From the sequence record OL631481.1: a DNA stretch of 64,000 nucleotides. One strand, given 5' to 3'. This document shows positions 1 through 64,000 of the stretch, piece by piece. How positions within the stretch are numbered: the stretch's first letter is position 1; every line of letters starts with the position of its first letter. This stretch comes from Escherichia phage ECML-183-2. The notes under the pieces were generated by a model. It saw only the letters and a program-made list of their open reading frames with translations, had not been told where the DNA came from and searched no databases. The translations under genes and the position numbers were made by a program.

Positions 1-318
1 TCTCGTAACCTTGTAGAATTCAAATGGTTTTCACCTGAATCATTAGGTTGGAAGAAAGTAGACGATCCTGAAGAACAAAAGAAAATTGATAAAGAATGTC
101 TTGCTAAAGTCGAAGAATGGAAGCATAATAAGGAAAAAGAGACAGGGCAAATTTGGGCTAACATTCATGAATCTCCCAAAGGTGGATGGTTTACAGCCTA
201 TAGTCGGGCAGGTGAACTTGCTGCTTTAGCTGTTACTAAGGCTGGAGAATTTTACAATCTTAACGTTCAGCTTACTGCCGGATATGATGTGGGTAATTCC
301 TGGGCATCCTGTCATTGA
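1..318 (+). CDS. hypothetical protein, 3' fragment (gene starts upstream of window)
   Basis: Frame 1 is open from position 1 to TGA at 316-318; no start codon inside window. Confidence 0.4.
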   Translation, partial: SRNLVEFKWFSPESLGWKKVDDPEEQKKIDKECLAKVEEWKHNKEKETGQIWANIHESPKGGWFTAYSRAGELAALAVTKAGEFYNLNVQLTAGYDVGNSWASCH

Positions 319-367
319 TCTAACATATTGTTTTATAAGGGGCTTCTGCCCCTTTATAGGAGGAGAT

Positions 368-559
368 ATGCATTACGATTTAGATTGTCTTGGTATGCCT
401 TACCTACCAGATGCATTTGAAGGCGAAGAAGAACGTGAATGGGACGATGGGGATATCCGTTGTTGGTCTTGTGGTAAAGATATGTCCTATGAACAACATA
501 TGCACAATGATGGTTTCTGCATACATTGTTATAATGAAATTGATCTGGAGGAAGATTAA
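368..559 (+). CDS. small Cys-rich (zinc-ribbon-like) hypothetical protein
   Basis: ATG at 368 preceded by AGGAGGAG; CxxC...CxxC pairs (CWSCG, CIHCY); ORF-track start at 284 lacks an SD. Confidence 0.5.
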   Translation: MHYDLDCLGMPYLPDAFEGEEEREWDDGDIRCWSCGKDMSYEQHMHNDGFCIHCYNEIDLEED

Positions 560-726
560 TGGGAAATGGTATCATGATTTGCTATAAAATTGTGCGTATT
601 GTCGGAGACGAAGTTACCACTCGGTATTTTATGATAGAATCTCAAGCCGATGAGGTTTACAATGACTGGCTTGAAAAAGGTGGATACGATTTTGTATCTA
701 AAGAAACTTTCCGTTTAGAAGTATAA
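559..726 (+). CDS. small hypothetical protein (55 aa)
   Basis: ATG overlaps upstream stop (TAATG) with GAGGAAGA just upstream; below ORF-track size cutoff. Confidence 0.35.
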   Translation: MGNGIMICYKIVRIVGDEVTTRYFMIESQADEVYNDWLEKGGYDFVSKETFRLEV

Positions 727-736
727 GGAGAAAACA

Positions 737-955
737 ATGCGTAAATTAGTGAGCTTTAATGTTTCAATTCTTGTTGATGAACAAAATGAAGATGTTATTA
801 AAGGTCTTGCAAATAAGATTGCAGGTGGAATGACGGAAGCTGAAGTGTGGGAAGAATGTGCTCGACTTTATGAGGAAGGTGTTATTGAGGTCTTGGGGGA
901 TGAGATTAATATGGACGATGTTGTAAAAGTAACTGTGGAGCGTATCAATGACTAA
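737..955 (+). CDS. hypothetical protein
   Basis: 72 aa ORF, AAGGAGAAAACA-ATG ribosome binding site. Confidence 0.5.
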   Translation: MRKLVSFNVSILVDEQNEDVIKGLANKIAGGMTEAEVWEECARLYEEGVIEVLGDEINMDDVVKVTVERIND

Positions 956-1541
956 ATCAAAACAAATCAATATTGCCAAAGAAATTCTTACCGTATTAAA
1001 GATCGCTGATCCTAATTCTGTCTTGGCTGGCGGTGCTGTTCGTGATTGGCGTATTCTTGATATTGCTGGACGTGATCTGGATTTCTATACATCCCTTCCT
1101 GCACATCGGACTGAAGAACAAGTACAAGGATTAATTGCATCTGCTTTAATGGGAACCAATATTCGTAAACTAGGAAACAAAGAGGCTTCTGACAATTATG
1201 AAGGTGTTACTGGTCTTAAACACGTTTTTGAGTTTGAACGTGATGGTCAGCTTTGCAACCTTATGATTATGGAACCAAGCGTAATGACAACCTTTCTAAA
1301 TGAGTTTGATCTGTCCATCTGCCAGGCTGCATTTGATGGGAAGGATTGTTATTACTCTAAAGATTTTGAAACAACTTTGGAAACAGGGATCTGCTTCTTG
1401 CACAAAGATGTTAGAGAAGATGCCAAACACGTTATTAAAATTGCTACACGTTTCCCATATCTTCGTTTTGTGAAAGAGGTTAAGGTTCCACGTCCACCTC
1501 AAGTAGATACCAGATTGGAAGAAGATGATATTCCTTGGTAA
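948..1541 (+). CDS. Pol-beta superfamily nucleotidyltransferase, CCA-adding-enzyme head-like (GGAVRD...DLD), acidic C-terminal tip EEDDIPW
   Basis: Motif LAGGAVRDWRILDIAGRDLDF matches the class II tRNA nucleotidyltransferase signature; overlaps upstream stop. Confidence 0.5.
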   Translation: MTKSKQINIAKEILTVLKIADPNSVLAGGAVRDWRILDIAGRDLDFYTSLPAHRTEEQVQGLIASALMGTNIRKLGNKEASDNYEGVTGLKHVFEFERDGQLCNLMIMEPSVMTTFLNEFDLSICQAAFDGKDCYYSKDFETTLETGICFLHKDVREDAKHVIKIATRFPYLRFVKEVKVPRPPQVDTRLEEDDIPW

Positions 1542-1548
1542 TTAAAGC

Positions 1549-1578
1549 TTGACAATATTAAACATTTTATGATAGGAT
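1549..1578 (+). promoter_or_regulatory. sigma70-like promoter TTGACA-N18-TAGGAT
   Basis: -35 at 1549-1554, -10 at 1573-1578, immediately upstream of the ORF starting at 1587. Confidence 0.4.
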
Positions 1579-1586
1579 AGCATTCA

Positions 1587-1979
1587 ATGACTGAACGTTC
1601 TAAGATAGCTGTTGAAACTGTTTATGGAAACTACACCAGTTTGACACTAGTTGAGAAAAATGTTGTAGGTCTTGACAACTCTTTTTATTTTCAAATTTTG
1701 GTTATTCAAGGTGGAAACAAGAAGCTAACTGCTCGTGTCGAAACATCTGAAATAATTGAAACCACTGTTACAAACAAAGAATTCATTTCACTGCAAGATA
1801 CAATCCGAAACGTTATAGACGAAGAAGGCAAAGCTGCCACAATTAAACTCGGAGGTTTCCCAGTGCAAATAGTTCATTTTCCTAATGGTGAAATTGGAGT
1901 TGGAATAGGTAAAGGTAAATACCTGTTAGAGCAAGATGATATGGAAAGACTCCGCTCTTTCTGTGCAAAATTAATGTAA
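1587..1979 (+). CDS. hypothetical protein
   Basis: 130 aa ORF downstream of predicted promoter. Confidence 0.55.
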   Translation: MTERSKIAVETVYGNYTSLTLVEKNVVGLDNSFYFQILVIQGGNKKLTARVETSEIIETTVTNKEFISLQDTIRNVIDEEGKAATIKLGGFPVQIVHFPNGEIGVGIGKGKYLLEQDDMERLRSFCAKLM

Positions 1980-1995
1980 TGTAGAGGAGATAATA

Positions 1996-2883
1996 ATGTC
2001 CGTAATTAATACTGAAACTGATCGTAAAGGCAAAACCGTAACTTATGCAACTGGTATCGTAGACTACGTTAAACTGGATAAATTCGCTGAACCTAAAACT
2101 TTTCATTGGGAAGGAAAAACGATTGTTTCAACTCACCGAGCTTCTCTTGTTCTGAAAGAGAAAGGTGCTAAACCAGATGAGAAAGGTGTTTGGATTTCTC
2201 TTGGTGATATTGAACTGAAAGAAGGTTATGAAAACCTGCAAGTCAAAGAAGGTGATAATTGGATCACTATTGAAAAAGGTGTAGAAGTAAGTATTGATAT
2301 TGATCGTGTTGATAATAAAGGCGGTAAAACTTACTACAATACTAAAAAATCTCGTATTACAGTATTGTCTACCGATGGTGTTCAGAAGTCTAACAAATCT
2401 TCTGGCAATAAAGGTTCCAACGATGCTGCTCCTAAACAATCCTATAAAAAACGTGATACTGTAGGTCTGGAAACTGGTCACGCAGTAAATGGTGCACTGG
2501 AACTGATTCGTAATGGTGTTAAAGGCGATGCTTTCGATATCGCTGGGGTTGTTCAATCTGCAACTGTCACGCTGAAATCTGAAATTGCTGAATCTCGTGG
2601 CGTTGATATTAATGATTATGATCTTGGGGCATCTGTTGGTCACGCTATCCTCAATGCTTGTAAAGACCATACCATTAAGACTGTATCTGTAGAAGATCTG
2701 ATTGATTCTGCTCGTAAAGTTCTGGCTCTGTCTGATAAAGTTGCTGCTGCCATTCGTGGTTCCGCAGAACAACCTAAGAAAGAAGAGAAGAAAGAAGTTA
2801 AAAAGCCTGAACCACAACCAGAACCAACTCCAAGTAATCAAGAAGAACCTCCGATGGACTTCGATGATGATATTCCGTTCTGA
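1996..2883 (+). CDS. putative ssDNA-binding protein with E. coli SSB-type C-terminal tip (PMDFDDDIPF)
   Basis: 295 aa; low-complexity acidic linker then terminal DFDDDIPF, identical to the host SSB-Ct motif; GAGGAG RBS. Confidence 0.55.
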   Translation: MSVINTETDRKGKTVTYATGIVDYVKLDKFAEPKTFHWEGKTIVSTHRASLVLKEKGAKPDEKGVWISLGDIELKEGYENLQVKEGDNWITIEKGVEVSIDIDRVDNKGGKTYYNTKKSRITVLSTDGVQKSNKSSGNKGSNDAAPKQSYKKRDTVGLETGHAVNGALELIRNGVKGDAFDIAGVVQSATVTLKSEIAESRGVDINDYDLGASVGHAILNACKDHTIKTVSVEDLIDSARKVLALSDKVAAAIRGSAEQPKKEEKKEVKKPEPQPEPTPSNQEEPPMDFDDDIPF

Positions 2884-2917
2884 TCTTATTGATTTATAAA
2901 GAGTTTTTTATAAAAGA

Positions 2918-2945
2918 AAGGAGCCAAATGGCTCCTTTTCTTATT
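2918..2945. terminator. bidirectional intrinsic terminator between convergent genes
   Basis: Hairpin AAGGAGCC-AAAT-GGCTCCTT flanked by T-runs on both strands. Confidence 0.6.
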
Positions 2946-5613
2946 TATAACCGGAAGGAATGTTGTTATAATCAGAAAGTTTTGTGCAATACCTGAATAG
3001 GTAACTATTAGCTACTCCGCCTAATGTATTTGTTAATGTTGTTCCTGTTCCTGTAAGATTTGTGCATCCACTAAAGAAAGAAGATAATGCTCCACGTTTA
3101 CCACAAACAGTTAACCCTGGGTTGTCATTAAAGATCTTATTAAAATCTGTAAGTCCTAAACAACCTTGGAATGTAGCTGTTAAAGAGGTCACTTTCGTTG
3201 GAATATTATCAAACATTCCTGCTGGAACTTCTGCAAGAGAGGTGCAATCTTTAAAGGTGTAAGAATATCTTGTAACTTTTGATAAATTTTTAAATAAATC
3301 AGAAGGAATAGATGTTAAAGACGTACAACCTTCAAACGTGCTTGACATTGTTGTCATCGAAGGAAATAAAGTATCGCTGAATAATCCTTCAGGGATAGCT
3401 GTCAAACTTGTGCAGCCAGAGAAAATACCACTTATAGACGTTCCGGTGTAAGATGTGTTACTGAAACAATCAGAGGTTATTCGTCTTAAGTTAGCACAAC
3501 CTTTTAAGAATTGTGAGGCTGGGCTTGTAGAATAACTAATCCTGTTGCCGCCCCATAATTCTAAAAGACTTGGGTTTGCTTCCATAGACACTTCCACACT
3601 ATTAACTACTGAAGCACTTGCAAATTCAATAGCCAGTCTATATTCTCCTGCGGGATAACTATCCACTGTAGAGAAAGCTTTGTTTCTAAATATTACTTTA
3701 CTTGAAGGAACTACAACGTCATCCACCTTAACTACAAAGTTAGCTGGTGTAACAGTACCCGATAAAGTTGGGAACGTAATCGCCCCATCTGCCGAGTGGT
3801 TGAAATATCCGTTTAGAACCGTTAAACTACTACTCGGAGATGGAGCTAACTCCTTTCCCGCAACAGCGTTCACCGTTAAATAAGAACTATCAGAAGCGGT
3901 AACAACACCTTGATATGTAGCTGTGCAACCAATTCTACAACCACCATCACCAACACCAGTTATTACACCAGTTGTAGGATCTACTGTAGCAACATTAGGA
4001 TCTGTAGTTGTATACTCAACAACCATACCAGGTAAGCTTGCTGCTCCTGTTGGCGTTATTTCTGCTACCATTGTTTGTGTTGTTCCTACATCCATCGCAG
4101 ATAAGCTAGGAGTGTAAACACTTAATGTTGAAGCATATCCTCCAGAGGTATCTGATAAAGTTGTTCCTTCAGCGTTTAAGGCTGTCATACCCGCATCAAA
4201 ACCACCTTCTGCATGGAAAGTCATTACACCAGTAGACGATATTGTCATGTTTGCAGGGGCAGAAGAAGTGTATTTAATATTGAAAAGTTTACCTCCTTCT
4301 GGGCTAACAGAATGTGTCAACTGTTTAGTTCCACCTACAATACAAATTCCTAAAGAATCTGTAGTTAAGCCTGTTGCCAGAATATCGCCCGTAATCACGG
4401 AGCTTGCTATTGGTGTGAATTTATTATAATTTAGACCACTATTGAATAGATACGAGGCTTTCCCATCTTTCCAAATACCGGAATAATACATATCTCCATT
4501 ATAAACGAAAAAGGTTCCTTGATAACCTAATTGGTTAGTAATATCCATATTCAGCGTATGAACGCTTGTGAGCTTGTTTATATCCCAGGAACCCACTCCT
4601 TCAGGTTTAACTGGTTTTCCCACTTGGAGTGGATCTCCGCTCGCAGAATCATACCCCAAACCTAAGTTTGCAGTGTAGTTCTTACCAATAGCCCACAAGG
4701 AATTATTGATCCCAACGAAAAAAGAGTGGCGGCTTGGTGGAAATTTCCATGTTGAAAAACCTGCTGCAAAGGTGTCCAGTTTAGTGTAGGTTGTTTCTGT
4801 ATTAGATCTAACATATAAGTAGTTTACTGTACCCGCGCCACCGGAGGTATCTCCTACAATTATTGTCTGGGAAACTGTATTGATGTAATCTTTGACATAC
4901 ACTGTTTCAGTAGTGGATATCGTGGCATTGACAAAAGCGGTTGTTGTGTTATTATTACCTGCTAAACCTTTACTGGCTCCACAAACACGCAAGGTTCCCA
5001 CATTGTTGACATAAGAACATTGATTGTAGCCTGCATCAAAAGCAACTGCTGCACTTGTTATCTGACGAGGAGTAGAAACTTCGTTAGTAGTACTTGCACC
5101 TAAACTACCTACTGTGTTTTGACCTGATCCATAAAGAACACCACTATTCATTAACCAGAGAGTATTGTTATATCCTCCCTTAACCTCTTTAAGATTAGCT
5201 AAAGAGATAGTCCCTGTTATTACAGATGGAAAGCTGGTCCAAGTAGTTACACATGCATCCGTACCACCTGCTGCTATAGATCCTACCAACCCTGCTGTCA
5301 ATCCTGAATATTGCCATCCCCCACTGTTAGTTTTAATAACAAAACAACGATCTGCGGTAAACACATCCGCTACTACAGTAGAAGCTAAGTGGAAATTATT
5401 GAATCGTGCACTACGAGTTCCATCTGCAATCTCACCAAAGAGGTTTGCGCCTTGAGTAAACAATCTACCATCATTAAGCAAAATTGCTAAACTACTGTTA
5501 GAATTACCAGCGTTATCTGGGTAATCTAAAGTAATTACTTTTTTAACAATACCTGCTGGCAGAGGAACGACACCAGTGCTGGTCATAATAGTAAATATTG
5601 GAATTGGAAACAT
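2941..5613 (-). CDS. tail fibre / receptor-binding protein with RCC1-like repeats, Ig-like (Big_2-like) domain and BspA-type leucine-rich repeats
   Basis: 890 aa; N-terminal G-rich propeller-like repeats, central Ig-like region, C-terminal repeated CTSLTxIPxxLF units. Confidence 0.55.
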   Translation of the reverse strand: MFPIPIFTIMTSTGVVPLPAGIVKKVITLDYPDNAGNSNSSLAILLNDGRLFTQGANLFGEIADGTRSARFNNFHLASTVVADVFTADRCFVIKTNSGGWQYSGLTAGLVGSIAAGGTDACVTTWTSFPSVITGTISLANLKEVKGGYNNTLWLMNSGVLYGSGQNTVGSLGASTTNEVSTPRQITSAAVAFDAGYNQCSYVNNVGTLRVCGASKGLAGNNNTTTAFVNATISTTETVYVKDYINTVSQTIIVGDTSGGAGTVNYLYVRSNTETTYTKLDTFAAGFSTWKFPPSRHSFFVGINNSLWAIGKNYTANLGLGYDSASGDPLQVGKPVKPEGVGSWDINKLTSVHTLNMDITNQLGYQGTFFVYNGDMYYSGIWKDGKASYLFNSGLNYNKFTPIASSVITGDILATGLTTDSLGICIVGGTKQLTHSVSPEGGKLFNIKYTSSAPANMTISSTGVMTFHAEGGFDAGMTALNAEGTTLSDTSGGYASTLSVYTPSLSAMDVGTTQTMVAEITPTGAASLPGMVVEYTTTDPNVATVDPTTGVITGVGDGGCRIGCTATYQGVVTASDSSYLTVNAVAGKELAPSPSSSLTVLNGYFNHSADGAITFPTLSGTVTPANFVVKVDDVVVPSSKVIFRNKAFSTVDSYPAGEYRLAIEFASASVVNSVEVSMEANPSLLELWGGNRISYSTSPASQFLKGCANLRRITSDCFSNTSYTGTSISGIFSGCTSLTAIPEGLFSDTLFPSMTTMSSTFEGCTSLTSIPSDLFKNLSKVTRYSYTFKDCTSLAEVPAGMFDNIPTKVTSLTATFQGCLGLTDFNKIFNDNPGLTVCGKRGALSSFFSGCTNLTGTGTTLTNTLGGVANSYLFRYCTKLSDYNNIPSGYK

Positions 5614-5621
5614 TTAAACCC

Positions 5622-5651
5622 TCCATAAAAAGAAAGCCCCTTTCGGGGCTT
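5622..5651 (-). terminator. intrinsic terminator
   Basis: Hairpin AAGCCCC-TTTC-GGGGCTT with U-run on the minus-strand transcript, just downstream of gene 5655-7679. Confidence 0.5.
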
Positions 5652-5654
5652 CTG

Positions 5655-7679
5655 TTATCGTGTTACAACAACCATGTCCACGATATTACCCACACCAGGA
5701 TACGTTAATTGCAAAATTGTTACTGCGTTAGCAGTAGTTGCTATTTCTGTATCATTCAGTGCTCCATAAGACGCATCTAGTGTAACCGTGTGTCCCGTTG
5801 TATCTTGAATCAAATAAATCATTGCTGAAAATGCTTTAGGTTTTGTAGATCCAGTGACACCAGGCCATGCTCCAACTGTCAGAGCGTCAGTTACTGTAAC
5901 AACATACATATTGGAAGTTCCAGAAGGAGTCCAAGATGCTCCAGAGTTGGCAGTAGTTGTTTCAAGTTCCATGAAACCTGCTGTAACTCTAGTTGGTGTT
6001 ATAGCTTCTGTAGGATCTGATCCTGATATTTCGATCCAGTTCCCATCAGAACGACCATACGTCAAGCCGTCTTGAGGTGCTTCTGGTATACTAGGAAGAG
6101 TTCCTATAAGTGTCCATGTAGAAGAATCTGTTTTCTTAAACACTGCTCCAGTGGTAGTATTGAAAGCGTAATCATTGATAACACCATCACCTGCGACTGG
6201 ATTAGTTGTTGCTACAAACCACTGTGCGCCGTCCTTACCGTTGGTTCCATCAGTACCGTTGGTTCCGTTTGTTCCAGGATCACCCTTATCTCCTTTATCC
6301 CCTTTTTCACCTTTGTCGCCTTTAATACTTCCCATGTCAACAAAAGATGCTGAATTGGTGTCTTGATCGTAGGTATAGATGTAAAGATTACTAGTGTCTT
6401 CAGTTAAGTAAGCATCACCGTAGTTATTATAAACAGGGAGAGCTTCGCCGTTTGCAACATGACCTTTAGCTGTAATAGATCTACCACCCAAACTACCTAC
6501 ATTGAGCCACGTTTGATTGTCGTCGATCCACACGTAAAGGTCATTTTTTACAATGTAGGCATCACCAACCTCCGCTACAGAAGGTAATTCTGAAACATCT
6601 GACAATTCACCATTTACAGAAAGACCTGCACCAACCGGACCTTGGATACCTTGAACACCCTGTTCACCTTGTGGACCAGGATCTCCCTTATCTCCTTTGT
6701 CACCCTTCTCTCCTTTTAAGGAAGCAACAAAATCTACTTCTGTCCCTTCATTACCAGCATCCAGCCAACTTTGATATGCAGATTTACCTTCATCTCCATC
6801 TGTTCCATCAAGACCGTCTTTACCTGCCTCACCTTGTGGACCTTGAGGACCAACAATATTACCCATGTTGACCCAAGCTGTCCCATTAGAGACATAAAGA
6901 TTACCATCGATAGAGTACGCTTGGCTTACGTTTTCAGAGTTAGGTTGTGGTAAGTTACTTGTAGAAGGCAAATCCCCACGATAATCAAAACCGTTGGCGT
7001 TAACACCAGGTGCTCCCTGTGGCCCTGTAGGACCAACATCACCTTTATCACCTTTTATAGAGGTAAGAAAGTCATAAACAGATCCTGTATTACCATCTGC
7101 CAACCATACCTCATAAGCTGATTTCCCTTCTGGCCCAAGAGAAGAAATAAGTTTCCAAACAGAACCATCCCAAGCGTAAATCACATCACCTACGATATAA
7201 CCATCTCCTGCAATGTTACCTGTAGATGGTAGTTCACTAGTGCTTGCTAATGATCCCTTAATATTAAGTTGAGCACCAGTATCTCCTTTCAAAGAAGCAA
7301 GCCACTGGGCTTCTGTTCCAACAAAACCATTATCAAGTGCGATCTGATAAGCCGATTTACCAGCTTCAGGTATTGCTTCTGACAAATCATCGATCTGTTG
7401 TTGCACTGCCGTAAACTTGGCATTGATAATTGCTATATCATCAGCGGTCCCAACACTTTGCCATGCAAGGGAAGAAATACCACCTGTGGTGGCTGGCGTA
7501 GAGTTTGCTGGAACTACTTTAGGAAAAGTTCCTTTCCATTGGTAATAATTCCCTTCTGCTGCTAACAGCAAAACTTCACGGGAATTACGTAATGTAAAAC
7601 CTGCCTCAAAGCTGCGACGTTTTCGATAAGTAGCTTCTACCAGATCGGCTATCGCACTATTAGGTCTTGTTAAATTCAT
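5655..7679 (-). CDS. collagen-like repeat tail fibre protein
   Basis: 674 aa with several Gly-X-Y runs (GDKGDKGDKGDPGPQGEQG, GEKGDKGDKGDPGTNGTNG). Confidence 0.6.
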   Translation of the reverse strand: MNLTRPNSAIADLVEATYRKRRSFEAGFTLRNSREVLLLAAEGNYYQWKGTFPKVVPANSTPATTGGISSLAWQSVGTADDIAIINAKFTAVQQQIDDLSEAIPEAGKSAYQIALDNGFVGTEAQWLASLKGDTGAQLNIKGSLASTSELPSTGNIAGDGYIVGDVIYAWDGSVWKLISSLGPEGKSAYEVWLADGNTGSVYDFLTSIKGDKGDVGPTGPQGAPGVNANGFDYRGDLPSTSNLPQPNSENVSQAYSIDGNLYVSNGTAWVNMGNIVGPQGPQGEAGKDGLDGTDGDEGKSAYQSWLDAGNEGTEVDFVASLKGEKGDKGDKGDPGPQGEQGVQGIQGPVGAGLSVNGELSDVSELPSVAEVGDAYIVKNDLYVWIDDNQTWLNVGSLGGRSITAKGHVANGEALPVYNNYGDAYLTEDTSNLYIYTYDQDTNSASFVDMGSIKGDKGEKGDKGDKGDPGTNGTNGTDGTNGKDGAQWFVATTNPVAGDGVINDYAFNTTTGAVFKKTDSSTWTLIGTLPSIPEAPQDGLTYGRSDGNWIEISGSDPTEAITPTRVTAGFMELETTTANSGASWTPSGTSNMYVVTVTDALTVGAWPGVTGSTKPKAFSAMIYLIQDTTGHTVTLDASYGALNDTEIATTANAVTILQLTYPGVGNIVDMVVVTR

Positions 7680-7713
7680 TTATCTCTCCTATTATTAGAC
7701 CATTCTATTGGAA

Positions 7714-7740
7714 GAAGAGGGGGAATCCCCCCTCTCTATT
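7714..7740. terminator. GC-rich palindromic hairpin (terminator-like)
   Basis: AGAGGGGG-AAT-CCCCCTCT palindrome between genes 5655-7679 and 7745-10798. Confidence 0.4.
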
Positions 7741-7744
7741 TCCA

Positions 7745-10700
7745 TTAGGTTGTTGGCACATCTACCACTGGTGTTGGGCGAATAACCGCAGTATTACCTA
7801 CAGAAACATTACTAGAATCGTTAGGTATGGTTTTGATTCTAACTCCAGCACTCGTAGGCGTTACAATCGGATCTGCAATGTCTATTTTAACTGGGTTAGT
7901 CCACGTATCATTATCTTGATAAGGTGCACGAGTAATAACTGTGTCCAAATCTGCTCCACCTACACCAGCACCAGGAATACGGATACGTGTTCCTGCTGAC
8001 AGAGGATAGTGATACAACCAAGAAGCGTTTGTTGCTGTCCCATTAGGAGTCAAGTTCTGTGTCAGGAAGGTATCTCCTGCTTGTGTAGCTCGAATACCGA
8101 AAGCTGGGATATCTGGAATGTATGCCCCACTTGTTGTTACAAGGAAGAACGTATTATCCGCTTTGACTATCATATCCCCTTTGTCAAACTCCTTCCCTGT
8201 TGGGAAATGCATCCCATCAATGTTTCGGCTAGGGTTAGGCTCTAAGTAATAAACTTTGCTAGTTGTCCCTACAATAGCTCCAATACCACCTGCGATATTG
8301 GTATACATATTAGCTTCAACATTACAGTTGACACGATGAATATCCGAGTAACGGCAACGGCTCCACTGTGGACGACCAGTAACCATCGTCTTGCCATCTG
8401 GGTAACAGTTTACGTTAACCATCTCAAGAACAGATTTTTCTCTACGGAAGAATCCATCATAAAATGTCCCTGGACCAGATTCAGGTTGACCAACACAATC
8501 AAAGATATTACAGGTGATGTTAGACATTGAAAGCCAAGAAGCTACACCGAACAACTGCAACGCAGCACAACGGATATTCTCAAAGCTGACTCTGTTTTCA
8601 TAACCTGGCCCAGCGGAAACTCCTGCAAAAACACGCCCAGTTTTGGTGTGAATGTTACGAACAGAATAGTTAAAGCATGGGTTTGAAGGTCTGCCCTGTG
8701 CCGGAACTACCGGATTACCCTCTTCGTCCAGAACTGCGTTAGTTCCCCACTCCAAATAAATCATACGGATATTACTTGCAAGTGTGCTACCGTCTGTTTT
8801 AGGCTCTCCATAAACACCATCAATCGTAAAATCTTTACTTCCATACATTACAACTGCGCCAGTTGCCAAACCTGTTCCAACAGATACAGTTTGATCTGGA
8901 TCGCCATGAATGTTTTCGATAGAAATATTACGACCAACTTCTACGTGGACAATCTGACGACAACGTTTTGCAAAAACGTTACGAATTGTAATATTCTTGC
9001 AATATTGATCATCAGGAATTCCGTAACCATATGGTCCTTTACCAGCTACACCAATACCGATACCCCAGTTGGACAGAGGAATAGGAGCGTTAGTCCCATC
9101 GATATTAGACAGGTAAATATTCTCAATCACACAACCATCATCATAATGTTTATTGATGACGTTCAGTTCTATTGCATCACCTTGCATGTCCATGAAGGTA
9201 AGGTTACGGAAGACACCGCGTGTTACTGGTTCCCCTGTTCCTTGTTGAAGGATGCCATATAACCCGTTTTTAAAAGTACAGTTATCAATTTCAAAAGTAC
9301 CTGATATTGGGTTGCCTTGGAATACCAGGCTACCAACTTGACCTGCGCGAGGGGCACCGTCCCACAAACAATCGAACATGCGCACAGCACCACCCCAATA
9401 CATAACACGAGAGTTACGGAAAGTTGTGCCTTCTACTGTAGCATTTTGCACACGATAGTCGCGTTGACCACGGAACACACCCCCACGCAAAGTGATACCT
9501 TGAATATCAAAAGAGCTTGTCGTGAAAGTCATATCGCAACCGTAAGCATCGAGAATCTTGCTTTTCGAAGCTTTTGCTGCTAACAGTGCCGCTTGGAAAG
9601 CTGCTTCTGGTGTGGTATATGTTGTTGTGTTGTTAGCAAATTCTGACAAGTAGACAACATCGAATAAATCGTTGTATGTTCCACCACGAGGGGTTAACAG
9701 TCCTTCTGTATTGGTCAGAACCCATGCATTTGGACCTAATCCACCGCTTGTCTCCAATGTATCGGAGGCCAAAATACTTTTTGGTAAACTTCCAGCCCAA
9801 CGATAACGACCAGCACCACGTCCAATCGTCTGATTTTTAGCTGTCAGAGTTACGTTATTACCAAAGCTTGTAGGCAAATGAACAAACTGTCCACGTTCAA
9901 CAGCTAGTGCAGAAAGATCTACAGATCCCCCAGAATAAGTCATTACTCCAGAAACAGACAAAGATGTTAAAGTTCCTGTGATGTTAGGAGGTAATGTGTA
10001 GGAAGACTGTGCTACTGGATCATACAGAGCTTTAATCCCTGTTAACGATTGACCTGCTATTGCGTAAGCCACCTCATCATCTAACAAACCATATTTACGA
10101 GCAATAGTTTGCAGAGGGACTTTATCCATGCTTTCTGTTAGTTCTTCCGTTTTTGTTTCTAAACTAACAAGACGATTCTCTAGGTTAGGATCTGTATCTG
10201 CTGAAGCTACGATTTTACCAATATAAGCAAAAAGCTTGTTTGGCAGTCCTGTCGCAGGATCGTGTCCCAAAGGTTCAGATAAGATGATCTTACTATCTTC
10301 TATGCGGAAAGCTTCTCCCAGAACCTGAATAACACCATTGATCGTAACAATAGCACTATCAAAGATGTAGGGAGGACTGATTACTGTTTCATAACCAGTT
10401 GCACCAGAATATACCCAAGGGGTGACTTCTGTTGCCAATTGTTCTGTTTTCAGTCCCCACAATACCCAGTTGTTATCTCCTACTGGAGTCCCTTGCATAG
10501 GGATTGGGTTAACCAATGTAGCGTTAGGGGCGTAGTAATAACCGCTCAATACTCCATTCTGGAAATAACGAAGTTGGTTAAAAACTGTTTCGTTTGTGCC
10601 TTGCGCCCAATCTAATGGGCTTTTAAAGAAAAAGTTGTCAACAAGGGCTTTTCTCAGGGTTGGTATCAACCCTGATTCTGTTTCAATACTCTCTGTAGCA

Positions 10701-10798
10701 CTTCCATTAATAACATCATGGAGTTGGTTAGACGAGAAAATAACCAGATCTACGCCCTGTTCAAGAGACGTTGCTGGATATGTTGGGAATGTTGCCAT
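7745..10798 (-). CDS. tailspike-like protein, probable right-handed beta-helix (depolymerase-like) domain
   Basis: 1017 aa; long region of short repetitive beta-strand-like segments rich in N/G/I/V. Confidence 0.5.
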   Translation of the reverse strand: MATFPTYPATSLEQGVDLVIFSSNQLHDVINGSATESIETESGLIPTLRKALVDNFFFKSPLDWAQGTNETVFNQLRYFQNGVLSGYYYAPNATLVNPIPMQGTPVGDNNWVLWGLKTEQLATEVTPWVYSGATGYETVISPPYIFDSAIVTINGVIQVLGEAFRIEDSKIILSEPLGHDPATGLPNKLFAYIGKIVASADTDPNLENRLVSLETKTEELTESMDKVPLQTIARKYGLLDDEVAYAIAGQSLTGIKALYDPVAQSSYTLPPNITGTLTSLSVSGVMTYSGGSVDLSALAVERGQFVHLPTSFGNNVTLTAKNQTIGRGAGRYRWAGSLPKSILASDTLETSGGLGPNAWVLTNTEGLLTPRGGTYNDLFDVVYLSEFANNTTTYTTPEAAFQAALLAAKASKSKILDAYGCDMTFTTSSFDIQGITLRGGVFRGQRDYRVQNATVEGTTFRNSRVMYWGGAVRMFDCLWDGAPRAGQVGSLVFQGNPISGTFEIDNCTFKNGLYGILQQGTGEPVTRGVFRNLTFMDMQGDAIELNVINKHYDDGCVIENIYLSNIDGTNAPIPLSNWGIGIGVAGKGPYGYGIPDDQYCKNITIRNVFAKRCRQIVHVEVGRNISIENIHGDPDQTVSVGTGLATGAVVMYGSKDFTIDGVYGEPKTDGSTLASNIRMIYLEWGTNAVLDEEGNPVVPAQGRPSNPCFNYSVRNIHTKTGRVFAGVSAGPGYENRVSFENIRCAALQLFGVASWLSMSNITCNIFDCVGQPESGPGTFYDGFFRREKSVLEMVNVNCYPDGKTMVTGRPQWSRCRYSDIHRVNCNVEANMYTNIAGGIGAIVGTTSKVYYLEPNPSRNIDGMHFPTGKEFDKGDMIVKADNTFFLVTTSGAYIPDIPAFGIRATQAGDTFLTQNLTPNGTATNASWLYHYPLSAGTRIRIPGAGVGGADLDTVITRAPYQDNDTWTNPVKIDIADPIVTPTSAGVRIKTIPNDSSNVSVGNTAVIRPTPVVDVPTT

Positions 10799-10801
10799 TA
10801 A

Positions 10802-11137
10802 TTACCCCTTATTCTGTGTACGTTTAACTATGTCATCTAGCATCATTTGAATAGTCGCATTCTTGAGGTCCATAATCTTTTCAATTTTTTGCTCAAGAGT
10901 GTTATTATTTGCCATTAATGTAGAGTTAATTTGATTTAGCATCTGGGTAAGTTCGGCTTTAGTTGCATAAGTTGATTCAACAAAGACCAACTTCTTCTCT
11001 AGCTCTCGACTTTTCTCCTCCATTTCCTCAAGATCAGAGCCGAATTTATCCATTTTTTGTTTGAAAAAGAACCAGATGACTCCGATTAAAGGGATGATTG
11101 CATCCTTGGCAAGTCCCCATGCTTCTTGAAATTCCAT
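10802..11137 (-). CDS. small membrane-anchored coiled-coil protein
   Basis: N-terminal hydrophobic helix (IIPLIGVIWFFF) followed by charged heptad-like region. Confidence 0.45.
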   Translation of the reverse strand: MEFQEAWGLAKDAIIPLIGVIWFFFKQKMDKFGSDLEEMEEKSRELEKKLVFVESTYATKAELTQMLNQINSTLMANNNTLEQKIEKIMDLKNATIQMMLDDIVKRTQNKG

Positions 11138-11147
11138 ACTGTATCCC

Positions 11148-11687
11148 TTACTGAGTAGGTCTATCGGGCCATTGAATGTTGTTCAAGTCTTTCAGATCTA
11201 ACAAAACTAAAGATGCTCGATATAACTTAACAGCTTTTAACCATTTTTCTTGTTCCTCTGACAAACCTTGTAACTCTTGCAAATCTGTCAAAGCACCTAT
11301 TTGGTTTCCAGCCCACGTCAATTCTGTCTCTAGTGTAGTATCCACATCTTCTTGCGTCCAAGTATTATGTTTTTCAAAAGTTGTTCCATTATATCTCCAT
11401 TGTCTTGGGTATTCAGCCATACCTTTTGGAACGTTATCTGTAACAACAACACGCATATTGTGGGGGAATAATCCTACTGCATCTTCCCCTACACCTAAGA
11501 CTAAGTTATCAGTATTTAAACTAACAAAATATGCATCAGGATACTTAGCATCTAACTCTTTCGATAAATCATACCAATCCCTGCCAGAGGAATCTCTTAA
11601 AAATCCTACCCCTAAACCAATTAAAAAGAGCGTCTCTTCATTAGGTTCTGGAGTATATAGTTCAAAACCATCGTAAACAATATTCAT
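11148..11687 (-). CDS. hypothetical protein (possible tail fibre assembly protein by position)
   Basis: 179 aa ORF immediately downstream of a tail fibre gene. Confidence 0.45.
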   Translation of the reverse strand: MNIVYDGFELYTPEPNEETLFLIGLGVGFLRDSSGRDWYDLSKELDAKYPDAYFVSLNTDNLVLGVGEDAVGLFPHNMRVVVTDNVPKGMAEYPRQWRYNGTTFEKHNTWTQEDVDTTLETELTWAGNQIGALTDLQELQGLSEEQEKWLKAVKLYRASLVLLDLKDLNNIQWPDRPTQ

Positions 11688-11702
11688 TATTTATTCTCCT
11701 AC

Positions 11703-12734
11703 TTAGTAGCTTACTGTTACCCATCTACCATTTACATAGTACTGCAATGGACCAGACCAATAAGAAGCACCACGAAGTTCTTTCTTATCACCGAAAGCCC
11801 AACCAGTCATAACGTGACCAGCATAGTAAGGGGATTCTGATACACCTAACTGAATACGTCCATTAATACGAACTGCCGTTACACGTGCATTCACTTGACT
11901 TTGAAGCGAGTTTATTTGACTTTGTAAGCTGTTTTGCAAATTATCAATACGAGAATTTAAATTGCTATTAACATTATTCAAATTATTTTGAACGCTGTTA
12001 ATGTTTGTTTGTAATGTATTTTGAAGAGAGCTTAAACGAGAGTTCAAATAATCTAAGCGGACCAAAGCATTTCCGTTTGAAGTATCTTGTCCACTATTCG
12101 ATCTTGGATTGTCAATTAGAACATAACCAGCATCATATAAACGAACGCCAGCCGCAACGCCACCTGTGCTAGGATTTCTACGATAGATGTAAAGCTGGCC
12201 TCCGGTTTGATACTCAGCAGAAATCTCACCATTTGTTTGTCCTGCAAAGTTTTTGAAGAACAGGGTTGCAGGATCTGTTGTGGAAGTGCCATTAACATAA
12301 ACATCGCCACCATAAATAGCACCACCCGCATCACGTTTTACCAACACATTTGGTGTTACTGTTGAACTAGTAGCATCTGTAATGTTTGCTGACAAGTGAT
12401 TATGACTGTTATCTTGAACTTGGATAGATAAAGTAACTTCTTTATTACCGTTCCAAGTAGCCTCACCAGTAGCATCACCTGCCATTGTAATCTTAGTTCC
12501 AACTAAAGGCAAGTAGGTATTAGGTAAAGTTGGAAGAAAGTCATCCACCAAATAGCGAATCCATAAACCGATATTATTAAGAATCCAGTTCATTTCTTCG
12601 CAAGTCATGATTTGACCATAATCCATACCAACTGTGCGGATGGTTTCTTTAGGTCTAATTTTGTTTGTGTTTAAAGTTCCTGGGAGCGTTACAGTTTGTG
12701 TAGCCCAGTCAGGATAATATATTGGCTTCGCCAT
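11703..12734 (-). CDS. tail fibre protein
   Basis: 343 aa; Asn/Ser/Gln-rich repeat segment (NNVNSNLNSRIDNLQNSLQSQINSLQSQVN) typical of fibre shafts. Confidence 0.5.
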   Translation of the reverse strand: MAKPIYYPDWATQTVTLPGTLNTNKIRPKETIRTVGMDYGQIMTCEEMNWILNNIGLWIRYLVDDFLPTLPNTYLPLVGTKITMAGDATGEATWNGNKEVTLSIQVQDNSHNHLSANITDATSSTVTPNVLVKRDAGGAIYGGDVYVNGTSTTDPATLFFKNFAGQTNGEISAEYQTGGQLYIYRRNPSTGGVAAGVRLYDAGYVLIDNPRSNSGQDTSNGNALVRLDYLNSRLSSLQNTLQTNINSVQNNLNNVNSNLNSRIDNLQNSLQSQINSLQSQVNARVTAVRINGRIQLGVSESPYYAGHVMTGWAFGDKKELRGASYWSGPLQYYVNGRWVTVSY

Positions 12735-12743
12735 TTAAACTCC

Positions 12744-13373
12744 TTAATCTATTTGCTTGAGAAGCGTACACATGCGTCCTGTTTCATCCCCAGTAGATTC
12801 CATGTACAGGGAACCTAAACCACCAATACCATGAGGCGGTTTGGTAGCATAATAAGAACTAAAACCAAAAGCTGATCCTGCTTTTGCTCCAAGACGGTAG
12901 CTACTAATAATAGGGAAAACACTTAGCAACTGCTCTAAAGCTTGATCAGATTGAAGACACAGGTTGTAGAAAAACACATCAAAGGTTTTATTCAAACCTA
13001 CGTAAGTATTAAGCGTTTCACGCTCTGTTCCTGTGAAACGGGCGAAGATATCAATTATGTCACCACGAGTCCCCGATGAGGCTACGCGGTAAGCCCTGAT
13101 TTTTAATATTGTTCTATACTCTTCATCATCAGAGCCATTACGTTCGATCCCCATTTCTTCCCCTAGAATATCTAGGTATTTGCCTGTGGCTGTAGAGATC
13201 AAGCGGTGTTTAGCAAGATAGATCATTGCCTGATCTATCTTTTGCTTTTCACTGGATACGATGTAGAGGAGCTTGACAATGTTAGGAGAAGATTTAAAAT
13301 CTTCAATCAGAAGGTTTTTAACATCTTCATTGATACTGGCCCAAGTTGTTACATGGTCAACACTCACTGCCAT
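12744..13373 (-). CDS. baseplate/tail protein (P2 gpI-like by position)
   Basis: 209 aa, between baseplate J-like and fibre genes. Confidence 0.4.
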   Translation of the reverse strand: MAVSVDHVTTWASINEDVKNLLIEDFKSSPNIVKLLYIVSSEKQKIDQAMIYLAKHRLISTATGKYLDILGEEMGIERNGSDDEEYRTILKIRAYRVASSGTRGDIIDIFARFTGTERETLNTYVGLNKTFDVFFYNLCLQSDQALEQLLSVFPIISSYRLGAKAGSAFGFSSYYATKPPHGIGGLGSLYMESTGDETGRMCTLLKQID

Positions 13374-13375
13374 TT

Positions 13376-14863
13376 TTACACTCCATACTCGTAAGAAATG
13401 TTATCAAGGTCAAAAGAAGGGACAACATTATAAGCAGGAACTATATTATTCTCTGTATATTTACTGTCATCCTCAGTATTAAGTTTAACATAAACACGAA
13501 GAGAAGTCAAGCGTCCAAAAGCAAGTGCTGCATAAATAACACCTTTGATTTGATCGTTCGTTACTGAAGAACCTAACTCAAAGTAAGCTTGCAGGTTTTG
13601 TAAAGCTTCTACGATGTTTTGTTTTTCTGTTCCACTTAAAGTTGTTCCGTTGACAGTTTGATACACAAGTTTTACGGAATACATAGCAGAAGCACCAGGA
13701 GAGAAGCGAATAATTTCTTGTCCTCCATCTTCTGTTGTAACTGTTATGTTAGTTGTTCCGTGTGTCAAAGTGTTGATTGGTTTTGTTTTATAGATAACAT
13801 TTGCAATTTCTTCTGCACTGCCACCATAAACTATAGTCTGGAAAGTCATAGCCGGAGCATGTTCTTGATCATGTAACGTAGGGTTATCATAAATCTTCAC
13901 CTTAGTAACACCATCTGTGAGTAGCAGAGCTTTCACAATAGCTGCTCGTGTCCCTGCGTTAGCTTCATCAACGTTGTCATTGAAACGAGAGCGGAATTCT
14001 GCGTCTGTCTCAACATCCCGACCAGGAGAAAATGAATAGAAGTTACCACTGTCAAGATAACCTGTAAAGGTAGAAGATATCCCTGTAATAGACTCCACAC
14101 CAACAGGATTGTATCCTTTCTCTGCTGCAACTACCGGAATCTCACTCCACTTGGTTCCAACCGGAACACTAGCATAAAATTTAATGGGAGTTACCAGTCC
14201 CACTGGAGTATCACTGGTTAAAGAAGTAAAACCAACTGATAAGTTACCTGAATCAGAAAATACAAGACTACGATCAGCTTCTGTTAAATTCGCCTTGATA
14301 AAAGTTTCAAGATCGGTTATAAATGTAGAAGAACCAGGTGCAAGTGTTTTACTGTTTAGTCCTCCATCCACCGCACTTTGTGCATAAAAAGTAATATTTG
14401 GAACACCTGTAGCAGTTGCATTAGCACGAGAGATTTGATAAGCTGCAATCTTAGCATTCAACATAGTTGGTGTGCTAACATAGTAGTTCATATCACTATC
14501 AGAGTTGAAGTAAATATCCGTGCCTAACTCATAAGTCCAAGCTGCTTTGTTATTACTCTTAACATAGGCATAACCTGTACTTGCTGCTGCCCCTGCTCGA
14601 TAGAAACCGCGTTTAGAAAAGATTTCGTCAAGATAAATACCTTCAGCACCATCCAGTGTTTGAGTATTATAAACACCTTGCATACCTTCCCACAATGTGT
14701 AATCTGTGTATGCAATTATTCTAAACAGTTGTCCGATCACAGTATCTTCCGAAGTGGCTGCATCTGCACCAAATGTGTTTTTTACTGCTGTCATATAATT
14801 GTTTAGAACATCGTCAAAAGTCGGGATTACAAATCCCGCATCTGTCAAACCATATTCATCCAT
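13376..14863 (-). CDS. baseplate J-like wedge protein
   Basis: 495 aa; position and size relative to fibre genes. Confidence 0.45.
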   Translation of the reverse strand: MDEYGLTDAGFVIPTFDDVLNNYMTAVKNTFGADAATSEDTVIGQLFRIIAYTDYTLWEGMQGVYNTQTLDGAEGIYLDEIFSKRGFYRAGAAASTGYAYVKSNNKAAWTYELGTDIYFNSDSDMNYYVSTPTMLNAKIAAYQISRANATATGVPNITFYAQSAVDGGLNSKTLAPGSSTFITDLETFIKANLTEADRSLVFSDSGNLSVGFTSLTSDTPVGLVTPIKFYASVPVGTKWSEIPVVAAEKGYNPVGVESITGISSTFTGYLDSGNFYSFSPGRDVETDAEFRSRFNDNVDEANAGTRAAIVKALLLTDGVTKVKIYDNPTLHDQEHAPAMTFQTIVYGGSAEEIANVIYKTKPINTLTHGTTNITVTTEDGGQEIIRFSPGASAMYSVKLVYQTVNGTTLSGTEKQNIVEALQNLQAYFELGSSVTNDQIKGVIYAALAFGRLTSLRVYVKLNTEDDSKYTENNIVPAYNVVPSFDLDNISYEYGV

Positions 14864-15105
14864 TAGTCATCCTCTTTGGTAGATTGTGATCTGCCCCAAC
14901 GTAAATCAATAAGATTTTTCATGAGGCGAGAAGGGGTTATCATGAAAACAAAAGCCCAACCCATCCATTCAGGAATTTCTTTTTCTATTCCTAAAAAGAT
15001 AAACATGCCTGTCATGGTTAGCATTCCCAGTGCGTTCCACACTTTAGTAGAACTGATTTTGTTGTTTGGATAAGTACAAAACATTCCGATTAAAAACTTT
15101 CTCAT
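14863..15105 (-). CDS. small membrane protein (two predicted TM helices; holin-like)
   Basis: 80 aa with two hydrophobic segments and charged C-terminus. Confidence 0.4.
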   Translation of the reverse strand: MRKFLIGMFCTYPNNKISSTKVWNALGMLTMTGMFIFLGIEKEIPEWMGWAFVFMITPSRLMKNLIDLRWGRSQSTKEDD

Positions 15106-15413
15106 GGTACGTTCTCATTACTTTTTAAATCACGAGATACATCTAATTCCCCAAGGTCTACAGAACCCGCTGAATGCACAAGTACAGCAGCAGCACTAAG
15201 ACTAATGGCAGTAGTACCTGGGGCAATATCAGTAGGTAGGGAGTAAGCTCTTTGAGTCTCCTTATCATAAATAACTTTATACCCACCTAAATCTACACCA
15301 ACCGAAAAGTAAACAATTTCGGATTGCTTAACCCTAAAATGGCAAGCTACTGCTTGCTTATTGGTTAATATTCCAGTGGAGCCTTTACCGCCTTGTGAGA
15401 ACATTTCGTTCAT
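15102..15413 (-). CDS. hypothetical protein
   Basis: 103 aa ORF, start overlaps downstream gene. Confidence 0.45.
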   Translation of the reverse strand: MNEMFSQGGKGSTGILTNKQAVACHFRVKQSEIVYFSVGVDLGGYKVIYDKETQRAYSLPTDIAPGTTAISLSAAAVLVHSAGSVDLGELDVSRDLKSNENVP

Positions 15414-15429
15414 AACAACCTCTTTGTTT

Positions 15430-15454
15430 TTCTAAAAACCCCTCAGAAGAGGGG
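15430..15454 (-). terminator. intrinsic terminator
   Basis: CCCCTC-AGAA-GAGGGG hairpin followed by U-run on minus transcript. Confidence 0.5.
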
Positions 15455-15485
15455 TGCTTATCAATAGTACAAGCAGTTGGCGATT

Positions 15486-15767
15486 TCAACAGTCAATGCT
15501 AGTTGTTGTGTAAGGAGACACTAACTTCGTGTTAACGTGACACTGTTCGAAAGCAACACATGCAGCGGCATACAGTGCATCTATTGCAGGCAACGGAAAC
15601 ATCGATAGTGCACAGGCGTCACGAAATGCAGTCAAATCGGGTTTATTCCCTGTGACTTTAACGGCAGCATCGGGCTTCAGGTAAAAACCAGCACTCCACC
15701 CATCACCACGTACTTCAAGAATGGCAACGCCAACCGCTGTAAATTTTTCAAATTTCATATTAAACAT
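15486..15767 (-). CDS. hypothetical protein
   Basis: 93 aa ORF. Confidence 0.45.
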   Translation of the reverse strand: MFNMKFEKFTAVGVAILEVRGDGWSAGFYLKPDAAVKVTGNKPDLTAFRDACALSMFPLPAIDALYAAACVAFEQCHVNTKLVSPYTTTSIDC

Positions 15768-15929
15768 TCTCCATAGATTCGTTGTTATGGGTAGAATTTT
15801 TTCGATCTAACTCTGTCTGTAATGCGTTCATAGCCGCTGTAAAGGCAGGAACTTCCTGCCCGGTTAAATTAACTCTCAGCATAAACTGCATGATATTTTG
15901 AATAGTTTGCTTATCCATGATTATTCCTA

Positions 15930-17318
15930 TTAAGTTGGGCCAATAAGACCGTGTGTGATCAGAGCATCAGATAATTTTTTTACATATCTGGCCAATTCTA
16001 CCAGCGTCATTGTTTCGGTATTTTTGACCGTGCCATCCGCTGTTCCACTTAGCTGGAAAATTCCAGTTTGTCTGACTGAAAGAACTTTAGTGCTGTTTAT
16101 AGATATGTTCATATTTCTGAAGTTAAATGCACCTGTCGCATCTTCGTAACCAATCCACTTCGTTACTCCGGCGACCGGACCCCAGTAAATCCTATGGTCT
16201 ATATCTAAGTTTATTGCATTACTTTCTTGAAATCTCGCACCAAGAGTGTTCAGACCATATGTGAAGTTGATTCCAGTTCCGTCAGCCCGTGGACCAAGTT
16301 TTATTCCTCCATAACGATGAAGGTTAGACACTGACCCTTCGATTTTCAGCTGTTGAGTATCTTCCAAATAAGCATTTTTCCAATCTCCGGAAGGGAGCAC
16401 ACCACCCCTTCTAAGCCTCATGCCTATCCACCAGCCAGACTCTCCTACTGGACGGTTTGAGCCATCTCCAACGTCAATTCCAATACCACAAGCTGAACCA
16501 CCGTCCGCAGTAGTAACGATAAGACCTCGATAAGGCCCCTCCCCTGTGGGAAGGTTTTCCGGATGAGGCTGAGATGAGAATGAATTCACCAGATTTAATT
16601 CACATCCGACTAACTGAGAAGAGCGCACTCCAGAGCCATCGTTACCATTCCCTGCCTGACCCCAAAGACCCCAAACCCTCCCGTTTCGTCCTATAGCTTT
16701 ACCAGAACCATGTACGCCTATAGCGTCAACTGATTTTCCGGAGGTTAATACATCACCAGCCGAAGATCTTACATAGCCCGAGACACCAATCCCAAAGGCT
16801 GACGCCTCCGGTTCAAGGGTTATCGTTCCCTGCATAGCAACATCAAACCATTTTGTGCCCCCCTCTTCCCTTTTCATCTTGGAGGTTTTTTCTGCCCAGA
16901 TTAATGGGTAAGGGTTTTCGGCTCCGGCTCCTGGTAAACCGCGCTTTAATTTGAACCCACCAGAATAGTTCCTAAACGAAGGATATATATTAAACGTTGC
17001 ATCAACGGTATTGGGCCAATACCCTTCTGGGACAAGGTAGGTAAGGCCCGTGTTGTTCGCGGCAGTAATAGCTACCGTATTGGATTCGGAATCCCCTTTG
17101 GCTCCGCCAGCGAACCCACCCCACGTAATTGGTTTTGGAATATCACCAATAAGACCAGCCCCACCTGAATCTTTCAACTGGGTGGCTAAAACCACCCCAG
17201 TGTCAGTAAGAAAGTTGGAAACTGTGCTTTTAACAGTCTTATCAGGTTGATCTAAAACCAAGTAATCTGAACCATTAACTTTTGATGTTTCGGGTAAATT
17301 AGTAATTGTAGTTGACAT
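15930..17318 (-). CDS. tail/baseplate structural protein
   Basis: 462 aa Gly-rich ORF within the tail module. Confidence 0.45.
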   Translation of the reverse strand: MSTTITNLPETSKVNGSDYLVLDQPDKTVKSTVSNFLTDTGVVLATQLKDSGGAGLIGDIPKPITWGGFAGGAKGDSESNTVAITAANNTGLTYLVPEGYWPNTVDATFNIYPSFRNYSGGFKLKRGLPGAGAENPYPLIWAEKTSKMKREEGGTKWFDVAMQGTITLEPEASAFGIGVSGYVRSSAGDVLTSGKSVDAIGVHGSGKAIGRNGRVWGLWGQAGNGNDGSGVRSSQLVGCELNLVNSFSSQPHPENLPTGEGPYRGLIVTTADGGSACGIGIDVGDGSNRPVGESGWWIGMRLRRGGVLPSGDWKNAYLEDTQQLKIEGSVSNLHRYGGIKLGPRADGTGINFTYGLNTLGARFQESNAINLDIDHRIYWGPVAGVTKWIGYEDATGAFNFRNMNISINSTKVLSVRQTGIFQLSGTADGTVKNTETMTLVELARYVKKLSDALITHGLIGPT

Positions 17319-17326
17319 TTTTACTC

Positions 17327-19480
17327 CTATATATAAAATTTTTGTGTTGTTACTAAATCTTCTCCAGATTTAGTGGCTAATGTAATTCCACTTATGGTGG
17401 CGATCTCAACATTTACCTGTTTAAGAGTGATATCCTGTAAATAAACGTTCAAAGGCACGTTACCCATATAGAAAACTTGGGATTGAGAATTAACTACCGT
17501 GATAGAATCATGCATTATTTGAGGATAGGCCCATATATATTGTGTAAGTCCGTCAAACTTATTGGCGTTCAACACTATGTTACCTATAATCATCTTCCAA
17601 AGATATGTGCGGTAGTTTGATTTAGGATCAAAGCCATACAAAGGTGCAAGAGTAGCATCTGGAACAAAACCTGAAAGGTAGTGAATATCAGAATATTCAA
17701 AACCTAATTTTTCATGTGGTATGGTAATTGCATCGAATGCTTTCATCATTTTACCTTCCAGAAGCCAGTCGTAACACTCTGAACAGTAAAAATCAAAAGT
17801 TTCAGGAATGTAGTAATCAGACGGAAAGTTAACTTTCTCCATCAAACCGTTGCCGATAATTGATGGCAAGAACGGAAGCAATGTTACCTTGGCTCCTGGA
17901 TAAGTTGCTCTAGTATCTGTTGCAAACTTTGTAACTCTTAATCCTAGTTTACGAGACAAAAATGCATAGTATTCGTCAAACGGCGTTCCTGTTTTATAAT
18001 TATCTATTGTTCCTGCATCTTGTGCAAATAAACCTGTTTCTGTGTTGAATGCCAGTTTGGTAGTGTAATCATATATGCAAGGCATTTTACTTGCTGTATT
18101 ATACCACCACCAAGGCTCACCAATTTGAATGACAACTGGAATATTATTAGCTTGCGAAATAGATGCTATTTTATTAATAACATTTTGCAAATATTCCATA
18201 CCTTCGTCAATAGTTGGAGACAACACATAACTAGGAGGTTTATACCCTGTTGCTGCAAGAGCATCGTTCCAATCATGCTGGACCCATTCTACAGGACAAA
18301 CTGTGCTCATCAATTCAAAACTTAAAGAGTTCATTATTGTGTAGCCCTTCTCGTTTGCTATAGAATGGAAGCTGTTAAGCCAAGCTTCTGTAGCCGGATT
18401 CAGGAAAACAGATTTATTTAAAGCCCAAGATGTTCCATTCCATGAGAACTCATAATAGTGAGACATTCCGTTATAATGGTTAATCATCCCACGATAACCT
18501 AGTGCATATGTATTATAAATAACTCTCTCTGGAGTCAGGTTATACATATCATCATAAGATGTGCACATGCGAATATCATGTTCAGGCTGGACAAGGTTGC
18601 TGACTTTCATCATACTGTAACCAGAGGTAGGTTCAAGAAGAGTGAAAGTAAACCAAGCCTCTTGACTGTCAATAGGTACAACCTCTTCTATTTCTTCATA
18701 CCTTGCTGTAATCAAAGAGAAGAAAATATTATCTACAGCACTCATATCTAAAGGAATATCATTATTAGGGCCAGAAAAGATATTACCAAAATCTAACTTG
18801 ATTGTAGCTGTTTTACCATCTTCTGAAATATCTGAAGCGTAGAATCCTAAACTGACATAATGAACACTTTTATCCAGGAGAGTTACAGTCAAAGTCGGCA
18901 CCAAAGGTTCTTCTTTAAAACCTGGCATGTTTTGACTAATTTCCATTTTAAACCAAAGTTTCTCTGAACTTAAATCTGTGTGGGGTAAATACCCAACACC
19001 TTTATGGTCATATTTGTCAACTGTGCTCCAGATAACCCCTGCCAAACCTGCTGTTGTTCTGTTTACAAATCTTGCAGTAAAAGAGTCTCCATGAGATACA
19101 ATAGAACAACTTTCCGTTGCTTGAGAATCTATTGTCCAATACATAGGAGAGAACATTTTAACGTCTTTTGTAGTCCAAGTTATTGGAGTGGTATTTTCTT
19201 GGATAGTAGTTATAATACAATTGATGGTTGTTTCAACCATCATGTTATTTTGACTAATCCCTGAAACTTGGAGGGAGAAGTTAAGATCTATTGAGTTCTT
19301 TGGTCGTTCAAATACTTCAACCACAATGGTAGCAGAATCAGCATCATCAGGGAACACAAGTGTTCCCGATTTTGCAATATAATCTCTACCAGCGACTGCT
19401 GTTCCATCAACAGTCGTGTAGTTAAATGAACTCGCATTTACTCTCTTGTCTCGCGTGACAGTAAATATAGCTTGTTTCAT
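17327..19480 (-). CDS. tail-associated structural protein
   Basis: 717 aa ORF within the tail module. Confidence 0.45.
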   Translation of the reverse strand: MKQAIFTVTRDKRVNASSFNYTTVDGTAVAGRDYIAKSGTLVFPDDADSATIVVEVFERPKNSIDLNFSLQVSGISQNNMMVETTINCIITTIQENTTPITWTTKDVKMFSPMYWTIDSQATESCSIVSHGDSFTARFVNRTTAGLAGVIWSTVDKYDHKGVGYLPHTDLSSEKLWFKMEISQNMPGFKEEPLVPTLTVTLLDKSVHYVSLGFYASDISEDGKTATIKLDFGNIFSGPNNDIPLDMSAVDNIFFSLITARYEEIEEVVPIDSQEAWFTFTLLEPTSGYSMMKVSNLVQPEHDIRMCTSYDDMYNLTPERVIYNTYALGYRGMINHYNGMSHYYEFSWNGTSWALNKSVFLNPATEAWLNSFHSIANEKGYTIMNSLSFELMSTVCPVEWVQHDWNDALAATGYKPPSYVLSPTIDEGMEYLQNVINKIASISQANNIPVVIQIGEPWWWYNTASKMPCIYDYTTKLAFNTETGLFAQDAGTIDNYKTGTPFDEYYAFLSRKLGLRVTKFATDTRATYPGAKVTLLPFLPSIIGNGLMEKVNFPSDYYIPETFDFYCSECYDWLLEGKMMKAFDAITIPHEKLGFEYSDIHYLSGFVPDATLAPLYGFDPKSNYRTYLWKMIIGNIVLNANKFDGLTQYIWAYPQIMHDSITVVNSQSQVFYMGNVPLNVYLQDITLKQVNVEIATISGITLATKSGEDLVTTQKFYI

Positions 19481-19488
19481 TTTACCCC

Positions 19489-22365
19489 TTACTCGGTAAC
19501 GTCCACACTAATGTTTGCCATTGTCAAAACAGTAAGTGCAGGAATATTGCTCGAATCCAAAACAGGCAATGCATTTTGGGGATTAAGTTTTTTGTATAAG
19601 GCATACAACCCAAAACCACGTAACAACTCTCCGGCGTGGAAGCCAAAGAAGACTCCGTTATCACTGTCTGGTCTAGGGGCAGCACTCCAACAACCATTCA
19701 TAACGTGATTAGGACCAAGAACAATATAATTTTCCTGAATAAGTTCAAAACAGCGATCTGCTACTATTTTAATGTTAGGAATTTCTGAATCATATCCAGC
19801 CATCCCCATTATAGCACATCCCGCCATAAAGAGCGCAGACATGTGACTTGTAAAGTCATCTACAGGCGCAGCCACTTCTCCATCGGGATAAAATATTGTT
19901 GGTGTTCTTCCTTCGTTGTTGTCTTGGAACCACTTCAGATAGTTGATCCAGTTTTTACAAACTGTTAAAAGTTTTTCAGGAACTTCTGCTCCTCGTTGTT
20001 TCAGTTCGTATACTGTATGACACGCACAGAAGAATGCTCGTGCTTCATAACCATCCCAAGCTTTATCGTTCCAATGATACATTGTGAACTCATTCTTGTT
20101 TCCGTATTTATGAGCATCCCAACGATCCCAAACATAAGCTTGTGCCATTGGCCCAGGCATCACAGGGGCAAACTTATTATAAAACCACATTTGTGAATCA
20201 TATAAAAAGTCTATACTGTTGTTCATACGAACCCAGTCAATATCTCTCCCTTTAAAACAATATAAGGATGGGTATTGATAACCTGGGTAAGGAATACCAC
20301 GCCAACCGTCATATAATGCTGTGTTAGGATCACTAATATTGGAAAATGGAATGATTCCTGGAGTATAATTCAAACTGTCAAGTTTATAGTCCAGTATTGT
20401 ACAATCTCCAAGTTTTGCTGTATAAGGATTTTCAGATGAAACTGTAACCCTGAAATACATTGTGTAATCATCACCAGCGGCTGAAGAATACAAAGATGGG
20501 ATATCGTTAACACAATAAAAATCGATTGCCCCTGTCAAGCCATTTGCAGGTTCAGAATCCAATGCAATGTTGATCTGATCAACAGCAGTCAGGTTTATTG
20601 ACGAAGGTTTTGTCTCTGTGTCGTTATGATTGGGTTGCCAAGTGCTTAATTTGAAATCAGCAGGACTTAAAGCTTTAGTAACCCATGCAGAATTTGTTTT
20701 TTCTAACATGGCCCACCATCTCCAACCTGCGGAATCCGTAATAGTGATGTTAAAATCATCTGCATATGAACGATATGTAATAGATTTTAAATTGGCTGTT
20801 TTAGTTGGTGTTAACCAAAACCCAACAGTAAAACCACCATCTGAATCCATATTAGCAGAAACTATCTGATCACTATTTGTCCCAGCAATACCAGTTGCAT
20901 ATTTATATTGTATCACAGTATTGCTTCCCCAGTCAACAATAATTCTGGGTTCAGCAATAATATATACACCACCTCCAGGAGGTTCGGTGCGCATAAAACT
21001 AGATAAAGGTATATCCATCTTAGTCATATTAGCTGCACCAAGAGGTAAGCCACAACGATATGTCACTGTGTCTGTTTCACTCTTAGTCTTGCTTAATTCT
21101 AACTCTGGACGGAAAAGAACACCTTCCCCTGCATCATCTACACCTTGAAACTCAATACGCAGTTTTGAATTCTGATCCACTCTGAACCAAACTGCCTGTT
21201 GTTCTAGAGTTGTTTGTGCTGCAACATCTTGGCGAATTACTGTGTATCCTAATTCATCACGAGAATATTTAGGTATTGCTGTAGATGGGTATGAGTAATC
21301 ATACGAGATACCATCTGTAAAAGGAATTATTGCTGTCGTAGATCTACGGAAGAATTTATCAAACATATCGATGTTTGAGTAGTCTTGACACAACAATAAA
21401 GAAGATTGCCAGCAAAGCCAGTATTTTCTCTCTCCTGTGATCTGATACATCAAGTAGTTTGCATCACACCACCACGTTTCAGCATCGGAAGCATTATCTT
21501 GATAGCCTAACTCTACCGGAACGTTTACAGGACGGTTATGCCACATTTCATTACGCTTAAGCAGATATCCACCGTGTTCTACAGGATTGCATGTAGCGTA
21601 GTTGAATTTATAGTCCCCGTTCACAGAAGCATTTTTAAGTTGCACTGTTCCATATTCTGCAAAGCTATGACCAGTAGATAAAATGTTACCATCCCAATCA
21701 ACTTTACGTCCTAGACGGTCTATAATCCATTCAACGTCCCACTGATCTCCATATTCTTTCCAGTTGGTTGAACCATCTGGGTTAGTTGCATAAACTGTTG
21801 CGTTAACGGAGTTCCAACCAAGATTGCCATTGAAAGCAAACCAAGCTTTATCTAAGTATTCCCCCCAATGCGGTGCACCTTTAGGAATAACAGTCCTTCC
21901 GTTAATCCAAGTCATCATGCTACCTTTGAACCCGCCGTGCGTAGGATACCCATCATCTGTGAGAGGGTAATGTGCTAAACGTGGTTCTTTACCATTGATG
22001 ATCCAGTTGGGACGATATTTAGCTGGAGGATCAGGAATAGGTTGGCCCCCGAAGAAGTGATCTATGTAGGCTTGCCAATACTTCTCGGCAGATTCAAGAT
22101 ATTTTTTATCCCCTGTAGCCAAATATGCATAAGCAAAACCAGTGATAAGCACAGATTGACCTTCGGTAGTAGCGTCACCGTTTGGTTGCCCTTCCTGCGC
22201 TGTCCAGTTAATAAAGTGTCTGTTGTTCGCCAATACGTTTTGTGGGTTGATAATGTAATGCTGAACCGTAGGATCTATGGTAAGCCCAGTATTTCTTTCC
22301 AAAAACTGAACCAACCCTTCAATCAACTGAAACGTGTTGTCAATATTGTGCTTAACTTTTGACAT
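19489..22365 (-). CDS. large tail/baseplate protein with glycoside-hydrolase-like N-terminal region
   Basis: 958 aa; N-terminal segment resembles alpha/alpha-barrel glycosidases (GFAYAYLATGDKKYLESAEKYW). Confidence 0.45.
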   Translation of the reverse strand: MSKVKHNIDNTFQLIEGLVQFLERNTGLTIDPTVQHYIINPQNVLANNRHFINWTAQEGQPNGDATTEGQSVLITGFAYAYLATGDKKYLESAEKYWQAYIDHFFGGQPIPDPPAKYRPNWIINGKEPRLAHYPLTDDGYPTHGGFKGSMMTWINGRTVIPKGAPHWGEYLDKAWFAFNGNLGWNSVNATVYATNPDGSTNWKEYGDQWDVEWIIDRLGRKVDWDGNILSTGHSFAEYGTVQLKNASVNGDYKFNYATCNPVEHGGYLLKRNEMWHNRPVNVPVELGYQDNASDAETWWCDANYLMYQITGERKYWLCWQSSLLLCQDYSNIDMFDKFFRRSTTAIIPFTDGISYDYSYPSTAIPKYSRDELGYTVIRQDVAAQTTLEQQAVWFRVDQNSKLRIEFQGVDDAGEGVLFRPELELSKTKSETDTVTYRCGLPLGAANMTKMDIPLSSFMRTEPPGGGVYIIAEPRIIVDWGSNTVIQYKYATGIAGTNSDQIVSANMDSDGGFTVGFWLTPTKTANLKSITYRSYADDFNITITDSAGWRWWAMLEKTNSAWVTKALSPADFKLSTWQPNHNDTETKPSSINLTAVDQINIALDSEPANGLTGAIDFYCVNDIPSLYSSAAGDDYTMYFRVTVSSENPYTAKLGDCTILDYKLDSLNYTPGIIPFSNISDPNTALYDGWRGIPYPGYQYPSLYCFKGRDIDWVRMNNSIDFLYDSQMWFYNKFAPVMPGPMAQAYVWDRWDAHKYGNKNEFTMYHWNDKAWDGYEARAFFCACHTVYELKQRGAEVPEKLLTVCKNWINYLKWFQDNNEGRTPTIFYPDGEVAAPVDDFTSHMSALFMAGCAIMGMAGYDSEIPNIKIVADRCFELIQENYIVLGPNHVMNGCWSAAPRPDSDNGVFFGFHAGELLRGFGLYALYKKLNPQNALPVLDSSNIPALTVLTMANISVDVTE

Positions 22366-22838
22366 TAAATAACTCCTGCTAAAACTAAACTACCTGTCCA
22401 AGTTGCTCCATTATCATAACTGATAAACTCAAAAGTGTCTGTTGCACCTTGACGATAACTCAAAACTGGGGAACGACCAAAACTCCATTTTACAGAAGAA
22501 GGCCATACGACTTTATTTGCACCACTTCCTTGACGCAAAGCTAAAGTAAAGTTTAAAACTGCATTTGTTGCTACTGGAATATTAGTAAAACTAATTGTGC
22601 ACGTTGCAGAAGATAAAGTTGCTGAAAAATATTCTGCCGAACTAATATCTAATGCCAAGGTGCTAGTTACTGTTCCCCGTGCATTCAGACGGTTTCTAGT
22701 TACCCCTGCACCACTCAACAACACTTTCAAAGAAGTTTTCTTTGTTATTCCAGCCTGATCTGTTACAAAGAAATCTGTATCAGACACAGAGGTTGTTTGT
22801 GTAAGATCAGAAATTTTGATCGTAGTTAAATCTGCCAT
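22365..22838 (-). CDS. baseplate/tail hypothetical protein
   Basis: 157 aa; stop-start coupled with neighbours. Confidence 0.45.
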   Translation of the reverse strand: MADLTTIKISDLTQTTSVSDTDFFVTDQAGITKKTSLKVLLSGAGVTRNRLNARGTVTSTLALDISSAEYFSATLSSATCTISFTNIPVATNAVLNFTLALRQGSGANKVVWPSSVKWSFGRSPVLSYRQGATDTFEFISYDNGATWTGSLVLAGVI

Positions 22839-23464
22839 TACTCTTCTACTCCTGTGATAGCTGTTATACCGAAATTATTGTTTGTAGCTAATGCATCACC
22901 TTTTTCGTTAACCATGATTCTTTCCACTGCTGACTCTGTAGACCATTCATTCCACCAAGTAGAGTAGGTATCACGTGGCAAACCAACAAAGTTGATAAAG
23001 CGATAAAGTCTATTCGAATTCTCAACAATACTGTAAGCTTCACAAATGATCGCTGCATTGTCTTCACCAGCTTCAGGGTAAATAAACTCTTCAGAAGGTT
23101 GAGTATTGAATATAGATGTTACTGTATCTGCTCCAACTGTGACCATAACTGTCATTGAGTAATAACGTTGATCCATGTCATAAGCAGATTTATAACTGTT
23201 TATTGTATCTATGTAAACGTTTTTGGCAATCTCTGCTAAAAATATTCTGTCTACAATATCTTTCTTTCTAGCAACACCAATAATCTCTTGTAAGTAAGGA
23301 ACACCGAAGTTAGTATTTAAAAACCACTCCCCACGATACGTGTTCAGAGTTATCCCAAGAGTTTGTGCTGCGATTTCTGTTCTGGTTGTAGTGAGGACCA
23401 AATCCCCATCATCCATGATGAGGTCGTTGTTTGGTCCAAGTTTTAAGTCAAAAGGGATTCCCAT
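22838..23464 (-). CDS. baseplate protein
   Basis: 208 aa; position next to the spike gene. Confidence 0.45.
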   Translation of the reverse strand: MGIPFDLKLGPNNDLIMDDGDLVLTTTRTEIAAQTLGITLNTYRGEWFLNTNFGVPYLQEIIGVARKKDIVDRIFLAEIAKNVYIDTINSYKSAYDMDQRYYSMTVMVTVGADTVTSIFNTQPSEEFIYPEAGEDNAAIICEAYSIVENSNRLYRFINFVGLPRDTYSTWWNEWSTESAVERIMVNEKGDALATNNNFGITAITGVEE

Positions 23465-23465
23465 G

Positions 23466-24200
23466 TTAGGCTCCTGTTGGTTTTAAGGACTCGGCACTTG
23501 AGCTACCGCTCTGAATGTTACGAACCGTGTGCGTGTGAGTATGGAATCCGATGCCATTACCATCTGTCATCAAACCGTTCTGATCTATTTTAAGACCATT
23601 GATATCTGCCACGCCGCCTTTGAAAGTTAAATTACCACCTTTTAGATCCAAAGTCCCTGTGCCATCTGTAATAGTAATACCGGAGGTAGTAATATCTATT
23701 TTCATCCCTTGACTATTCCATATTGAAATATTACCTGTAGGGTCGAAAGAAGCGTACGTGTTTTTGTTATTAGAAATAACTACCTTTTCAGAATCTACAG
23801 CTTCTGTTGAATCTGTTCCTGTAGCTATTTTGGGAATAAAACAAATAGGATATAATCCACAAGGCTGCATAAAAGTGGATGATGAAGAGGTTTCTCCACT
23901 AGTTTGCAGTGCATTAGAAGGATCTCTTTCAGAAAATATAACAGTTCCTAAATCGCCAGCTTTAATAGGGAATGAGATTCTTCCTGTCCCACCACCATTA
24001 ACCATAAAAGGAACATCTTCAAAAGTAGGGTAATCTATTTCATCTTCGCTAGATCGTGTGTTTTTAACAATAGATTCTAAGGTGACAGTCTTAGCACCAT
24101 AATTAACGCCAGTCACACGGACTGGCAAGGCTGTATGGACTTCTGCTAATTGTTCTGTCATTAAGCCACGCATTGCTGTGACAAAATTTAATGCGTCCAT
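23466..24200 (-). CDS. baseplate central spike-like protein
   Basis: 244 aa; Gly-rich repetitive C-terminal half ending in HTHTHT. Confidence 0.45.
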   Translation of the reverse strand: MDALNFVTAMRGLMTEQLAEVHTALPVRVTGVNYGAKTVTLESIVKNTRSSEDEIDYPTFEDVPFMVNGGGTGRISFPIKAGDLGTVIFSERDPSNALQTSGETSSSSTFMQPCGLYPICFIPKIATGTDSTEAVDSEKVVISNNKNTYASFDPTGNISIWNSQGMKIDITTSGITITDGTGTLDLKGGNLTFKGGVADINGLKIDQNGLMTDGNGIGFHTHTHTVRNIQSGSSSAESLKPTGA

Positions 24201-25210
24201 TATTTCTCCTTAGTCATTATTTCAGACACGGATACACACTCCACCTCAGTAACCCACTCTTTACCCTCTTTATCACCATTGTGAGAAACAGAAACAACTT
24301 TAAATGGACCATCATAATCTCGGCTTTTTAACCAGATTGTTTTCTCTGGTAATATTGCACCATTCATTTGGCACTTGAATTTAACACCGTCTGTAGGTTT
24401 CTTTGCCTTCTTAGAGGACTTGGTAACTTTTTTAGTAGGTTTTATATCGTTGTGGAATGGTTCTGGACTTCCTATCAAACCAGTTTCAGGACTAATATAG
24501 GCGCTACGTGCACTAGACATTTGTGAACGAGGAGTGACATAAACAGATCCATCTTGTATTGACACATTGTGATCAATACTTTTACAAATATGTTCTAGGT
24601 AATGTGAAGTGTTTCCACACATAGCTGTTGCTGAAGATAAGGTTTGATCATTATCTACGTGTATATTACCTTCTGTAGTTCCTAAATCCTTTACCAAATC
24701 TGTAACAACACGTTTGATTTTAGTTCCTTTTGGATAACTGCGGCTTGTTCTTGCTTCTGCAATGTTAATACCGCCATCCAAACAGTGTAAAGTGGTTTTC
24801 CTGTCTACCGAGTCAAAAGTATCACTAACCCACTGGATAGTTCCTTTGAAGACCATAACCAACTCTTCACCTTCGTATCCTACCGCTAAAGCAACAGCCA
24901 AGTTATTTCGGATACCACGGTTTATATAGTTAACAGTATCATCCGAAAGGTTATAAACTACAATCTCTGCTTGGTTAGGATCTTTGTTATTATCTTTCTT
25001 AATGCTGAAGGTTATTTGATGGTCTTGCAACAAATACAAATTAGAAGAGGATTTTTCTGTTGTCCCTAACTTGGTATCCAAATCTACCGTAGATTTAAAT
25101 GCCGAGTTCTTAGTTCTCTTCTGTATTGTGTTTGTGGCAGAACCAATTAATAATTTGTATGCCCTGTTTAAATTAGGGGCAGGAGCTTTTGTATACTCTC
25201 TTTCTGCCAT
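24200..25210 (-). CDS. baseplate hub-like protein
   Basis: 336 aa; position between tape measure side and spike. Confidence 0.4.
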   Translation of the reverse strand: MAEREYTKAPAPNLNRAYKLLIGSATNTIQKRTKNSAFKSTVDLDTKLGTTEKSSSNLYLLQDHQITFSIKKDNNKDPNQAEIVVYNLSDDTVNYINRGIRNNLAVALAVGYEGEELVMVFKGTIQWVSDTFDSVDRKTTLHCLDGGINIAEARTSRSYPKGTKIKRVVTDLVKDLGTTEGNIHVDNDQTLSSATAMCGNTSHYLEHICKSIDHNVSIQDGSVYVTPRSQMSSARSAYISPETGLIGSPEPFHNDIKPTKKVTKSSKKAKKPTDGVKFKCQMNGAILPEKTIWLKSRDYDGPFKVVSVSHNGDKEGKEWVTEVECVSVSEIMTKEK

Positions 25211-25219
25211 ATTATCTCC

Positions 25220-25633
25220 TTACGCCTGATTAGGTTTGTTATCAATATAAACCAATACAAAACGTTTATCTCGACCTGTAGTTGTATATCCAGGACGACC
25301 ATTAATCTTAACTGTATCTACTATATATAATTGACCATCTGGCACACTTTCAAGATATTTATAAGGTTTAAGAAGATCTAAACCATTTGTAACTTTGAAA
25401 CTTATACTTGGATCATCTCCAGATAATCCAATCTGACATTGCCAAGACTCGTCCCTAGTGTTCCACCTTAAACGAATGTCATAATCAACTCCATCCAATG
25501 TAACTGTATATGTTTGATCAGGATACTCTTCAGTTTTCAGATACCATGCAAAATAAGTAGAATGGTCCTCTAGATAAACTGCACTGTAGCCTGTATTACT
25601 TGTAGACCTTGTTGTTTTAGAATAAGTTGTCAC
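25220..25633 (-). CDS. tail hypothetical protein
   Basis: 137 aa ORF. Confidence 0.45.
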   Translation of the reverse strand: MTTYSKTTRSTSNTGYSAVYLEDHSTYFAWYLKTEEYPDQTYTVTLDGVDYDIRLRWNTRDESWQCQIGLSGDDPSISFKVTNGLDLLKPYKYLESVPDGQLYIVDTVKINGRPGYTTTGRDKRFVLVYIDNKPNQA

Positions 25634-25635
25634 TA

Positions 25636-26337
25636 TTAACCTCCGTTGTTTGTTGGGGTATTAGTAGCTTCAGCAGTTCTTACTGTAATATCTGACTTAG
25701 GACCATTCGAAGCAACTTGACCTTTCACATCACCACCAGTTGACTTATTTGGTGCTGTTTTTACAGCAATAGCGTTAGTAGTGGCCTTAGAAACGAGACG
25801 GATTTGTTCAAACTCTAAATCAAATTGCATAGCAAATTCAGATTTATAATCATACGAATAACCTTTGAGAATAACATTTTCAAAAGTTCTGTGTTCTGTC
25901 AAAAGAACTATCGGTTGTCTTGACTCAAATATTTGATCTAGATACTCTATTGCTTGAGAAATCCTAGCACCATTTACACCTGCACTGTATAATTGATCTC
26001 GCATAAGCCGAATTGGTGTTTCGGTAATTATACCTGAAAGTTTAAATCTGTTGTTTTTTATTTGAACGTGGTCACTTACATCCGATCCTGATTCTACTGG
26101 AAAACTTGTAACATCTGCCTCACGAGTTACACCTATTTCAGGGACTGAATCGAAAGTAATTGCTTTAAAGTTTTGAATGTATTGATCACTTGAACTATTA
26201 TAAACACTTGCTAAAATGCAGAAACCATTATCACCCTTTACAGTAGATGCCGAGGTATTTTTATTCTCGGTAGAGTTGATTTCCTGTTCTGCCTTATAGA
26301 CGGCTCTCACCGACTGTTGTGGAGTCATTGCTGCCAT
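25636..26337 (-). CDS. tail hypothetical protein
   Basis: 233 aa ORF downstream of tape measure gene. Confidence 0.45.
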   Translation of the reverse strand: MAAMTPQQSVRAVYKAEQEINSTENKNTSASTVKGDNGFCILASVYNSSSDQYIQNFKAITFDSVPEIGVTREADVTSFPVESGSDVSDHVQIKNNRFKLSGIITETPIRLMRDQLYSAGVNGARISQAIEYLDQIFESRQPIVLLTEHRTFENVILKGYSYDYKSEFAMQFDLEFEQIRLVSKATTNAIAVKTAPNKSTGGDVKGQVASNGPKSDITVRTAEATNTPTNNGG

Positions 26338-26396
26338 GATAACCTCGTAGTAATGATAATGCCAAAAGGAAGATGCAAGATCTTCCCATATTGATT

Positions 26397-26426
26397 ATTG
26401 TAACACATATAGAAACTTCGTGTCAA
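26397..26426 (-). promoter_or_regulatory. sigma70-like promoter TTGACA-N18-TACAAT
   Basis: Minus-strand -35 at 26421-26426 and -10 at 26397-26402, upstream of gene 25636-26337. Confidence 0.4.
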
Positions 26427-26432
26427 GGGAAA

Positions 26433-26456
26433 CGAAAAAACCCCGCCGAAGCGAGG
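26433..26456 (-). terminator. intrinsic terminator downstream of tape measure gene
   Basis: CCTCGC-TTCG-GCGGGG hairpin plus U6 on minus transcript. Confidence 0.5.
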
Positions 26457-26463
26457 TATTTTA

Positions 26464-28452
26464 TTAACCACCAGTGTTAGATTGTCCGCTTAGAGTTGAA
26501 AGAGACAAACGTTGAAAAATGCTATTTCCGCTATTTTGAATTCTTGCATCAAGAATATTTCCAAACTCTGAAGAAGGGCTGATCGTAACTTTGATAAGAT
26601 CACTTGGTATTGCTACCGTATTCTCAACAACAGGTTGATTACGAGCCAAACTTACGTTAGGTGTATAGGCTGATTCACGTAAATCTTCAAGAGGATTACC
26701 AAATCCAAAAGCACGTGTCCTTGTTTGTTCTCCTCTCCACATACGACCAATGTCTTGTGTATCAATACCTGTTAAATTGTACAACCAATCTGCTACAGGA
26801 TTGCTGTCTCCACTTTGCGTTGCCTCGTATGCTTTTTGTGCCATAGATTTATTAGGATCTGTGTTGTCTCCGAATGTATCTGGGAATGTTTCTTTAAGCC
26901 AATTGGTAAAAGATCCGAAACCATCTCCCAATTCTTTAGCAAAACCTCCTAATTGAACTGTTGTCTTACCGAGTTCTTCACCTAAATCTTTGGCAAACTG
27001 ATCTAGCACTTTAACGTTATCCAACCAAGAATCATCTTTAGGTAAGGCTTTCACAAAACCCTCTAAGAAGTGGTTCTGCATACCTTGACCTACAAGCTGA
27101 ACTGTTGCAGCAAAACGAGTAAACTCTTTAGAAGCATCTATTTGTTCTTGAGTTAATGTTGCACCTGTTCTTTGAAGCATTTTCAATACTTCATTATACC
27201 CTTCGCCGTTTTTACTAAACATACGTTGGTAGTGCATAAGGTCATCACCAAGGTTTTCAAGAAGTCGCCCGATTTGAGCAGAGTTCATACCTCGACGCTC
27301 ACCTTCATTAACAGTAGCCTGAATAAAAGCTAAAGGATCGTTCTGTAAAGGTTTAAGCTGTTCTGGATTCCATCCAAACAAGTTCATAATGTCATTTATG
27401 CCATTATCACCGCCTTTCCACTTCCCTTCTTTCTCATTCCACTTTGCAGCTAAAACGGTATTACCAAGACGTTCACGAACGTCTTTAATATTATCTATTG
27501 ATTTAATAATATTTGCAGAGTCTACACCGTTCTGTTCACCCCAAGCTGTCATTGCCAAAATAGCGTTGGCGTTTGTCTGAACGTTTTCAGCACCACGGCT
27601 TACAAGTTTAATTCTTTCGTTAGTATTCATCAACGTGTTACCAACTACAGAACCACCTGCAAACAGACCAGCACCTATCAAAGAGGATGCAATCATACGT
27701 GGATTAAGACCTGCTGCACCCTCTTTTAATTGTCCGTATCGACGATCACGATCACGTTTTTGTTGAGCTAATTCACGCTTACGGTTGCGTTCTATATCTC
27801 TAAGTTCACGATTTCGCATACGTATACGCATTTTAGCTTCTGCTTCTAGCTCTCTACGAATACGGCGACGACCGCGAACCTCGTCTTCTATTTCAGCATT
27901 CTTTTCACGATGAGATCTGCGTAAAGCATCCAACTGGTGAGCAAGAGCTTGGTTCATACGTTGAAGAGTTATTTCACCCTTTTTGTATTGCTCTACAGCT
28001 TTACCCATAACGTCTCTAGCTTCTTGCATAGCACCAGGACTTGCTTTACTAAATGCTCTTGCTCGGTAGTTAAAGTTCTGTAAACGAAGATTACCTAAGT
28101 CTTCCCTACGTGCTGCTGCTTTAGCTTCTCGTTCAGCCGCTTTACGAGCTTTTTCTTCTTCTCTACCTTGTGGGGTTTTAGGAGTTCTAGGTCTACCAGA
28201 ACCACCTACAGGAGCACCCGCTCCAGCGGGAGTAGGTGCTCGCATAGGTTTTTGGCTTTGAGTTTGAGCTTTCTTAAGTTCACGCTCAATCTCTTTCATT
28301 TGTTGTCTAAACTTGGTCATGTTCATCGTGGGTTGCATTTTATTTGCAAACTTCTGAACACTCAACACGGCATCTTTTGCTTCCTTGAGACTGTTCTTGT
28401 CCACCTTAAACGTAACCACGTTACTAATTCTGGAGGCGTTAATTTCTAACAA
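26464..28452 (-). CDS. tail tape measure protein
   Basis: 662 aa; long Arg/Glu/Lys-rich helical region; position after chaperone genes. Confidence 0.6.
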   Translation of the reverse strand: MLEINASRISNVVTFKVDKNSLKEAKDAVLSVQKFANKMQPTMNMTKFRQQMKEIERELKKAQTQSQKPMRAPTPAGAGAPVGGSGRPRTPKTPQGREEEKARKAAEREAKAAARREDLGNLRLQNFNYRARAFSKASPGAMQEARDVMGKAVEQYKKGEITLQRMNQALAHQLDALRRSHREKNAEIEDEVRGRRRIRRELEAEAKMRIRMRNRELRDIERNRKRELAQQKRDRDRRYGQLKEGAAGLNPRMIASSLIGAGLFAGGSVVGNTLMNTNERIKLVSRGAENVQTNANAILAMTAWGEQNGVDSANIIKSIDNIKDVRERLGNTVLAAKWNEKEGKWKGGDNGINDIMNLFGWNPEQLKPLQNDPLAFIQATVNEGERRGMNSAQIGRLLENLGDDLMHYQRMFSKNGEGYNEVLKMLQRTGATLTQEQIDASKEFTRFAATVQLVGQGMQNHFLEGFVKALPKDDSWLDNVKVLDQFAKDLGEELGKTTVQLGGFAKELGDGFGSFTNWLKETFPDTFGDNTDPNKSMAQKAYEATQSGDSNPVADWLYNLTGIDTQDIGRMWRGEQTRTRAFGFGNPLEDLRESAYTPNVSLARNQPVVENTVAIPSDLIKVTISPSSEFGNILDARIQNSGNSIFQRLSLSTLSGQSNTGG

Positions 28453-28472
28453 AGTATGTTCCTCGTGTTGGA

Positions 28473-29221
28473 TTAAACAAGTTTCTTAAACAAATCTGAC
28501 ATTTTATTTGTCTGGTTTTGATGTTTTCTCTTTATTGAAGTGTCTTTAACATACATGGCTTCAACATACTCTTCGTATGTTAAATACTCATATAGTTTTA
28601 AAAGATAATCTACACCGTAGTTATCTAATGTTTTCAGTGTTTCCGAGGTATCTTTAACGACTTTGCAAAGAATAACCTCATACCACTTCAAAGTAAGGGT
28701 TTTCGTTGCTGTGTCGATAGCATGTTCAATCGCAGGTGTTAATTTGCTGCTAAACTCGTCATCGCCTGAAGCTGTGTGAACAGTTTTCCGAAACCTCGTT
28801 TGAAAAAAGGGCCGTAGTTTACCTCCAGAACTTTAGCAGTAAGATCTAACACTAGTTCTGGGTGAGCCATAAATAATTCATCAAAATTTTCTGCAACGTT
28901 ATAACCGTCTTGGGTATAAACCTCATCTAAAATTTTACGCAAAAAGACAGTTAAATTCTTTTCTTCCAAACCTGCAAAAAGTTGGATCAGTGCCATAGCA
29001 ATACGTGACTCAAGGTCTTCGTCTGCGGACATTGTTGCTGTGCTATACATAGTCATAGGAACAACCAGAACACTACCCAATTCTGGAATCCTGTCAAACA
29101 CTTTAGATGGACTCCACTTCATAATACGGAAAGTAACAGATCTGTTTCCATCTAACGGAATCTCAACTACTTCTTCTGGTCGAGCATATTTTTGAATTGT
29201 GTTATCTTGTTCTTGTGACAT
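28473..29221 (-). CDS. tail assembly chaperone, -1 frameshifted extended isoform (gpGT-like)
   Basis: T TTT TTC heptamer (plus coords 28802-28808) in frame GGC CCT TTT TTC; the -1 frame is open from there to stop at 28473. Confidence 0.5.
28739..29221 (-). CDS. tail assembly chaperone (gpG-like, zero-frame product)
   Basis: 160 aa ORF between tube and tape measure genes; contains slippery heptamer near its 3' end. Confidence 0.55.
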   Translation of the reverse strand: MSQEQDNTIQKYARPEEVVEIPLDGNRSVTFRIMKWSPSKVFDRIPELGSVLVVPMTMYSTATMSADEDLESRIAMALIQLFAGLEEKNLTVFLRKILDEVYTQDGYNVAENFDELFMAHPELVLDLTAKVLEVNYGPFFKRGFGKLFTQLQAMTSLAAN

Positions 29222-29236
29222 ATTTTCCTCTCTAAT

Positions 29237-29260
29237 GATAAAAAGGGCATTTCTGCCCTT
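29237..29260 (-). terminator. terminator/attenuator between tube and chaperone genes
   Basis: AGGGCA-GAAA-TGCCCT hairpin plus U-run on minus transcript. Confidence 0.45.
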
Positions 29261-29266
29261 TATTTA

Positions 29267-29746
29267 TTATTGAATTGTCAGAGCAGAGATTGAGTTAAGG
29301 GTGCTCAAACCTACACCAACTTCATTACGCAGAAGGCTTGCATCTTTAAGACCAATAACCCATTGGTTCTCTGTAATCATTTCGCCAATAGTATCTTCAG
29401 GCTGACTTTGAATCCATCCAATCGTGCTAATGTAATAGCCACGTGGGTCTTCCAAGTAAACACTGAATGCTACTTGACGAGTAGAATACATTGTTTGTGC
29501 ATATGTTGCAAGTACTTCGTTAGCTGGAGATGTGCGTTGCAAAGACATTGTGAGTGTTCCCAAACGGTTACGACTCAAAGCTAATGAAACGTCCCCATCA
29601 GTCCCTGAATAAGGGTTGATAATATCGTTAGATTTAGCAATAACGATTTTAGTATCAGCCGCAAAACCCCACGGTTCCCAACCACCTAATGAAAGGATAA
29701 CTTGAGATGGGTCGTAGGCCATTACGCCAGTAAGCATTTTATCCAT
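29267..29746 (-). CDS. tail tube protein
   Basis: 159 aa ORF immediately downstream of sheath gene. Confidence 0.55.
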   Translation of the reverse strand: MDKMLTGVMAYDPSQVILSLGGWEPWGFAADTKIVIAKSNDIINPYSGTDGDVSLALSRNRLGTLTMSLQRTSPANEVLATYAQTMYSTRQVAFSVYLEDPRGYYISTIGWIQSQPEDTIGEMITENQWVIGLKDASLLRNEVGVGLSTLNSISALTIQ

Positions 29747-29792
29747 TATAGATCCTCTTTATTTTGATAACGGGGGCTTAACCCCCGCCGTA

Positions 29793-31166
29793 TTAGTTTG
29801 CAGTACGGTTAGTCAGGACGTTGACCTGAACTTTAACGTAATGGAAGAAGCCAGCGTAAACATATTCAATCTTCATCCCATCAACCAGACGAGCATTGAT
29901 TTGCGCATCGGTCATATCGGCACGAGAAGGAATATAAACAATAGGTTTCAGATCGACACGCAAACCAGTCTCTTCAGAAGTAACAACTTCATTAGCGATG
30001 GAACCGTTGAGGATACCTACTTGGATCGGGTTAGCCAGAACAGCTTGTCGAATCAAAGCTAGACCATTTGAAGTAGCACGAACACCACCACCCAGCATAG
30101 ACTGTTGTTTAAACAGTGTAAACAGTGATTCTTCTGTGCGAGCTTTAAACCACAAAGCATGAACAACATAGTCAACAAAGAAACCGCTAACCATCAATCC
30201 ATCACGATAGAACAGAGTTCCATGCTCTTTACGATAGATGTTACCGTTCTGTTGAACAATATTGTTTTCCGAAGTCTGATCCAGTTTCTCGATCTCTACA
30301 CCTACCAGTGTTTTACCGTGAAGGGTAGTTAAACCAGGTTGACGAGAACAGATAGCACCAACAACTGCTGCTTCTGGGAATACAGAATCTGCATCGGTCA
30401 TCCACAATGCAAAGCAAGTGTTATTATAACCGAGATCATTCAGTCGTTCCAGAACGTTATCTTCTGCTTTCGTTTTAATTCCAGGTTCAGAGCTAGAGAA
30501 GAAGTAAACTTTATCATTCTCTTCTACCCATGCAGCCAAAGCTAGAACATCTTCTGTTTCATGGGAATCTGAAAGGGTCCAGAACCAGCTACTATCAATA
30601 TCATGCAGAGCAGCGATATCTTCCGTAATAGCATTAGCATAGACAGTTTCTTGAGTGAAACCTGTGCTGTCAATAGAACCAAACTTACCTTCTACTGGAG
30701 TGAAAGTCATTGCAGCGCCGTTGTTAGCTACTGTAAACAGTGGGCCATAAACAAGGTCTGCATTGATCATTTCAGTCAGACCAACTACAATCTCTTGTGC
30801 AGTTGCAGTGTCATCAGCAATGAATTTAAATTCTTTTTTCTTGGTACCATTTTTGATGGTAATTGTGTAAGTTGCACTATCTTCTACGATTGGAGTTAGA
30901 GTAAAGTTTGTAACTTCACGCTTACCAACCATAACTTGATCTGGTGGGAACAAACCGTTAAACAGTTTGACTGCCATAATATACGCTGGATCATTTAATC
31001 CATAACCTGCTTCCAAAAGTGCATCGGAAGAAGAGTAATATTGAATCGCTTCGCCAGTTACGTTCTGACCTGTAAGGATCAGGGGAATATCGAACTGGGT
31101 TTCACGAATTGATGTAGCACCATACAGTAAAGTTACGGTTGCTACCTTTTCACGAAAAGTTGCCAT
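29793..31166 (-). CDS. tail sheath protein
   Basis: 457 aa; size and position upstream of tube, chaperone and tape measure genes. Confidence 0.6.
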   Translation of the reverse strand: MATFREKVATVTLLYGATSIRETQFDIPLILTGQNVTGEAIQYYSSSDALLEAGYGLNDPAYIMAVKLFNGLFPPDQVMVGKREVTNFTLTPIVEDSATYTITIKNGTKKKEFKFIADDTATAQEIVVGLTEMINADLVYGPLFTVANNGAAMTFTPVEGKFGSIDSTGFTQETVYANAITEDIAALHDIDSSWFWTLSDSHETEDVLALAAWVEENDKVYFFSSSEPGIKTKAEDNVLERLNDLGYNNTCFALWMTDADSVFPEAAVVGAICSRQPGLTTLHGKTLVGVEIEKLDQTSENNIVQQNGNIYRKEHGTLFYRDGLMVSGFFVDYVVHALWFKARTEESLFTLFKQQSMLGGGVRATSNGLALIRQAVLANPIQVGILNGSIANEVVTSEETGLRVDLKPIVYIPSRADMTDAQINARLVDGMKIEYVYAGFFHYVKVQVNVLTNRTAN

Positions 31167-31200
31167 TTATGCTCCTGTTAGAAACTTAATTCCAATGAGT

Positions 31201-31860
31201 TTATTCGGTAGGGTTGTTAAATAATGATCCATTTTGATTAACTGACGAGTATTCGCCTGGAACCAAAGTAATTGCATAAACCCTGTTTAGAATTAAATCT
31301 AAAGGGATAGGATCATTGTAACTATCTCTGAATGAACGGATGTGCATGTTGATTGCTTCTATTGGTGTAGTAGCAATATCTTCAATACTCATACGAGTGT
31401 TGAACGTCATAACCATACGCGCTCTTAATTCAGTCTTATCTCCGTCTACAATTGTATTGGCTTGAGCTATATTGGAGGCTCCTAAAAAACCAAGACCTTT
31501 AGAATAGAGATGTTTGTATTTTAATTCCTCTGCACCACGGAGAGCAGCCAGAACATAGCTCATCAAAGTGGTAGGTCTTCCACGATAGGCTACAAGTTCA
31601 ATCTCGTAGGTATTATCCATCTCGTAGGAATACATATCATTTTGAATAGAGCTTCGGTAAGACCAACCTCCAGAATCGCTGGAAGTGATAATACGTAGTG
31701 CTAGGTAAGGAGTATCCGGTTTAATGAATGGCTTATCCATAACATAGACTGGCAACCCCACTAATTCTTGAAGGAAGCCACCTATATTTAAGTAGATGGC
31801 ATTTTCGTATGCTTCTATTTGTTGGTAAATATTAGCCAAAGTTTCCTCCTTCTGTTCCAT
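31201..31860 (-). CDS. hypothetical neck/tail protein
   Basis: 219 aa ORF between head and sheath genes. Confidence 0.45.
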   Translation of the reverse strand: MEQKEETLANIYQQIEAYENAIYLNIGGFLQELVGLPVYVMDKPFIKPDTPYLALRIITSSDSGGWSYRSSIQNDMYSYEMDNTYEIELVAYRGRPTTLMSYVLAALRGAEELKYKHLYSKGLGFLGASNIAQANTIVDGDKTELRARMVMTFNTRMSIEDIATTPIEAINMHIRSFRDSYNDPIPLDLILNRVYAITLVPGEYSSVNQNGSLFNNPTE

Positions 31861-32281
31861 AAGACCAGGAGTTGTTTTGATCGTCTAATATCGCAACACA
31901 GTGATGATGGACTAAGAAAGATGTTCTGGTCCAATCTTTAAGGGAATAAACAGAATACCATTTACCATCTATCAATATCTGATCTGATAACTGTTCTGTT
32001 CCTTGTTGTAACCCCTTCATTTCTGTTTTAGTCCAGAAACTATATTGAGCCTTAGATCTGTAACCTTCAGGTAGTGCATTCAGTGTTTTACCAGATATCG
32101 GTTGTAAGCTTGCCGCTTCAATAGTAAATGGTTCATATTCTACACTACTTTCTAAGTTAGCAATAACTGAACCAACTGCCTCTTTGTAGACTCGTCTACG
32201 ACCTTGGTATTCAGTTAGATCAAGGAGAGTAAATTGATCTAGTAACACTTGTATCTCCTTTTTAGTATACATCAAAAACAA
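31832..32281 (-). CDS. hypothetical neck/tail protein
   Basis: 149 aa ORF. Confidence 0.45.
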   Translation of the reverse strand: MFLMYTKKEIQVLLDQFTLLDLTEYQGRRRVYKEAVGSVIANLESSVEYEPFTIEAASLQPISGKTLNALPEGYRSKAQYSFWTKTEMKGLQQGTEQLSDQILIDGKWYSVYSLKDWTRTSFLVHHHCVAILDDQNNSWSYGTEGGNFG

Positions 32282-32293
32282 AGTTTATGCAAG

Positions 32294-32782
32294 TTATTTT
32301 TTAGACTTGCTTTTTGTGATTTTTGTTTCGATTGCATTTATCATATATGCCGTATCTATTAAGATATGATTAGAATAGTTGCCTTTATCTTGTCGTATCT
32401 TAATTGTCACAGGAGATAAAGGACGATAACGTTGCATTGCAATCGCTTGAGCTATTCCTTCTCTAGAGGCTCTCGCTATAGGCTCAAAAACAGCCAACCC
32501 AACATTGTTCATTAGGTAATTTGCAAAAACCTGCTTCATCTTTTTAGCGATATTGTTCTGTGAGATAACAGCACCATCTGTTATAAAAGGGCGAGCAGGT
32601 ATGTTGTTTGTTTCATTACCATATTGTTGAATAGCTGCTATTGCAGGAATAGTGAGATCTGATTCAGGATGCCTTTTGTTTGTTAAAAAACCAGCTTCGA
32701 TTTGAACTTGTTCAAGGTCCATCATCTTTTTGATAATGGTTTCCCAATCTGTATCGTCACCTGGTAAGATCTCACTTTCCAT
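32294..32782 (-). CDS. hypothetical head-tail joining protein
   Basis: 162 aa ORF. Confidence 0.45.
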   Translation of the reverse strand: MESEILPGDDTDWETIIKKMMDLEQVQIEAGFLTNKRHPESDLTIPAIAAIQQYGNETNNIPARPFITDGAVISQNNIAKKMKQVFANYLMNNVGLAVFEPIARASREGIAQAIAMQRYRPLSPVTIKIRQDKGNYSNHILIDTAYMINAIETKITKSKSKK

Positions 32783-33330
32783 TATTTGTCCCTACGATAA
32801 AAAGAAACAGGTCCGTAATTTCGCAAATAATTAACGTTGCGGGTATTACGATCAACACTTGCAACATTACCAAGACCATTCACAGAGTTAGGATCGCTGT
32901 TTACTCGATCAATCTCACGAGCATCCACACCGCCAATAAGAACTTTACTGGTTGCTCCTCGTCCTGCCGTGCACCCAGGAATGACCATAAGACCATTTAA
33001 ATAGTTATGATAGATATCTTCCCACGGAGACTTATAAGTTACTTGACCGTTGTTAAATTTAACTTCAACTTCGACTTCACCCATCTTTTCTCTGCGGGAC
33101 ATAGCTCCTCCTGTTTGAGTACTGTTGTTAAGAACATCGTTGTTCCATAGATACTCTAAAACAGAAATCAAGCTGTTCCACAATACTGCACACTTATCCT
33201 TATCTTCATTCCCTATGATATCAATCCAAGTTTGGATGATCTGAATCAGCATTGCATCTGGCAATACTTCTTGAGAAGGGTTATAAACAAGAATTCGGAT
33301 CAGTGGTGCCAACTCTACCGCATTCAGCAT
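32782..33330 (-). CDS. hypothetical head-tail joining protein
   Basis: 182 aa ORF, stop-start coupled. Confidence 0.45.
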   Translation of the reverse strand: MLNAVELAPLIRILVYNPSQEVLPDAMLIQIIQTWIDIIGNEDKDKCAVLWNSLISVLEYLWNNDVLNNSTQTGGAMSRREKMGEVEVEVKFNNGQVTYKSPWEDIYHNYLNGLMVIPGCTAGRGATSKVLIGGVDAREIDRVNSDPNSVNGLGNVASVDRNTRNVNYLRNYGPVSFYRRDK

Positions 33331-33339
33331 AAGCCCACC

Positions 33340-33684
33340 TTATTTTTTACGAAGGGAACGTTTTTTAGCTGGAGTGTCTACCGCTTCTACTTTTAAAACT
33401 TCTTCTTTGATTTTTACAGGTGCATAGTCTTCGTAACTTACAAGATAGTAACCCATGTGTTCTTCACTTGCAAAAGGATGCACAAGAATACCTGTTTCTT
33501 CTCTCAAACGCGTGAGGAAGTGAATGAAGTTTCCACCTAATGCAATACGACCATCTTTCAGATAGAAAGACATTGGTGGCGCAGATACTAATGTTTTATC
33601 AGCATCGATCAGTGGTGAAAGCGATTCGAAATCACGAATCATTTCGTGATAACTAAAGTAACGTTTCAATTCTGGGTTTGACAT
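33340..33684 (-). CDS. hypothetical head completion protein (start revised to internal ATG)
   Basis: ATG at 33684 has a GAGGAG RBS; the ORF-track start at 33738 lies inside the upstream terminator hairpin. Confidence 0.45.
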   Translation of the reverse strand: MSNPELKRYFSYHEMIRDFESLSPLIDADKTLVSAPPMSFYLKDGRIALGGNFIHFLTRLREETGILVHPFASEEHMGYYLVSYEDYAPVKIKEEVLKVEAVDTPAKKRSLRKK

Positions 33685-33715
33685 ATCAATCTCCTCGTTG
33701 TAAACTCTTATTGTA

Positions 33716-33750
33716 AACAGAAAAGGCTCGCCCATCACGGACGAGCCTCT
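33716..33750 (-). terminator. intrinsic terminator downstream of major capsid gene
   Basis: AGGCTCG...CGAGCCT 7-bp stem followed by UUUCUGUUU on minus transcript. Confidence 0.5.
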
Positions 33751-33768
33751 AATCTTAACAGAGTTCTA

Positions 33769-34770
33769 TTAAGCCGTAGTCAGTTTAACTACCAGTTCTG
33801 GACGGGTGTTAACTGCGAGCAGCGAGAATTCAGACTGAAGCTGAATAGTGCGGTGCTGGCTGATCATGAAGGTATACAGTTCACGAGCCTGGGTGTTAGC
33901 CAGTTCTGGAGTATCCGCAGGAGCGTAGTGCGCCTGGAACATACCTTCGATACCCATAGGCAGAACATATGCTTCACCAGCAGGAATGTTACCGTGGATA
34001 TCTTCAATGTAAGTTACACCGTTCCATTCGAACACCTGAACATCCATGTTACCGCTAAGGCGGTCACGCAGAAGGTTAGGAGTTCCCTGGAAATACTGAT
34101 ACGCCTGGCGAACAAATGGAGAGTTAACCAGAGATGCGAAAAATTCACGAGAACACAGAGCTACGATACGGGTAGCGGTAGAGCCATCTTGTTTAGTATC
34201 GATGATGTAAGCACGAGCTTCTTGTTCGATAGTGGCTGCTGGAGAAACAGTGGTAGAAGCAAAGTCTACAGCAACAGATTTCTGGGTAGCACCCCATTCG
34301 GTATACCAGTTGTATGCAGAGTTAGCTGCACCACCTACGCCGTTATAGGCACGACCCATAACTGCTTCTGCAAAGATTTTCTCTTTGGTTTTTGCTACGT
34401 CACGCAGAATCTGGGACATATAACGGTTAACAACTTCAGCGTCTGTGCGCAGAGAGTCATTGATTCCTGCCATTGCAAAGCTACGGAAAGATTGAATATC
34501 TTGAGCTTTGATGTTTTTATCCAGAGGGAAGAACGGAATGCGGAACGCTTTCAGTTCTGGATTTTTCATGGTCAGGAAGTTACGCTCACCACCACGCTCA
34601 CGAGCGGAGATCAGAGCATCTTCAGCTTTTTCTTTACCGATTTCAATAGCGGTAGTTGAATGATAGTCAACACTGAACAGATTCAGGCTGGCAATCAGTG
34701 TATCAGGGGAATCCTGAAGTTCGATCATAGGGCTGAAATCTACAACCTGATCTAAAATTACTGCTGGCAT
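33769..34770 (-). CDS. major capsid protein (lambda gpE-like)
   Basis: 333 aa; gene order scaffold-decoration-capsid; segment NTQARELYTF recalled as similar to lambda E. Confidence 0.6.
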   Translation of the reverse strand: MPAVILDQVVDFSPMIELQDSPDTLIASLNLFSVDYHSTTAIEIGKEKAEDALISARERGGERNFLTMKNPELKAFRIPFFPLDKNIKAQDIQSFRSFAMAGINDSLRTDAEVVNRYMSQILRDVAKTKEKIFAEAVMGRAYNGVGGAANSAYNWYTEWGATQKSVAVDFASTTVSPAATIEQEARAYIIDTKQDGSTATRIVALCSREFFASLVNSPFVRQAYQYFQGTPNLLRDRLSGNMDVQVFEWNGVTYIEDIHGNIPAGEAYVLPMGIEGMFQAHYAPADTPELANTQARELYTFMISQHRTIQLQSEFSLLAVNTRPELVVKLTTA

Positions 34771-34791
34771 TATATTAATCTCCTATTAAAA

Positions 34792-35190
34792 TTAAGAAGT
34801 GAAAACGACTTTTTCGGTCAGTTTCAGATCATGTGTTTCCAGTGCTGCTACGCCAGCGTCATCTACCAGGGAGCCATCTTTGTAGTATACTGCAAAGCGG
34901 TTCAGAGTAAGATCACGTACGCCAACAACTGCGGTGAAAGTGTCACCTACTGCTACATCGTCAATACCGAACAGAGCATCAGTCCAAATCAGAACTTTAG
35001 CAGCATCGGCAGCTTCAGCTTTAGCAGCTTCAGTGTTGTCAGCTTTCAGGATAGAACCAATTTTCATGGTTGCTGTTTTAACCAGGTTAACTTCACGTAC
35101 ACAGTGTCCAAGGTCAGAGCTAAACACTCCACCCAGAACCAGGTGTCCGAATTCCTGGCGAGAGTTAGATAAAGTAATTCCTTTAGCCAT
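34792..35190 (-). CDS. head decoration protein (lambda gpD-like)
   Basis: 132 aa Ala/Val/Asp-rich ORF immediately upstream of capsid gene. Confidence 0.5.
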   Translation of the reverse strand: MAKGITLSNSRQEFGHLVLGGVFSSDLGHCVREVNLVKTATMKIGSILKADNTEAAKAEAADAAKVLIWTDALFGIDDVAVGDTFTAVVGVRDLTLNRFAVYYKDGSLVDDAGVAALETHDLKLTEKVVFTS

Positions 35191-35209
35191 TTAATTTAAT
35201 CTCCTAAGA

Positions 35210-36325
35210 TTATTGTTTCTGGGCTTTTTTAAGTTCAGCAGCTTTCTGACTAATCAGTTCAGAAGAAGATTTAGCTACAGGTTGAGTATTGATCACATCA
35301 ACACCACGTTCTGTTCCAAATTCTTTCTTAACTGCGTCCACTTCTGCACGTGCTTTTTCGAATGCTTTGACGATAGTTTCAGCGATATCTTTATTGTCTA
35401 CCAGATATTTAACGAGAGCTTCAACTTTGTCTTCTTCTACGAAAGAATAGGATTTAACAACAGTTGTATATTCTTCTTCGATACGAGCTTGTTCAGCTTT
35501 ACGAAGTTCTTCTGCTTCCTGTTCTGCCTTAGCGATTTTTTCCTGTGCTTCAAGTTCTGCGGCTGCACGTGCATCTGCGGCTGCTTTTTCTACAGCTTCA
35601 GCGATCTGTGCTTTCATCAGTTCTTGGAATTCAGCAGATTTCAGGAATTCTTCTTTGTTGATATTTTCCAAAGGGGTTTCTCCTTTATTGATTCCAGTTG
35701 TGTTTGCAGATTTATCACCTGCGGGGTTAGCCTCTGCATCCACAGAGTTTGTATTAGCTTTAGCGTGAGCTTTCACTAAATAATCTTTAACTTGACTTTG
35801 TTTCAAGGAACTCTTAACGAGATTACTCAAAGCATCGTCTAAAACGTCCTCAAAGAAATCAATGGAGATCATTACATCACCATCAACAACTTGATAATCA
35901 GTAACACGAACAACAGGTTTAGCAACCTCTTCAACTTCAACATTCAGTCCGTCAACTTTAAAGCCAACAGAGAACATACCGTTATCTGAACAGAAAATTG
36001 CAACGTTCGCATCGAAGTCAGCATCAATAACGTAAACCCAATCCCAACCAGCTTCAAATTTTTCACGCACTTTTTCAGAAATGCGATCCATCACTTGTTG
36101 AATATAGCTTTTACGTAACTCTGTAACATCTTCTCCCATTTTAGTGAGAGCTTCTAACTTTTCAAAAGTTATGTCTGGAGATCCGTCTGACTTAAATAAA
36201 AGGGGGGTATTATAACCAGATGCCGCTCCACCTTGAAAATCAAAAGTGTAAGCAATATGAGCACCTAGTGACTCTTCCGTAGCTTTTCCTGAAAAGTCTA
36301 CGTTAGTTAAATATGTATTTGCCAC
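35210..36325 (-). CDS. scaffolding protein (possibly protease-scaffold fusion)
   Basis: 371 aa; C-terminal Ala/Glu/Lys-rich coiled-coil region. Confidence 0.45.
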   Translation of the reverse strand: MANTYLTNVDFSGKATEESLGAHIAYTFDFQGGAASGYNTPLLFKSDGSPDITFEKLEALTKMGEDVTELRKSYIQQVMDRISEKVREKFEAGWDWVYVIDADFDANVAIFCSDNGMFSVGFKVDGLNVEVEEVAKPVVRVTDYQVVDGDVMISIDFFEDVLDDALSNLVKSSLKQSQVKDYLVKAHAKANTNSVDAEANPAGDKSANTTGINKGETPLENINKEEFLKSAEFQELMKAQIAEAVEKAAADARAAAELEAQEKIAKAEQEAEELRKAEQARIEEEYTTVVKSYSFVEEDKVEALVKYLVDNKDIAETIVKAFEKARAEVDAVKKEFGTERGVDVINTQPVAKSSSELISQKAAELKKAQKQ

Positions 36326-36327
36326 GA

Positions 36328-36807
36328 TTAGTCCTTCTTGACTTTAACGCCCATTGCGCCTATACTCAAACCTTTAAGAACGCCGTCTTTACGAGCTTGA
36401 TATAATTCAGGGTCGTTGAATTGGATTTTAACGAGGGGAGTTCCTTCCACAACGAGTTCGTCACCAATGTAACAATCGACTTCATTTACCCAAGCTTTAA
36501 TTGGAGAAAACTTATCGGTGTTCTTCATGTGACCAAGATTACCACTAATGTTGGTAATATTCTCATTGAAGTTGTCAACCATCTTCCTGATTTCCAAATC
36601 AGACATGCGCTCTCCGTGGAGATCGTCTTCTTCAGGTGGACAATACAAGACCTCAATAACCTGCATCTTTTCTTCATCAAATTTATTTTGTTTGACTAGA
36701 GTTTCAGGTTTTTGAGATGGTATAGAATCTTGTTGGGATTCAGAATTCTCTTTAAAACCAGCGAAGGTTTTGAAGAGTTCCCACAGTGTATCTTTATTGA
36801 GTTCCAT
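36328..36807 (-). CDS. head morphogenesis protein
   Basis: 159 aa ORF between portal and scaffold. Confidence 0.4.
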   Translation of the reverse strand: MELNKDTLWELFKTFAGFKENSESQQDSIPSQKPETLVKQNKFDEEKMQVIEVLYCPPEEDDLHGERMSDLEIRKMVDNFNENITNISGNLGHMKNTDKFSPIKAWVNEVDCYIGDELVVEGTPLVKIQFNDPELYQARKDGVLKGLSIGAMGVKVKKD

Positions 36808-36843
36808 TTGAAACCTCTTAAAAACAGATATCCCATAAATCTT

Positions 36844-36872
36844 AGTCTACAGGATATTTGTTGTTTTGTCAA
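36844..36872 (-). promoter_or_regulatory. sigma70-like promoter TTGACA-N17-TAGACT with AT-rich UP-like element
   Basis: Minus-strand -35 at 36867-36872, -10 at 36844-36849, AT-rich tract 36873-36900. Confidence 0.45.
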
Positions 36873-36900
36873 TAGAAAAATTAAAAAATATTAAATATTT

Positions 36901-38466
36901 TTAATTCGACAGGTTTTGTGCTGAAGGATCTAAAGCAGAAACAGTATCAGACGTTCCAGTTCCCGCTGTAGCTAAACCATCTCCTGATCGTGAAGTTTTG
37001 TCAGGCATATAGTTATCCATGAATTCAAAGAATTTCTCTTTATTGGCAACAATATCGTCAGGGATGCGATATTCAAAACCAATTTTTTCAAGGAACTCGT
37101 TAATAACTTCTGGGGTTAAAGGTATTGCACCAGAGGCTACCAACTGCTGAATAGCTTTAGCATTTACTTCAATATCAGGATCACCCATTTCACCACTGAC
37201 AAACTTAGGCATATCTTCATCAGAAAGGAAGATATTGTTTAGTCGTAGTGTTTGAGGGATCAGTTGAGAGTTTATAGCTTCTACAACAATATCTACATCT
37301 CGCTCAATAAAATGAGACAATAGTGTTTGTTTGTTGTCAGAAAGCGCAAAACTTCCTGCATCACCATCACCCATAATCAACACACCCGCACCAAAGCGGT
37401 TATAAATATCTAGCTTGCGTTGTTTGATTAGTGCTTGAGTGTCAAACTGTTTACCCGTGCCATCAACACCTTGGAATACAAGATCGTATTGACGCATCAC
37501 TGTGCCTTCATAAACGTCTGAAGGCAATACCATGTAGGCTTGCTCACCAGAGTGCAGGTTAGCGATGTTGGCTTGGAGAACTCGAAGAGATTGTGCTTCA
37601 TCCCCAGCAGGATCTAAAGATGCCCTGTTTAGAATGTCACTTGGAACCTTAAGAACTGGCATACCGCCTAAATCTTTAGATACCCCAATAACCTCAAATT
37701 CCTGAATAAGAGATTTTTCACGCCAGCTACGATATACAGCTAAAAGCGGACTAACTCCTAGTGGGTTATTCTCTGTAATGTTACTACCAACAAATAAAAC
37801 TTTACTGAAAGGAATTTCTTTAATACCAGTTTCTAAAGTTGTATTACCTGGAGCTAACATCGTATTGGTGATATTCTGGTTAACAGATAGAATAGAACGT
37901 CCGTCTGCCGAATATGTAAAAGGTTGAGCCATGTGAAGAGTGTCTTGTGGTCTAAAAGCCAGTTTGGTCAATCGCCAATACCCAAAGTAAGGACTTTTAG
38001 GATCTTCATCCAACTCATAAACTTTCTCTGCGAATGCAAAACCATATTGCTTATATGTCAAAAGTGATCTAACATATTGACGTAGAGGGGCTTGCATATT
38101 GCGTAACATGTAATCAATAAACTTAGCAGCTTTTCTTGACTTTGCCGAGTTTACATTGTATTTTATCTTGAAATCAAAGAATGCTCTATCTACAAAGATA
38201 TATGTAGCGTCAAGAGCAGTAGCTACATCAGGGTCTTCACCCATCTCTTTAAAAGTGCGAATACATTCTGGGAAACGAGTCTCATAAGGTTGCATGAAAT
38301 TCGTAAATGCTTTGATTGAGTTTAATCCGATCGTTCCTATTTCAGGTGACAGGAGTAACGTTTTCTCTTTCTCTGCCTCTTTTGTTGGAGAGAGAGCAGC
38401 TTTATTTGCAGCACCTTTGTCCCAGTATTCTGACTTTTTAGTGTACGTTCTTTTTCCTGTTGACAC
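36901..38466 (-). CDS. portal protein
   Basis: 521 aa directly downstream of large terminase; GTG start with GGAGGA RBS. Confidence 0.6.
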   Translation of the reverse strand: MSTGKRTYTKKSEYWDKGAANKAALSPTKEAEKEKTLLLSPEIGTIGLNSIKAFTNFMQPYETRFPECIRTFKEMGEDPDVATALDATYIFVDRAFFDFKIKYNVNSAKSRKAAKFIDYMLRNMQAPLRQYVRSLLTYKQYGFAFAEKVYELDEDPKSPYFGYWRLTKLAFRPQDTLHMAQPFTYSADGRSILSVNQNITNTMLAPGNTTLETGIKEIPFSKVLFVGSNITENNPLGVSPLLAVYRSWREKSLIQEFEVIGVSKDLGGMPVLKVPSDILNRASLDPAGDEAQSLRVLQANIANLHSGEQAYMVLPSDVYEGTVMRQYDLVFQGVDGTGKQFDTQALIKQRKLDIYNRFGAGVLIMGDGDAGSFALSDNKQTLLSHFIERDVDIVVEAINSQLIPQTLRLNNIFLSDEDMPKFVSGEMGDPDIEVNAKAIQQLVASGAIPLTPEVINEFLEKIGFEYRIPDDIVANKEKFFEFMDNYMPDKTSRSGDGLATAGTGTSDTVSALDPSAQNLSN

Positions 38467-44888: not shown

Positions 44889-44925
44889 CTCCTCACTTCT
44901 AGTTTAGCACGAAGGATATCTTAAG

Positions 44926-45111
44926 TCAACTAGGAATAATTTTATCCTTTTTGGTTTCATAACCAGTCCAATCTAAATCCTCCCAGCCTTCATCATCGTC
45001 TAACACATTGTCATCATCATAAGATGCAATGTTATAAATAGAACGTGGATTACAAGACATACAATCTTTAATAGGCACATGATGCCATTTGCACGGATTC
45101 TCACTAATCAT
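44926..45111 (-). CDS. small hypothetical protein
   Basis: 61 aa; GGAGGTG RBS; acidic C-terminal half. Confidence 0.45.
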   Translation of the reverse strand: MISENPCKWHHVPIKDCMSCNPRSIYNIASYDDDNVLDDDEGWEDLDWTGYETKKDKIIPS

Positions 45112-45590
45112 TGCACACCTCCATTCTTGTTAAGATGTTTCGTACTGTACTTCATACTGATCTATAGATCAAGTATTATTTATAATAATTTATTATTTTA
45201 TTTTTAATTGATAGAAGTTGATCTGTACGTACCAGTTCTGATACACTGTACCTGTTTGTTAGATCTAATAATTATTTATTATTAATATTTAATAATTATT
45301 AATCTAGTACGGAGTACAGTACTTGAGTACAGAGTACTACATCAACAACCTAAAACCTTAACTCGCTGCGCTCGTTAATAGATTTCTAGGGTAGCATACT
45401 TCGAAGACAAAAGTCAAGAGTTTTATTAAAATTATTTTCTGTGTGCAAAAACCTTGCTTAAACAGGTAGCAATAGTATAGTCTATAACATAAGCTTCATA
45501 AGAAGCTCGTAGAGCAAGTTAACTTACTAGGTAAGGTGATTTACATCTTATATATAAAAAGTGCGTCAGAGACGCGTTTAGGAGGCTAGA
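45112..45590. promoter_or_regulatory. AT-rich divergent control region with GTAC-containing iterated motifs and AT-rich inverted repeat
   Basis: Ten GTAC cores within about 200 bp including AGTACGGAGTACAGTACTTGAGTACAGAGTAC; imperfect inverted repeat about 45260-45310. Confidence 0.4.
45454..45481 (+). promoter_or_regulatory. sigma70-like promoter TTGCTT-N16-TATAGT
   Basis: Plus-strand hexamers upstream of first early ORF (45591). Confidence 0.3.
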
Positions 45591-45914
45591 ATGAGATTTA
45601 CAAGACAAGAGGTGGTTGTGCTGGACGAAGCAATGACAATGATCGTCTTTTACTACGAGGATATCTTCTGTGCAGCATATCATTTAAATGACATTCAGAT
45701 TGAATGGCAGCAGATAGCATTCTTGTTGGACAAGAGTAATCATTTAGATGGCTTTGAGTATTTGGAATGGGATGGTGCAAAGGAAGTTAAAATTGTAGGG
45801 TTAAATCACGATCAGATTGTTGACATGCAATGTAAGTTGTGTCATTATCAGTTCTCAAACAAAGTCAAACTCGAAAGGCAATTGGAGGTGGTTAAAGATG
45901 ATAGCACTAATTAG
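45591..45914 (+). CDS. hypothetical early protein
   Basis: 107 aa; AGGAGG RBS. Confidence 0.55.
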   Translation: MRFTRQEVVVLDEAMTMIVFYYEDIFCAAYHLNDIQIEWQQIAFLLDKSNHLDGFEYLEWDGAKEVKIVGLNHDQIVDMQCKLCHYQFSNKVKLERQLEVVKDDSTN

Positions 45915-46014
45915 TGAGAATCCAGTCCTTGCAACAATTGTTCTGATTTTTGCCTTATGTGTGGTTCACGATATTCTGGTAAGCTATTTTGACAATAAAG
46001 GAGGTAAGAAATGA
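45898..46014 (+). CDS. small membrane protein (38 aa, one TM helix)
   Basis: ATG at 45898 after GGAGGTG; hydrophobic core VLATIVLIFALCVV; overlaps upstream stop. Confidence 0.35.
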   Translation: MIALISENPVLATIVLIFALCVVHDILVSYFDNKGGKK

Positions 46015-46205
46015 AAGACGTTATTCAAATGGTATTCCGTGTAACTCTAGATGGTATACACGTTGTTAAAGGCACACAGAACTACACAGAAGCGAAAGAA
46101 CACTTCTTAGAGTGGATTGATACACTGAAGACACAAGATGTGTCCTACAGCCGTGTTACGCTTACTGGCGACCATACCCCAATCATGGAGTACGTAAAGA
46201 AATGA
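46011..46205 (+). CDS. hypothetical early protein
   Basis: 64 aa; start overlaps upstream stop. Confidence 0.5.
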   Translation: MKDVIQMVFRVTLDGIHVVKGTQNYTEAKEHFLEWIDTLKTQDVSYSRVTLTGDHTPIMEYVKK

Positions 46206-46441
46206 GCAACTATCCAATTACAGGCGTAACCTATTCTTGTGTAGCAAAAGGTGGTTTATATACGGTAGTGGAATTTCCAAAACCTGCCGGAATATCTAAA
46301 GTGTTTGATCCTGTGGTTATCTATGAAGATCTTAGAACAGGTCAACGTTACTGGAGATTTGTGAATGACTTTTTAGATCGTATGGAGGTAGTAAGTGGCG
46401 AAAACACCGAAGAAGTTATCAAAGCCAAAGAACGTTACTAA
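46202..46441 (+). CDS. hypothetical early protein
   Basis: 79 aa; ATGA overlap. Confidence 0.5.
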   Translation: MSNYPITGVTYSCVAKGGLYTVVEFPKPAGISKVFDPVVIYEDLRTGQRYWRFVNDFLDRMEVVSGENTEEVIKAKERY

Positions 46442-46748
46442 GAAACAGAAAAACGAGGTTCTCAAAGTAGCCAAATCAGTTCCTAAGAAAGATAAATTTG
46501 ATACGGAGGCATTCGTCTTTGACACACCAATCGAGAAGATTGAAGAAGCGTTGCAACGTCTTGAGGAGCAGGAGGCAGATCCAATGGCTGAACCACTCAC
46601 GGCAGACCAAATTTATTGGTGGGGAATATGGACTTTGCAACTACCAGAAGCAAAACGAAGAGGAATGACTTCAGTTCCTACTTGTGCAAAAGAAGCGGCT
46701 GTGTTAGGTTTGTATGAGAAATCTAAAAAGAGGAGCAAAAAGAAATGA
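46395..46748 (+). CDS. Lys-rich hypothetical protein (GTG start)
   Basis: GTG at 46395 preceded by GGAGGT; overlaps upstream gene by 47 nt; alternative internal ATG at 46584. Confidence 0.4.
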   Translation: MAKTPKKLSKPKNVTKKQKNEVLKVAKSVPKKDKFDTEAFVFDTPIEKIEEALQRLEEQEADPMAEPLTADQIYWWGIWTLQLPEAKRRGMTSVPTCAKEAAVLGLYEKSKKRSKKK

Positions 46749-47026
46749 TCAAGACTTTCCTGAAGTGTGTAAAAGCAACAGATAATGAGTGGTACTCTGG
46801 ATTATTCACGGCTGGCAAGAAATACGAGATCCTCAACGGGACAGGCAAGAAGTTTTCTCTCGTTGTAAACGATGAAGGTACGAAGCAAATGGTATTTGCT
46901 GAAAGTTCTGTTTATGGTATTTTTGAAGTAGTGCAAGAAGGCTCTCCAATGATTCTGGAGTATCATGGCACTAATAAACCATATACTGCTATGGATGTTA
47001 TCAACAACAAGAGGAATGCAAAATGA
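46745..47026 (+). CDS. hypothetical early protein
   Basis: 93 aa; ATGA overlap. Confidence 0.5.
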   Translation: MIKTFLKCVKATDNEWYSGLFTAGKKYEILNGTGKKFSLVVNDEGTKQMVFAESSVYGIFEVVQEGSPMILEYHGTNKPYTAMDVINNKRNAK

Positions 47027-47205
47027 TTTTACTCTATTCAGGTAAGGCGAAATACATGCAAGGTGTTAAACGCGTAGAGGTTACTAAGACAGTAACAATC
47101 GGAAAATCCTTTATAGTCTATTATTTCATTATTAATGGGAAGGAGTATGTTGTAGCAAAGACCTTGGTTGATAATGGTAAAACGTGGAAAGTGGAGGCAC
47201 TATGA
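47023..47205 (+). CDS. hypothetical early protein
   Basis: 60 aa; ATGA overlap. Confidence 0.45.
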   Translation: MILLYSGKAKYMQGVKRVEVTKTVTIGKSFIVYYFIINGKEYVVAKTLVDNGKTWKVEAL

Positions 47206-47408
47206 TCCCTGTAGCTGGGTGGGTGGTATTGGCAACACTCAATGGGAATGTTACTGTGGAGACTAAAACCATCTTCAAAGCACCAGAAGATTGCTATAAC
47301 TCTTTGGTAACTTGGCCTCATGATACGGATGATAAGGCAGAGTATCAGTGTTTTTACATTGAGGGTAATCCTGTAGAATTTGAGGTTAAAGTGAAGGAGG
47401 AAAAATGA
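47202..47408 (+). CDS. hypothetical early protein (start revised)
   Basis: ATG at 47202 after GGAGG, overlapping upstream TGA. Confidence 0.45.
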   Translation: MIPVAGWVVLATLNGNVTVETKTIFKAPEDCYNSLVTWPHDTDDKAEYQCFYIEGNPVEFEVKVKEEK

Positions 47409-47875
47409 GAATTAAAGTAACTAAAGCTTACGATGATAACCCGAAGTTTATCTCTTTGAATAAGAGTTATGGTGTAGAAAACGGCGATGAGTTCGAGGTT
47501 ATCGATCTTTTTGAAGACCACGGTTATATTGTCAAAGCCCCAATCACAGAGCAGGCTATTATCATCTTACGCACAGAGGCTGTTGAGGTAGGTTCTGATG
47601 AGCCTCAATATGACAGCCCATACATGACAGAGTGGATCGTAGCTGTGGATGTTGGAGGTATGGTTTCTGTACTGAAAGCTCCTAATCTCCATCCTGGTTT
47701 TACAGAGAACGGTAAGACAGCTTTGGATTATGGGTTGCCAGAAGATGTTGAGAATACACCGCCAGGTATGTACCGTTGGATTTGCTCTTTCCATGAAGAG
47801 AAGGATTGGGAATCAGGGCTTGTAGATGATTGGCATTTTGAAGTGGAGAGTTCTTTTTTAATCATGCCAGCTTAG
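47405..47875 (+). CDS. hypothetical early protein
   Basis: 156 aa. Confidence 0.5.
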   Translation: MRIKVTKAYDDNPKFISLNKSYGVENGDEFEVIDLFEDHGYIVKAPITEQAIIILRTEAVEVGSDEPQYDSPYMTEWIVAVDVGGMVSVLKAPNLHPGFTENGKTALDYGLPEDVENTPPGMYRWICSFHEEKDWESGLVDDWHFEVESSFLIMPA

Positions 47876-47885
47876 AGGAGGTTAT

Positions 47886-48230
47886 ATGAAAGTTTGGATA
47901 GATGATATGCGGAACCCAGCCGACTATGGACAGGAAGATGCAATTTGGTTTAAAACGTCACAAGAAGCTATGGCTTTTCTCAATGATCCTGCTAAACTGT
48001 ATCGAAGAGTAACCGAGTGGTCTTTTGACAATGATTTAGGTATGGAGTCAGACCAAGATGGGTATGATGTTTTCCTGTACCTGGAAGAACTTCTGGCGTT
48101 TGGTAAACCTTGCTTTGGTTCACCCACCATTTTCGTGCATACTTCTAATCCCGCCGCTGGGGATAAATTCATGCTTGCAAAAGAATCCATGCTGCGTTAT
48201 GGTATTAAAATGATTCGTGTGCACTATTAA
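47886..48230 (+). CDS. hypothetical early protein
   Basis: 114 aa; GAGGAGG RBS. Confidence 0.5.
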   Translation: MKVWIDDMRNPADYGQEDAIWFKTSQEAMAFLNDPAKLYRRVTEWSFDNDLGMESDQDGYDVFLYLEELLAFGKPCFGSPTIFVHTSNPAAGDKFMLAKESMLRYGIKMIRVHY

Positions 48231-48239
48231 GGAGAGAAC

Positions 48240-48383
48240 ATGCATCATTCGGTTTGGTCGGAACAAGAAGAGGACGAAGGTTACTTTATCTACCGAGAAG
48301 AAGAGGATTGGCCCGACACAAGTAATGATCTTTTACTTCCAGATACTAGTTTTATCGAGGATAACTTAAGAGAGGAGGATTAG
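48240..48383 (+). CDS. small acidic hypothetical protein (47 aa)
   Basis: ATG after AAGGAGAG; below ORF-track cutoff. Confidence 0.3.
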   Translation: MHHSVWSEQEEDEGYFIYREEEDWPDTSNDLLLPDTSFIEDNLREED

Positions 48384-48389
48384 GAAACA

Positions 48390-48746
48390 ATGAGTGGTAT
48401 TGAAAACAATATTTGTTACCAACCTCTTACCTGGATTGGTGAGGGTCATTATGCGCAACGTGTTATCGTCTGTGCTGCGAATAAGTATATTTTGAATAAT
48501 GGTGAAGAGTTAATTATTCCTTGTGTTCGACATGCAAATCCTGTACTATATGCACAGTTAAGCGTGTTGAAAGAAGCAGGTGTAATCAACAAAACTTTGT
48601 GCACACCAGATAATCAAGGCTTTATCGATCAGTATTACAATTGGTGGAGTCGTGCGGATGCTTACGTCATCGCGGAAAATGCTGACCAGATCGACCATGA
48701 GCGTAATGGTCACGACCATGAATTATTTAGCGAGGGATTATACTAA
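48390..48746 (+). CDS. hypothetical early protein
   Basis: 118 aa; GAGGAGGA RBS. Confidence 0.5.
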   Translation: MSGIENNICYQPLTWIGEGHYAQRVIVCAANKYILNNGEELIIPCVRHANPVLYAQLSVLKEAGVINKTLCTPDNQGFIDQYYNWWSRADAYVIAENADQIDHERNGHDHELFSEGLY

Positions 48747-49297
48747 TGTTTATTACAAGCGATTTGCATTTTATGCATAAACGTATTCGAGAGTTTGCTC
48801 CTGAATATCGTCCGTGGGAAGATATGGACCACATGACAGAAGCCTTGATCGAAGCATGGAACAAATGTGCTACTACTCCTGGTGTTAAGATGTGGCATTT
48901 GGGCGACTTCTGTTTCGGAACTGAAGAAGATACCCGTAAAATTGCTTCCCGTCTCCAAGGAGATATCACCTACTGTGTTGGGAACCATGACTACAGCAAA
49001 CACCGAGAAGTGCTTGCAGAGTATGGAGAAGTGGTGTATTATGACGAAGTGAAATATCAGAAGCTGTTCTTCGTCTTAAGCCATTACCCTATGGCCTCCT
49101 GGAATAAACAAGGTCGTGGATCAATCATGCTACACGGGCATTCCCACGGATCTTTCCCTGATGAAGCTTATGGTAAAATGTTAGATGTGGGTTGGGATGC
49201 ACACGGAAAAATCTTGCATTTTGATGAGATAATTTCTATGATGAGTAAACGAGATATCGTGACTGTAGACCATCACAAAATAATCAAAGGAGAGTAA
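48746..49297 (+). CDS. calcineurin-like metallophosphoesterase
   Basis: Motifs D-x-H (SDLHF), GD (HLGDF), GNHD (VGNHDY), GHSHG in canonical order. Confidence 0.6.
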   Translation: MFITSDLHFMHKRIREFAPEYRPWEDMDHMTEALIEAWNKCATTPGVKMWHLGDFCFGTEEDTRKIASRLQGDITYCVGNHDYSKHREVLAEYGEVVYYDEVKYQKLFFVLSHYPMASWNKQGRGSIMLHGHSHGSFPDEAYGKMLDVGWDAHGKILHFDEIISMMSKRDIVTVDHHKIIKGE

Positions 49298-49298
49298 T

Positions 49299-50231
49299 GT
49301 GACTAAATTTAATTGCGACGATTTGGTTGAAAAAGGTTTAGTTCATAAGAAAACATATAAAGAAGGAGAGTATTCTGGTCTATCTGTTCTTAAGTATAAG
49401 AACAAAGTTTTCTGGGATAACTTATGGAGCATTGATTCTCGTCTTCTAGAATGTCGCGGAATCGTTGTTGATGCTGATGACAATGTTGTTATTTGGCCTT
49501 TCACTAAGATTTTTAATCGTTTTGAGAATGGCACAGATCTACCAGCGGATGAACTTGTAGATGTGGTTCGTAAAGTAAATGGTTTTATGGCCTCTGTAGG
49601 TGTATATAAAGGTCAACTTATTGTATCGACAACAGGAAGCCTTGAATCAGATTTTGCAAGTATTGCAAAGAATCATATTGTTTCAGAGTGTGATGACATA
49701 GAACATTTCATCAAATGGACAGAGAGTGCAAAAGCAACTTTCCTTTTTGAAATCTGCGATCCTTCTGATCCGCATATTGTCGAAGAAGAACCAGGTGCAT
49801 ACTTAATTGGTGCCAGAATTCAAAATCCTGATGGGACAAGTTTTATGTTACCTGAAGGTGCTCTTGATGGAATTGCTTCTGTCACCAAATTTAAGCGTCC
49901 TGAAGTTCATTCGATGGTTAAGTTTTCAGATGTTGTTGAAATGTCTAAACATTGTAAACACGAAGGGTTTGTAGTTCGTGAAACAAACTATCCGTTCAAC
50001 TTGCTTTTAAAAATTAAATCACCACACTATCTTACTAAGAAGTTTCTTATGCGTGGTGGAGATAAAAAGTGGGATCTGATTTGGGATAATCCAAAAAATG
50101 CCAAACAAATTGTTGACGAAGAATATTACGCTTTGTTAGAATGGATTCGAAATAATTTTACGAAGACTCAATGGGCTGCTTTAAATCAGCAAGAGCGACG
50201 TGAAAAAATCGAAAACTTCTTTGGGGGATAA
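49299..50231 (+). CDS. rnlA: RNA ligase 1-like (T4 RnlA-like) covalent nucleotidyltransferase
   Basis: Motif I KVNG, motif IV EGFVVRE, motif V LLLKIK; N-terminal LLECRGIVVD resembles T4 Rnl1 ALECRGIMFE from memory. Confidence 0.6.
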   Translation: MTKFNCDDLVEKGLVHKKTYKEGEYSGLSVLKYKNKVFWDNLWSIDSRLLECRGIVVDADDNVVIWPFTKIFNRFENGTDLPADELVDVVRKVNGFMASVGVYKGQLIVSTTGSLESDFASIAKNHIVSECDDIEHFIKWTESAKATFLFEICDPSDPHIVEEEPGAYLIGARIQNPDGTSFMLPEGALDGIASVTKFKRPEVHSMVKFSDVVEMSKHCKHEGFVVRETNYPFNLLLKIKSPHYLTKKFLMRGGDKKWDLIWDNPKNAKQIVDEEYYALLEWIRNNFTKTQWAALNQQERREKIENFFGG

Positions 50232-50636
50232 ATGAAACAACTTATCATTTTACGTGGCGTTTCAGGTGCTGGTAAATCTACGGTAGCAGAAATTATTTCT
50301 GAAGGTTATTGGCCTATCTGTGAGGCAGATCAATATCATTACACAGAAAGTGGTGTTTACGATTGGAAGCCAGAAAATGTAGGTAAAGCACACGCATGGT
50401 GTCAGAGTATTGTTCGTGATGCTATGAAATCTGATCTTAAAAAGATTATTGTTTCTAACACTTCAACCACAGAGAAAGAACTTAAACCTTATTTAACTCT
50501 TGCTGAAGAGTTTGGTTATCAAGTTATCTCTTTAGTTGTTGAAAATAGACACGGTAACGATTCAATTCACGAGGTTCCACAACATATTCGTGATCAACAA
50601 GAGAAACGTCTTCGTGGTTCACTTAAACTTCAATAA
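50232..50636 (+). CDS. pnk: polynucleotide 5'-kinase (T4 Pnk kinase-domain-like, no phosphatase domain)
   Basis: MKQLIILRGVSGAGKSTVA closely parallels T4 Pnk MKKIILTIGCPGSGKSTWA from memory; only 134 aa. Confidence 0.65.
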   Translation: MKQLIILRGVSGAGKSTVAEIISEGYWPICEADQYHYTESGVYDWKPENVGKAHAWCQSIVRDAMKSDLKKIIVSNTSTTEKELKPYLTLAEEFGYQVISLVVENRHGNDSIHEVPQHIRDQQEKRLRGSLKLQ

Positions 50637-50645
50637 GGAGAGATA

Positions 50646-50972
50646 ATGCAAATTTATACAGATGATCGTAAATATGAGACAATTTTAGACGAAGATACTG
50701 GACGAATTACCGTTCTCCGTCACGGTGAAGAGTGGCGTGATGAAACTGGGGATAACTATATCTTATCTCTGATTCATCTTATTGAACAAATGCGTGATGA
50801 TTACGCTGAACTGCATTATGAAAATGAGGCGAATAAAGTAAAATTTGAAAATGAATTAGAAGAGAAAGAATCAGAAATGGTATATCTAAAAGAAGAGATC
50901 TCCCGTTTGGAGGAAGAGATTGATGCTCTTCAGGAAGAGATTTACGAACTCAACAACGAACTGAACTCTTAA
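50646..50972 (+). CDS. coiled-coil hypothetical protein
   Basis: 108 aa; Glu/Leu-rich heptad segment. Confidence 0.5.
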   Translation: MQIYTDDRKYETILDEDTGRITVLRHGEEWRDETGDNYILSLIHLIEQMRDDYAELHYENEANKVKFENELEEKESEMVYLKEEISRLEEEIDALQEEIYELNNELNS

Positions 50973-50981
50973 GGAGAGATT

Positions 50982-51173
50982 ATGAAAAAAGATATCGTTG
51001 TTGTTGGTTGGCTGACTTGCCCTTGTGGTAGTAATGACATAACTGTAAACACAGAGGGTGATAAAAATTATTTATTCTACGGTGATAAAATCACTTGCAA
51101 TACCTGCGGACGTGTTGGTATTATAGAAACCGATGATTGCTGCGTTTTTGAATCTTGGGATGAAGATGAATGA
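50982..51173 (+). CDS. zinc-ribbon-like hypothetical protein
   Basis: 63 aa; CPCG...CNTCG Cys pairs. Confidence 0.45.
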   Translation: MKKDIVVVGWLTCPCGSNDITVNTEGDKNYLFYGDKITCNTCGRVGIIETDDCCVFESWDEDE

Positions 51174-51391
51174 GTACTGCATTTTATGTTCGTAGCGGGG
51201 ACGAGGATTTTCTAGCTACTTTTGATGACGGTGATCTTGAAGATATGTATGAAGATATGCTTGACTATGCCAAAGGGCAAGGTTTCACAAGCATTGATTA
51301 TATGTTGGCAACATCTACAACGTTACTCGACGCAGATTTGGATGAAGTGTGTAACAGATTGAAAATTTCAGTTTTTAAATGGGAGGACTAA
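51170..51391 (+). CDS. acidic hypothetical protein
   Basis: 73 aa; ATGA overlap. Confidence 0.45.
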   Translation: MSTAFYVRSGDEDFLATFDDGDLEDMYEDMLDYAKGQGFTSIDYMLATSTTLLDADLDEVCNRLKISVFKWED

Positions 51392-52506
51392 TGCAACAAA
51401 CAAATCAAACGCTGTATGGTAAAGATTCAAAAGGAAAACTTAAACAGTGGACAGTGTATACAGATGGTGCAGTTGTTACTGTAGCTCATGGAAGGGTAGG
51501 TGGAAAAATCACAGAAAAATCTTATACAGCAGAAGCAAAAAACATTGGTCGTTCCAATGAAACAACACCGGAAGAACAAGCTGAACTTGAAGCTTTTGCC
51601 AAATGGACAAAACAGTTAAAGAATGGCTATTATAAAACAAAAGAAGAAGCTGAAAACCATGTTCCTTCCACACCAATGAAATGCCAGGATTATAAAGATT
51701 ATCCTGAAAAGGTTGTGTTCCCTGGTTATGCACAATACAAACTGAACGGGTTACGTTCTATGATTAACATGAAAGGGGAGTGTTTATCAAAAGCTGGGGA
51801 AGTGTATAACCTACCACCTCATTGGAAAGGTATTCCAAACTTTATTAGTGAAGTTGTTGGTCATCCTCTTGATGGTGAAGTGTTTGCTGGGTTAGGTGTC
51901 CTTAGTCTGCAACAAATTAACAGTGCTTGGAAGAAGCATAATGCAAATACACCTTTGCTGAATTATTACGTATACGATATTCCAGTTCCAGGCCTACCGT
52001 TTGAAAAACGTGTTGATGCTCTTGCTGCTCTTAAGGCAGTAGTTGAAGATTATGGTCTTGACGAGCTTATTTGTGTAGTTCATACAGAGTATATTGAAAA
52101 CCAAGAACAGTTTGATGCTTTCTATGAAAAAGCTTTACTTGAGAAAGCTGAAGGTGTAGTATATCGTAATGCTCACGGAGTTTACGAATTTGATAAACGT
52201 TCTTATGACGTTATTAAACGTAAGCCTCGCCACACCCTTGAAGTTAAAGTAACACATTCAAAAAGTGATAAAAATGGCGATGGAGTGTTGACAGGTGAGA
52301 TGGAAAATGGTAAAGTAGTCGAATTCTTAATGCGTAAAGATGCTCATGAGACTATCAATTATCGTAAAGCAGAGAATGCTTCTACCTTGATTAATCAGTT
52401 CGTTGAAATAGAGTATGAAGAATTTTCAGATGAAGGTATTCCAACAAAACCTGTTGGTGTTCGTATTCGAGAAATGATCCCAGGCACTTGGGAACCAGCA
52501 GAATAA
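51391..52506 (+). CDS. ATP-dependent ligase-family nucleotidyltransferase (probable DNA ligase)
   Basis: Motif I KLNGLR, motif IV EGVVYRN, motif V DVIKRK; ATG at 51391 overlaps upstream TAA (TAATG). Confidence 0.5.
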   Translation: MQQTNQTLYGKDSKGKLKQWTVYTDGAVVTVAHGRVGGKITEKSYTAEAKNIGRSNETTPEEQAELEAFAKWTKQLKNGYYKTKEEAENHVPSTPMKCQDYKDYPEKVVFPGYAQYKLNGLRSMINMKGECLSKAGEVYNLPPHWKGIPNFISEVVGHPLDGEVFAGLGVLSLQQINSAWKKHNANTPLLNYYVYDIPVPGLPFEKRVDALAALKAVVEDYGLDELICVVHTEYIENQEQFDAFYEKALLEKAEGVVYRNAHGVYEFDKRSYDVIKRKPRHTLEVKVTHSKSDKNGDGVLTGEMENGKVVEFLMRKDAHETINYRKAENASTLINQFVEIEYEEFSDEGIPTKPVGVRIREMIPGTWEPAE

Positions 52507-52515
52507 GGAGGAAAA

Positions 52516-52710
52516 ATGTTCTTAGCCATTTTAATCGTTTTCAGTGTGCTTTCTTTTTATTGTATGAATGCTTCTGAAAACTTTCCTAAGAATTCAAAGA
52601 AAAGAACCGTATGTGTTGCGATTGATTCATGTATGTCTGGAGTTGGGTATGCGGTAGTTTCTTGTTTCTTAGCTTATCATTGTGCAAAATACCTGGAGGC
52701 ATTTTTATGA
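52516..52710 (+). CDS. small membrane protein
   Basis: 64 aa; two hydrophobic segments; AAGGAGGA RBS. Confidence 0.45.
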   Translation: MFLAILIVFSVLSFYCMNASENFPKNSKKRTVCVAIDSCMSGVGYAVVSCFLAYHCAKYLEAFL

Positions 52711-52889
52711 TAATTTTAGCAACAATTCTTATGATGTTGATAGCAATTGCTATTATAATTCTGGCATCTTTTCCGGCGGATAAATGGTATTTCAATATTC
52801 CACGTATGCTTGTTTTCGGTTTCGCAGGGATTTACATGGGTGAGTCTGTAGCAAATATTAGCAACTTTCTAGAAAGCTATTTTAAATAA
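52707..52889 (+). CDS. small membrane protein (start revised)
   Basis: ATG at 52707 after GGAGGC; two hydrophobic helices. Confidence 0.45.
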   Translation: MIILATILMMLIAIAIIILASFPADKWYFNIPRMLVFGFAGIYMGESVANISNFLESYFK

Positions 52890-52898
52890 GGAGTTATA

Positions 52899-53624
52899 AT
52901 GATCGAGAATTTTTTTAAAGATATTAAATTCGATACTGAATTTTTCAAAAATGCAGCAAAGCACGTGATTGATTGGAATGCCAAAGCACGAGGTGGTGAA
53001 CAACCGGAATTCACTCAAGAGCTATTTATGTCCCAAATCGGGTTCGTTCGTGAAGAGCTTAAAGAGTATGAAACAGCCGCGAAAGTAAACGATCATGTAG
53101 AACTCTTGGATGCAGCAGCGGATATTTTTGTAGTATCCAGTTATCTGACCTACATGTTCTTTGGTGAAGAACATACGATGAATTTCTTGGACTATGCTGT
53201 AGGCGATGTTTTTACTCCAACTGTGTATACTGATTTTGATGCTTTGGAACAAACATTTACAGAGCCAGTTCAAATGGCACTAATGGCTGCTGGTATTATG
53301 CGTATGTCTCGTGACACTCTAATCCGTTCAAAATATCCAGAAAAGAAAGTTATTAAAGAGGTATTGAAAAGTAATGATTCCAAGTATCCAACTAAACAAC
53401 AGTTGCTGAAAACTTGGAAAACTTCGGATATCGATTCAGCCATTGCACAAGAATGCGCTGCAATTGAAGAACGAAATGCCAATCGTCCAGAAGGGGCATA
53501 CACTGGTGTTCATGCTGTTTATAATGAAAAACAGAAAGTGTATGTGTTCTTTGATGATAAAGGTAAGATCATGAAACCATCGACCTTTGTCAAACCTAAT
53601 ATTGCAGGTATTATTAATAAGTAA
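52899..53624 (+). CDS. MazG-like nucleotide pyrophosphohydrolase domain protein
   Basis: REELKEYETAAKVNDHVELLDAAADIFV resembles the all-alpha NTP-PPase EExxE...D signature. Confidence 0.45.
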   Translation: MIENFFKDIKFDTEFFKNAAKHVIDWNAKARGGEQPEFTQELFMSQIGFVREELKEYETAAKVNDHVELLDAAADIFVVSSYLTYMFFGEEHTMNFLDYAVGDVFTPTVYTDFDALEQTFTEPVQMALMAAGIMRMSRDTLIRSKYPEKKVIKEVLKSNDSKYPTKQQLLKTWKTSDIDSAIAQECAAIEERNANRPEGAYTGVHAVYNEKQKVYVFFDDKGKIMKPSTFVKPNIAGIINK

Positions 53625-53680
53625 TGTTGTAAGCCGCCCTTTATGGGCGGTAATGTGAGATGTATTAAATAGGAGGAAAC

Positions 53681-54559
53681 ATGTTTGTAAAATCTTTTAA
53701 ATCCGCTCTGCCTATGGTTGTTGGTGACAATGCTTCTGTAGCATCCCTTAACAGCATTACAGATATTCCTCTGGAATTTGTAACAGCAGAAGGCTCCCAG
53801 TCACACACTATCGGTCTTGTTCGTTTCGAAGATGACTCTAAATTTGTAAAAGAGTTTTCAGATCTTGAACTGCTTAATGTAGGTCAATCTGTGAAGAAGG
53901 TAGATAAAAAGAAAGTTAAACGTATTCTGAATGAACGTCTAGAAGAAATGCGTCAGGACATGGAGAGCGAAGGTAAAGAGTTTTATGTCGATAAAGAAGT
54001 AGTCAAAGCAATGAAAGAAGATATTGAATTTGCACTATTGCCTGAAACAGAACCTGAAGATTTCTTTAACTATGTTGTCTTGGATAAAACTACGAATCTT
54101 CTTTATGTTCTTAATGGAAGTAAAAAGGTTGCAGAAGAGATTACTTCTTTCCTCCGTTCCGTCCTGGGGACTTTCCCTTCGGTAGGTTTTAGTGTGCACG
54201 AAGAAGCTATTGTAAAAGGTTTTGGTGAATTGCTGGAGAATCACGAAGCAGATCGTATTACTCTCGGAAATTATATCAAAATGGAGGATAGCGAGGGCGT
54301 TGTTGTTTGGAGTAAAGAATCTCTATACGAGTCTAAAGCTGTAGAACTAAAAGAAGATGGTAAAGATGTTGTTGCAATCGGTCTTGAATATGACGGTGTT
54401 GTAGATTTTGTAGTGGATAAAGAGTTTAAACTTTCTAAACTACGTTTTCCGAAATATTTTGCAGACGAAGAAGGTAGTATTGAAGCTTCAGTCCTTCTGT
54501 GCTTCAATGAGATTCGAGGTCTGATGGAAGATTTAACCAAAGCAACAATCCTTAAATAA
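53681..54559 (+). CDS. RdgC-like recombination-associated protein
   Basis: 292 aa; central segment VVLDKTTNLLYVLNGSKKVAEEITSFLRSVLGTFP parallels E. coli RdgC from memory. Confidence 0.5.
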   Translation: MFVKSFKSALPMVVGDNASVASLNSITDIPLEFVTAEGSQSHTIGLVRFEDDSKFVKEFSDLELLNVGQSVKKVDKKKVKRILNERLEEMRQDMESEGKEFYVDKEVVKAMKEDIEFALLPETEPEDFFNYVVLDKTTNLLYVLNGSKKVAEEITSFLRSVLGTFPSVGFSVHEEAIVKGFGELLENHEADRITLGNYIKMEDSEGVVVWSKESLYESKAVELKEDGKDVVAIGLEYDGVVDFVVDKEFKLSKLRFPKYFADEEGSIEASVLLCFNEIRGLMEDLTKATILK

Positions 54560-54563
54560 GTTC

Positions 54564-54592
54564 TTGACTTGCGGGATTAGTTATGATATTAT
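54564..54592 (+). promoter_or_regulatory. sigma70-like promoter TTGACT-N17-TATTAT
   Basis: -35 at 54564-54569, -10 at 54587-54592. Confidence 0.45.
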
Positions 54593-54621
54593 GCCTACCT
54601 ACTTAATGAGGTAGGCTTTTT
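54593..54621 (+). terminator. terminator-like hairpin abutting the promoter -10
   Basis: GCCTACC-loop-GGTAGGC followed by T5; predicted start site falls inside the hairpin. Confidence 0.4.
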
Positions 54622-54631
54622 AGGAGGCGTT

Positions 54632-54841
54632 ATGAAAAAGATTCTGACAGTCGTTCTTTTAGCTTTTAGTTTCACAGTAGCAGCAGGTCAAATTACTTTA
54701 ATCTTGTCTGATTCTGAAGTTAATGGCAACACAAAATATTGCTACTATTCTAACGCTAACCAAGATGAAGTTATAGCAATCCCGAAAAGTCGTCAATGTC
54801 CGTATACTAAAACATTCTCAACAGAGGATGACGATGAATAA
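54632..54841 (+). CDS. small secreted hypothetical protein
   Basis: 69 aa; N-terminal signal-peptide-like MKKILTVVLLAFSFTVAAG; AGGAGG RBS. Confidence 0.5.
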   Translation: MKKILTVVLLAFSFTVAAGQITLILSDSEVNGNTKYCYYSNANQDEVIAIPKSRQCPYTKTFSTEDDDE

Positions 54842-54853
54842 TTAGGGGGAAAT

Positions 54854-55972
54854 ATTAGCGGTTATATTTTAATTAAACCTGAAGATCTTCATTTATATGT
54901 CAACGAAGAAACAGTAGCTGCAATTGATTATGATCAGATCGCTTTCCAAGCAGCGTCTGCATTAGAGAAAAGAACAATCATTGCCAAGCACATCCCTTCA
55001 GGTGCTCAAAAGGAATTTAAAAATAAGACAGAGTTTTGGGGTAAAAGTAAGACTAAAATTGGAGGTTGGCTAGGAGATACAAATGCAGAAAGAGCCTCCA
55101 AAAACAAACGTCCCTTCACAAAGGAAGAGTTCGAAATTATTGATAAGCAATACCCGCCAGAAGATATCGGACACACCTTCCAAGCAGCTAAAACAAAAGT
55201 CTTAGGTATTCTAAAACATCTACGTTTAGAAAAATATTGCGGAGTTATTGGCGTAGGAAAAACTTTCAGACACGCCTTCAAAATGCCTGTAGAATATAAG
55301 TCTGAACGATTAGATATCAAACCACTTCAGCTTTCAGAAACCAAAGATTATCTTGTGGAGTTCCACAATGGTGATGTTGTTACTGTAATAGAGGCTGACG
55401 ATGAGTTAGAGAAGTATGGTTTCCAAGGTTATAAAGATTATAAAAGGACGGGTAAATTTTCTTATATTGTAGTGTCTATAGATAAAGATAGTTTACATAC
55501 TCCTAGTATCCTTTTTAATTTCTACAAAGAGGATGGAGTATTTAAAAATCCAGATATAATTCTTATTGACGAGTCTATTGGCGACATATGGATCGTAGAT
55601 AAAGGTAAAAAGAAAGAAGTTAAAGGTTGGGGAAGTTATTGGTTAGCCTATCAGATGCTAATGGGAGATAAAACAGATAGTATCCGACCTTATCAAGATT
55701 TTGATATTAAGTTTGGAGATATTACTTGTTTTAATCTTCTCTCAGCTTGTAAAACTCAAGCAGAGCTTTTCCAAACAGTTAAAGATACTTACTACTCGTG
55801 GTTCCCAGATGGTGTTAATTTTACTTCTTGGGATGGAGAAGAAGTCCATATGACAACAGACGAATGGATAGAAACAATTTTCCAGTTGGTATACATGAAA
55901 CGCTGGGATAATGACGATACAACATTTGAGAGTATGCTTCAGTCATACATCTCACAACAGGAGGCAGAGTGA
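54854..55972 (+). CDS. rnh: 5'-3' exonuclease / RNase H (FEN family, T4 rnh-like); start codon uncertain
   Basis: Motifs AAIDYDQIAF, VIEADDE, LMGDKTDSI; frame open from 54842 with no ATG/GTG/TTG before 55283; candidate AUU at 54854 after AGGGGGA. Confidence 0.5.
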   Translation: MSGYILIKPEDLHLYVNEETVAAIDYDQIAFQAASALEKRTIIAKHIPSGAQKEFKNKTEFWGKSKTKIGGWLGDTNAERASKNKRPFTKEEFEIIDKQYPPEDIGHTFQAAKTKVLGILKHLRLEKYCGVIGVGKTFRHAFKMPVEYKSERLDIKPLQLSETKDYLVEFHNGDVVTVIEADDELEKYGFQGYKDYKRTGKFSYIVVSIDKDSLHTPSILFNFYKEDGVFKNPDIILIDESIGDIWIVDKGKKKEVKGWGSYWLAYQMLMGDKTDSIRPYQDFDIKFGDITCFNLLSACKTQAELFQTVKDTYYSWFPDGVNFTSWDGEEVHMTTDEWIETIFQLVYMKRWDNDDTTFESMLQSYISQQEAE

Positions 55973-56928
55973 GCAGATTAACAGAAGAGCAGAAAGCAGA
56001 TATCCTTAGTATGAGTGCAGAGGGTATGTCTTCTCGCAATATTGCAGCAATTGTTTTAGGTAGTCCAACAAGAAAAAGCACAGTAAATGATTTCCTTGCA
56101 CGTTTCGGTGCAAGTAAACAAGAGCCAGTTAAAAAGAAACAACCAGTTATTAAAATTATTGATGTTGAAACTGCACCAGAGATTGCATATACTTTCCGTC
56201 GATTCAAAGCCTTCATTTCTCCAGACCAGGTAATTCGTAGGGGTTATTTGTTATCTTACTCTTCTGCTGATTTGTATACTGGTGAAGTGGAAGGTAAGAA
56301 CTTGTCTTCTTATCCTCTTTTTGATATTGATCATACAGATGATTGGGAGCTTTGCCAAGATCTTTGGAACCTTCTGAATGAGGCAGATGTAGTTGTGGCA
56401 CACAACGGGTATAAGTTTGACCGTGCATACATTAACCAACGATTTGCATATCACGATATGGCTCCTCCTTCTAATTATGTAGTTGTTGATACATTGAAGG
56501 CAGCTAAGAAACAATTTGCACTTCCTTCCAACTCCCTTAAAGAAATGGGAGCATATTTCGAAACAGAAAGTGAAAAACTGGATAACGAGGGGTTCCCTTT
56601 ATGGAAAGCATGTTGTGAAGGTGATCGTGATGCTTTTGAACGTATGCAGATTTACAATGATGGCGATGTTGTTTCACTCCGTGATTTGTATATGAAAATC
56701 CTTCCGTGGATTCCACAGCATCCTAACTTATCCGCTTATTACCCAGATGAGAAAGTCCGTTGTTCTCGTTGCGGCAGTGATCATGTTCACGTTGTTACTG
56801 GTAAGCAATACCACACTGCGGTAAGTTCTTTCGATATCATTCGTTGTGAATCTTGTGGAGGTTTGTCACGTAGTAGAGCAAACACCAGATCCAAAGATAA
56901 ACGAGCAGCAACTATTATTGGAATCTAA
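55969..56928 (+). CDS. DnaQ-like 3'-5' exonuclease with N-terminal HTH and C-terminal zinc finger
   Basis: Exo motifs IIDVETAP, VVAHNGYKFD, YNDGDVVSLRDLY; HTH-like SSRNIAAIV; CSRCGS...CESCGG. Confidence 0.55.
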   Translation: MSRLTEEQKADILSMSAEGMSSRNIAAIVLGSPTRKSTVNDFLARFGASKQEPVKKKQPVIKIIDVETAPEIAYTFRRFKAFISPDQVIRRGYLLSYSSADLYTGEVEGKNLSSYPLFDIDHTDDWELCQDLWNLLNEADVVVAHNGYKFDRAYINQRFAYHDMAPPSNYVVVDTLKAAKKQFALPSNSLKEMGAYFETESEKLDNEGFPLWKACCEGDRDAFERMQIYNDGDVVSLRDLYMKILPWIPQHPNLSAYYPDEKVRCSRCGSDHVHVVTGKQYHTAVSSFDIIRCESCGGLSRSRANTRSKDKRAATIIGI

Positions 56929-56934
56929 TAATCA

Positions 56935-56958
56935 GGGAGCTTATTGCTCCCTTTTTTA
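56935..56958 (+). terminator. intrinsic terminator
   Basis: GGGAGC-TTATT-GCTCCC hairpin followed by T6. Confidence 0.6.
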
Positions 56959-56987
56959 TTGACAAAAATTTGATATTAGTGTATACT
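56959..56987 (+). promoter_or_regulatory. sigma70-like promoter TTGACA-N17-TATACT
   Basis: Consensus -35 at 56959-56964 and -10 at 56982-56987 directly after terminator. Confidence 0.5.
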
Positions 56988-57014
56988 CTGCTAACCACAA
57001 TAAAAGGAGGAAAT

Positions 57015-57242
57015 ATGAGCATTACATTAACAGGTAACGAAATTTTCGAACTGTTTGAAATGTTAGGTTTGAACTATACCATCGAGAAAGACCCAGATTT
57101 ACTTGACGTTAAAATAACAATTCAAGAAGATACAGCAATCTACAATGATGATGGTGATGTTATCTATCAAGGTAGGGTAGCTTATTATACAGATTACCCA
57201 GAAGAAGGCGCAGTAGGAATTCAGGAGGAAAATTATGTCTAA
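57015..57242 (+). CDS. hypothetical protein (start revised)
   Basis: ATG at 57015 after AAAGGAGGAAAT; ORF-track start at 56970 overlaps the promoter. Confidence 0.5.
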   Translation: MSITLTGNEIFELFEMLGLNYTIEKDPDLLDVKITIQEDTAIYNDDGDVIYQGRVAYYTDYPEEGAVGIQEENYV

Positions 57243-57636
57243 TGCTTTTGATAATCAGGTTGACGGTGATCACTACACAAAAATGGCAATGCAACCTATC
57301 GAACTAACTTATTTGGTTGGTGGCACACCTTGTTTTTGCAAATTGGCAAAATACGCAACACGTATTAAAGGTGAACGTCAGATTAACCTAGATAAAGCTA
57401 TTCATTGTATTGAACTAGAAAGAACCCTTATGCAAAATAACACGTATATGGTTCGTGAAAATTATCCATCTATGACAAATGCAGCTAAACATGATCAAGC
57501 TATGCTTCTTATTGATTTCTTCACAAAAGATCCTTTAATCCGAGTGGCACTGAAACACATGTATAACTCTTCTTATGTAGATGCAGTTGAAGCTATTAAA
57601 CAACTTAAGGAACGTATTAGTGGCGAGCAATACTAA
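57235..57636 (+). CDS. hypothetical protein
   Basis: 133 aa; GGAGGA RBS; 8-nt overlap with upstream gene. Confidence 0.5.
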   Translation: MSNAFDNQVDGDHYTKMAMQPIELTYLVGGTPCFCKLAKYATRIKGERQINLDKAIHCIELERTLMQNNTYMVRENYPSMTNAAKHDQAMLLIDFFTKDPLIRVALKHMYNSSYVDAVEAIKQLKERISGEQY

Positions 57637-57726
57637 ACAATATGGAGCAGGAGAAGTTTATAAAATATTCAACCGAAAAGGTGATAAACTTTTACTAACT
57701 TTGACTATTCCAGAAACAATGTGCAA

Positions 57727-57754
57727 GGCGGGGTTAGACCGCCTTTTGTTTTTT
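57727..57754 (+). terminator. intrinsic terminator
   Basis: GGCGG-loop-CCGCC hairpin followed by TTTTGTTTTTT. Confidence 0.55.
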
Positions 57755-57803
57755 AAACACAATATCCCACCAGGGGAATATACAGCTAAAAAGGTGAGCA
57801 ATA

Positions 57804-58379
57804 TTGGCAGGTGAACCAAAAATAATGTGGGGTGAAGGAACACCCTGGAAAACACAAGCGGAATTTTATACTTATCTTAGGGGATGTTTTAGAAAAGCAT
57901 GGATGAGACACCCTAATAAAATTAAGGTTATCAATGCAAGGCGTTTTAAAGTTGATCGCGTAGATAAAGACGGCAATGTAATGCTAGATAAGAAAACTGG
58001 AAAACCAAAACAAGTTTGGAATTGTGAGTGCGAAATATGTGGACATAGAGGAGGAATGAAAGACTTCCAAGTGGATCATATTCACGCAGCAAAACAACTT
58101 CAATGTTTTGATGATATTCCTCTTTTTGTTTTCCGTTTGATCTATGTGAAAGAAGAAGATTTGCGAATGGTTTGTAAATTGTGCAACTCTATTCTTGCTT
58201 ATGCAGACAAGCAAGGCATATCTTTTGAAGAAGCAAAAGCTGAAAAAGAAGCGATAGCTTTGTGTAGAGCTAAGAAAGATAAAGCATGGCTGAAGAAGCG
58301 TAAAATAGAACCTGAAAGCACAGTAGCAAAACGCCGTAAACAAATAGTCAAAATCCTATTGCAGGAAATTGAAAGTTAG
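57804..58379 (+). CDS. HNH endonuclease (free-standing homing-endonuclease-like)
   Basis: CECEICGH...QVDHIHAAK...CKLCNS His-Me finger pattern; start codon (TTG 57804 or ATG 57825) uncertain. Confidence 0.55.
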   Translation: MAGEPKIMWGEGTPWKTQAEFYTYLRGCFRKAWMRHPNKIKVINARRFKVDRVDKDGNVMLDKKTGKPKQVWNCECEICGHRGGMKDFQVDHIHAAKQLQCFDDIPLFVFRLIYVKEEDLRMVCKLCNSILAYADKQGISFEEAKAEKEAIALCRAKKDKAWLKKRKIEPESTVAKRRKQIVKILLQEIES

Positions 58380-58396
58380 TATAAGATAACTATACT
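58369..58396 (+). promoter_or_regulatory. sigma70-like promoter TTGAAA-N16-TATACT
   Basis: Hexamers overlapping 3' end of HNH gene, upstream of 58416. Confidence 0.35.
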
Positions 58397-58415
58397 AAAA
58401 GAGAGAGGAGGTTTT

Positions 58416-59024
58416 ATGCAGATAGTATGTGATTGGGATTTAGTTGTGGCTCCGTTAGATGTTGCTTGGTTAGAATGGTTGAATAAGATTAGTGGCCTTG
58501 GTGTTAAAATCGACACATTCACAAAAAATGCAGATTATGATCTTACCAACTATTTTCCTGGTTTCAGGGAAGAGTTCAACATAGATCCTTACGGATTTCT
58601 GGATAATCCTCATCTCTACGATACTATGGGTTTTGTTCCAGGTATGCCAGATTTCTTAAAGTATGTTTCAAGGAAAGGTAGCAATCTTTTGATCGCGAGT
58701 GTGACAAAAGGTGGTCACTTAAGTTCTAAACATAAACATGTTTTAAGAACATTAGATACGATTGATTTTAGCAAAGGGTCTGGTAACGGCTTTTTTGCTA
58801 CGAAAGAAAAATACTTATTACCTTGTGATATAGCAATAGATGACAGGGCTGATAACCTATTATATTTTCCAGATGAAGTAGTTAAAATATATTTTAATAC
58901 ACCTTATAAAGATAACCATCTAGAAGAACTAAAGAAAAAACCAAATGTTGTGATCACAGGTTTAGAAGATCAGTGGCTAACATGTTTGGATGTTTTTAAC
59001 ACTTTGAACAATTTTAAAAACTAA
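58416..59024 (+). CDS. HAD-superfamily phosphatase (5'-nucleotidase-like or Pnk-phosphatase-like)
   Basis: N-terminal DxD (VCDWDL) and C-terminal AIDDR motif. Confidence 0.4.
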   Translation: MQIVCDWDLVVAPLDVAWLEWLNKISGLGVKIDTFTKNADYDLTNYFPGFREEFNIDPYGFLDNPHLYDTMGFVPGMPDFLKYVSRKGSNLLIASVTKGGHLSSKHKHVLRTLDTIDFSKGSGNGFFATKEKYLLPCDIAIDDRADNLLYFPDEVVKIYFNTPYKDNHLEELKKKPNVVITGLEDQWLTCLDVFNTLNNFKN

Positions 59025-59033
59025 GGAGAAAAA

Positions 59034-60032
59034 ATGACAAAACAGATTTCGGCTAGTATTATTGCACATTCCATCACTGAAGACGGAAAAGAGATTGTAA
59101 CTTTCGAACTTGAATATCCACGTATTATTCATTCAGAACTGATGACTCACCGCCTGTTCAGTCGTAACGCTGCTTCTAGCCGTGCTATACCTGTTAAAAC
59201 ACTGATCGAAATGGTGCGAAATCAGCCTGCTCGTCCTTATCGTTTTGGGGCTAACCAACCTGGTATGCAGGATAAAGGTGTTGATCATGACGCGCTTATT
59301 GATGCAGGTTATACTGCTCAAGAGTGGTGGGATCTTGCCGCGCTTAGTGCAGCACGTTTCGCAGAAGAATTCTCTTTGGCAGGGTACCACAAACAAGTTG
59401 CAAACCGTCTTCTGGAACCTTTCCAACGAATTAAAACAGTTCTGACAGCAACAGAATATGAAAATTTCTGGTGGCTACGTGATGACAAAGAAGCCGATCC
59501 TACTATCGAAGCTTTGGCTAAAGAGATGCACAGAGAGTATGAAGGATCTACACCAGAAGTGCTGAAACCAGGGCAATGGCACACACCTTATGTAGACCAT
59601 TTCTATGATAATATTGGCACAGAAGGTGACGATCATTTTGTTTTTGGTGGATACTACGTTCAAGATGAATCTGGAGAAGTTGTTGTGCTTACTTTGGAAG
59701 AAGCCAAAGCTATTTCAGCTTCGTGTTGTGCACAGGTTAGCTATCGTCGTTTAAATGCAACTAAAGATAAAGCTTTAGATATCTATGGTCGTTTGCTAAC
59801 TGGGCGCAAGGTTCATGCTTCTCCGTTTGAACATCAAGCCACCCCAATGCAAGAAACATGCGAACAATATGGAGAGAACTGTTTTGAAGATTTGTTTATC
59901 AATGCTCCTTGGGATTTTAACTCTTGGGAACCAGGTATTACCCATGTAGATCGTAATGGTAAGTTTTGGTCTGGCAATTTCAAAGGTTGGATTCAACATC
60001 GTCAACTTTTAACAAATCATACTAAATGGTGA
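59034..60032 (+). CDS. thyX: flavin-dependent thymidylate synthase ThyX
   Basis: ELMTHRLFSRNAASSRAIP fits the ThyX RHR-x7-S-x-R signature (first R replaced by T). Confidence 0.65.
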   Translation: MTKQISASIIAHSITEDGKEIVTFELEYPRIIHSELMTHRLFSRNAASSRAIPVKTLIEMVRNQPARPYRFGANQPGMQDKGVDHDALIDAGYTAQEWWDLAALSAARFAEEFSLAGYHKQVANRLLEPFQRIKTVLTATEYENFWWLRDDKEADPTIEALAKEMHREYEGSTPEVLKPGQWHTPYVDHFYDNIGTEGDDHFVFGGYYVQDESGEVVVLTLEEAKAISASCCAQVSYRRLNATKDKALDIYGRLLTGRKVHASPFEHQATPMQETCEQYGENCFEDLFINAPWDFNSWEPGITHVDRNGKFWSGNFKGWIQHRQLLTNHTKW

Positions 60033-60048
60033 TCTGTTTAAATAGTTA

Positions 60049-60076
60049 TTGACTTTAGTATTAGTTTTAGTATAAT
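60049..60076 (+). promoter_or_regulatory. sigma70-like promoter TTGACT-N16-TATAAT
   Basis: Near-consensus hexamers; upstream context AATAGTTATTGAC resembles the tRNA-cluster promoter motif. Confidence 0.5.
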
Positions 60077-60130
60077 ATAGCACAATACTGGGAGGAGGTG
60101 AGTCCTCCCATTCAAAATGAAGGAGAAAAT

Positions 60131-60541
60131 ATGTCATTAGTAAATACTACAACTTGGGCTACCGTAAGCATGTCTACTGTAATGTCTACCCCTATCTGGA
60201 AACTAGAATCAAATAAACACAATGGTAATATCCCACACGAGAAACAAAATGCTGTTATTAGAGCATCGCTTGTAATGCTGGGTATGGCTGAAGATTCACA
60301 CTATTCTGTTGAGCGTAATGTGAATATCCGAAGCAATAACGATAAGCGAGTAGTGTTTGCAAATACAACGCTTTTCACTTTCCCTGTTTCACCTAATTGT
60401 GGTTTTAAACGAATCTACCAAGAAAATGATATTTTTCATTTTGGTGATGAAGAATTTACAGGTTGGGGTGCGTCACATATTAAGATGGATGATTTCGGTA
60501 ACTCTTATGATCCTGCGAAAGCAGATGATACTAATCAATGA
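60131..60541 (+). CDS. hypothetical protein (start revised)
   Basis: ATG at 60131 after GAAGGAGAAAAT; ORF-track GTG start at 60098 sits directly on an SD-like hairpin. Confidence 0.45.
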   Translation: MSLVNTTTWATVSMSTVMSTPIWKLESNKHNGNIPHEKQNAVIRASLVMLGMAEDSHYSVERNVNIRSNNDKRVVFANTTLFTFPVSPNCGFKRIYQENDIFHFGDEEFTGWGASHIKMDDFGNSYDPAKADDTNQ

Positions 60542-60792
60542 GAGGGACAATGACTGATAATAAATATGAAGGCTGTGAAATCGAAGTCTATTTTGATGAA
60601 ACTGTTGGTTGTAATGTAACTGTAATTCTAGACACTTCAAAACGTTTATCTCCTAAAAGACAAGAAGCAGACCGTCGAGCAAAAGCAAAAGGGTTTGATG
60701 ACATAACTCATTTTGAAGGTTTTCTATATGCTAATGGACTTTTTAATGAAATGAAGTTCGGTTATGATGTAGATGTTTTGAATATGCATTAA
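60538..60792 (+). CDS. hypothetical protein
   Basis: 84 aa; ATGA overlap. Confidence 0.45.
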   Translation: MRGTMTDNKYEGCEIEVYFDETVGCNVTVILDTSKRLSPKRQEADRRAKAKGFDDITHFEGFLYANGLFNEMKFGYDVDVLNMH

Positions 60793-60808
60793 TAATAGGG
60801 AGGAGAAG

Positions 60809-63052
60809 TTGATTCGTTTTGTAACTAAATCTAACGGTAAGACAGAGGAGTTTAATCCAGAAAAACTTCGCAAGTGGTCTGAATTTGCAGCAGGTAAACT
60901 AAACTGGTCTGAAATTGAATTAGAAGCTGTGAAGCGGTGTTATGACGGTGTGTCTACACGTGATCTGCATAAAGCAATGATTGCAGCGTGTATTGACAAG
61001 AAAACACAAGCTTACAGTGATATGGCAGGAAGGCTTCTTCTGGGTATGATTTACAAACAGGCTCATGGGGGATACCACAGTATCCCTTCACTGAATACCT
61101 TTTATCATGATATGGTAGAACGTGGACATTGGGCTAAAATGGATTATACTGATGAAGAGATCAAAGAAATCGGTAAGATTGTAAAACATAATAAAAACCT
61201 AACTTATGGTTATTCTGTTTTACGCCAAATGGTAGATAAATATCTTATTCGAGATGCGGTGAACGATGTAGTACATGAGTCGCCACAGTTTCTTTTCATT
61301 GGTATTGCAATGAAGGTTATGGAGATCCAACCAAAAGAACGCCGTATAGAAGATATTAAAAAACTTTATACTTATGTTAGTGATCTTAAGATTAATCTGC
61401 CATCACCATATCTGACAACTCTACGAACTCCAATCAAAGGAAGTGCGTCTTGTTGTTTATTCCGTGCGGATGATACGGCAGAATCTTTAGCTATTGCTAA
61501 TTACTTAGCTCACGAATATACGTTGAATAACGCAGGTATTGGTGTTAATCTTCAAACTCGTGCCACAGGTCAAGGTGTTAAGAACAATCGTATTATTCAT
61601 GGTGGTCTTCTTCCGTATCTGAAATGGATGGAAGATAGTGTTGGAGCTTCGAAGCAAGCAAGCCGTGGAGGTAGTGCTACAGTTACCTTTACCATACTTG
61701 AACCAGACTTCGACGATCTGATTCGACTGAAGAATCCAACAACACCTATAGATAAACGAGTAGACAAACTAGATTATTCTATTGTTGTTAACCGTTCGTT
61801 CTTGCGTCGAGCAGCAAAAAACGAAGATTGGATGTTAGTTAGTTGTGATGATGCTCCTGAACTTTATGAAGCTTTGTATAAAAGTGAAGAAGAGTTTGAT
61901 GCAGTTTATGACAAAGTAAGCCGTCGTCGCATTAAGAAAAAATTTGTTAAGGCTCGTGATCTTCTGACAGAGATTATTGTTCAACGTGCAGAAACAGGAC
62001 GTATTTACATGTTCTTTGCTGACAACGTTAACAACCATACACCTTTCCTGGATACGGTGTATCAATCAAACCTGTGTCAAGAGATCTTCTTACCAACTAA
62101 AGCTTTCCACAGTATGCCGGATCTCTTTACTGGTGAGAATACAGAAGATCAAGAATTGGCTTTATGCTTCTTATCTTCTATTGTTGCTGGTCGTGTCTTA
62201 CCTGAAGAATATGAGGATGTTGCATACTACACTGTATTGACAATTGACAACGTTATTGAAACAATGGATTATCCATTTAAACATAACGAAATAACTGCTA
62301 AAGCACGTAGATCTATTGGTGTAGGCATTACAAACTTAGCGCATTACTTGGCAAGTAATTTTGTAAATTATTCAGATGCTTATGCTAAAAAATTAATGCA
62401 TGAACTTGCAGAACGTCATTACTTTTGGTTGGCAAAAGCCTCTCTGCGTCTGGCTAAGGAAAAAGGTAATGCGGAATGGATCGATAAAACCAAATGGCCT
62501 CAAGGTTGGCTACCAATTGACACTTATGCTAAAACAGTAGATAGTATCGGTAATTTTGATCTTAAAATGGACTGGGAAGGCTTACGTGCTGAAATCATTG
62601 AACAAGGTGGTATCCGTAACAGTGTCTTGGCTGCTATTGCACCTAATGAGTCCAGCAGTTTGGTAAGCAATACTACTAACTCTCTGTACCCTGTTCGTGA
62701 TACTATTATGTATAAACAAAGTCAGAAAGGTAGCGTATTATTTATTGTTCCAGACTACGAAAAACTGAAAATGTTCTACCAATCCGCCTGGGATACTCCG
62801 GCTAAAGACCTTGCAGAAATGTATGGTATCTTTACCAAGTTTACAGACCAAGGAATTTCTTGTGATTCTTGGTTAGATTATTCTAAATTGGTAGGGGGAC
62901 GTTTATCAGTTAAAGAAGAGATGAAATTTATTTTGAACTTTGCTAGACTGGGTGGTAAGTCATTGTATTACCTTAATAGTAGAACAAAATCAGCAGATTC
63001 TTTAGCACAAGAAGATTCTGAAGACGAAGGGTGTAGTGCCTGTAAAATGTAG
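60809..63052 (+). CDS. nrdA: ribonucleoside-diphosphate reductase large subunit (class Ia NrdA)
   Basis: N-terminal ATP-cone; active-site SNLCQEIFLP; GGIRNSVLAAIAPNESSS; C-terminal CSACKM; TTG start after GGGAGGAG. Confidence 0.8.
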   Translation: MIRFVTKSNGKTEEFNPEKLRKWSEFAAGKLNWSEIELEAVKRCYDGVSTRDLHKAMIAACIDKKTQAYSDMAGRLLLGMIYKQAHGGYHSIPSLNTFYHDMVERGHWAKMDYTDEEIKEIGKIVKHNKNLTYGYSVLRQMVDKYLIRDAVNDVVHESPQFLFIGIAMKVMEIQPKERRIEDIKKLYTYVSDLKINLPSPYLTTLRTPIKGSASCCLFRADDTAESLAIANYLAHEYTLNNAGIGVNLQTRATGQGVKNNRIIHGGLLPYLKWMEDSVGASKQASRGGSATVTFTILEPDFDDLIRLKNPTTPIDKRVDKLDYSIVVNRSFLRRAAKNEDWMLVSCDDAPELYEALYKSEEEFDAVYDKVSRRRIKKKFVKARDLLTEIIVQRAETGRIYMFFADNVNNHTPFLDTVYQSNLCQEIFLPTKAFHSMPDLFTGENTEDQELALCFLSSIVAGRVLPEEYEDVAYYTVLTIDNVIETMDYPFKHNEITAKARRSIGVGITNLAHYLASNFVNYSDAYAKKLMHELAERHYFWLAKASLRLAKEKGNAEWIDKTKWPQGWLPIDTYAKTVDSIGNFDLKMDWEGLRAEIIEQGGIRNSVLAAIAPNESSSLVSNTTNSLYPVRDTIMYKQSQKGSVLFIVPDYEKLKMFYQSAWDTPAKDLAEMYGIFTKFTDQGISCDSWLDYSKLVGGRLSVKEEMKFILNFARLGGKSLYYLNSRTKSADSLAQEDSEDEGCSACKM

Positions 63053-63063
63053 TAGGAGAACAG

Positions 63064-63720
63064 ATGAAGAAGGGTAAACGTAAAGTTACCGTTCTCACAG
63101 AGAGGGGAGAAATCCCCTTGATTGTGGATGTTGAACGTAGATTGTGGGAAGGTGGTGTTATCAATGGAAAAAGGGTTAATACATTCATAGATCCTTCCTA
63201 TGCAGCTTGGAAAGGCATGTTTAATCGTGCATATAGTATGGAAAACATTAGACCAGGTTATAAAGATGTTACCGTGTGTGATGCTTGGTTCACCTTTTCA
63301 AACTTTGATAACTGGTATCAAGAACATAACGTGGAAGGCTTTGTTTTAGATAAAGATCTTGTTCTTGAAGGAAATACTGTTTACTGTCCTGAATATTGTA
63401 GGTTTGTTCCTCCTTACATAAATACACTCTTAAGTTATGCTAAGAGGTATGAAAGAAAATACTTACTAGGAGCACATGTTAGGAAAGATGGTAAGATTTA
63501 TGCCAAAGCTTCTGGGAGCAAAGGTAAGCATTTAGGTTACTTCGCTACAGAGGAAGAGGCACACTTCGCTTGGCTAAAGGATAAAGCTAAGTCAATCAGG
63601 GAAACAGCGGATCGTTACAAAGAGGAAGAACATTTTTATCCAGAGGTGTACAACACTCTTGTAAACAAGGCGGATTTCTATTGGCACCTGGCGGAAACAA
63701 AAACAGTATTTCGAGGCTAA
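63064..63720 (+). CDS. homing-endonuclease-like protein with AP2-type DNA-binding domain
   Basis: KGKHLGYFATEEEAHFAW matches AP2 domains of phage HNH-AP2 endonucleases; sits immediately after nrdA. Confidence 0.45.
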   Translation: MKKGKRKVTVLTERGEIPLIVDVERRLWEGGVINGKRVNTFIDPSYAAWKGMFNRAYSMENIRPGYKDVTVCDAWFTFSNFDNWYQEHNVEGFVLDKDLVLEGNTVYCPEYCRFVPPYINTLLSYAKRYERKYLLGAHVRKDGKIYAKASGSKGKHLGYFATEEEAHFAWLKDKAKSIRETADRYKEEEHFYPEVYNTLVNKADFYWHLAETKTVFRG

Positions 63721-63725
63721 ATATA

Positions 63726-63747
63726 AAGGGGCTTCGGCCCCTTTTTT
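63726..63747 (+). terminator. intrinsic terminator
   Basis: AAGGGGC-TTCG-GCCCCTT hairpin followed by T6. Confidence 0.6.
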
Positions 63748-63761
63748 ATTGAGGAGAGATT

Positions 63762-64000
63762 ATGAGCACACTTATAGTTTTACCTGGAGTAACCCCAATC
63801 TACCGTCCTGGGTTTAAGCCTTTGTTGATTCCCCCTGAAGATTTTACCCCTGTTTGGTGTCACCATTATCTCGGCGGACTTCAAATAGCTAATATCCAGA
63901 TTTGGGAATCTTTTTATCCAGAAGCTACGGCTTACGCAATAACAAGGGCAAGAAGTGAAGAAACAGTGACTGTTATACTCGGTAGAAGCGTATGGCAAGC
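63762..64000 (+). CDS. hypothetical protein, 5' fragment (runs off window end)
   Basis: ATG at 63762 after GAGGAGAG; frame open to window end; N-terminus does not resemble NrdB. Confidence 0.4.
   Translation, partial: MSTLIVLPGVTPIYRPGFKPLLIPPEDFTPVWCHHYLGGLQIANIQIWESFYPEATAYAITRARSEETVTVILGRSVWQ

Follow-up and report, generated by a model that had tools for sequence, protein, structure and literature searches.

In very many phages the replication module includes a small gene annotated as 'nucleotidyltransferase' or 'tRNA nucleotidyltransferase', and none of these genes has a known job. One such gene lies at positions 948..1541 on the plus strand of the window (the whole stretch of DNA analysed here, 64 kb), and the question is what its product acts on: the ends of tRNAs, as the first-pass annotation had proposed, or something else. 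The window belongs to a Phapecoctavirus, one of the phAPEC8-like myoviruses of E. coli (about 150 kb), and many deposited genomes match its first 6 kb at 98% identity. The gene is not new: it is an already annotated, uncharacterised member of a widespread phage nucleotidyltransferase (NTase) family. It is 99.5% identical to gp125 of phage tuntematon and about 99% identical to genes already called 'nucleotidyltransferase'; GenBank labels for the same gene are 'nucleotidyltransferase' or 'putative tRNA nucleotidyl transferase / poly(A) polymerase'.

Fold, active site and the tRNA question

The open reading frame is exactly as first described: it encodes 197 amino acids from an ATG start and has a GGAVRD motif (residues 28-33, nucleotides 1029-1046) followed by DLD (residues 43-45, nucleotides 1074-1082). 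The start codon overlaps the stop codon of an upstream 72-aa ORF (…ATCAATGACTAA…), and a GGAG is present about 9 nucleotides 5' of it. Read from the sequence, the catalytic motif A (1029..1082, plus strand) consists of G28-G29-A-V-R32-D33-W34, nine residues and D43-L-D45. Among 197 family members, the two glycines are conserved in 196, R32 in 191, W34 in 195 and both D43 and D45 in all 197; Y84 and K164 are also nearly or fully invariant. This conservation indicates that the enzyme is very probably active. The motif is also no chance match, as judged from the near-invariant glycines, the invariant aspartates and a C-terminal [IF]PW that is present in 10 of 10 relatives (see below). A further family signature, F120-D-L-S-I-C125-Q-A-A-F (1305..1334, plus strand), stands at the position of class II motif B (RRDFTINA) and is common to the phage protein Gad2 (FDFTVCMGAF), to whose motif hhalign aligns it; F120 is present in 176 of the 197 members and C125 in 159, with serine instead in 33.

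The AlphaFold2 model of the protein, made with 56 homologues (pLDDT 86.6, pTM 0.80), has one alpha/beta domain that extends to about residue 175, while the last ~15 residues are disordered. When the model was compared with the PDB by Foldseek, the best match was the head domain of class II CCA-adding/poly(A) enzymes (E 5e-5, TM 0.56); the class II targets, 372-517 aa in length, were matched at their N-terminus only (TMt 0.24-0.31). Motifs and model together show a stand-alone Pol-beta-superfamily NTase with an intact predicted active site on a single domain of the class II head fold. This confirms that body and tail domains are absent, as had been noted from the sequence.

The resemblance to class II enzymes had been read as a CCA-adding-enzyme signature, and this reading holds in part. 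The head fold and motif A are indeed common to the phage NTase and to class II tRNA NTases and poly(A) polymerase (3aql, 1miv, 3h37, 3wfs), but these enzymes have neck, body and tail domains as well as motifs B and D, all of which the phage protein lacks; neither membership in the class nor, probably, the corresponding function can be upheld. An hhalign comparison with E. coli Cca returned 40 columns at a probability of 34%, restricted to motif A (Cca residues 4-43), and outside motif A there was no BLASTP or hhalign alignment to E. coli Cca. The RRD of class II motif B corresponds to EFD (in E-F-D-L-S-I-C), without the arginines, and motif D (EDxxR) is not kept: the phage protein has E157-D158-A-K-H161, with positions 157 and 158 variable in the family and position 161 either H or Y. 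An alignment by eye of residues 119-170 to Cca motifs B and D (RRDLTINA / EDPLRVLRVARF) was rejected as unproven, as it found no support from BLASTP or hhalign.

Domain models give the same picture. PF01743 (PolyA_pol) of Pfam scores 13.7 bits against a cut-off of 23, with the match confined to residues 26-65; TIGR02692 of NCBIfam scores 12.6 bits against a cut-off of 438.8, and the NCBIfam CCA models score about 12 bits against cut-offs of 290-440. Altogether, scans of the NTase with Pfam, NCBIfam and PADLOC returned sub-threshold matches to motif A or nothing, and a PDB profile search returned spurious weak matches alone (Cas12f, allophycocyanin). The two PHROGs that match, 10174 and 1614, are both labelled simply 'nucleotidyltransferase'. 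A stand-alone head domain is not without parallel: NP_344798.1 of S. pneumoniae (PDB 2la3) is a stand-alone 'CCA-adding enzyme head domain' protein, but it is bacterial, 13% identical and not detected at the sequence level. MenT and AbiEii toxins are not the closest relatives by fold or by sequence, and there is no toxin-antitoxin pair.

The genomic evidence for a link to tRNA fares no better. Where the first-pass annotation had counted 12 or more tRNA genes, ARAGORN finds 10 in the window, all on the opposite strand between 42146 and 44132, about 40 kb from the NTase gene, and all ten encode their CCA. The RNA repair cassette that was named alongside them exists, as a metallophosphoesterase (48746-49297) and an Rnl1-type RNA ligase (49299-50231), but it is about 47 kb away, and tuntematon keeps the NTase with no RNA ligase annotated at that site. 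Vibrio phage 1.253.O (47 kb) has a family member, recognised at 207 bits, and no tRNA gene. To sample the genomic context more widely, 80 IMG/VR loci were grouped into 46 lineages at 70% identity, and examples were confirmed with Pfam: a tRNA gene is present within 8 kb of the NTase gene in only 7 of the 46 lineages (mostly a single tRNA-Arg), whereas a primase-helicase, PolA or 5'-3' exonuclease gene is present within six genes in 29. The context of the phage NTase is thus DNA replication rather than tRNA, unlike that of the class II tRNA nucleotidyltransferases.

With motif A only, no body or tail domain, all cut-offs missed, tRNA genes that encode CCA and a relative in a tRNA-free phage, the NTase is not a CCA-adding enzyme. 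The same evidence, together with neighbours that are replication genes, speaks against any role at tRNA 3' ends. The protein had been seen as a minimal repair enzyme for tRNA 3' ends or as a MenT-like blocker of tRNA acceptor ends; we regard this as very improbable, since the parts of class II enzymes that serve tRNA binding and the choice between CTP and ATP (motifs B and D, body and tail) are missing and the host has its own Cca.

The phage NTase family and Gad2

An exhaustive profile search identified 1045 representatives of the family at E<=1e-3, 333 of them at E<=1e-10. With few exceptions these proteins are stand-alone and 170-240 aa long, typically about 190 aa. Among deposited phages, members are encoded by Phapecoctavirus, Justusliebigvirus, Klebsiella phages and many Vibrio phages; the copy of phage ICP1 is truncated (ORF223). 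The best structural matches in BFVD are likewise small phage proteins, many of them from T7-like podoviruses. The core of the NTase is mildly acidic (pI 5.8; family median 5.95). Some relatives are fused (P0120, P0138, P0111, P0163, P0171 and others), but their N-terminal extensions have no Pfam domain and therefore give no functional clue. ORF31 of the Friunavirus Fri1, annotated as 'tRNA nucleotidyltransferase' and positioned after a 5'-3' exonuclease gene, was considered as a family member and rejected, as it reaches 11.9 bits with the family HMM.

The one characterised protein to which the family can be connected is Gad2 (Gabija anti-defence 2). Gad2 is ORF_159 of the temperate Bacillus phage SPbetaL7, a protein of 400 aa that is encoded in an anti-defence locus, is needed against Gabija and is predicted to be a nucleotidyltransferase; anti-Gabija activity has been reported only for SPbetaL7 Gad2 and one Brevibacillus homologue (10.1101/2023.05.01.538930). 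A review of February 2026 still lists the Gad2 mechanism as unknown and describes Gabija as working at DNA ends without RecBCD activity (PMC12904381). Our own literature search found no study of the NTase gene, of the mechanism of Gad2 or of a non-SSB protein with an SSB tail.

Using the Gad2 sequence from the supplement of 10.1101/2023.05.01.538930, hhalign aligned 197 NTase family members with 120 Gad2 homologues over 122 columns at a probability of 95.9% (E 5e-9); residues 11-153 of the NTase correspond to residues 16-140 of Gad2. Gad2 proteins score 31-36 bits with the NTase family HMM. Precomputed annotation points the same way: matches to the Pfam family PF26128 ('Gad2') are recorded for several relatives, among them P0009 (60% identity), P0015 and P0016 (37%), but none is recorded for the closest clusters, P0001-P0008. 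Both groups have the motifs AGGA, D[LV]D[FI]Y and FD..[IV]C..AFD, and both have a Q or N in the central strand that follows (Q88, invariant in Gad2; Q/N in 189 of 197 NTase family members). The AlphaFold model of Gad2 has, in residues 1-~165, the same order of helices and strands as the NTase, and the NTase ends where this N-domain ends: the helical linker (182-246) and the beta-rich domain (251-385) that follow in Gad2 are both absent.

These data show, at the level of sequence profiles and motifs, that the NTase family and the N-terminal catalytic domain of Gad2 are homologous, although the relation is remote. Since the profile alignment, the HMM scores and the order of structural elements agree, we consider the ORF to encode a Gad2-type catalytic domain in short form rather than a full Gad2. 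Both proteins are phage-borne, but the differences are considerable: sequence identity is only about 18%, Gad2 has GGAITSLF where the NTase family has GGA[VP]RDW, and Gad2 has no SSB-like tip and is encoded outside a replication module, while the NTase has the tip and is encoded inside one. The C-terminal 235 residues of Gad2, absent from the NTase, may carry the specificity of Gad2. The relative P0120 has the length of Gad2 (400 aa) and was considered as a Gad2 protein on that ground; it was rejected because the NTase domain forms its C-terminal part and no Bacillus phage match was obtained.

The SSB-like tail and the replication module

The last seven residues of the NTase, E-E-D-D-I-P-W (residues 191-197; 1518..1538, plus strand), follow a disordered linker and resemble the C-terminal peptide of SSB (DDDIPF); in the model, residues 190-197 have a pLDDT below 50. 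E. coli SSB ends in …MDFDDDIPF, and the acidic tails of T7 gp2.5 and gp4 end in Phe; proteins of replication and repair have pockets into which tails of this type (E. coli SSB, T7 gp2.5, gp4) dock. The likeness to the SSB peptide lies in a terminal acidic run plus I-P-aromatic after a disordered linker, the difference in the last residue (Trp in the NTase, Phe in SSB) and in the carrier, which is an enzyme in one case and a DNA-binding protein in the other.

The tip had been noticed in the first pass, and it is real: in each of the 10 relatives at 59-97% identity an acidic run leads into a terminal [IF]PW, whereas the linker that precedes it varies. Endings of the type [ILVFM]-P-[FWY] are present in eight family lineages that fall below 45% identity to one another (DDIPW, NDIPW, NDFPW and DDGIPF, for instance), and in 10 of 1144 neighbouring genes. 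When all stop-to-stop ORFs of 60 aa or more in the six frames of the 64 kb were screened for an aromatic end and at least three acidic residues among the last eight, only two were left: the NTase and the SSB-like protein encoded two genes downstream. An SSB-like tail is a conserved feature of the NTase clade. The tip is absent from most of the family, including the proteins of Justusliebigvirus despite the same gene order, indicating that it is a clade-specific accessory and not the core of the function. The DDIPW tip could be a copy of the SSB peptide that brings the NTase to the SSB interaction hub.

The window starts within the gene of a family-A (T7-like) DNA polymerase, the 3' end of which lies at 1..318 (plus strand) and heads, in the window, the plus-strand string that contains the NTase. 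Its placement comes from an alignment with tuntematon gp121 (record 55004-57601), in which record position 57284 corresponds to the first nucleotide of the window; the homologue of this ORF in lineage L017 has a Pfam DNA_pol_A match. Directly upstream of the NTase is the 72-aa ORF with the overlapping stop codon (737..955, plus strand; match to PHROG 25475). Directly 3' is the gene of a 130-aa protein (1587..1979, plus strand), which matches PHROG 16560 but has no Pfam or PDB match; it occupies this position (offset +1) in five lineages (L017, L018, L019, L022, L023). The gene at offset +2 in five lineages encodes the SSB-like protein, here of 295 aa (1996..2883, plus strand), whose last 12 residues, EPPMDFDDDIPF, are those of the E. 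coli SSB tail; DFDDD[IV]PF is found in four of the five. Apart from this tail, the 295-aa protein has no match to SSB models and no sequence match in the PDB.

The whole plus-strand string begins with glycosyltransferases, a T7-like primase/helicase, a Dam methylase, the family-A DNA polymerase and three small ORFs, and ends with the NTase, the 130-aa gene and the SSB-like gene; a bidirectional terminator-like hairpin (2916..2939) closes this string of replication genes against the converging tail genes. It may contain an internal promoter-like site. The order polymerase, NTase, 130-aa gene and SSB-like gene is also present in Justusliebigvirus (37% identity) and in three further lineages, with L013 among the cases. 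In the wider sample, the replication genes found within six genes of the NTase are a primase-helicase at 19 loci, PolA at 17 and a 5'-3' exonuclease at 10, and in a Zobellviridae Vibrio phage the NTase gene and the end of the 5'-3' exonuclease gene share sequence. The NTase thus resides in a replication module, as these gene orders show. As evidence for function this context is only suggestive, because phage replication modules hold many unrelated early and middle functions.

Possible functions of the NTase

We tentatively favour the view that the NTase is a replisome-tethered, Gad2-like enzyme that probably serves in counter-defence and is not directed at tRNA. Its disordered acidic DDIPW tail would dock it on proteins that read the SSB peptide; these, we infer, could be host partner proteins of SSB, the phage polymerase or the phage SSB-like protein. 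Docking would place the enzyme at replication forks and single-stranded DNA, where the predicted metal site of D43 and D45 could catalyse nucleotide transfer onto a replication-associated target, such as the 3' end of DNA or of a primer, or a protein. The purpose would be to shield replicating phage DNA from nuclease defences of the Gabija type, and by analogy with Gad2 such counter-defence is the most likely purpose. The more specific proposal is that DDIPW is a true SSB mimic that delivers a Gad2-type NTase to the SSB interaction hub at forks, and that the enzyme there nucleotidylates either the exposed 3' ends of DNA or primers or a host protein that binds SSB, leaving end-sensing or SSB-sensing defences such as Gabija blind; we consider this decidedly unlikely.

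The acidic core argues against strong nucleic-acid binding by the NTase alone, and this keeps three other explanations alive: a terminal transferase, an enzyme with a nucleotide product and a modifier of proteins. As an accessory terminal transferase of replication without any role in defence, the enzyme would extend DNA 3' ends, or the short RNA primers made by the T7-like primase, with untemplated nucleotides, for example in primer handling, end protection or Okazaki fragment processing. We think this unlikely: besides its acidic core, the protein has no recognisable DNA-binding module, and its sole characterised relative is the anti-defence protein Gad2. Moreover, many phages with this type of replisome do without the gene, and ICP1 has a truncated copy, indicating that it is dispensable for replication as such. 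Less likely still is an enzyme that acts on nucleotides only and jams a nucleotide-sensing host defence by making or consuming a small nucleotide, be it a cyclic or linear dinucleotide or a capped or polyphosphate nucleotide. The small, acidic protein without a nucleic-acid-binding domain would suit such a role, and the Gabija nuclease GajA is regulated by nucleotide levels. There is also a precedent, as the MNT-like NTases of phages BCP1 and Av05 are reported to make competitor cyclic dinucleotides (3'3'-cGAMP and c-di-AMP) and to block TIR-STING (Ho et al., 10.1101/2022.06.09.495361). These enzymes are, like the NTase studied here, small phage proteins of the Pol-beta superfamily, and they act against host immunity; however, they have another catalytic motif, GS-x-AY[GAN]T-x4-SDxD, and form a different clade, with kinship to MNT/KNT and not to the class II CCA enzymes.

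In the third explanation, which we consider highly unlikely, the SSB-like tip is a bait and the enzyme AMPylates or otherwise NMPylates, and thereby disables, the proteins that read SSB tails; ExoI, RecQ, PriA, RecJ and others, or a defence helicase or nuclease, would be candidate targets. Protein-modifying enzymes with a Pol-beta fold are known, for example the GlnE-type adenylyltransferases, and both the resemblance of the tip to the E. coli SSB peptide, on its disordered linker, and a core that is unlikely to bind nucleic acid are in agreement with such a function. On the other hand, no protein-modifying NTase ranks above the RNA-end enzymes in the fold comparison, and the tip is absent from most family members. 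Of all readings, repair of tRNA is the least supported.

What is new here, and we believe useful, is the relationship to Gad2, the association with replication modules and the mimic of an SSB tail. The short-form phage NTases are not CCA enzymes but distant relatives of the Gad2 catalytic domain, and one clade has gained an SSB-tail-like peptide, which is a pointer to the site of action. If the replisome-tethered, Gad2-like enzyme that we favour is the true one, the protein of 197 aa would provide a compact, E. coli-based model for Gad2-type chemistry, and a widespread annotation would be corrected. If the SSB mimicry is true as well, it would offer the first mechanistic handle on the Gad2 family and the first case of an enzyme that is targeted via a borrowed SSB tail.

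Variants of the nucleotidyltransferase family in other phages

The copy of the Gad2-like nucleotidyltransferase in Vibrio phage ICP1_2006_E (ORF223; locus L006, 4956-5375) ends at 139 amino acids, immediately past the FGASVCMAW motif, and in several ICP1 isolates the match to the family runs across two annotated ORFs; the gene may thus be decaying or split in ICP1. Two groups of family members have N-terminal extensions of 90-210 amino acids, for which Pfam gave no match: the first comprises the representative proteins P0120, P0138 and P0116 and the copies at the phage loci L040, L053, L056 and L068, and the second P0163, P0171 and P0111. The extension of one of the two groups seems to be internally repeated. 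P0163 and P0171 also carry an acidic C-terminal tip resembling that of SSB (NDIPW and SDDDF, respectively).

Proteins annotated as 'tRNA nucleotidyltransferase' in Friunaviruses, for example ORF31 of Acinetobacter phage Fri1 (locus L015, 7997-8560), have a GG…DID…FDFNFN pattern and are encoded at the equivalent position, where the gene overlaps the 3' end of a 5'-3' exonuclease gene. Their relation to the family was not significant by HMM (11.9 bits), and they may represent a parallel family of minimal head-domain nucleotidyltransferases.

tRNA, RNA repair and MazG-like genes

In the tRNA cluster at window 42146-44132 (- strand), each of the 10 genes has its 3' CCA encoded in the genome. At 48746-50231 (+ strand), a calcineurin-like phosphoesterase gene is directly followed by a gene for a T4 Rnl1-type RNA ligase (310 amino acids, GTG start). 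Phapecoctaviruses seem to vary in this tRNA-repair-type pair, because tuntematon, a related phage that retains the nucleotidyltransferase, has no RNA ligase annotation at the corresponding site. At 52899-53624 (+ strand), the phage encodes a MazG-like nucleotide pyrophosphohydrolase (Pfam PRA-PH). It may be the homologue of Atd1, a MazG-like anti-TIR protein that depletes (p)ppGpp and is listed for Phapecoctavirus in the AntiDefenseFinder preprint.

The two genes downstream of the nucleotidyltransferase

The nucleotidyltransferase gene is followed on the + strand by a gene for a 130-amino-acid protein of unknown function (1587-1979) and a gene for an SSB-like protein of 295 amino acids (1996-2883). 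In five lineages, whose nucleotidyltransferases share as little as about 35% identity, the gene for the 130-amino-acid protein is invariably flanked by the other two. Its product, for which Pfam and PDB gave no match, might act together with one or the other of the neighbouring proteins. The 45-nucleotide gap in front of it contains a sigma-70-like promoter match (1549-1578, + strand; TTGACA, 18-nucleotide spacer, TAGGAT, TG upstream), from which the two downstream genes may also be transcribed without the nucleotidyltransferase gene.

The 295-amino-acid protein belongs to PHROG 4477 (unknown function) and its C-terminus, EPPMDFDDDIPF, consists of the same 12 residues as in E. coli SSB; outside this tail, no SSB or OB-fold model matched. 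The tail, DFDDD[IV]PF, is present in four of the five lineages. The protein may be a new type of SSB with a recruitment peptide borrowed from the host.

What the first reader, a model, noticed from the sequence alone, without database searches (positions are those of the whole stretch)
2941..5613. Tail fibre combining RCC1-like repeats, an Ig-like domain and BspA-type leucine-rich repeats
The 890-aa protein has Gly-rich propeller-like repeats at the N-terminus, a central Ig-like segment, and a C-terminal array of about 24-aa units of the form CTSLTxIPxxLF, characteristic of BspA-type LRRs of bacterial surface adhesins. This is an unusual domain combination for a phage receptor-binding protein.
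Basis: partly seen in the sequence, partly recalled or inferred. Interest (0 to 1): 0.5.

Follow-up and report, generated by a model that had tools for sequence, protein, structure and literature searches.

The report
Phage tail protein with swappable LRR tip
This is the last gene of the tail-fibre locus of a phAPEC8-like E. coli phage. It encodes a beads-on-a-string protein (RCC1-type propeller, two Ig domains, a small beta-sandwich, a BspA-type leucine-rich-repeat tip) whose tip is an exchangeable cassette, so it is a real but already sequenced and only moderately surprising candidate host-recognition module.

Summary
An 890-aa ORF lies at 2941-5613, on the minus strand. It is the last gene of the tail-fibre locus of a Phapecoctavirus-like coliphage (97-98% nt identity to ESCO5, SF1-1 and tuntematon; phrog_11922 'tail protein'; 'TfpM1' in one paper).

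All three domain calls are confirmed:
- **Propeller:** aa ~17-405 form a seven-bladed RCC1-like propeller (Foldseek to UVR8, E 3e-17, TM 0.70).
- **Ig domains:** aa ~410-585 are two Big_2 Ig domains.

Corrections: the repeat period is 26-32 aa, not 24. There are two Ig domains plus an extra beta-sandwich. The protein itself stays below the Pfam and NCBIfam thresholds, although its homologues pass them.

New findings:
- aa 585-890 are a cassette that alternates with an unrelated phAPEC8-type tip at a fixed junction (DSSYLxVNA).
- The propeller is an optional insert behind a conserved N-terminal MxPIP peptide.
- The same LRR family sits in tail-fibre modules of other phages.

Receptor binding, virion location and oligomeric state are inferred, not shown. 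Interest is moderate.

The parts
2941..5613 (-). Complete CDS, 890 aa (stop codon 2941-2943). It is the last gene of the minus-strand tail-fibre locus and the orthologue of the ESCO5/tuntematon 'tail protein', called 'TfpM1' in one paper.
   Evidence: ORF list and translation. phrog_11922 matches over the full length, E=0, 1349 bits. 97-98% nt identity to 33 phage records over the full length. Naming is from PMC12695924.
5566..5613 (-). N-terminal peptide, aa 1-16 (MFPIPIFTIMTSTGVV), proposed as the virion-attachment element.
   Evidence: The MxPIP start is conserved in this protein, Justusliebigvirus EmilieFrey bas61_0035, rV5 gp27, PVP-SE1 gp40 and metagenomic relatives, although what follows it differs. 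AF2 pLDDT is low here: 50 for aa 1-10 and 70 for aa 11-20. The function is inferred.
4399..5565 (-). RCC1-like seven-bladed beta-propeller, aa ~17-405.
   Evidence: Pfam RCC1 and WD40_RLD hits. Profile A2 against PDB sequences: HERC2 RLD 2.4e-15, RPGR, HERC1, UVR8, RCC2. AF2 model of aa 1-585 has pLDDT 89.3, with 28 strands in aa 7-401. Foldseek against PDB: UVR8 E 2.7e-17 and TM 0.70, then HERC1/2, RPGR, RCC2, RCC1.
3859..4386 (-). Two tandem Big_2 Ig-like domains, aa ~410-497 and ~498-585.
   Evidence: Pfam Big_2 46 bits in two stretches. AF2 shows beta-sandwiches. Foldseek hit to LigA Big domains. 65% identity to aa 16-188 of EmilieFrey bas61_0035.
3862..3891 (-). Cassette junction, aa 575-584 (DSSYLTVNAV), at the end of the second Ig domain.
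   Evidence: Schickermooser gp247 is 97% identical up to aa 584 and unrelated afterwards. The short orthologues (PVP-SE1 and GAP31 type, 564-573 aa) end at ...DSSYLxVNA(P). N-terminal and C-terminal identities are decoupled across 20 homologues.
3511..3858 (-). Linker (aa 586-596) plus a small beta-sandwich domain (aa ~597-701); the first part of the exchangeable cassette.
   Evidence: AF2 model of aa 586-890 has pLDDT 90.6, with strands at aa 598-686. Weak Foldseek matches to N-terminal domains of CBA120 TSP4 and to other phage tail proteins. It always travels together with the LRR.
2944..3510 (-). BspA/TpLRR/DUF285-type leucine-rich-repeat solenoid, aa 702-890. Units start at aa 702, 731, 760, 787, 815 and 847, followed by the C-terminal cap FRYCTKLSDYNNIPSGYK (873-890). 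This is the putative ligand-binding tip.
   Evidence: - Motif and shuffle test.
- Sub-threshold hits: LRR_5 E 0.003, DUF285 E 0.02, TIGR02167 E 3e-5.
- Homologues show a perfect 27-aa repeat, FxxCTxLTSIPEGLFxNNxxVTxFxxx, and the same cap.
- 41/97 homologues hit LRR_5, 25 DUF285 and 15 LRR_8.
- Family profile against PDB: LRRs at E down to 5e-28.
2916..2939 (.). Bidirectional terminator-like hairpin immediately after the stop codon, where the tail operon meets the convergent plus-strand genes.
   Evidence: Found on both strands by the scan. A terminator is annotated at the equivalent place in phage Schickermooser.
5633..5652 (-). Terminator-like hairpin between the upstream 674-aa collagen-like fibre gene and this gene.
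   Evidence: Scan result. An equivalent terminator is annotated in Schickermooser.

Best explanation
The gene encodes a modular, adhesin-like tail protein of a Phapecoctavirus, built as beads on a string. The order is: a short conserved N-terminal peptide (MFPIP...), an RCC1-like seven-bladed propeller, two Big_2 Ig-like spacers, and a distal cassette (beta-sandwich plus a seven-unit BspA/TpLRR-type LRR solenoid with its own C-terminal cap).

The most likely mechanism is as follows. The N-terminal peptide fixes the protein to the baseplate or fibre network. The Ig domains hold the tip away from the virion. The LRR tip binds a host-surface ligand and so contributes to host range.

The tip is one of several interchangeable alleles that recombine at the conserved DSSYLxVNA junction at the end of the second Ig domain.

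What is shown: domain identities, repeat anatomy, cassette exchange, decoupled phylogeny, and recurrence of the LRR family in other phage tail-fibre modules.

What is inferred: presence in the virion, N-terminal anchoring, monomeric state, and ligand binding by the LRR. The ligand is unknown.
For: **Locus.** This is the last gene of a run comprising tail-fibre-assembly protein, lipoprotein, colanidase-like spike (Tail_spike_N), collagen-like fibre (Tail_spike_N), then this gene.

**Domains.** RCC1-like propeller; Big_2 x2; LRR.

**Cassette behaviour.**
- Schickermooser/phAPEC8 proteins are 97-99% identical up to aa 584, then unrelated.
- The LRR cassette is 90-97% identical on N-termini that are only 75-86% identical.
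- Sequenced relatives split about evenly: about 35 records have the LRR allele and about 31 have the phAPEC8-type allele at >=95% identity.
- Further states exist: a second DUF285-type tip (Pfam E 1e-42) and no tip at all.

**Portability.**
- Ig-Ig-sandwich-LRR occurs without the propeller (P0002).
- In one contig the LRR cassette is fused to the Tail_spike_N anchor of the neighbouring fibre.
- The phAPEC8-type tip sits on a propeller-less Justusliebigvirus protein that starts with the same MYPIP peptide.

**Independent phage contexts for the LRR family.**
- Klebsiella P2-like phage gp35 is Tail_P2_I + Big_2 + LRR_5/DUF285.
- In IMG/VR locus L013, checked here, a 308-aa LRR protein lies between a 1544-aa collagen-like tail fibre and a tail-fibre-assembly protein. 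L029 has the same ORF layout.
- Other metagenomic contigs show phage-like neighbourhoods.

**Phenotype correlation from the literature.** PhiWec190 carries the LRR allele, and phiWec188/190 need yhaH. PhiWec179/181/186 carry the phAPEC8-type allele and need flhD. All five need waaT.
Against: - No proteomic or structural evidence was found that this protein is in the virion. The rV5 proteomics text does not mention the positional homologue gp27. The phi92 cryo-EM study could not assign the corresponding fibres.
- None of the domains is a typical trimeric fibre element, so calling it a 'fibre' may be wrong.
- The protein itself fails the curated thresholds for LRR_5, DUF285, TIGR02167 and WD40_RLD.
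- Foldseek gave only weak LRR matches: best E 9e-3, TM 0.25-0.30.
- The phiWec correlation is confounded. TfpL also differs between the two groups, and YhaH is an inner-membrane protein, so it is unlikely to be a direct ligand.
- Variability among 14 cassette alleles is not concentrated at recognisable LRR face positions.
Confidence: 0.65

Rival explanations
1. The protein is an accessory virion adhesin directed at something other than the infection receptor. The Ig and LRR domains would hold the phage on mucus, extracellular matrix or biofilm material in the gut (a Hoc-like, 'adherence to mucus' role), raising encounter rates without determining which strains can be infected.
For: - Big_2 Ig domains and BspA-type LRRs are typical of bacterial adhesins for host matrix proteins (established knowledge of BspA and internalins).
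- Homologues of the LRR occur in giant surface proteins and in pilin-like proteins of gut bacteria.
- Orthologues in PVP-SE1 and GAP31 lack any tip yet keep the gene.
- One contig lacks most of the protein, which suggests it is dispensable.
Against: - The tip alternates with a cassette that is also carried by proteins annotated as lateral tail fibre proteins of Justusliebigvirus.
- In at least one other phage locus checked here (L013), the LRR protein lies between a fibre and its assembly chaperone.
- The allele co-varies with bacterial host-factor requirements in the phiWec phages.
Confidence: 0.15
2. The LRR (or the propeller) is a protein-protein docking module inside the virion. It would bind another tail-fibre or spike protein and so help build a branched receptor-binding complex, rather than contacting the host.
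For: - LRRs are classic protein-protein interaction scaffolds.
- The locus encodes two proteins with Tail_spike_N docking domains, as in the branched TSP complex of CBA120.
- The beta-sandwich in front of the LRR weakly resembles N-terminal domains of CBA120 TSP4.
Against: - A docking module should be conserved. Instead this is the most exchangeable part of the protein, and it is replaced by an unrelated domain in near-identical phages whose neighbouring genes are otherwise the same.
- It is C-terminal, the end that is usually distal.
Confidence: 0.1
3. The protein is not a virion component at all. It would be a secreted or intracellular phage protein that merely lies next to the tail genes.
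For: No direct evidence of virion incorporation was found. A terminator-like hairpin separates it from the upstream fibre gene.
Against: - Same strand and tight spacing as the tail-fibre genes.
- No signal peptide or transmembrane segment is evident in the N-terminus (read from the sequence).
- The positional homologue is conserved across Stephanstirmvirinae and Vequintavirinae, always at the end of the fibre locus.
- PHROG category is 'tail'.
- The fusion to a Tail_spike_N anchor in L001.
Confidence: 0.05
4. The C-terminal repeats are not LRRs but a phage fibre fold (beta-helix or similar) that only resembles the LRR motif by chance.
For: The protein stays below all curated LRR thresholds, and Foldseek scores are weak.
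Against: - Homologues at E 1e-40 pass LRR_5, DUF285 and LRR_8.
- The family profile hits solved LRRs at E down to 5e-28.
- The AF2 model has pLDDT 90.6.
Confidence: 0.02

Closest known systems
The 890/891-aa 'tail protein' of Phapecoctavirus and 'Wecvirus' phages: the ESCO5, tuntematon and phiWec190 proteins (LRR allele) and phAPEC8_00180, ESCO13 and Schickermooser gp247 (other allele); phrog_11922; provisionally 'TfpM1' in PMC12695924
   Same: It is the same gene. Identity is 97-99% for the LRR allele, with the same position at the end of the fibre locus and the same N-terminal 584 aa in both alleles.
   Different: Nothing differs at the sequence level for the LRR-allele phages. The published descriptions found here give only length, phylogeny and 'C-terminal variation'. 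They contain no domain analysis and no mention of LRR or RCC1.
BspA / TpLRR-type LRR proteins (Pfam LRR_5 PF13306; solved examples BACOVA_04585 4FS7, 4GT6 and T. pallidum TpLRR 6MLX) and DUF285/PARCEL repeats (PF03382, TIGR02167)
   Different: The period is 26-32 aa (27 in regular homologues), not 23 as in TpLRR/LRR_5 or 25 as in canonical PARCEL (PMC2996958). There is an extra P-E-G-L-F-x-N-N loop, which gives profile similarity to the LPxGxFD motif of VLR and LRRTM-type LRRs. The array has its own conserved cap, C-x-x-x-S-[DN]-Y-x-x-I-P-x-x-[WY]-K. The protein itself scores below the curated thresholds. It is carried on a phage tail protein, not a bacterial surface protein.
Listeria internalins (LRR + Ig-like inter-repeat domain adhesins)
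   Same: Both are monomeric adhesin designs in which an LRR solenoid is coupled to Ig-like domains. This suggests how the protein may work. The comparison is from established knowledge and was not tested here.
   Different: The order is reversed: here the LRR is C-terminal and distal. The LRR subclass differs. No sequence relationship was shown, and there is no cell-wall anchor.
Exchangeable receptor-binding tips of phage tail fibres, for example the distal tips and adhesins of T-even long tail fibres and the lateral tail fibre alleles described for Vequintavirinae in the BASEL study (PMC8594841)
   Same: The N-terminal part is conserved, the C-terminal specificity part is allelic, and recombination occurs at a conserved junction. 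[quoted passage not shown]
   Different: The tip is an LRR solenoid rather than a trimeric fibre tip. The whole protein lacks fibrous or trimerisation motifs. An RCC1-like propeller is inserted near the N-terminus.
Klebsiella phage ST16-OXA48phi5.4 gp35 (Peduoviridae): Tail_P2_I + Big_2 + LRR_5/DUF285, 1008 aa
   Same: In both, a Big_2 domain followed by the same LRR family and cap sits at the distal end of a baseplate-peripheral protein of an enterobacterial phage. Identity is 33% over aa 705-889.
   Different: The anchor is the P2 gpI baseplate-wedge domain rather than an MxPIP peptide plus propeller. The LRR array is longer. It passes the Pfam LRR_5 and DUF285 thresholds.

Membership tests
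Leucine-rich repeat superfamily (Pfam clan LRR) | Tandem units of 20-30 aa with a periodic hydrophobic / Asn-or-Cys ladder pattern | tested here: met
   Seven units of 26-32 aa, each with F-x-x-C-x-x-L. No shuffle out of 20,000 reaches the observed motif count.
Leucine-rich repeat superfamily (Pfam clan LRR) | Curved solenoid fold with one short beta-strand per repeat forming a parallel sheet | tested here: met
BspA-type LRR (Pfam LRR_5, PF13306) | Score at or above Pfam's gathering threshold (27.7 bits) | tested here: not met
   17.7 bits, E 0.0033, for the isolated C-terminus, and no hit for the full protein at E<=0.01. However, 41 of 97 homologues match at E<=1e-3, best 2.5e-13.
BspA-type LRR (Pfam LRR_5, PF13306) | TpLRR-class consensus A-F-x-x-C-x-x-L-x-x-I with a period of about 23 aa | tested here: inconclusive
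   The F-x-x-C-x-x-L-x-x-I core is present in units 731, 760 and 787 (V in place of I in 787). The period is 26-32 aa because of a longer loop. The closest solved LRRs by identity are 4FS7 and TpLRR.
DUF285 / PARCEL 25-26-residue repeat (PF03382, TIGR02167) | Score at or above the curated cutoffs (25 and 30 bits) and the canonical 25-residue W-D-T-S-x-V-T-x-M-x-x-M-F unit | tested here: not met
   DUF285 15 bits; TIGR02167 23.7 bits. The units are 27 aa with Cys and the SIPEGLF segment, unlike the canonical PARCEL unit. Orthologues with a different tip (P0138, P0140) do pass DUF285, at 145 and 126 bits.
RCC1-like domain (seven-bladed propeller) | RCC1 repeat signature at or above threshold, and the whole-domain model | tested here: inconclusive
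   PF00415 scores 24.1-27.7 bits against a cutoff of 21.7 (met). PF25390 scores 42-46 bits against a cutoff of 150 (not met). The profile of homologues hits HERC2, RPGR and UVR8 RLDs at E 2e-15 to 1e-9.
RCC1-like domain (seven-bladed propeller) | Seven four-stranded blades, with a fold superposable on RCC1, UVR8 or HERC RLDs | tested here: met
   28 strands in aa 7-401. Foldseek to UVR8: E 2.7e-17, TM 0.70 over about 416 columns, followed by HERC1/2, RPGR, RCC2 and RCC1.
RCC1-like domain (seven-bladed propeller) | Guanine-nucleotide-exchange or other RCC1-type biochemical activity | not testable with these tools
   There is no basis to expect it in a phage tail protein; only the fold is claimed.
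Big_2 bacterial Ig-like domain (PF02368) | Score at or above the gathering threshold (22.8 bits) | tested here: met
   32.7 bits in the full protein; 46.1 bits in two stretches in the isolated segment.
Phage tail fibre / receptor-binding protein | Encoded within the tail-fibre or baseplate module | tested here: met
   The neighbours are a collagen-like fibre, a colanidase-like spike, a tail-fibre-assembly protein and short-fibre-like proteins.
Phage tail fibre / receptor-binding protein | Conserved proximal part and allelic, horizontally exchanged distal part | tested here: met
Phage tail fibre / receptor-binding protein | Physical presence in the virion | not tested
   No proteomic or cryo-EM assignment was found in the papers read.
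Phage tail fibre / receptor-binding protein | Trimeric fibrous architecture | not testable with these tools
   Only monomer predictions could be run. The domain set (propeller, Ig, LRR) has no obvious trimerisation element, which argues against a classical fibre.
Phage tail fibre / receptor-binding protein | Binding to a host receptor that determines host range | not testable with these tools
   There is only an indirect and confounded correlation, in the phiWec phages.

The most novel reading that the evidence does not exclude
The LRR cassette defines an unrecognised class of phage receptor-binding tip. It would be a monomeric LRR solenoid, unlike the trimeric fibre or spike tips, that recognises a host envelope ligand and is traded as a ready-made module among three kinds of carrier:
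- tail proteins of unrelated phages (Phapecoctavirus; P2-like Klebsiella phages; uncultured phages in which it sits between a fibre and its chaperone);
- bacterial pilin-like adhesins;
- giant bacterial surface proteins.

In Phapecoctavirus and 'Wecvirus' the choice between the LRR tip and the phAPEC8-type tip would then set the second host requirement, observed as yhaH-dependent versus flagella-dependent infection.
Probability: 0.25. Interest if true: 0.65.

Novelty: new variant of a known kind. Interest (0 to 1): 0.4.

Why it matters
Phapecoctaviruses are among the broadest-host-range coliphages used in therapy and biocontrol studies. In one study, AV125 and AV126 infected 84 and 65 of 198 ESBL/AmpC E. 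coli strains (PMC10844046). Their receptors and the roles of their many fibre genes are explicitly described as unknown there.

This analysis gives a precise and testable handle:
- a fixed junction at aa 584/585;
- two roughly equally common natural alleles, the LRR tip and the phAPEC8-type tip;
- natural isolates that differ in the allele and in host-factor dependence.

If the LRR tip binds a host ligand, it would add the LRR fold to the repertoire of phage receptor-binding domains. LRRs are an engineerable binding scaffold (repebodies, VLRs). It would also offer a compact monomeric module for host-range engineering.

If the tip does not bind a host ligand, the gene is simply one more well-conserved, poorly annotated tail accessory protein.

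Tried and rejected
- **Plus-strand reading.** Translating 2941-5613 on the plus strand gives only stops; the gene is on the minus strand.
- **Curated family scans on the protein itself.** Pfam and NCBIfam give only sub-threshold LRR hits. The call had to be made through homologues, profiles and structure.
- **Variability mapping.** Per-column entropy over 14 cassette alleles shows no clear concentration on one face or register position (mean entropy 0.65 in the LRR, 0.78 in the sandwich). No inference was drawn.
- **Base composition.** The LRR part has 35.9% GC against 39-42% for the rest of the gene. The difference is too small to argue for recent foreign origin.
- **Scans of IMG/VR.** The family alignment had no usable conserved stretch. 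The window cassette itself found no close relative. Only a regular-repeat homologue (P0012) retrieved viral loci.
- **Literature.** No paper in the library describes an LRR-tipped phage receptor-binding protein or the domains of this protein. Hits were annotation tables or unrelated. The rV5 proteomics text does not mention gp27. The 2012 phi92 paper is not held. The 2026 phi92 structure leaves fibre II unassigned.
- **Other Pfam hits.** The PF23011 and PF23548 zinc-finger hits on homologues were judged spurious, caused by the periodic Cys.
- **PARCEL membership.** Considered and not adopted: the unit length and consensus differ.


Full report
**What is there.**
The interval 2941-5613 holds one ATG-to-stop ORF of 890 aa on the minus strand; the plus-strand reading is full of stops. 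The window comes from a Phapecoctavirus-like E. coli myophage. The gene is 97-98% identical at the DNA level over its full length to 33 deposited phage records, including ESCO5, SF1-1, tuntematon, AV125 and AV126. It matches PHROG family 11922 ('tail protein') end to end (E=0).

The gene is the last of a minus-strand run. In order, that run encodes a tail-fibre-assembly protein, a small lipoprotein, a 1017-aa colanidase-like spike, a 674-aa collagen-like fibre and then this gene. Both the spike and the fibre carry the Tail_spike_N docking domain. A bidirectional terminator-like hairpin (2916-2939) follows the stop codon, and another (5633-5652) precedes the gene.

One paper provisionally calls the protein TfpM1 (890 or 891 aa). 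It records that the protein is absent as such from Justusliebigvirus and varies at its C-terminus, but gives no domain analysis.

**N-terminal half.**
Pfam finds RCC1 repeats just above threshold (24-28 bits against 21.7). The whole RCC1-like-domain model scores far below its cutoff (42-46 against 150). A profile of 38 homologues hits the RCC1-like domains of HERC2 (2.4e-15), RPGR, HERC1, UVR8 and RCC2 among solved structures.

An AlphaFold2 model of aa 1-585 has mean pLDDT 89.3 and contains 28 strands between aa 7 and 401, which is seven four-stranded blades. Foldseek places it on UVR8 (E 2.7e-17, TM 0.70), then HERC1/2, RPGR, RCC2 and RCC1. The propeller is followed by two Big_2 Ig-like domains at aa ~410-585 (46 bits).

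**C-terminal part.**
Units start at aa 702, 731, 760, 787, 815 and 847, and a truncated unit at 873 serves as a cap. The spacings are 29, 29, 27, 28, 32 and 26 aa, not about 24. Seven F-x-x-C-x-x-L-type motifs lie in aa 696-890, against 0.35 expected by shuffling; none of 20,000 shuffles reaches seven.

On its own, the segment gets only sub-threshold hits, all within the LRR clan:
- LRR_5 (BspA type): E 0.003, 17.7 bits against a cutoff of 27.7.
- DUF285: E 0.02.
- TIGR02167: E 3e-5, 23.7 bits against a cutoff of 30.

The homologues settle the matter. A search with aa 596-890 returned 281 proteins. Many of them show a perfectly regular 27-residue repeat, F-x-x-C-T-x-L-T-S-I-P-E-G-L-F-x-N-N-x-x-V-T-x-F-x-x-x, and the same C-terminal cap. 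Of 97 homologues scanned, 41 match LRR_5, 25 DUF285 and 15 LRR_8. The family profile hits solved LRR proteins at E down to 5e-28. These include the BspA-like Bacteroides proteins 4FS7 and 4GT6 (about 1e-16) and T. pallidum TpLRR.

The repeat shares the F-x-x-C-x-x-L-x-x-I core of the TpLRR/BspA class but has a longer loop. It is not the canonical 25-residue PARCEL/DUF285 unit. 'BspA-type LRR' is thus a fair label for how the domain is built. Formal membership of the Pfam and NCBIfam models fails for this protein on score.

**The tip is a cassette.**
Phage Schickermooser's orthologue (891 aa) is 97% identical through aa 584 and unrelated afterwards. Its tip has no LRR and no Pfam match.

Across 42 homologues, the N-terminal and C-terminal parts have decoupled histories. 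The LRR cassette is 90-97% identical on N-termini that are only 75-86% identical. N-termini that are 99% identical carry the other tip.

At least four states exist:
- this beta-sandwich + LRR cassette;
- the phAPEC8-type tip, which ends in GLKYYD;
- a second LRR-type tip that passes Pfam DUF285 at E 1e-42;
- no tip, as in the PVP-SE1 gp40 / GAP31-type proteins of about 565-610 aa, many of which end at the conserved DSSYLxVNA motif.

Among deposited phages the two main alleles are about equally common: about 35 records carry the LRR allele and about 31 the phAPEC8-type allele at >=95% identity.

The module is also portable in other ways:
- P0002 is Ig-Ig-sandwich-LRR without a propeller, in a related phage contig.
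- One assembled contig fuses the first 74 aa (Tail_spike_N) of the neighbouring fibre directly to aa ~567-890 of this protein, across a 25-nt overlap.

**The propeller is an insert behind a conserved N-terminal peptide.**
The positional orthologue in Justusliebigvirus EmilieFrey is 942 aa and annotated as a lateral tail fiber protein. It starts MYPIPLF and goes straight into the two Ig domains, which are 65% identical to aa 411-584 here. About 750 further residues follow, ending in the phAPEC8-type tip.

The MxPIP start is shared by this protein, rV5 gp27, PVP-SE1 gp40 and the metagenomic relatives. I infer that this short peptide, not the propeller, is the common attachment element, and that both propeller and tip are optional functional modules. 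This is inference; no structural data place any of these proteins in a virion.

**The LRR family elsewhere.**
An exhaustive phmmer search of 1.84 billion representatives finds 14,399 proteins at E<=1e-3 and 804 at E<=1e-30. They include giant proteins with up to 26 matched stretches. Some homologues begin with a prepilin-type N-terminal segment.

The family also recurs in phage tail contexts:
- Klebsiella P2-like phage ST16-OXA48phi5.4 gp35 is Tail_P2_I + Big_2 + LRR_5/DUF285.
- A narrow pattern search retrieved 29 IMG/VR viral contigs. In the one locus checked with PHROGs (L013), the 308-aa LRR protein lies between a 1544-aa collagen-like tail fibre and a tail-fibre-assembly protein. L029 has the same ORF layout.
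- Other metagenomic contigs have phage-like neighbourhoods, with holin, lysozyme, a Collar domain and DUF4376.

So the repeats are LRRs, and they are also a recurrent though undescribed element of phage tail loci.

**How it probably works.**
The best-supported reading is a modular adhesin attached by its N-terminus to the baseplate or fibre network. The Ig domains act as spacers, and the LRR tip acts as an exchangeable ligand-binding module that contributes to host range. I give this about 0.65.

A lead from the literature fits this reading. PhiWec190 carries the LRR allele (91.8% identity), and phiWec188 and phiWec190 lose infectivity on a yhaH mutant. PhiWec179, 181 and 186 carry the phAPEC8-type allele (98% identity) and lose infectivity on an flhD mutant. 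All five need waaT. The correlation is confounded, because another fibre gene (TfpL) also differs between the two groups, and because YhaH is an inner-membrane protein.

The rivals are a non-receptor (mucus or matrix) adhesin (0.15), an intra-virion docking module (0.10), a non-virion protein (0.05) and a non-LRR fold (0.02).

**Novelty and verdict.**
The sequence is already in dozens of phage genomes and in a PHROG family, and LRR, DUF285 or BspA annotations exist for other phage ORFs. I found no paper that describes the LRR tip, the propeller insert or the cassette junction of this protein, or any characterised LRR-based phage receptor-binding protein.

I rate it a new variant of a known kind: a modular phage receptor-binding protein with an LRR tip and a non-fibrous architecture. 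Interest is about 0.4. It is well defined, directly testable and relevant to broad-host-range therapeutic phages, but it is not a surprise of principle.

Noticed in passing
L001:8001-9191 (Logan SRR10359460_34); corresponds to window 2941-7679: In this Phapecoctavirus contig the 674-aa fibre gene and this gene are replaced by a single 396-aa ORF. It joins aa 1-74 of the fibre (Tail_spike_N) to aa ~567-890 of this protein, and the two parental matches overlap by 25 nt. It could be a natural deletion or recombinant, or an assembly artefact.
   Followed up: partly
window 5566-5613 (-); L010:4093-4140; L007:4001-4050; L008:4001-4050: An N-terminal M-x-P-I-P motif is shared by this protein, Justusliebigvirus EmilieFrey bas61_0035, rV5 gp27 and PVP-SE1 gp40, although different domains follow it. 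It is a candidate common virion-attachment peptide.
   Followed up: partly
L010:4093-6921 (EmilieFrey bas61_0035): The phAPEC8-type alternative tip (91% identity) and the two Ig domains (65% identity) also occur on a 942-aa Justusliebigvirus lateral tail fibre protein that has no propeller. The statement that TfpM1 is absent from that genus is therefore only partly true.
   Followed up: partly
window 10802-11137 (-): A 111-aa predicted lipoprotein gene (phrog_15210) lies inside the tail-fibre locus, between the tail-fibre-assembly gene and the colanidase-like spike. Its role is unknown; a superinfection-exclusion-type function is conceivable.
   Followed up: no
window 7745-10798 (-): In this 1017-aa colanic-acid-degradation-like spike, the Tail_spike_N docking domain lies internally (aa 302-361), after about 200 aa that match tail-fibre PHROGs. 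This suggests a branched receptor-binding complex like that of CBA120.
   Followed up: no
window 42146-44132 (-): A cluster of 10 tRNA genes: Met x2, Ile, Pro, Gln, Gly, Thr, Asn, Ser and Arg.
   Followed up: no
phage records MG065650.1, OR584014.1, OP562383.1: Records named Campylobacter phage B15, Pseudomonas phage PsgM04F and Acinetobacter phage ABPW7 carry cassettes 91-99% identical to those of E. coli Phapecoctaviruses. Their host labels look doubtful or deserve checking.
   Followed up: no
L013:15-6050 (IMG/VR UViG_3300017743_000002); L029 has the same ORF layout: A 308-aa LRR protein of the same family lies between a 1544-aa collagen-like tail fibre and a 152-aa tail-fibre-assembly protein. 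The arrangement is reminiscent of a separate fibre-tip adhesin.
   Followed up: partly
L009:2523-5549 (Klebsiella phage ST16-OXA48phi5.4 gp35): The P2 gpI-type baseplate protein is extended to 1008 aa by a Big_2 domain and an LRR_5/DUF285 array that ends in the same cap as the window protein.
   Followed up: partly
proteins P0006-P0010: These homologues of the LRR tip, from gut metagenomes, begin with a prepilin-type N-terminal methylation/transmembrane segment. The same LRR + cap module therefore also appears to decorate pilin-like bacterial proteins.
   Followed up: no
alignment A3 members: Twenty-one homologues hit PF23011 (PHD finger) and eight hit PF23548 (zinc ribbon). These are most likely spurious matches caused by the periodic Cys of the repeats.
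   Followed up: no

What the first reader, a model, noticed from the sequence alone, without database searches (positions are those of the whole stretch)
28473..29221. Programmed -1 frameshift site in the tail assembly chaperone gene
Near the 3' end of the 160-aa chaperone ORF the mRNA reads GGC CCT TTT TTC, containing the canonical X XXY YYZ heptamer T TTT TTC (plus coordinates 28802-28808). The -1 frame is open from there through the separately listed 72-aa ORF to a stop at 28473. This is the conserved G/GT arrangement between tube and tape measure genes and would give a roughly 230-aa fusion.
Basis: partly seen in the sequence, partly recalled or inferred. Interest (0 to 1): 0.55.

Follow-up and report, generated by a model that had tools for sequence, protein, structure and literature searches.

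The report
Tail chaperone frameshift site, confirmed
This E. coli phage almost certainly makes a long form of its tail-assembly chaperone by letting ribosomes slip back one base at T TTT TTC, a well-known phage trick that has simply not been annotated in this phage group.

Summary
On the minus strand, the 160-aa tail assembly chaperone gene (29221..28739) contains T TTT TTC in the zero frame at 28808..28802. The -1 frame runs open from there to the stop at 28475..28473. The fusion protein would be 249 aa, not about 230. A second heptamer, C CCT TTT (28811..28805), overlaps the first and gives the same protein.

The window is a Phapecoctavirus, 99.8% identical to phage ESCO13. The gene order is sheath, tube, chaperone, -1 ORF, tape measure.

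Comparative evidence is strong:
- The in-phase heptamer is present in all 68 related loci where it was sought, with chaperone identity down to about 30%.
- The preceding codon varies (CCT, TGT, TCT, AGT) but always ends in T.
- The -1 frame always continues more than 200 nt and evolves like coding sequence.
- No conserved start codon or Shine-Dalgarno site exists for the -1 ORF.
- More distant relatives carry G GGA AAG or A AAT TTT instead, which argues for ribosomal slippage rather than RNA polymerase slippage.

No downstream RNA structure is supported. None of 22 public records examined annotates the fusion. A 2025 paper proposes the same device in sister phage families.

Verdict: a real but ordinary new member of the lambda G/GT class, and a correction to the annotation. 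No experiment has tested it.

The parts
28739..29221 (-). Short chaperone form (G-like, TAC-N), 160 aa, ATG at 29221 and TAA at 28741..28739
28802..28808 (-). Slippery heptamer T TTT TTC in zero-frame phase (codons 139-140, Phe-Phe). This is the proposed -1 shift site, and base 28802 is read twice.
   Evidence: The heptamer is in phase in 68 related loci, which comprise 40 unique proteins and 5 clusters at 50% identity.
28805..28811 (-). Second, overlapping heptamer C CCT TTT. It is found only in the Stephanstirmvirinae-like group, and a slip here gives the same protein.
   Evidence: It is absent from Vequintavirinae, which have G CTG TTT TTT C.
28473..28802 (-). The -1 frame extension (T-like part, 109 aa, QTRFRK...FKKLV) plus the stop at 28475..28473. 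The long form GT is join(29221..28802, 28802..28473) on the minus strand, 249 aa.
   Evidence: PHROG 16039, 10409 and 8811 hits. Differences by codon position 21/8/42 against phiWec188. No conserved start or SD.
28779..28811 (-). 33-nt block CCCTTTTTTCAAACGAGGTTTCGGAAAACTGTT, invariant among five phages that are otherwise invariant at only 53% of aligned positions
   Evidence: it is the longest invariant run in the 774-column alignment, and the next longest is 12 nt.
28822..28826 (-). Shine-Dalgarno-like GGAGG, 13 nt upstream of the heptamer (possible stimulator, inferred only)
   Evidence: Read from the sequence. It is present in many relatives but absent from CB7, CR9, K54_rec1 and L057.
28782..28795 (-). 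Weak 5-bp hairpin GGUUU-CGGA-AAACU, 6 nt downstream of the heptamer (doubtful stimulator)
   Evidence: -0.7 kcal/mol here and about -2.9 in Vequintavirinae. RNAalifold does not support it. The sequence is equally well explained by the conserved -1-frame peptide RFR[KR].
29267..29746 (-). Tail tube gene (context, immediately upstream)
   Evidence: PHROG 280 and Pfam KPP10_Orf10. RefSeq calls it 'virion structural protein'.
26464..28452 (-). Tape measure protein gene (context, immediately downstream; TTG start 20 nt after the T stop, preceded by GAGGA)
   Evidence: PHROG 16051 at E = 0. RefSeq annotation. Sequence.

Best explanation
This is the tail assembly chaperone locus of a phAPEC8-like myovirus (genus Phapecoctavirus).

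Most ribosomes translate the 160-aa short chaperone and stop at 28741..28739. A minority pause with the P and A sites on CCU-UUU or UUU-UUC, and the tRNAs re-pair one base back (UUU UUC to UUU UUU). These ribosomes then read CAA ACG AGG... in the -1 frame up to the stop at 28475..28473. The product is a 249-aa long form: residues 1-140 of G followed by a 109-aa T part.

By analogy with lambda gpG/gpGT, the shared N-terminal part would coat the tape measure protein and the T part would recruit the tube protein. The frameshift efficiency would then fix the ratio of the two forms.

What is shown: the sequence, the reading frames, the homology, the conservation and the purifying selection. What is inferred: that slippage actually happens, how often it happens, and what the two proteins do.
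For: 1. The heptamer is in phase and the -1 frame is open for 109 codons.
2. The upstream ORF is a tail assembly chaperone, and the gene order is sheath-tube-TAC-(-1 ORF)-TMP.
3. T TTT TTC is in phase in all 13 GenBank relatives aligned (all but Vibrio S4-7 and Barba18A) and in 47 of 47 analysable IMG/VR loci. These span Stephanstirmvirinae and Vequintavirinae, at about 30-35% chaperone identity. The -1 frame extends 242-278 nt past the G stop, while the +1 frame closes within 7-61 nt. Aeromonas phage phiA019 also has the heptamer.
4. The codon before the heptamer is CCT (Pro), TGT (Cys), TCT (Ser) or AGT (Ser). The amino acid changes but the final T never does.
5. The longest invariant nucleotide run in the locus, 33 nt, starts exactly at the slip site.
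6. The conceptual fusions align end to end. The motif RFR[KR] sits in the -1 frame directly after the site, upstream of any possible start codon, and a conserved L-x-W-[YF]...Y-L-L-K...E-Y-L domain follows.
7. Substitutions in the T region concentrate at -1-frame codon position 3, for example 21/8/42.
8. No start codon or SD is conserved. In Hena1 the first ATG/GTG/TTG is 81 codons after the site, and gene callers chose at least 7 different starts.
9. More distant homologues carry other canonical heptamers at almost the same place: G GGA AAG in Rheinheimera phage Barba18A and A AAT TTT in Vibrio phage S4-7. Barba18A keeps FR.PSGD in the -1 frame, as rV5 does. These heptamers are not homopolymer runs, so they fit ribosomal slippage and not polymerase slippage.
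10. Measurements in E. coli show that UUN A-site codons and all-pyrimidine X/Z motifs are among the more shift-prone (PMC4066793).
11. The same device has been proposed for the sister families Vandenendeviridae and Andersonviridae (PMC12846349).
Against: There are no experimental data for this phage group, neither a junction peptide nor a reporter assay.

No stable or conserved downstream stimulatory structure was found. The fold z-score is 0.03, RNAalifold returns an empty consensus, and Rfam has no frameshift element here. Efficiency may therefore be low and cannot be predicted.

The 68 loci are not independent: they form only 5 clusters at 50% identity. The IMG/VR loci were retrieved with a peptide pattern that lies next to the site.

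The overlap region is conserved in both frames, so the 33-nt block does not by itself show which frame or which RNA feature is constrained.
Confidence: 0.85

Rival explanations
1. Transcriptional slippage. RNA polymerase stutters on the T6 run and adds one extra U in a fraction of mRNAs. Ordinary translation of those mRNAs gives exactly the same 249-aa protein (GGC CCU UUU UUU CAA...).
For: The site is a run of six T, conserved in length in 68 loci. Homopolymer runs are known polymerase slippage sites (reviewed in PMC5009743). The protein product would be indistinguishable from that of ribosomal slippage (derived).
Against: From general knowledge, efficient slippage by bacterial RNA polymerase needs runs of about 8-9 or more, and six is short. 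The run is never lengthened to T7 in any of the 68 loci. Homologous loci in Barba18A (G GGA AAG) and Vibrio S4-7 (A AAT TTT) have ribosomal-type heptamers with no homopolymer run.
Confidence: 0.07
2. The downstream ORF is a separate small gene, as it is annotated in public records, translated from its own start (TTG at 28691 or ATT at 28730). No frameshift occurs.
For: RefSeq and GenBank records annotate a separate 'hypothetical protein' here. Protein databases hold it as ORFs of 64-85 aa.
Against: No SD precedes any candidate start in the window or in 13 relatives. The annotated starts differ from record to record, fall at 7 or more positions, and often cut into the conserved domain. In Hena1 the first possible start is 81 codons after the site, and in L033 it is 68 codons. 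Conserved -1-frame sequence (RFR[KR] and the segment before L-x-W-Y) lies upstream of all starts. ESCO5, Hena1 and WPEC1 records annotate no such gene on this strand.
Confidence: 0.03
3. Chance, a sequencing error or a decaying gene. The heptamer and the open -1 frame have no function, or G and T were once one gene now broken by an indel.
For: A heptamer in a 30-codon stretch is expected about 12% of the time (derived).
Against: The same two-frame arrangement occurs in more than 68 independently sequenced genomes and metagenome contigs. No database protein joins G and T in one frame: the best query coverage was 64% and no hit was longer than 175 aa. The T region is under purifying selection. 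The 109-codon open -1 frame is a clear outlier among the 72 heptamers in the window.
Confidence: 0.01
4. The shift happens in this phage mainly on the upstream heptamer C CCU UUU (P site CCU to CCC, A site UUU to UUU) or on both tandem heptamers, rather than only on U UUU UUC. This is a variant of the main explanation and not an alternative to frameshifting.
For: C CCT TTT is in phase and conserved in all Stephanstirmvirinae-like loci. All-pyrimidine heptamers with a UUU A-site codon are shift-prone in E. coli (PMC4066793).
Against: Vequintavirinae and phiA019 lack CCC yet keep T TTT TTC, so the shared ancestral site is T TTT TTC. The two sites cannot be told apart from the protein product.
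Confidence: 0.2

Closest known systems
Phage lambda gpG/gpGT and the conserved tail-chaperone frameshift of dsDNA phages (Levin et al. 1993; Xu, Hendrix & Duda 2004, as cited in PMC5009743 and PMC8785237)
   Same: Two overlapping ORFs lie between the tail tube gene and the tape measure gene. [quoted passage not shown] The second ORF has no start of its own. No strong downstream structure is needed.
   Different: The heptamer is T TTT TTC, or tandem C CCT TTT TTC, instead of G GGA AAG. The chaperone belongs to a different Pfam family (PF21822) with no detectable sequence similarity to lambda gpG. The phage has a contractile tail. Function and ratio are untested.
Proposed -1 frameshift in the chaperone locus of Vandenendeviridae (Pakpunavirus Adele) and Andersonviridae, with an invariant GTTTTT motif (PMC12846349, Dec 2025)
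   Same: These are sister lineages with the same virion module. They have a T-run motif near the 3' end of TAC-N and an uninterrupted -1 frame of more than 200 bp, and the downstream ORF is routinely mis-annotated as a hypothetical gene. In Vequintavirinae the site reads TGTTTTTTC and contains GTTTTT.
   Different: That paper analysed Vandenendeviridae and Andersonviridae only. Stephanstirmvirinae (this window) read CCCTTTTTTC, a full canonical heptamer in tandem. I did not test sequence homology between the two sets of chaperones.
Phage P2 gpE/gpE+E' (recalled from Christie et al. 2002, not checked here)
   Same: A contractile-tailed phage in which a -1 frameshift on a T-rich heptamer produces a chaperone extension just upstream of the tape measure gene.
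   Different: There is no detectable sequence relationship. The details of the P2 site are from memory.
Phage T7 gene 10A/10B frameshift (G GUU UUC; cited in PMC12846349 and PMC8785237)
   Same: A -1 slip with tRNA-Phe on a U-rich site ending in UUC, in E. coli, giving a minor C-terminally extended form.
   Different: It is a capsid gene, not a tail chaperone, and the heptamer and context differ.
E. coli dnaX frameshift signal (upstream SD-like element plus downstream stem-loop)
   Same: A GGAGG lies 13 nt upstream of the heptamer, within the spacing that stimulates -1 shifts in dnaX (from memory).
   Different: There is no stable downstream stem-loop. The SD-like element is not conserved in all relatives.

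Membership tests
G/GT-type tail assembly chaperone with programmed -1 frameshift | Two overlapping ORFs located between the major tail/tube gene and the tape measure gene | tested here: met
   Order on the minus strand is sheath 31166..29793, tube 29746..29267, G 29221..28739, -1 ORF to 28473, TMP 28452..26464.
G/GT-type tail assembly chaperone with programmed -1 frameshift | An X XXY YYZ slippery heptamer in zero-frame phase inside the overlap of the two frames | tested here: met
   T TTT TTC at 28808..28802 and C CCT TTT at 28811..28805, both inside the 91-nt overlap.
G/GT-type tail assembly chaperone with programmed -1 frameshift | The second ORF lacks its own conserved start codon and ribosome binding site | tested here: met
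   No SD before any ATG/GTG/TTG in the window or in 13 relatives, and start positions are not conserved.
G/GT-type tail assembly chaperone with programmed -1 frameshift | Site and two-frame arrangement conserved among diverged relatives, with the second frame under protein-coding selection | tested here: met
   68 loci, 40 unique proteins and 5 clusters at 50% identity all have the site. Excess of third-position substitutions in the -1 frame. T part matches PHROG families of other subfamilies.
G/GT-type tail assembly chaperone with programmed -1 frameshift | First ORF is a tail assembly chaperone by sequence family and fold | tested here: met
   [not shown]
G/GT-type tail assembly chaperone with programmed -1 frameshift | The long form is actually made, at a low fixed ratio to the short form | not testable with these tools
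   This needs a reporter assay, western blot or mass spectrometry.
G/GT-type tail assembly chaperone with programmed -1 frameshift | Both forms are needed for tail assembly; the G part binds the tape measure and the T part binds the tube protein; both are absent from virions | not testable with these tools
   Inferred from lambda only (PMC5009743). The T model was too poor to use (pLDDT 65, pTM 0.35).
Lambda gpG sequence family itself | Sequence similarity to lambda gpG/gpT families | tested here: not met
   Only PF21822 matched at E <= 0.1, and no other chaperone family did. The T part has no Pfam match. No PDB sequence match. The locus works like lambda G/GT but is not a sequence member of that family.
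dnaX-type stimulated -1 frameshift signal | Stable stem-loop or pseudoknot 5-9 nt downstream of the heptamer | tested here: not met
   Fold z-score 0.03. RNAalifold consensus is empty over 36 unique sequences. No Rfam match. Only a 5-bp hairpin of -0.7 to -3 kcal/mol is possible.
dnaX-type stimulated -1 frameshift signal | Shine-Dalgarno-like element about 10-14 nt upstream of the heptamer | tested here: inconclusive
   GGAGG at 28826..28822, 13 nt upstream. Similar elements occur in many relatives, but CB7, CR9, K54_rec1 and L057 lack one. The sequence also encodes the conserved Leu-Glu-Val.
T-run frameshift of Vandenendeviridae/Andersonviridae chaperones (PMC12846349) | Invariant T-run motif near the 3' end of TAC-N, and an uninterrupted -1 frame of more than 200 bp reaching the tape measure gene | tested here: met
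   CCCTTTTTTC here and TGTTTTTTC in Vequintavirinae. The -1 extension is 242-278 nt.
T-run frameshift of Vandenendeviridae/Andersonviridae chaperones (PMC12846349) | Homology of the chaperone proteins to those families | not tested
   tblastn with the window and rV5 chaperones did not retrieve Felix O1-like or Pakpunavirus records at the thresholds used. No profile comparison was run.

The most novel reading that the evidence does not exclude
The invariant 33-nt block is a compact frameshift signal of a kind not yet characterised in bacteria. It would consist of two overlapping heptamers (C CCU UUU UUC) giving ribosomes two chances to slip, helped by an upstream GGAGG at 13 nt and a very small hairpin 6 nt downstream. 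Together these would set the G:GT ratio without any stable RNA structure.
Probability: 0.15. Interest if true: 0.45.

Novelty: new member of a known kind. Interest (0 to 1): 0.3.

Why it matters
The tail-chaperone frameshift is textbook phage biology, so the mechanism itself would not surprise a specialist.

The practical value is in annotation. None of the 22 GenBank and RefSeq records I inspected, from phAPEC8-like, phi92-like, rV5-like and related phages, annotates the joined product. The downstream part is called a 'hypothetical protein' with arbitrary starts, is omitted, or is replaced by an opposite-strand ORF. About 360-500 records in the phage collection carry a homologous chaperone. 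Several of these phages are used or proposed for therapy and biocontrol.

The comparative set also gives a clean natural experiment. The same chaperone family uses T TTT TTC, G GGA AAG or A AAT TTT at nearly the same position. That could be used to study how heptamer choice sets the short-to-long ratio.

Tried and rejected
- **Downstream stimulatory structure.** I found none. Single-sequence folding of 102 nt after the site gave z = 0.03. RNAalifold on 36 unique sequences returned an empty consensus. Rfam returned only two sub-threshold sRNA matches elsewhere.
- **Small hairpin.** A GGUUU-loop-RRRCC hairpin can form in 34 of 36 sequences but is weak (mean -2.2 kcal/mol, against -1.0 for background 18-mers). 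Its 3' arm is explained by Lys/Arg codons in the -1 frame. I do not count it as evidence.
- **Which frame is more conserved in the overlap.** The comparison was inconclusive: 27% identity between subfamilies in frame 0 and 22% in frame -1.
- **Fused proteins in databases.** I searched with the conceptual fusion for annotated or naturally fused G-T proteins. No hit was longer than 175 aa or covered more than 64% of the query.
- **Structure of the fusion.** G and T were modelled separately. The G model is moderate. The T model is too poor for a fold search.
- **PDB sequence search.** No hits.
- **Literature.** No paper in the searchable library reports this frameshift for phAPEC8, phi92, rV5, Phapecoctavirus, Stephanstirmvirinae or Vequintavirinae. 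The library is open-access only, so the absence is not proof.
- **Measured efficiency of U UUU UUC.** I could not get the value from Sharma et al. 2014, because the data are in figures that are not held.

Full report
**What the window is.** A 1.5-kb query around the finding is 99.8% identical to Escherichia phage ESCO13, and more than 60 other phAPEC8-like phages match at 99% or more (genus Phapecoctavirus, subfamily Stephanstirmvirinae). On the minus strand the genes run in this order:
- tail sheath, 31166..29793 (PHROG 205, Pfam DUF3383);
- tail tube, 29746..29267 (PHROG 280);
- a 160-aa ORF, 29221..28739;
- a short ORF ending at 28473;
- tape measure protein, 28452..26464 (PHROG 16051).

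**Checking the observation.** Codons 137-141 read GGC CCT TTT TTC AAA, so T TTT TTC lies at 28808..28802 in X XXY YYZ phase. Translating the -1 frame from 28808 gives 111 codons with no stop until the TAA at 28475..28473, and it passes through the 72-aa ORF listed separately.

Two corrections are needed:
- The fusion is 140 residues of G plus 109 -1-frame residues, which is 249 aa and not about 230.
- A second heptamer, C CCT TTT (28811..28805), overlaps the first. A slip on either yields the same peptide...VLEVNYGPFFQTRFRK....

**Is it more than chance?** Within this window, 60 gene proxies contain 72 in-frame heptamers in 17,575 codon positions. A heptamer somewhere in the 30-codon overlap is therefore expected about 12% of the time, which is unremarkable on its own. 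After the other 70 heptamers, however, the -1 frame stays open for a median of about 5 codons and never more than 26. After these two it stays open for 109 and 110 codons.

**Comparative evidence.** I fetched the homologous locus from these sources:
- phi92, phiWec186/188, Citrobacter phage Tr1 and Klebsiella phage KP13-16 (Stephanstirmvirinae);
- rV5, SSE121, Hena1, K54_rec1, CB7, CR9, 18-1-2 and UPEC06 (Vequintavirinae, 29-39% chaperone identity);
- 48 IMG/VR contigs.

Every one that could be analysed has T TTT TTC in zero-frame phase inside the overlap. The -1 frame continues 242-278 nt past the chaperone stop, and the +1 frame closes within 7-61 nt. In total, 68 loci carry the site. They comprise 40 unique chaperone sequences, 12 clusters at 70% identity and 5 clusters at 50% identity.

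The codon before the heptamer is CCT (Pro), TGT (Cys), TCT (Ser) or AGT (Ser). The amino acid changes while the third-position T is always kept. This points to selection on the nucleotide rather than on the protein.

Among five Stephanstirmvirinae that are invariant at only 53% of aligned positions, the longest invariant run is a 33-nt block that begins exactly at the slip site: CCCTTTTTTCAAACGAGGTTTCGGAAAACTGTT, 28811..28779. The next longest run is 12 nt.

One caveat applies. One of the two peptide patterns used to retrieve the IMG/VR loci lies just upstream of the site. That biases retrieval towards conserved flanks, although the heptamer itself was not part of the pattern. The GenBank set was retrieved by tblastn with the whole protein.

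**The -1 ORF is coding but is not an independent gene.** Conceptual fusions from 13 phages align over their whole length. The motif RFR[KR] lies in the -1 frame immediately after the site, and a conserved domain (L-x-W-[YF]-[ED]...Y-L-L-K...E-Y-L) follows. The window's T part matches PHROG 16039 (1e-44), PHROG 10409 (3.2e-9) and PHROG 8811 (1.3e-4).

Substitutions against phiWec188, phi92 and Tr1 fall mainly on -1-frame codon position 3: 21/8/42, 27/16/50 and 28/15/52.

No candidate start codon in the -1 ORF has a Shine-Dalgarno sequence, in the window or in 13 relatives, and start positions are not conserved. In Hena1 the first ATG/GTG/TTG is 81 codons after the site, well inside the conserved domain. 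Database gene calls for this ORF are 64-85 aa long and begin at seven or more different columns.

No protein in the 5.8-billion-sequence database spans both parts. No hit was longer than 175 aa or covered more than 64% of the query. So there is neither a natural single-frame fusion nor an annotated joined product.

**Ribosome or RNA polymerase?** An extra U added by polymerase stuttering on the T6 run would give the same protein, so mass spectrometry alone cannot decide between the two. Comparative data help. The chaperone of Rheinheimera phage Barba18A has G GGA AAG, the lambda heptamer, three codons downstream of the equivalent position. The -1 frame there extends 224 nt and reads ...VFRIPSGD..., which matches rV5's ...RFRKPSGD.... 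Vibrio phage S4-7 has A AAT TTT, and Aeromonas phage phiA019 keeps T TTT TTC. Replacement of one canonical heptamer by another that is not a homopolymer run is what ribosomal slippage predicts and polymerase slippage does not.

Systematic measurements in E. coli also show that UUN A-site codons and motifs with all-pyrimidine X and Z are among the more shift-prone (PMC4066793).

**Stimulatory elements.** No downstream structure is supported:
- Folding the 102 nt after the site gave z = 0.03.
- RNAalifold gave an empty consensus over 36 unique sequences.
- Rfam has no match at the site.

A 5-bp hairpin, GGUUU-loop-RRRCC, can form 6 or 9 nt downstream in 34 of 36 sequences. It is weak (-0.7 kcal/mol here), and its purine-rich arm is explained by Arg/Lys codons of the -1 frame.

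A GGAGG lies 13 nt upstream (28826..28822). Similar elements occur in many relatives but not in CB7, CR9, K54_rec1 or L057. I treat both features as possible modulators and not as evidence.

**Mechanism proposed.** Most ribosomes finish the 160-aa short form. A minority slip one base back on C CCU UUU UUC and continue to 28473, making the 249-aa long form. By analogy with lambda gpG/gpGT (PMC5009743), the common N-terminal part would bind the tape measure protein and the T part would recruit the tube protein, with the slip frequency setting their ratio. The sequence anatomy, homology, conservation and selection are shown here. The occurrence and frequency of slippage, and the protein functions, are inferred.

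**Comparison with what is known.** This is the conserved tail-chaperone frameshift described by Xu, Hendrix and Duda in 2004 (cited), here in a contractile-tailed phage with a chaperone of a different Pfam family. A December 2025 paper proposes the same device, with an invariant GTTTTT motif, for Vandenendeviridae and Andersonviridae. It notes that these families are related to Vequintavirinae and Stephanstirmvirinae but does not analyse the locus in the latter two (PMC12846349).

I found no paper reporting it for phAPEC8, phi92, rV5 or their subfamilies in the open-access library. None of the 22 GenBank and RefSeq records I inspected carries a joined CDS.

**Verdict.** It is a new member of a known kind, of modest interest. 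Its main use is to correct the annotation of a large group of therapeutic-candidate phages. It also offers a natural series of alternative heptamers within one chaperone family.

Noticed in passing
window 29242-29261 (- strand): A terminator-like hairpin (AAAGGGCA-GAAA-TGCCCTTT followed by a T-rich tail) sits in the 45-nt gap between the tube gene and the chaperone gene. It could lower expression of the chaperone and tape measure relative to the tube protein. Some public records annotate a terminator here.
   Followed up: partly
window 28452 (- strand): The tape measure gene starts with TTG, 20 nt after the stop of the -1 ORF, and is preceded by GAGGA. phi92, phiWec188 and Tr1 also use TTG here.
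   Followed up: no
L068 (Rheinheimera phage Barba18A) 1123-1817; L014 (Vibrio phage S4-7) 1063-1838: Distant homologues of the same chaperone carry different in-phase heptamers at nearly the same place: G GGA AAG (identical to lambda's) and A AAT TTT. In both, the -1 frame stays open for 218-224 nt.
   Followed up: partly
L068 1832-2470: In Barba18A an HNH endonuclease gene on the opposite strand is inserted between the -1 ORF and the tape measure gene.
   Followed up: no
L008-L011, L015 (Vequintavirinae), just after the stop of the -1 ORF: A strong terminator-like hairpin directly follows the T stop codon, before the tape measure gene (for example taatctcaaGCCGGGTTCCttttcGGGAGCCTGGCttttt). 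rV5's record annotates it as a rho-independent terminator. The window has no equivalent.
   Followed up: no
public records matching window 28473-29221: Annotation of the -1 ORF is inconsistent. It has an ATT start in ESCO13 RefSeq, is absent from ESCO5 and Hena1, is replaced by an opposite-strand 'hypothetical protein' in WPEC1, and the chaperone is called 'tail tube protein' in some BASEL phages.
   Followed up: partly
public records matching window 28300-29800: Records labelled Campylobacter phage (B15 and others), Acinetobacter phage vB_AbaM_ABPW7 and Klebsiella phage ZCKP1 are 99.3-99.7% identical to E. coli phapecoctaviruses over this region. This suggests mislabelled hosts or contaminating phages.
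   Followed up: no
[not shown]
   Followed up: no
window 4717-4723 (- strand): This is the only other T TTT TTC in phase within one of the 60 gene proxies, an ORF of about 890 aa. The -1 frame closes after 6 codons, so it is not a candidate recoding site.
   Followed up: yes

Follow-up and report, generated by a model that had tools for sequence, protein, structure and literature searches.

Predicted two-way promoters and a clade-specific GTAC cluster at a divergent gene junction of a phAPEC8-like Escherichia phage

Results

Location and gene setting

The 479-bp gap at 45112-45590 of Escherichia phage ECML-183-2 (OL631481.1; the whole 64,000-nt stretch analysed is referred to as the window) separates two blocks of oppositely oriented genes (Table 1). 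The leftward block comprises the bordering 61-aa ORF, two more small ORFs, ten tRNA genes and structural genes, while the rightward block consists of small genes with no assigned function. Comparison with phage records returned about 150 matches to the window at 95-99% identity, the best being ECO340P2 at 99%; by sequence identity the window is that of a Phapecoctavirus, a phAPEC8-like myovirus of the subfamily Stephanstirmvirinae. The ECO340P2 genome (~150 kb) contains two divergent junctions, the equivalent of this gap and another of just 118 bp.

Pfam and PHROG scans of the ten flanking ORFs gave no Pfam match and only PHROGs of unknown function, and an Rfam scan of 44000-46500 returned tRNAs only, with no RNA family inside the gap. 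Papers on rV5, the phAPEC8 group, the O177 phages and the Pseudomonas 'polyvalent' phage are silent on the region, on an origin and on mapped promoters, and no transcript-mapping study of the subfamily was found in the literature searched. The region itself had no description in that literature, yet it is an element of a known kind.

Table 1. Features of the gap and its borders (window coordinates)
Feature	Position	Strand	Basis
Leftward 61-aa ORF, left border	44926-45111	-	ORF map
Intergenic control region between leftward and rightward modules	45112-45590		ORF map, sequence, ESCO13 and ECO340P2 annotation
PL, predicted promoter: -35 TTGATC (45172->45167), 17-nt spacer, -10 TACAGT (45149->45144)	45144-45172	-	PWM 11.1, 100% A+T upstream
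AT block 1, 45 bp between both -35 hexamers	45173-45217		A+T-rich -35 to -35 gap in five lineages
PR1, predicted promoter: -35 TTGATC, 18-nt spacer, extended -10 TGaTACACT	45218-45247	+	PWM 11.6, five lineages
AT block 2, imperfect AT-rich palindrome and tandem repeat	45258-45306		Folding, TRF, stability, relatives
GTAC array, five GTAC	45306-45337		Sequence and repeat comparison
CCTAAAACCTTAA, short repeat of variable copy number among close relatives	45349-45361		Extra CCTTAAAA units in anhysbys and UP17
PC, predicted promoter and box: -35 TTGACT (45417->45412), extended -10 TGcTACCCT (-10 45393->45388)	45362-45417	-	Conservation
PR2, predicted promoter: TTGCTT-16-TATAGT	45454-45481	+	PWM scan; phiWec188 counterpart TTGTGT-16-TATAGT
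PR3-like element: TTAACT-17-TACATC	45519-45547	+	Alignment of relatives
5'-leader hairpin GCGTCAGAGACGC, then RBS AGGAGG of first rightward gene	45563-45585	+	Sequence
Rightward 107-aa ORF, right border	45591-45914	+	ORF map

Predicted promoters

Sigma-70 promoters were predicted by a position-weight matrix (PWM) scan calibrated on the whole genome. PL and PR1 are placed back to back on either side of AT block 1, PC faces PR1 from about 127 bp away, and PR2 and the PR3-like element lie further toward the rightward genes. Scores for PL, PR1 and PC fall in roughly the top 1e-4 of all genome positions, and these three are among only seven strong promoter-like matches genome-wide that have at least 85% A+T upstream. 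Upstream of the -35 hexamers of PL and PR1 (the -40 to -60 region), A+T content is 91-100%. Core scores of about 11 are nevertheless lower than the 13-17 of many near-consensus TTGACA-16-TAAAAT promoters found elsewhere in the genome, which precede small genes. Over the first ~4.5 kb of rightward genes there is no strong promoter-like match upstream outside the gap, the sole nearby one being inside the first gene. The palindrome GATCTATAGATC (45159-45170), singled out in the first-pass annotation, is present and overlaps the PL spacer and -35 hexamer.

In most relatives PR3 reads TTCACT-17-TATCAT, and a 1-nt deletion weakens the copy in the window; strong counterparts are found in FKP3 (TTGACA-17-TATCAT) and Tr1. 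A leader hairpin of different sequence occupies the equivalent place in phi92 and Tr1. Taken as a set, the predicted promoters display the features by which sigma-70 promoters are recognized, namely hexamers with a 16-18-nt spacer, A+T-rich DNA at -40 to -60 and the same placement in relatives. The earlier description of the gap as a divergent control region is in line with these predictions, which cover both directions and keep their positions in five diverged lineages.

The PC module and its box

On the leftward strand the PC module reads TTGACT-N15-TGcTACCCTA-N12-CGAGCGCAGCGAG, with a -35/-10 spacer of 18 nt, and the box CGAGCGCAGCGAG (45374->45362) lies about 8-20 nt beyond the predicted start. 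This is the most conserved part of the gap: only two of its 56 columns vary in the clade alignment, and it is present in all lineages. ECO340P2 has three PC-type modules, one in the gap, one upstream of a gene and one antisense within a leftward gene block, the latter two with no AT-rich block; three are likewise present in each complete Stephanstirmvirinae genome in IMG/VR. Across 14 PC-type modules the box core occurs as GCGCAGC, GCGAAGC, GCGATAGC and GCGGGAGC, in which the loop bases alone vary.

The GCGNAGC/GCGNNAGC type of mini-hairpin DNA has been described from single-strand priming sites (G4, St-1, RSF1010 ssiA) and from N4 promoters (PMC13037366). The PC box core fits this family, a match that serves as a lead and not as a demonstration. 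The bare motif is not enriched in the genome (23 seen, ~26 expected), and nearest-neighbor folding of the box gives the expected topology with energies that are not significant. Unrelated IMG/VR contig families that match the box pattern were rejected as homologs, their number being close to a chance estimate calculated from 19-20 specified bases, variable gaps and an assumed collection size.

AT blocks and duplex stability

At window sizes of 50, 100 and 200 bp alike, the minimum of duplex stability in the 150-kb ECO340P2 genome falls in the gap, 4.5-5 SD from the mean. The two longest pure A/T runs of that genome (36 and 38 nt) are there too. AT block 2 is the least stable 50-bp window and AT block 1, which holds the 36-nt run, the second least stable. 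From its position, AT block 1 may be read as two back-to-back UP elements of putative function. AT block 2 had been described as an imperfect AT-rich inverted repeat, and 45258-45306 is indeed a hairpin-capable palindrome, with a DNA fold of -7.6 kcal/mol (z = -3.5) that none of 200 shuffles equaled. It is at the same time a tandem repeat (17 nt x 2.2; the unit can be taken as 7 or 17 nt), and it adjoins no recognizable core promoter. Promoter function leaves AT block 2 unexplained. Further AT-rich non-coding DNA is found at ~12.6 kb of ECO340P2 and in a ~1.8-kb gene-free stretch spanning the terminal repeat.

The GTAC cluster

Ten GTAC cores in about 200 bp had been reported, and all ten were located within 196 bp (45142-45337), starting at 45142, 45147, 45225, 45229, 45248, 45307, 45314, 45319, 45327 and 45334; the run AGTACGGAGTACAGTACTTGAGTACAGAGTAC is present at 45306-45337. 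Every sequence element described in the first-pass annotation was in fact found where it had been placed. GTAC is otherwise scarce: the window has 58 sites against 178 +/- 12 expected from shuffles, and the observed/expected ratio of 0.29 is the lowest among all 16 four-base palindromes. The clustering is far beyond chance, with a Poisson P of ~1e-14 for at least ten GTAC in 200 bp and no cluster above five in 20,000 random placements. Across the whole 150-kb genome of ECO340P2, the gap is the sole cluster with at least five GTAC per 200 bp. Promoter function leaves unexplained the persistence of ten copies of the most avoided tetranucleotide.

Half of the cores coincide with PL or PR1. Two overlap the PL -10 hexamer (GTACTGTAC, 45142-45150), two lie in the PR1 spacer (GTACGTAC, 45225-45232), and the one at 45248-45251 abuts the PR1 -10 just downstream. 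The remaining five form the array directly after AT block 2, between the facing PR1 and PC. Within it, GGAGTACAGTAC agrees with the reverse complement of 45141-45152 in 11 of 12 nucleotides, and GTACAGTAC (45314-45322) is an exact inverted copy of GTACTGTAC, the pair flanking both AT blocks. By these matches, the array is made up of copies of the PL -10 segment. Hairpin folding of the array is not significant (z about -0.8 to -0.9), and the long-range fold of the leftward transcript (z = -3.2) merely reflects the GTAC and AT palindromes.

Iterons are direct repeats of about 17-22 bp, present at least three times and usually in helical phase. The cores, which had been called iterons, have the wrong geometry for that name: they are 4-bp palindromes 5-8 bp apart (7, 5, 8 and 7 bp within the array) and not phased direct repeats of 17-22 bp. 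Spacers within GTAC pairs are inconsistent, at 0, 1, 3, 1 and 3 nt, the longest direct-repeat families over the cores are 11-12 nt with two copies each, and TRF detected no tandem array across them. Enrichment of GATC is modest, with four sites in 110 bp, a density reached by seven clusters genome-wide.

Comparison with relatives

The equivalent junction was located in four other Stephanstirmvirinae lineages: the sister Phapecoctavirus clade (phiWec188 and phiWec179), the phi92-like phages, Klebsiella phage FKP3 and Citrobacter phage Tr1. Despite diverged surroundings, one promoter layout is common to the five lineages, with PL and PR1 back to back, PC facing, and PR2 and/or PR3 beyond. The -35 to -35 gap between PL and PR1 is 43-57 bp of almost pure A+T in all five. 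The lineages share the arrangement of promoters together with AT block 1 and the PC module, and GATC/AGATCT is modestly enriched in all of them. AT block 2 is missing in phiWec188, phi92, FKP3 and Tr1 and is specific to the phAPEC8 clade; the distance from the PR1 -10 to the PC -10 is 141 bp in the window versus 104-112 bp in these four phages. GTAC counts at the junction are 10 in the window, 0 in phiWec188, 0 in phi92, 1 in Tr1 and 3 in FKP3. Lack of conservation of the repeats in related genomes had been named in advance as part of what would speak against the origin or operator reading, and beyond the immediate clade they are not conserved. The AGTAT repeats of phi92 were considered as a homologous 'GTAY iteron' array and rejected, being in fact the -35, spacer and -10 of phi92 PR1.

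More than 60 sequenced genomes, 95-99% identical, retain both the GTAC cluster and AT block 2. Within the clade the cores are no better kept than their flanks, with 9 of 40 columns varying as against 35 of 305 elsewhere. The clade alignment has length variation in the AT blocks and in the CCTTAAAA unit, the array of dw-ec is short by 15 nt (two units), and EP57 lacks the PL -10. In the BI-EHEC record nine of the ten gap GTACs are altered. This GTAC-to-GTAT pattern was entertained as natural proof of dispensability and downgraded, since the effect is genome-wide (17 of 33 GTAC sites changed, versus 2-10% for other tetramers) and includes insertions of the TA-C to TATC type, one of which breaks an ORF. 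Six of the nine correctly evaluated coding changes at GTAC are synonymous. The BI-EHEC changes are probably a base-calling artifact at modified sites.

Replication signals

One relaxed DnaA box occurs in the gap, where background would give 1.5 per 500 bp, and there is no oriC 13-mer (GATCTnTTnTTTT) with a GATC start; AGATCT occurs once. Neither the DnaA-box cluster nor the GATCTnTTnTTTT 13-mers of an oriC-type origin are found there, and a scan of the gap for DnaA boxes, 13-mers, IHF and Fis sites gave nothing above background. As regards iteron origins, a candidate A+T-rich unwinding element is present, and the direct repeats, initiator gene and conservation are not. The cumulative GC-skew minimum at ~45 kb coincides with the switch in gene orientation; strand-corrected, the five gene blocks have skews of 0.109, 0.151, 0.075, 0.165 and 0.178. 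In rV5 too, skew was reported to follow transcription, and the origin was left undefined (PMC3606486). A 'replication initiation protein' annotated at the equivalent junction of Seunavirus GAP31 was discarded as origin evidence: the protein is small, of the winged-helix type, and its Phage_rep_O score is only marginal (E = 0.017).

Discussion

We favor, with moderate confidence, the reading of the gap as a compound two-way promoter hub where two oppositely transcribed modules meet, with GTAC cores that are in part core-promoter sequence and in part a clade-specific duplication. The hub would be read by host sigma-70 RNA polymerase, PL firing leftward and PR1 rightward from back-to-back positions, with the 45 bp of AT block 1 acting as two UP elements. 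As PC faces PR1, both strands of the intervening DNA would be transcribed, which would give scope for interference between the two directions; PR2 and PR3 would be extra rightward starts. Five GTACs would then belong to the cores of PL and PR1, in which the -10 hexamers start with TAC (TACAGT, TACACT); the other five would be a short array of PL -10 duplicates next to an AT-rich palindrome restricted to the clade. Both the array and AT block 2 are best seen as recent additions of the phAPEC8 clade, outside the conserved core of the hub. At most they may tune it, for example by acting as decoys or pause sites that resemble a -10 or by binding a clade-specific factor.

The first-pass annotation had likened the gap to a replication origin, and one part of this likeness stands, in that the easiest-melting DNA of the genome lies between predicted promoters; no DnaA-box or 13-mer match, initiator gene or GC skew bears out the rest. 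A transcription-activated origin would be compatible with the promoter hub but is unsupported, and we regard it as unlikely. It would have the AT blocks as unwinding element, opened by transcription from PC and/or PR1 with the aid of negative supercoiling between the diverging PL and rightward promoters. Priming would fall to the transcript or to the phage primase-helicase, as at the T7 primary origin or T4 oriF/oriG, and the box mini-hairpin on the displaced strand could help. Consistent with this are the genome's least stable windows at all three lengths, the unwinding-element look of AT block 2 and the predicted orientation of PC and PR1 into the AT blocks, but AT block 2 and the GTAC array occur in one clade only, a double UP element accounts fully for AT block 1, and AT-rich non-coding DNA exists elsewhere, at ~12.6 kb of ECO340P2 and around the terminal repeat. 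The phage encodes a primase-helicase and a DNA polymerase, although the neighboring genes have no recognizable initiator domain, and strand-corrected skew per gene block does not fit forks leaving the locus. The related junction of GAP31 also combines an AT block with tandem AGATCT repeats. The fit of the PC box core to the GCGNAGC/GCGNNAGC family of priming sites (PMC13037366) is set against a mini-hairpin core that is not enriched, a folding energy that is not significant and the occurrence of PC-type modules three times per genome, twice apart from any AT-rich block. An extended version takes the PC module and AT blocks as one of three transcription-primed replication start sites in Stephanstirmvirinae. 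There a sigma-70 promoter would open the DNA, the CGAGCG-N-AGCGAG box would form a GNA-type mini-hairpin on the displaced strand, and this would stabilize an R-loop or recruit the primase-helicase of the phage. The palindromic GTAC array beside the unwinding element would, in phages of the phAPEC8 clade, give both strands sites for priming or for an initiator. With its mini-hairpin and GTAC roles included, this version seems to us quite improbable. As a set of repeats, the GTAC cluster is probably not one conserved for a replication origin, given its distribution among relatives.

An operator array is possible only for a clade-specific factor, a phage or host protein recognizing GTAC-N-GTAC palindromes, and overall we give it little credence. 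Such a protein would repress PL and PR1 at sites overlapping their cores and loop to the array ~170 bp downstream. The exact inverted copies GTACTGTAC and GTACAGTAC flanking both AT blocks would suit such a protein, as would the five GTACs at -10 or spacer elements of PL and PR1, and a ten-site cluster in a GTAC-depleted genome suggests positive selection. The pair spacers of 0, 1, 3, 1 and 3 nt do not, however, look like those of binding sites for a single dimeric protein. The ten adjacent ORFs gave no DNA-binding domain, and the sites are not conserved outside the clade and no better kept than flanks inside it, dw-ec being without two of the repeats. Neither the constant half-site geometry nor the nearby cognate DNA-binding gene of a repressor-operator pair is thus found. 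Resemblance to TrpR, LexA and NarL sites was considered and dismissed for mismatched half-site order or spacing. A slightly lower probability still is assigned to a neutral by-product, in which the array and AT block 2 would be functionless in themselves, products of duplication and slippage in a spacer that tolerates them. The makeup of the array from PL -10 segment copies, the 7- or 17-nt tandem repeat of AT block 2, the indels and copy-number changes among close relatives, and the lack of both features in the sister clade all agree with this reading. Against it, genome-wide avoidance of GTAC (observed/expected 0.29) should erode a functionless cluster; retention of both features in more than 60 genomes also counts against it, although at 95-99% identity these are too close to weigh much. 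That the gap is a genome terminus or packaging site is barely credible, and as a terminus it is excluded. The nieznany record begins inside the region, but the best explanation for this is that its assembly broke at a repeat of extreme A+T content. Schickermooser has a 329-bp direct terminal repeat at its record ends (PMC6563267), at 100% identity when the two ends were compared; this repeat is ~54 kb away from the gap and has no match in the window.

The promoter hub, for its part, makes the gap the obvious first place for promoter mapping, with a concrete layout of PL, PR1, PC, PR2 and PR3. Few large coliphages are isolated more often than Phapecoctaviruses, which are also included in therapy cocktails. 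The gap further carries a conserved module of predicted promoter plus box that occurs three times per genome. Were the origin reading true, this would be the first origin for the subfamily; if the promoter reading alone is true, the gap amounts to an ordinary control region of a phage, curious for its clade-specific GTAC cluster.

Several known systems resemble parts of the gap. Iteron origins (lambda ori, P1 oriR, theta plasmids) likewise have short repeats beside AT-rich DNA, but the gap has 4-bp palindromes 5-8 bp apart, no adjacent initiator gene and repeats that are not conserved. The T7 primary origin consists of promoters 1.1A/1.1B and a 61-bp AT-rich region, and T4 oriF/oriG of a middle promoter and a downstream unwinding element. 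As in these, predicted promoters in the gap point into very AT-rich DNA in a phage with its own primase-helicase and polymerase; in contrast, the gap promoters are host-type and not dependent on a phage RNAP or MotA, the nearest AT stretch is clade-specific and the skew is unsupportive. The box CGA-GCGCAGC-GAG fits the mini-hairpin motif of the G4, St-1 and alpha3 complementary-strand origins, RSF1010 ssiA and the N4 early promoters (PMC13037366). Unlike at those sites, the motif in the gap is part of double-stranded DNA and follows closely on a sigma-70-type promoter; the hairpin is putative, and the genome frequency of the bare motif matches chance expectation.

The predicted face-to-face arrangement of PR1 and PC, 95-127 bp apart in five lineages, recalls coliphage 186 pR/pL, lambda PR/PRE and ColE1 RNA I/RNA II, with a predicted overlap that would give room for transcriptional interference or antisense pairing; as a point of difference, the phage is strictly lytic, with no switch protein known. 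A further resemblance is to divergent, back-to-back sigma-70 promoters that have UP elements, examples being E. coli rrn P1 and the T7 A1-A3 and T5 early clusters of lytic coliphages. The gap differs from these in its non-consensus core hexamers (TTGATC; TACAGT, TACACT, TACCCT), in a second AT block detached from the core promoters and in having starts that are predicted. It shares with them hexamers at 17-18 nt, A+T-only DNA at -40 to -60 for both opposed promoters, a place where oppositely transcribed modules adjoin, and several promoters, here predicted, within a few hundred base pairs.

GTAC avoidance

GTAC has by far the lowest observed/expected ratio among the 4-base palindromes (0.29), both in the whole window and in the genome of the close relative ECO340P2, with 58 sites in the 64-kb window and 153 in the 150-kb genome. 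GATC, unlike GTAC, is not avoided (observed/expected 0.93). This pattern suggests long-term pressure on GTAC by a putative GTAC-specific restriction or other nuclease activity. In the BI-EHEC record (OL505078.1), 17 of the 33 GTAC sites compared with window 20538-63021 are altered to GTAT, ATAC, GCAC, or GTGC, against 2-10% of other tetramers. Insertions also fall inside GTAC (TA-C to TATC, TATGC, or TATAC), one of which breaks the ORF at 46745-47026. These changes probably reflect systematic miscalling of bases where GTAC is modified; the alternative is a genuine purging of the sites.

Predicted promoters and variation in the divergent gap

The -35 hexamers of the predicted back-to-back promoters PL (leftward, 45167-45172) and PR1 (rightward, 45218-45223) are both TTGATC, and each contains a Dam site, so that the methylation state could modulate both promoters. 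The same hexamer is present in PR1 of phiWec188, and is lacking in the other lineages.

Alignment of window 45100-45600 with nine relatives revealed several length differences. A 38-nt stretch containing the PL -10 is missing from EP57, the GTAC array of dw-ec is shorter by 15 nt, and anhysbys and UP17 carry additional CCTTAAAA units. In the window, a 1-nt deletion changes the -10 of PR3, a predicted rightward promoter, from TATCAT to TACATC. Position 1 of the nieznany record (MN850598.1) falls inside the gap, most likely because the assembly broke in the AT-rich repeats. In two further records, a 55-bp 'repeat_region' is annotated at this place, uncommented.

Promoter-plus-box modules and other sites

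The module formed by the predicted promoter PC and its downstream box occurs in exactly three copies per genome in every member of Stephanstirmvirinae checked, with the consensus TTGACT-N15-TGsTACCCTAA-N8-15-CGAGCG-N1-2-AGCGAG. Its box core matches the mini-hairpin motif GCGNAGC/GCGNNAGC, with variation confined to the loop.

Positions of PC-type modules and a promoter-like site (L051 and L053 are pieces of the ECO340P2 genome)
Feature	Position	Strand	Remark
PC-type module copy 1	window 45362-45417	-	
PC-type module copy 2	L051 20705-20762	+	
PC-type module copy 3	L053 35852-35908	+	
Promoter-like TTGACT-17-TAAACT	window 44929->44901	-	within tRNA cluster

At ECO340P2 135651-136010 (L053 35651-36010), one of the three modules is oriented opposite to the surrounding leftward genes. 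GATAGGTAA repeats lie upstream of it, and the approximately 120 nt downstream contain several hairpins and lack an ORF. The locus could encode a small RNA or act as an antisense promoter or priming site.

In the ECO340P2 1-19 kb arm (L051 1-18900), nearly all small genes have a near-consensus promoter upstream (TTGACA-16-TAAAAT or a close variant), and several such promoters are predicted inside the tRNA cluster (window 42024-44929, - strand). The site at window ~36830-36870 (ECO340P2 89825-89867), which ranks third in AT-richness across the genome, has an A/T run of 31 nt and adjoins a promoter-like TTGACA-17-TAGACT upstream of the head genes. Outside the window, the ends of the Schickermooser record comprise a 329-bp direct terminal repeat within ~1.8 kb of gene-free DNA (also L051 1-1198) that is rich in repeats, with runs of CAACAACC and GATAAC. 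This stretch, too, is a candidate location for signals of replication or packaging.

Comparison with GAP31

Cronobacter phage GAP31 (Seunavirus, another subfamily) has an equivalent divergent junction (L064 1338-1617), complete with an AT-rich block. The neighboring gene, annotated 'replication initiation protein', encodes a small winged-helix protein that matches HTH_IclR (E = 1.6e-5), and Phage_rep_O only at E = 0.017. Besides two 20-bp direct repeats, the junction contains, in its AT-rich block, tandemly repeated units of AGATCTTGTTTTT and of AGATCTTATGTTTT, similar to the 13-mers of oriC.
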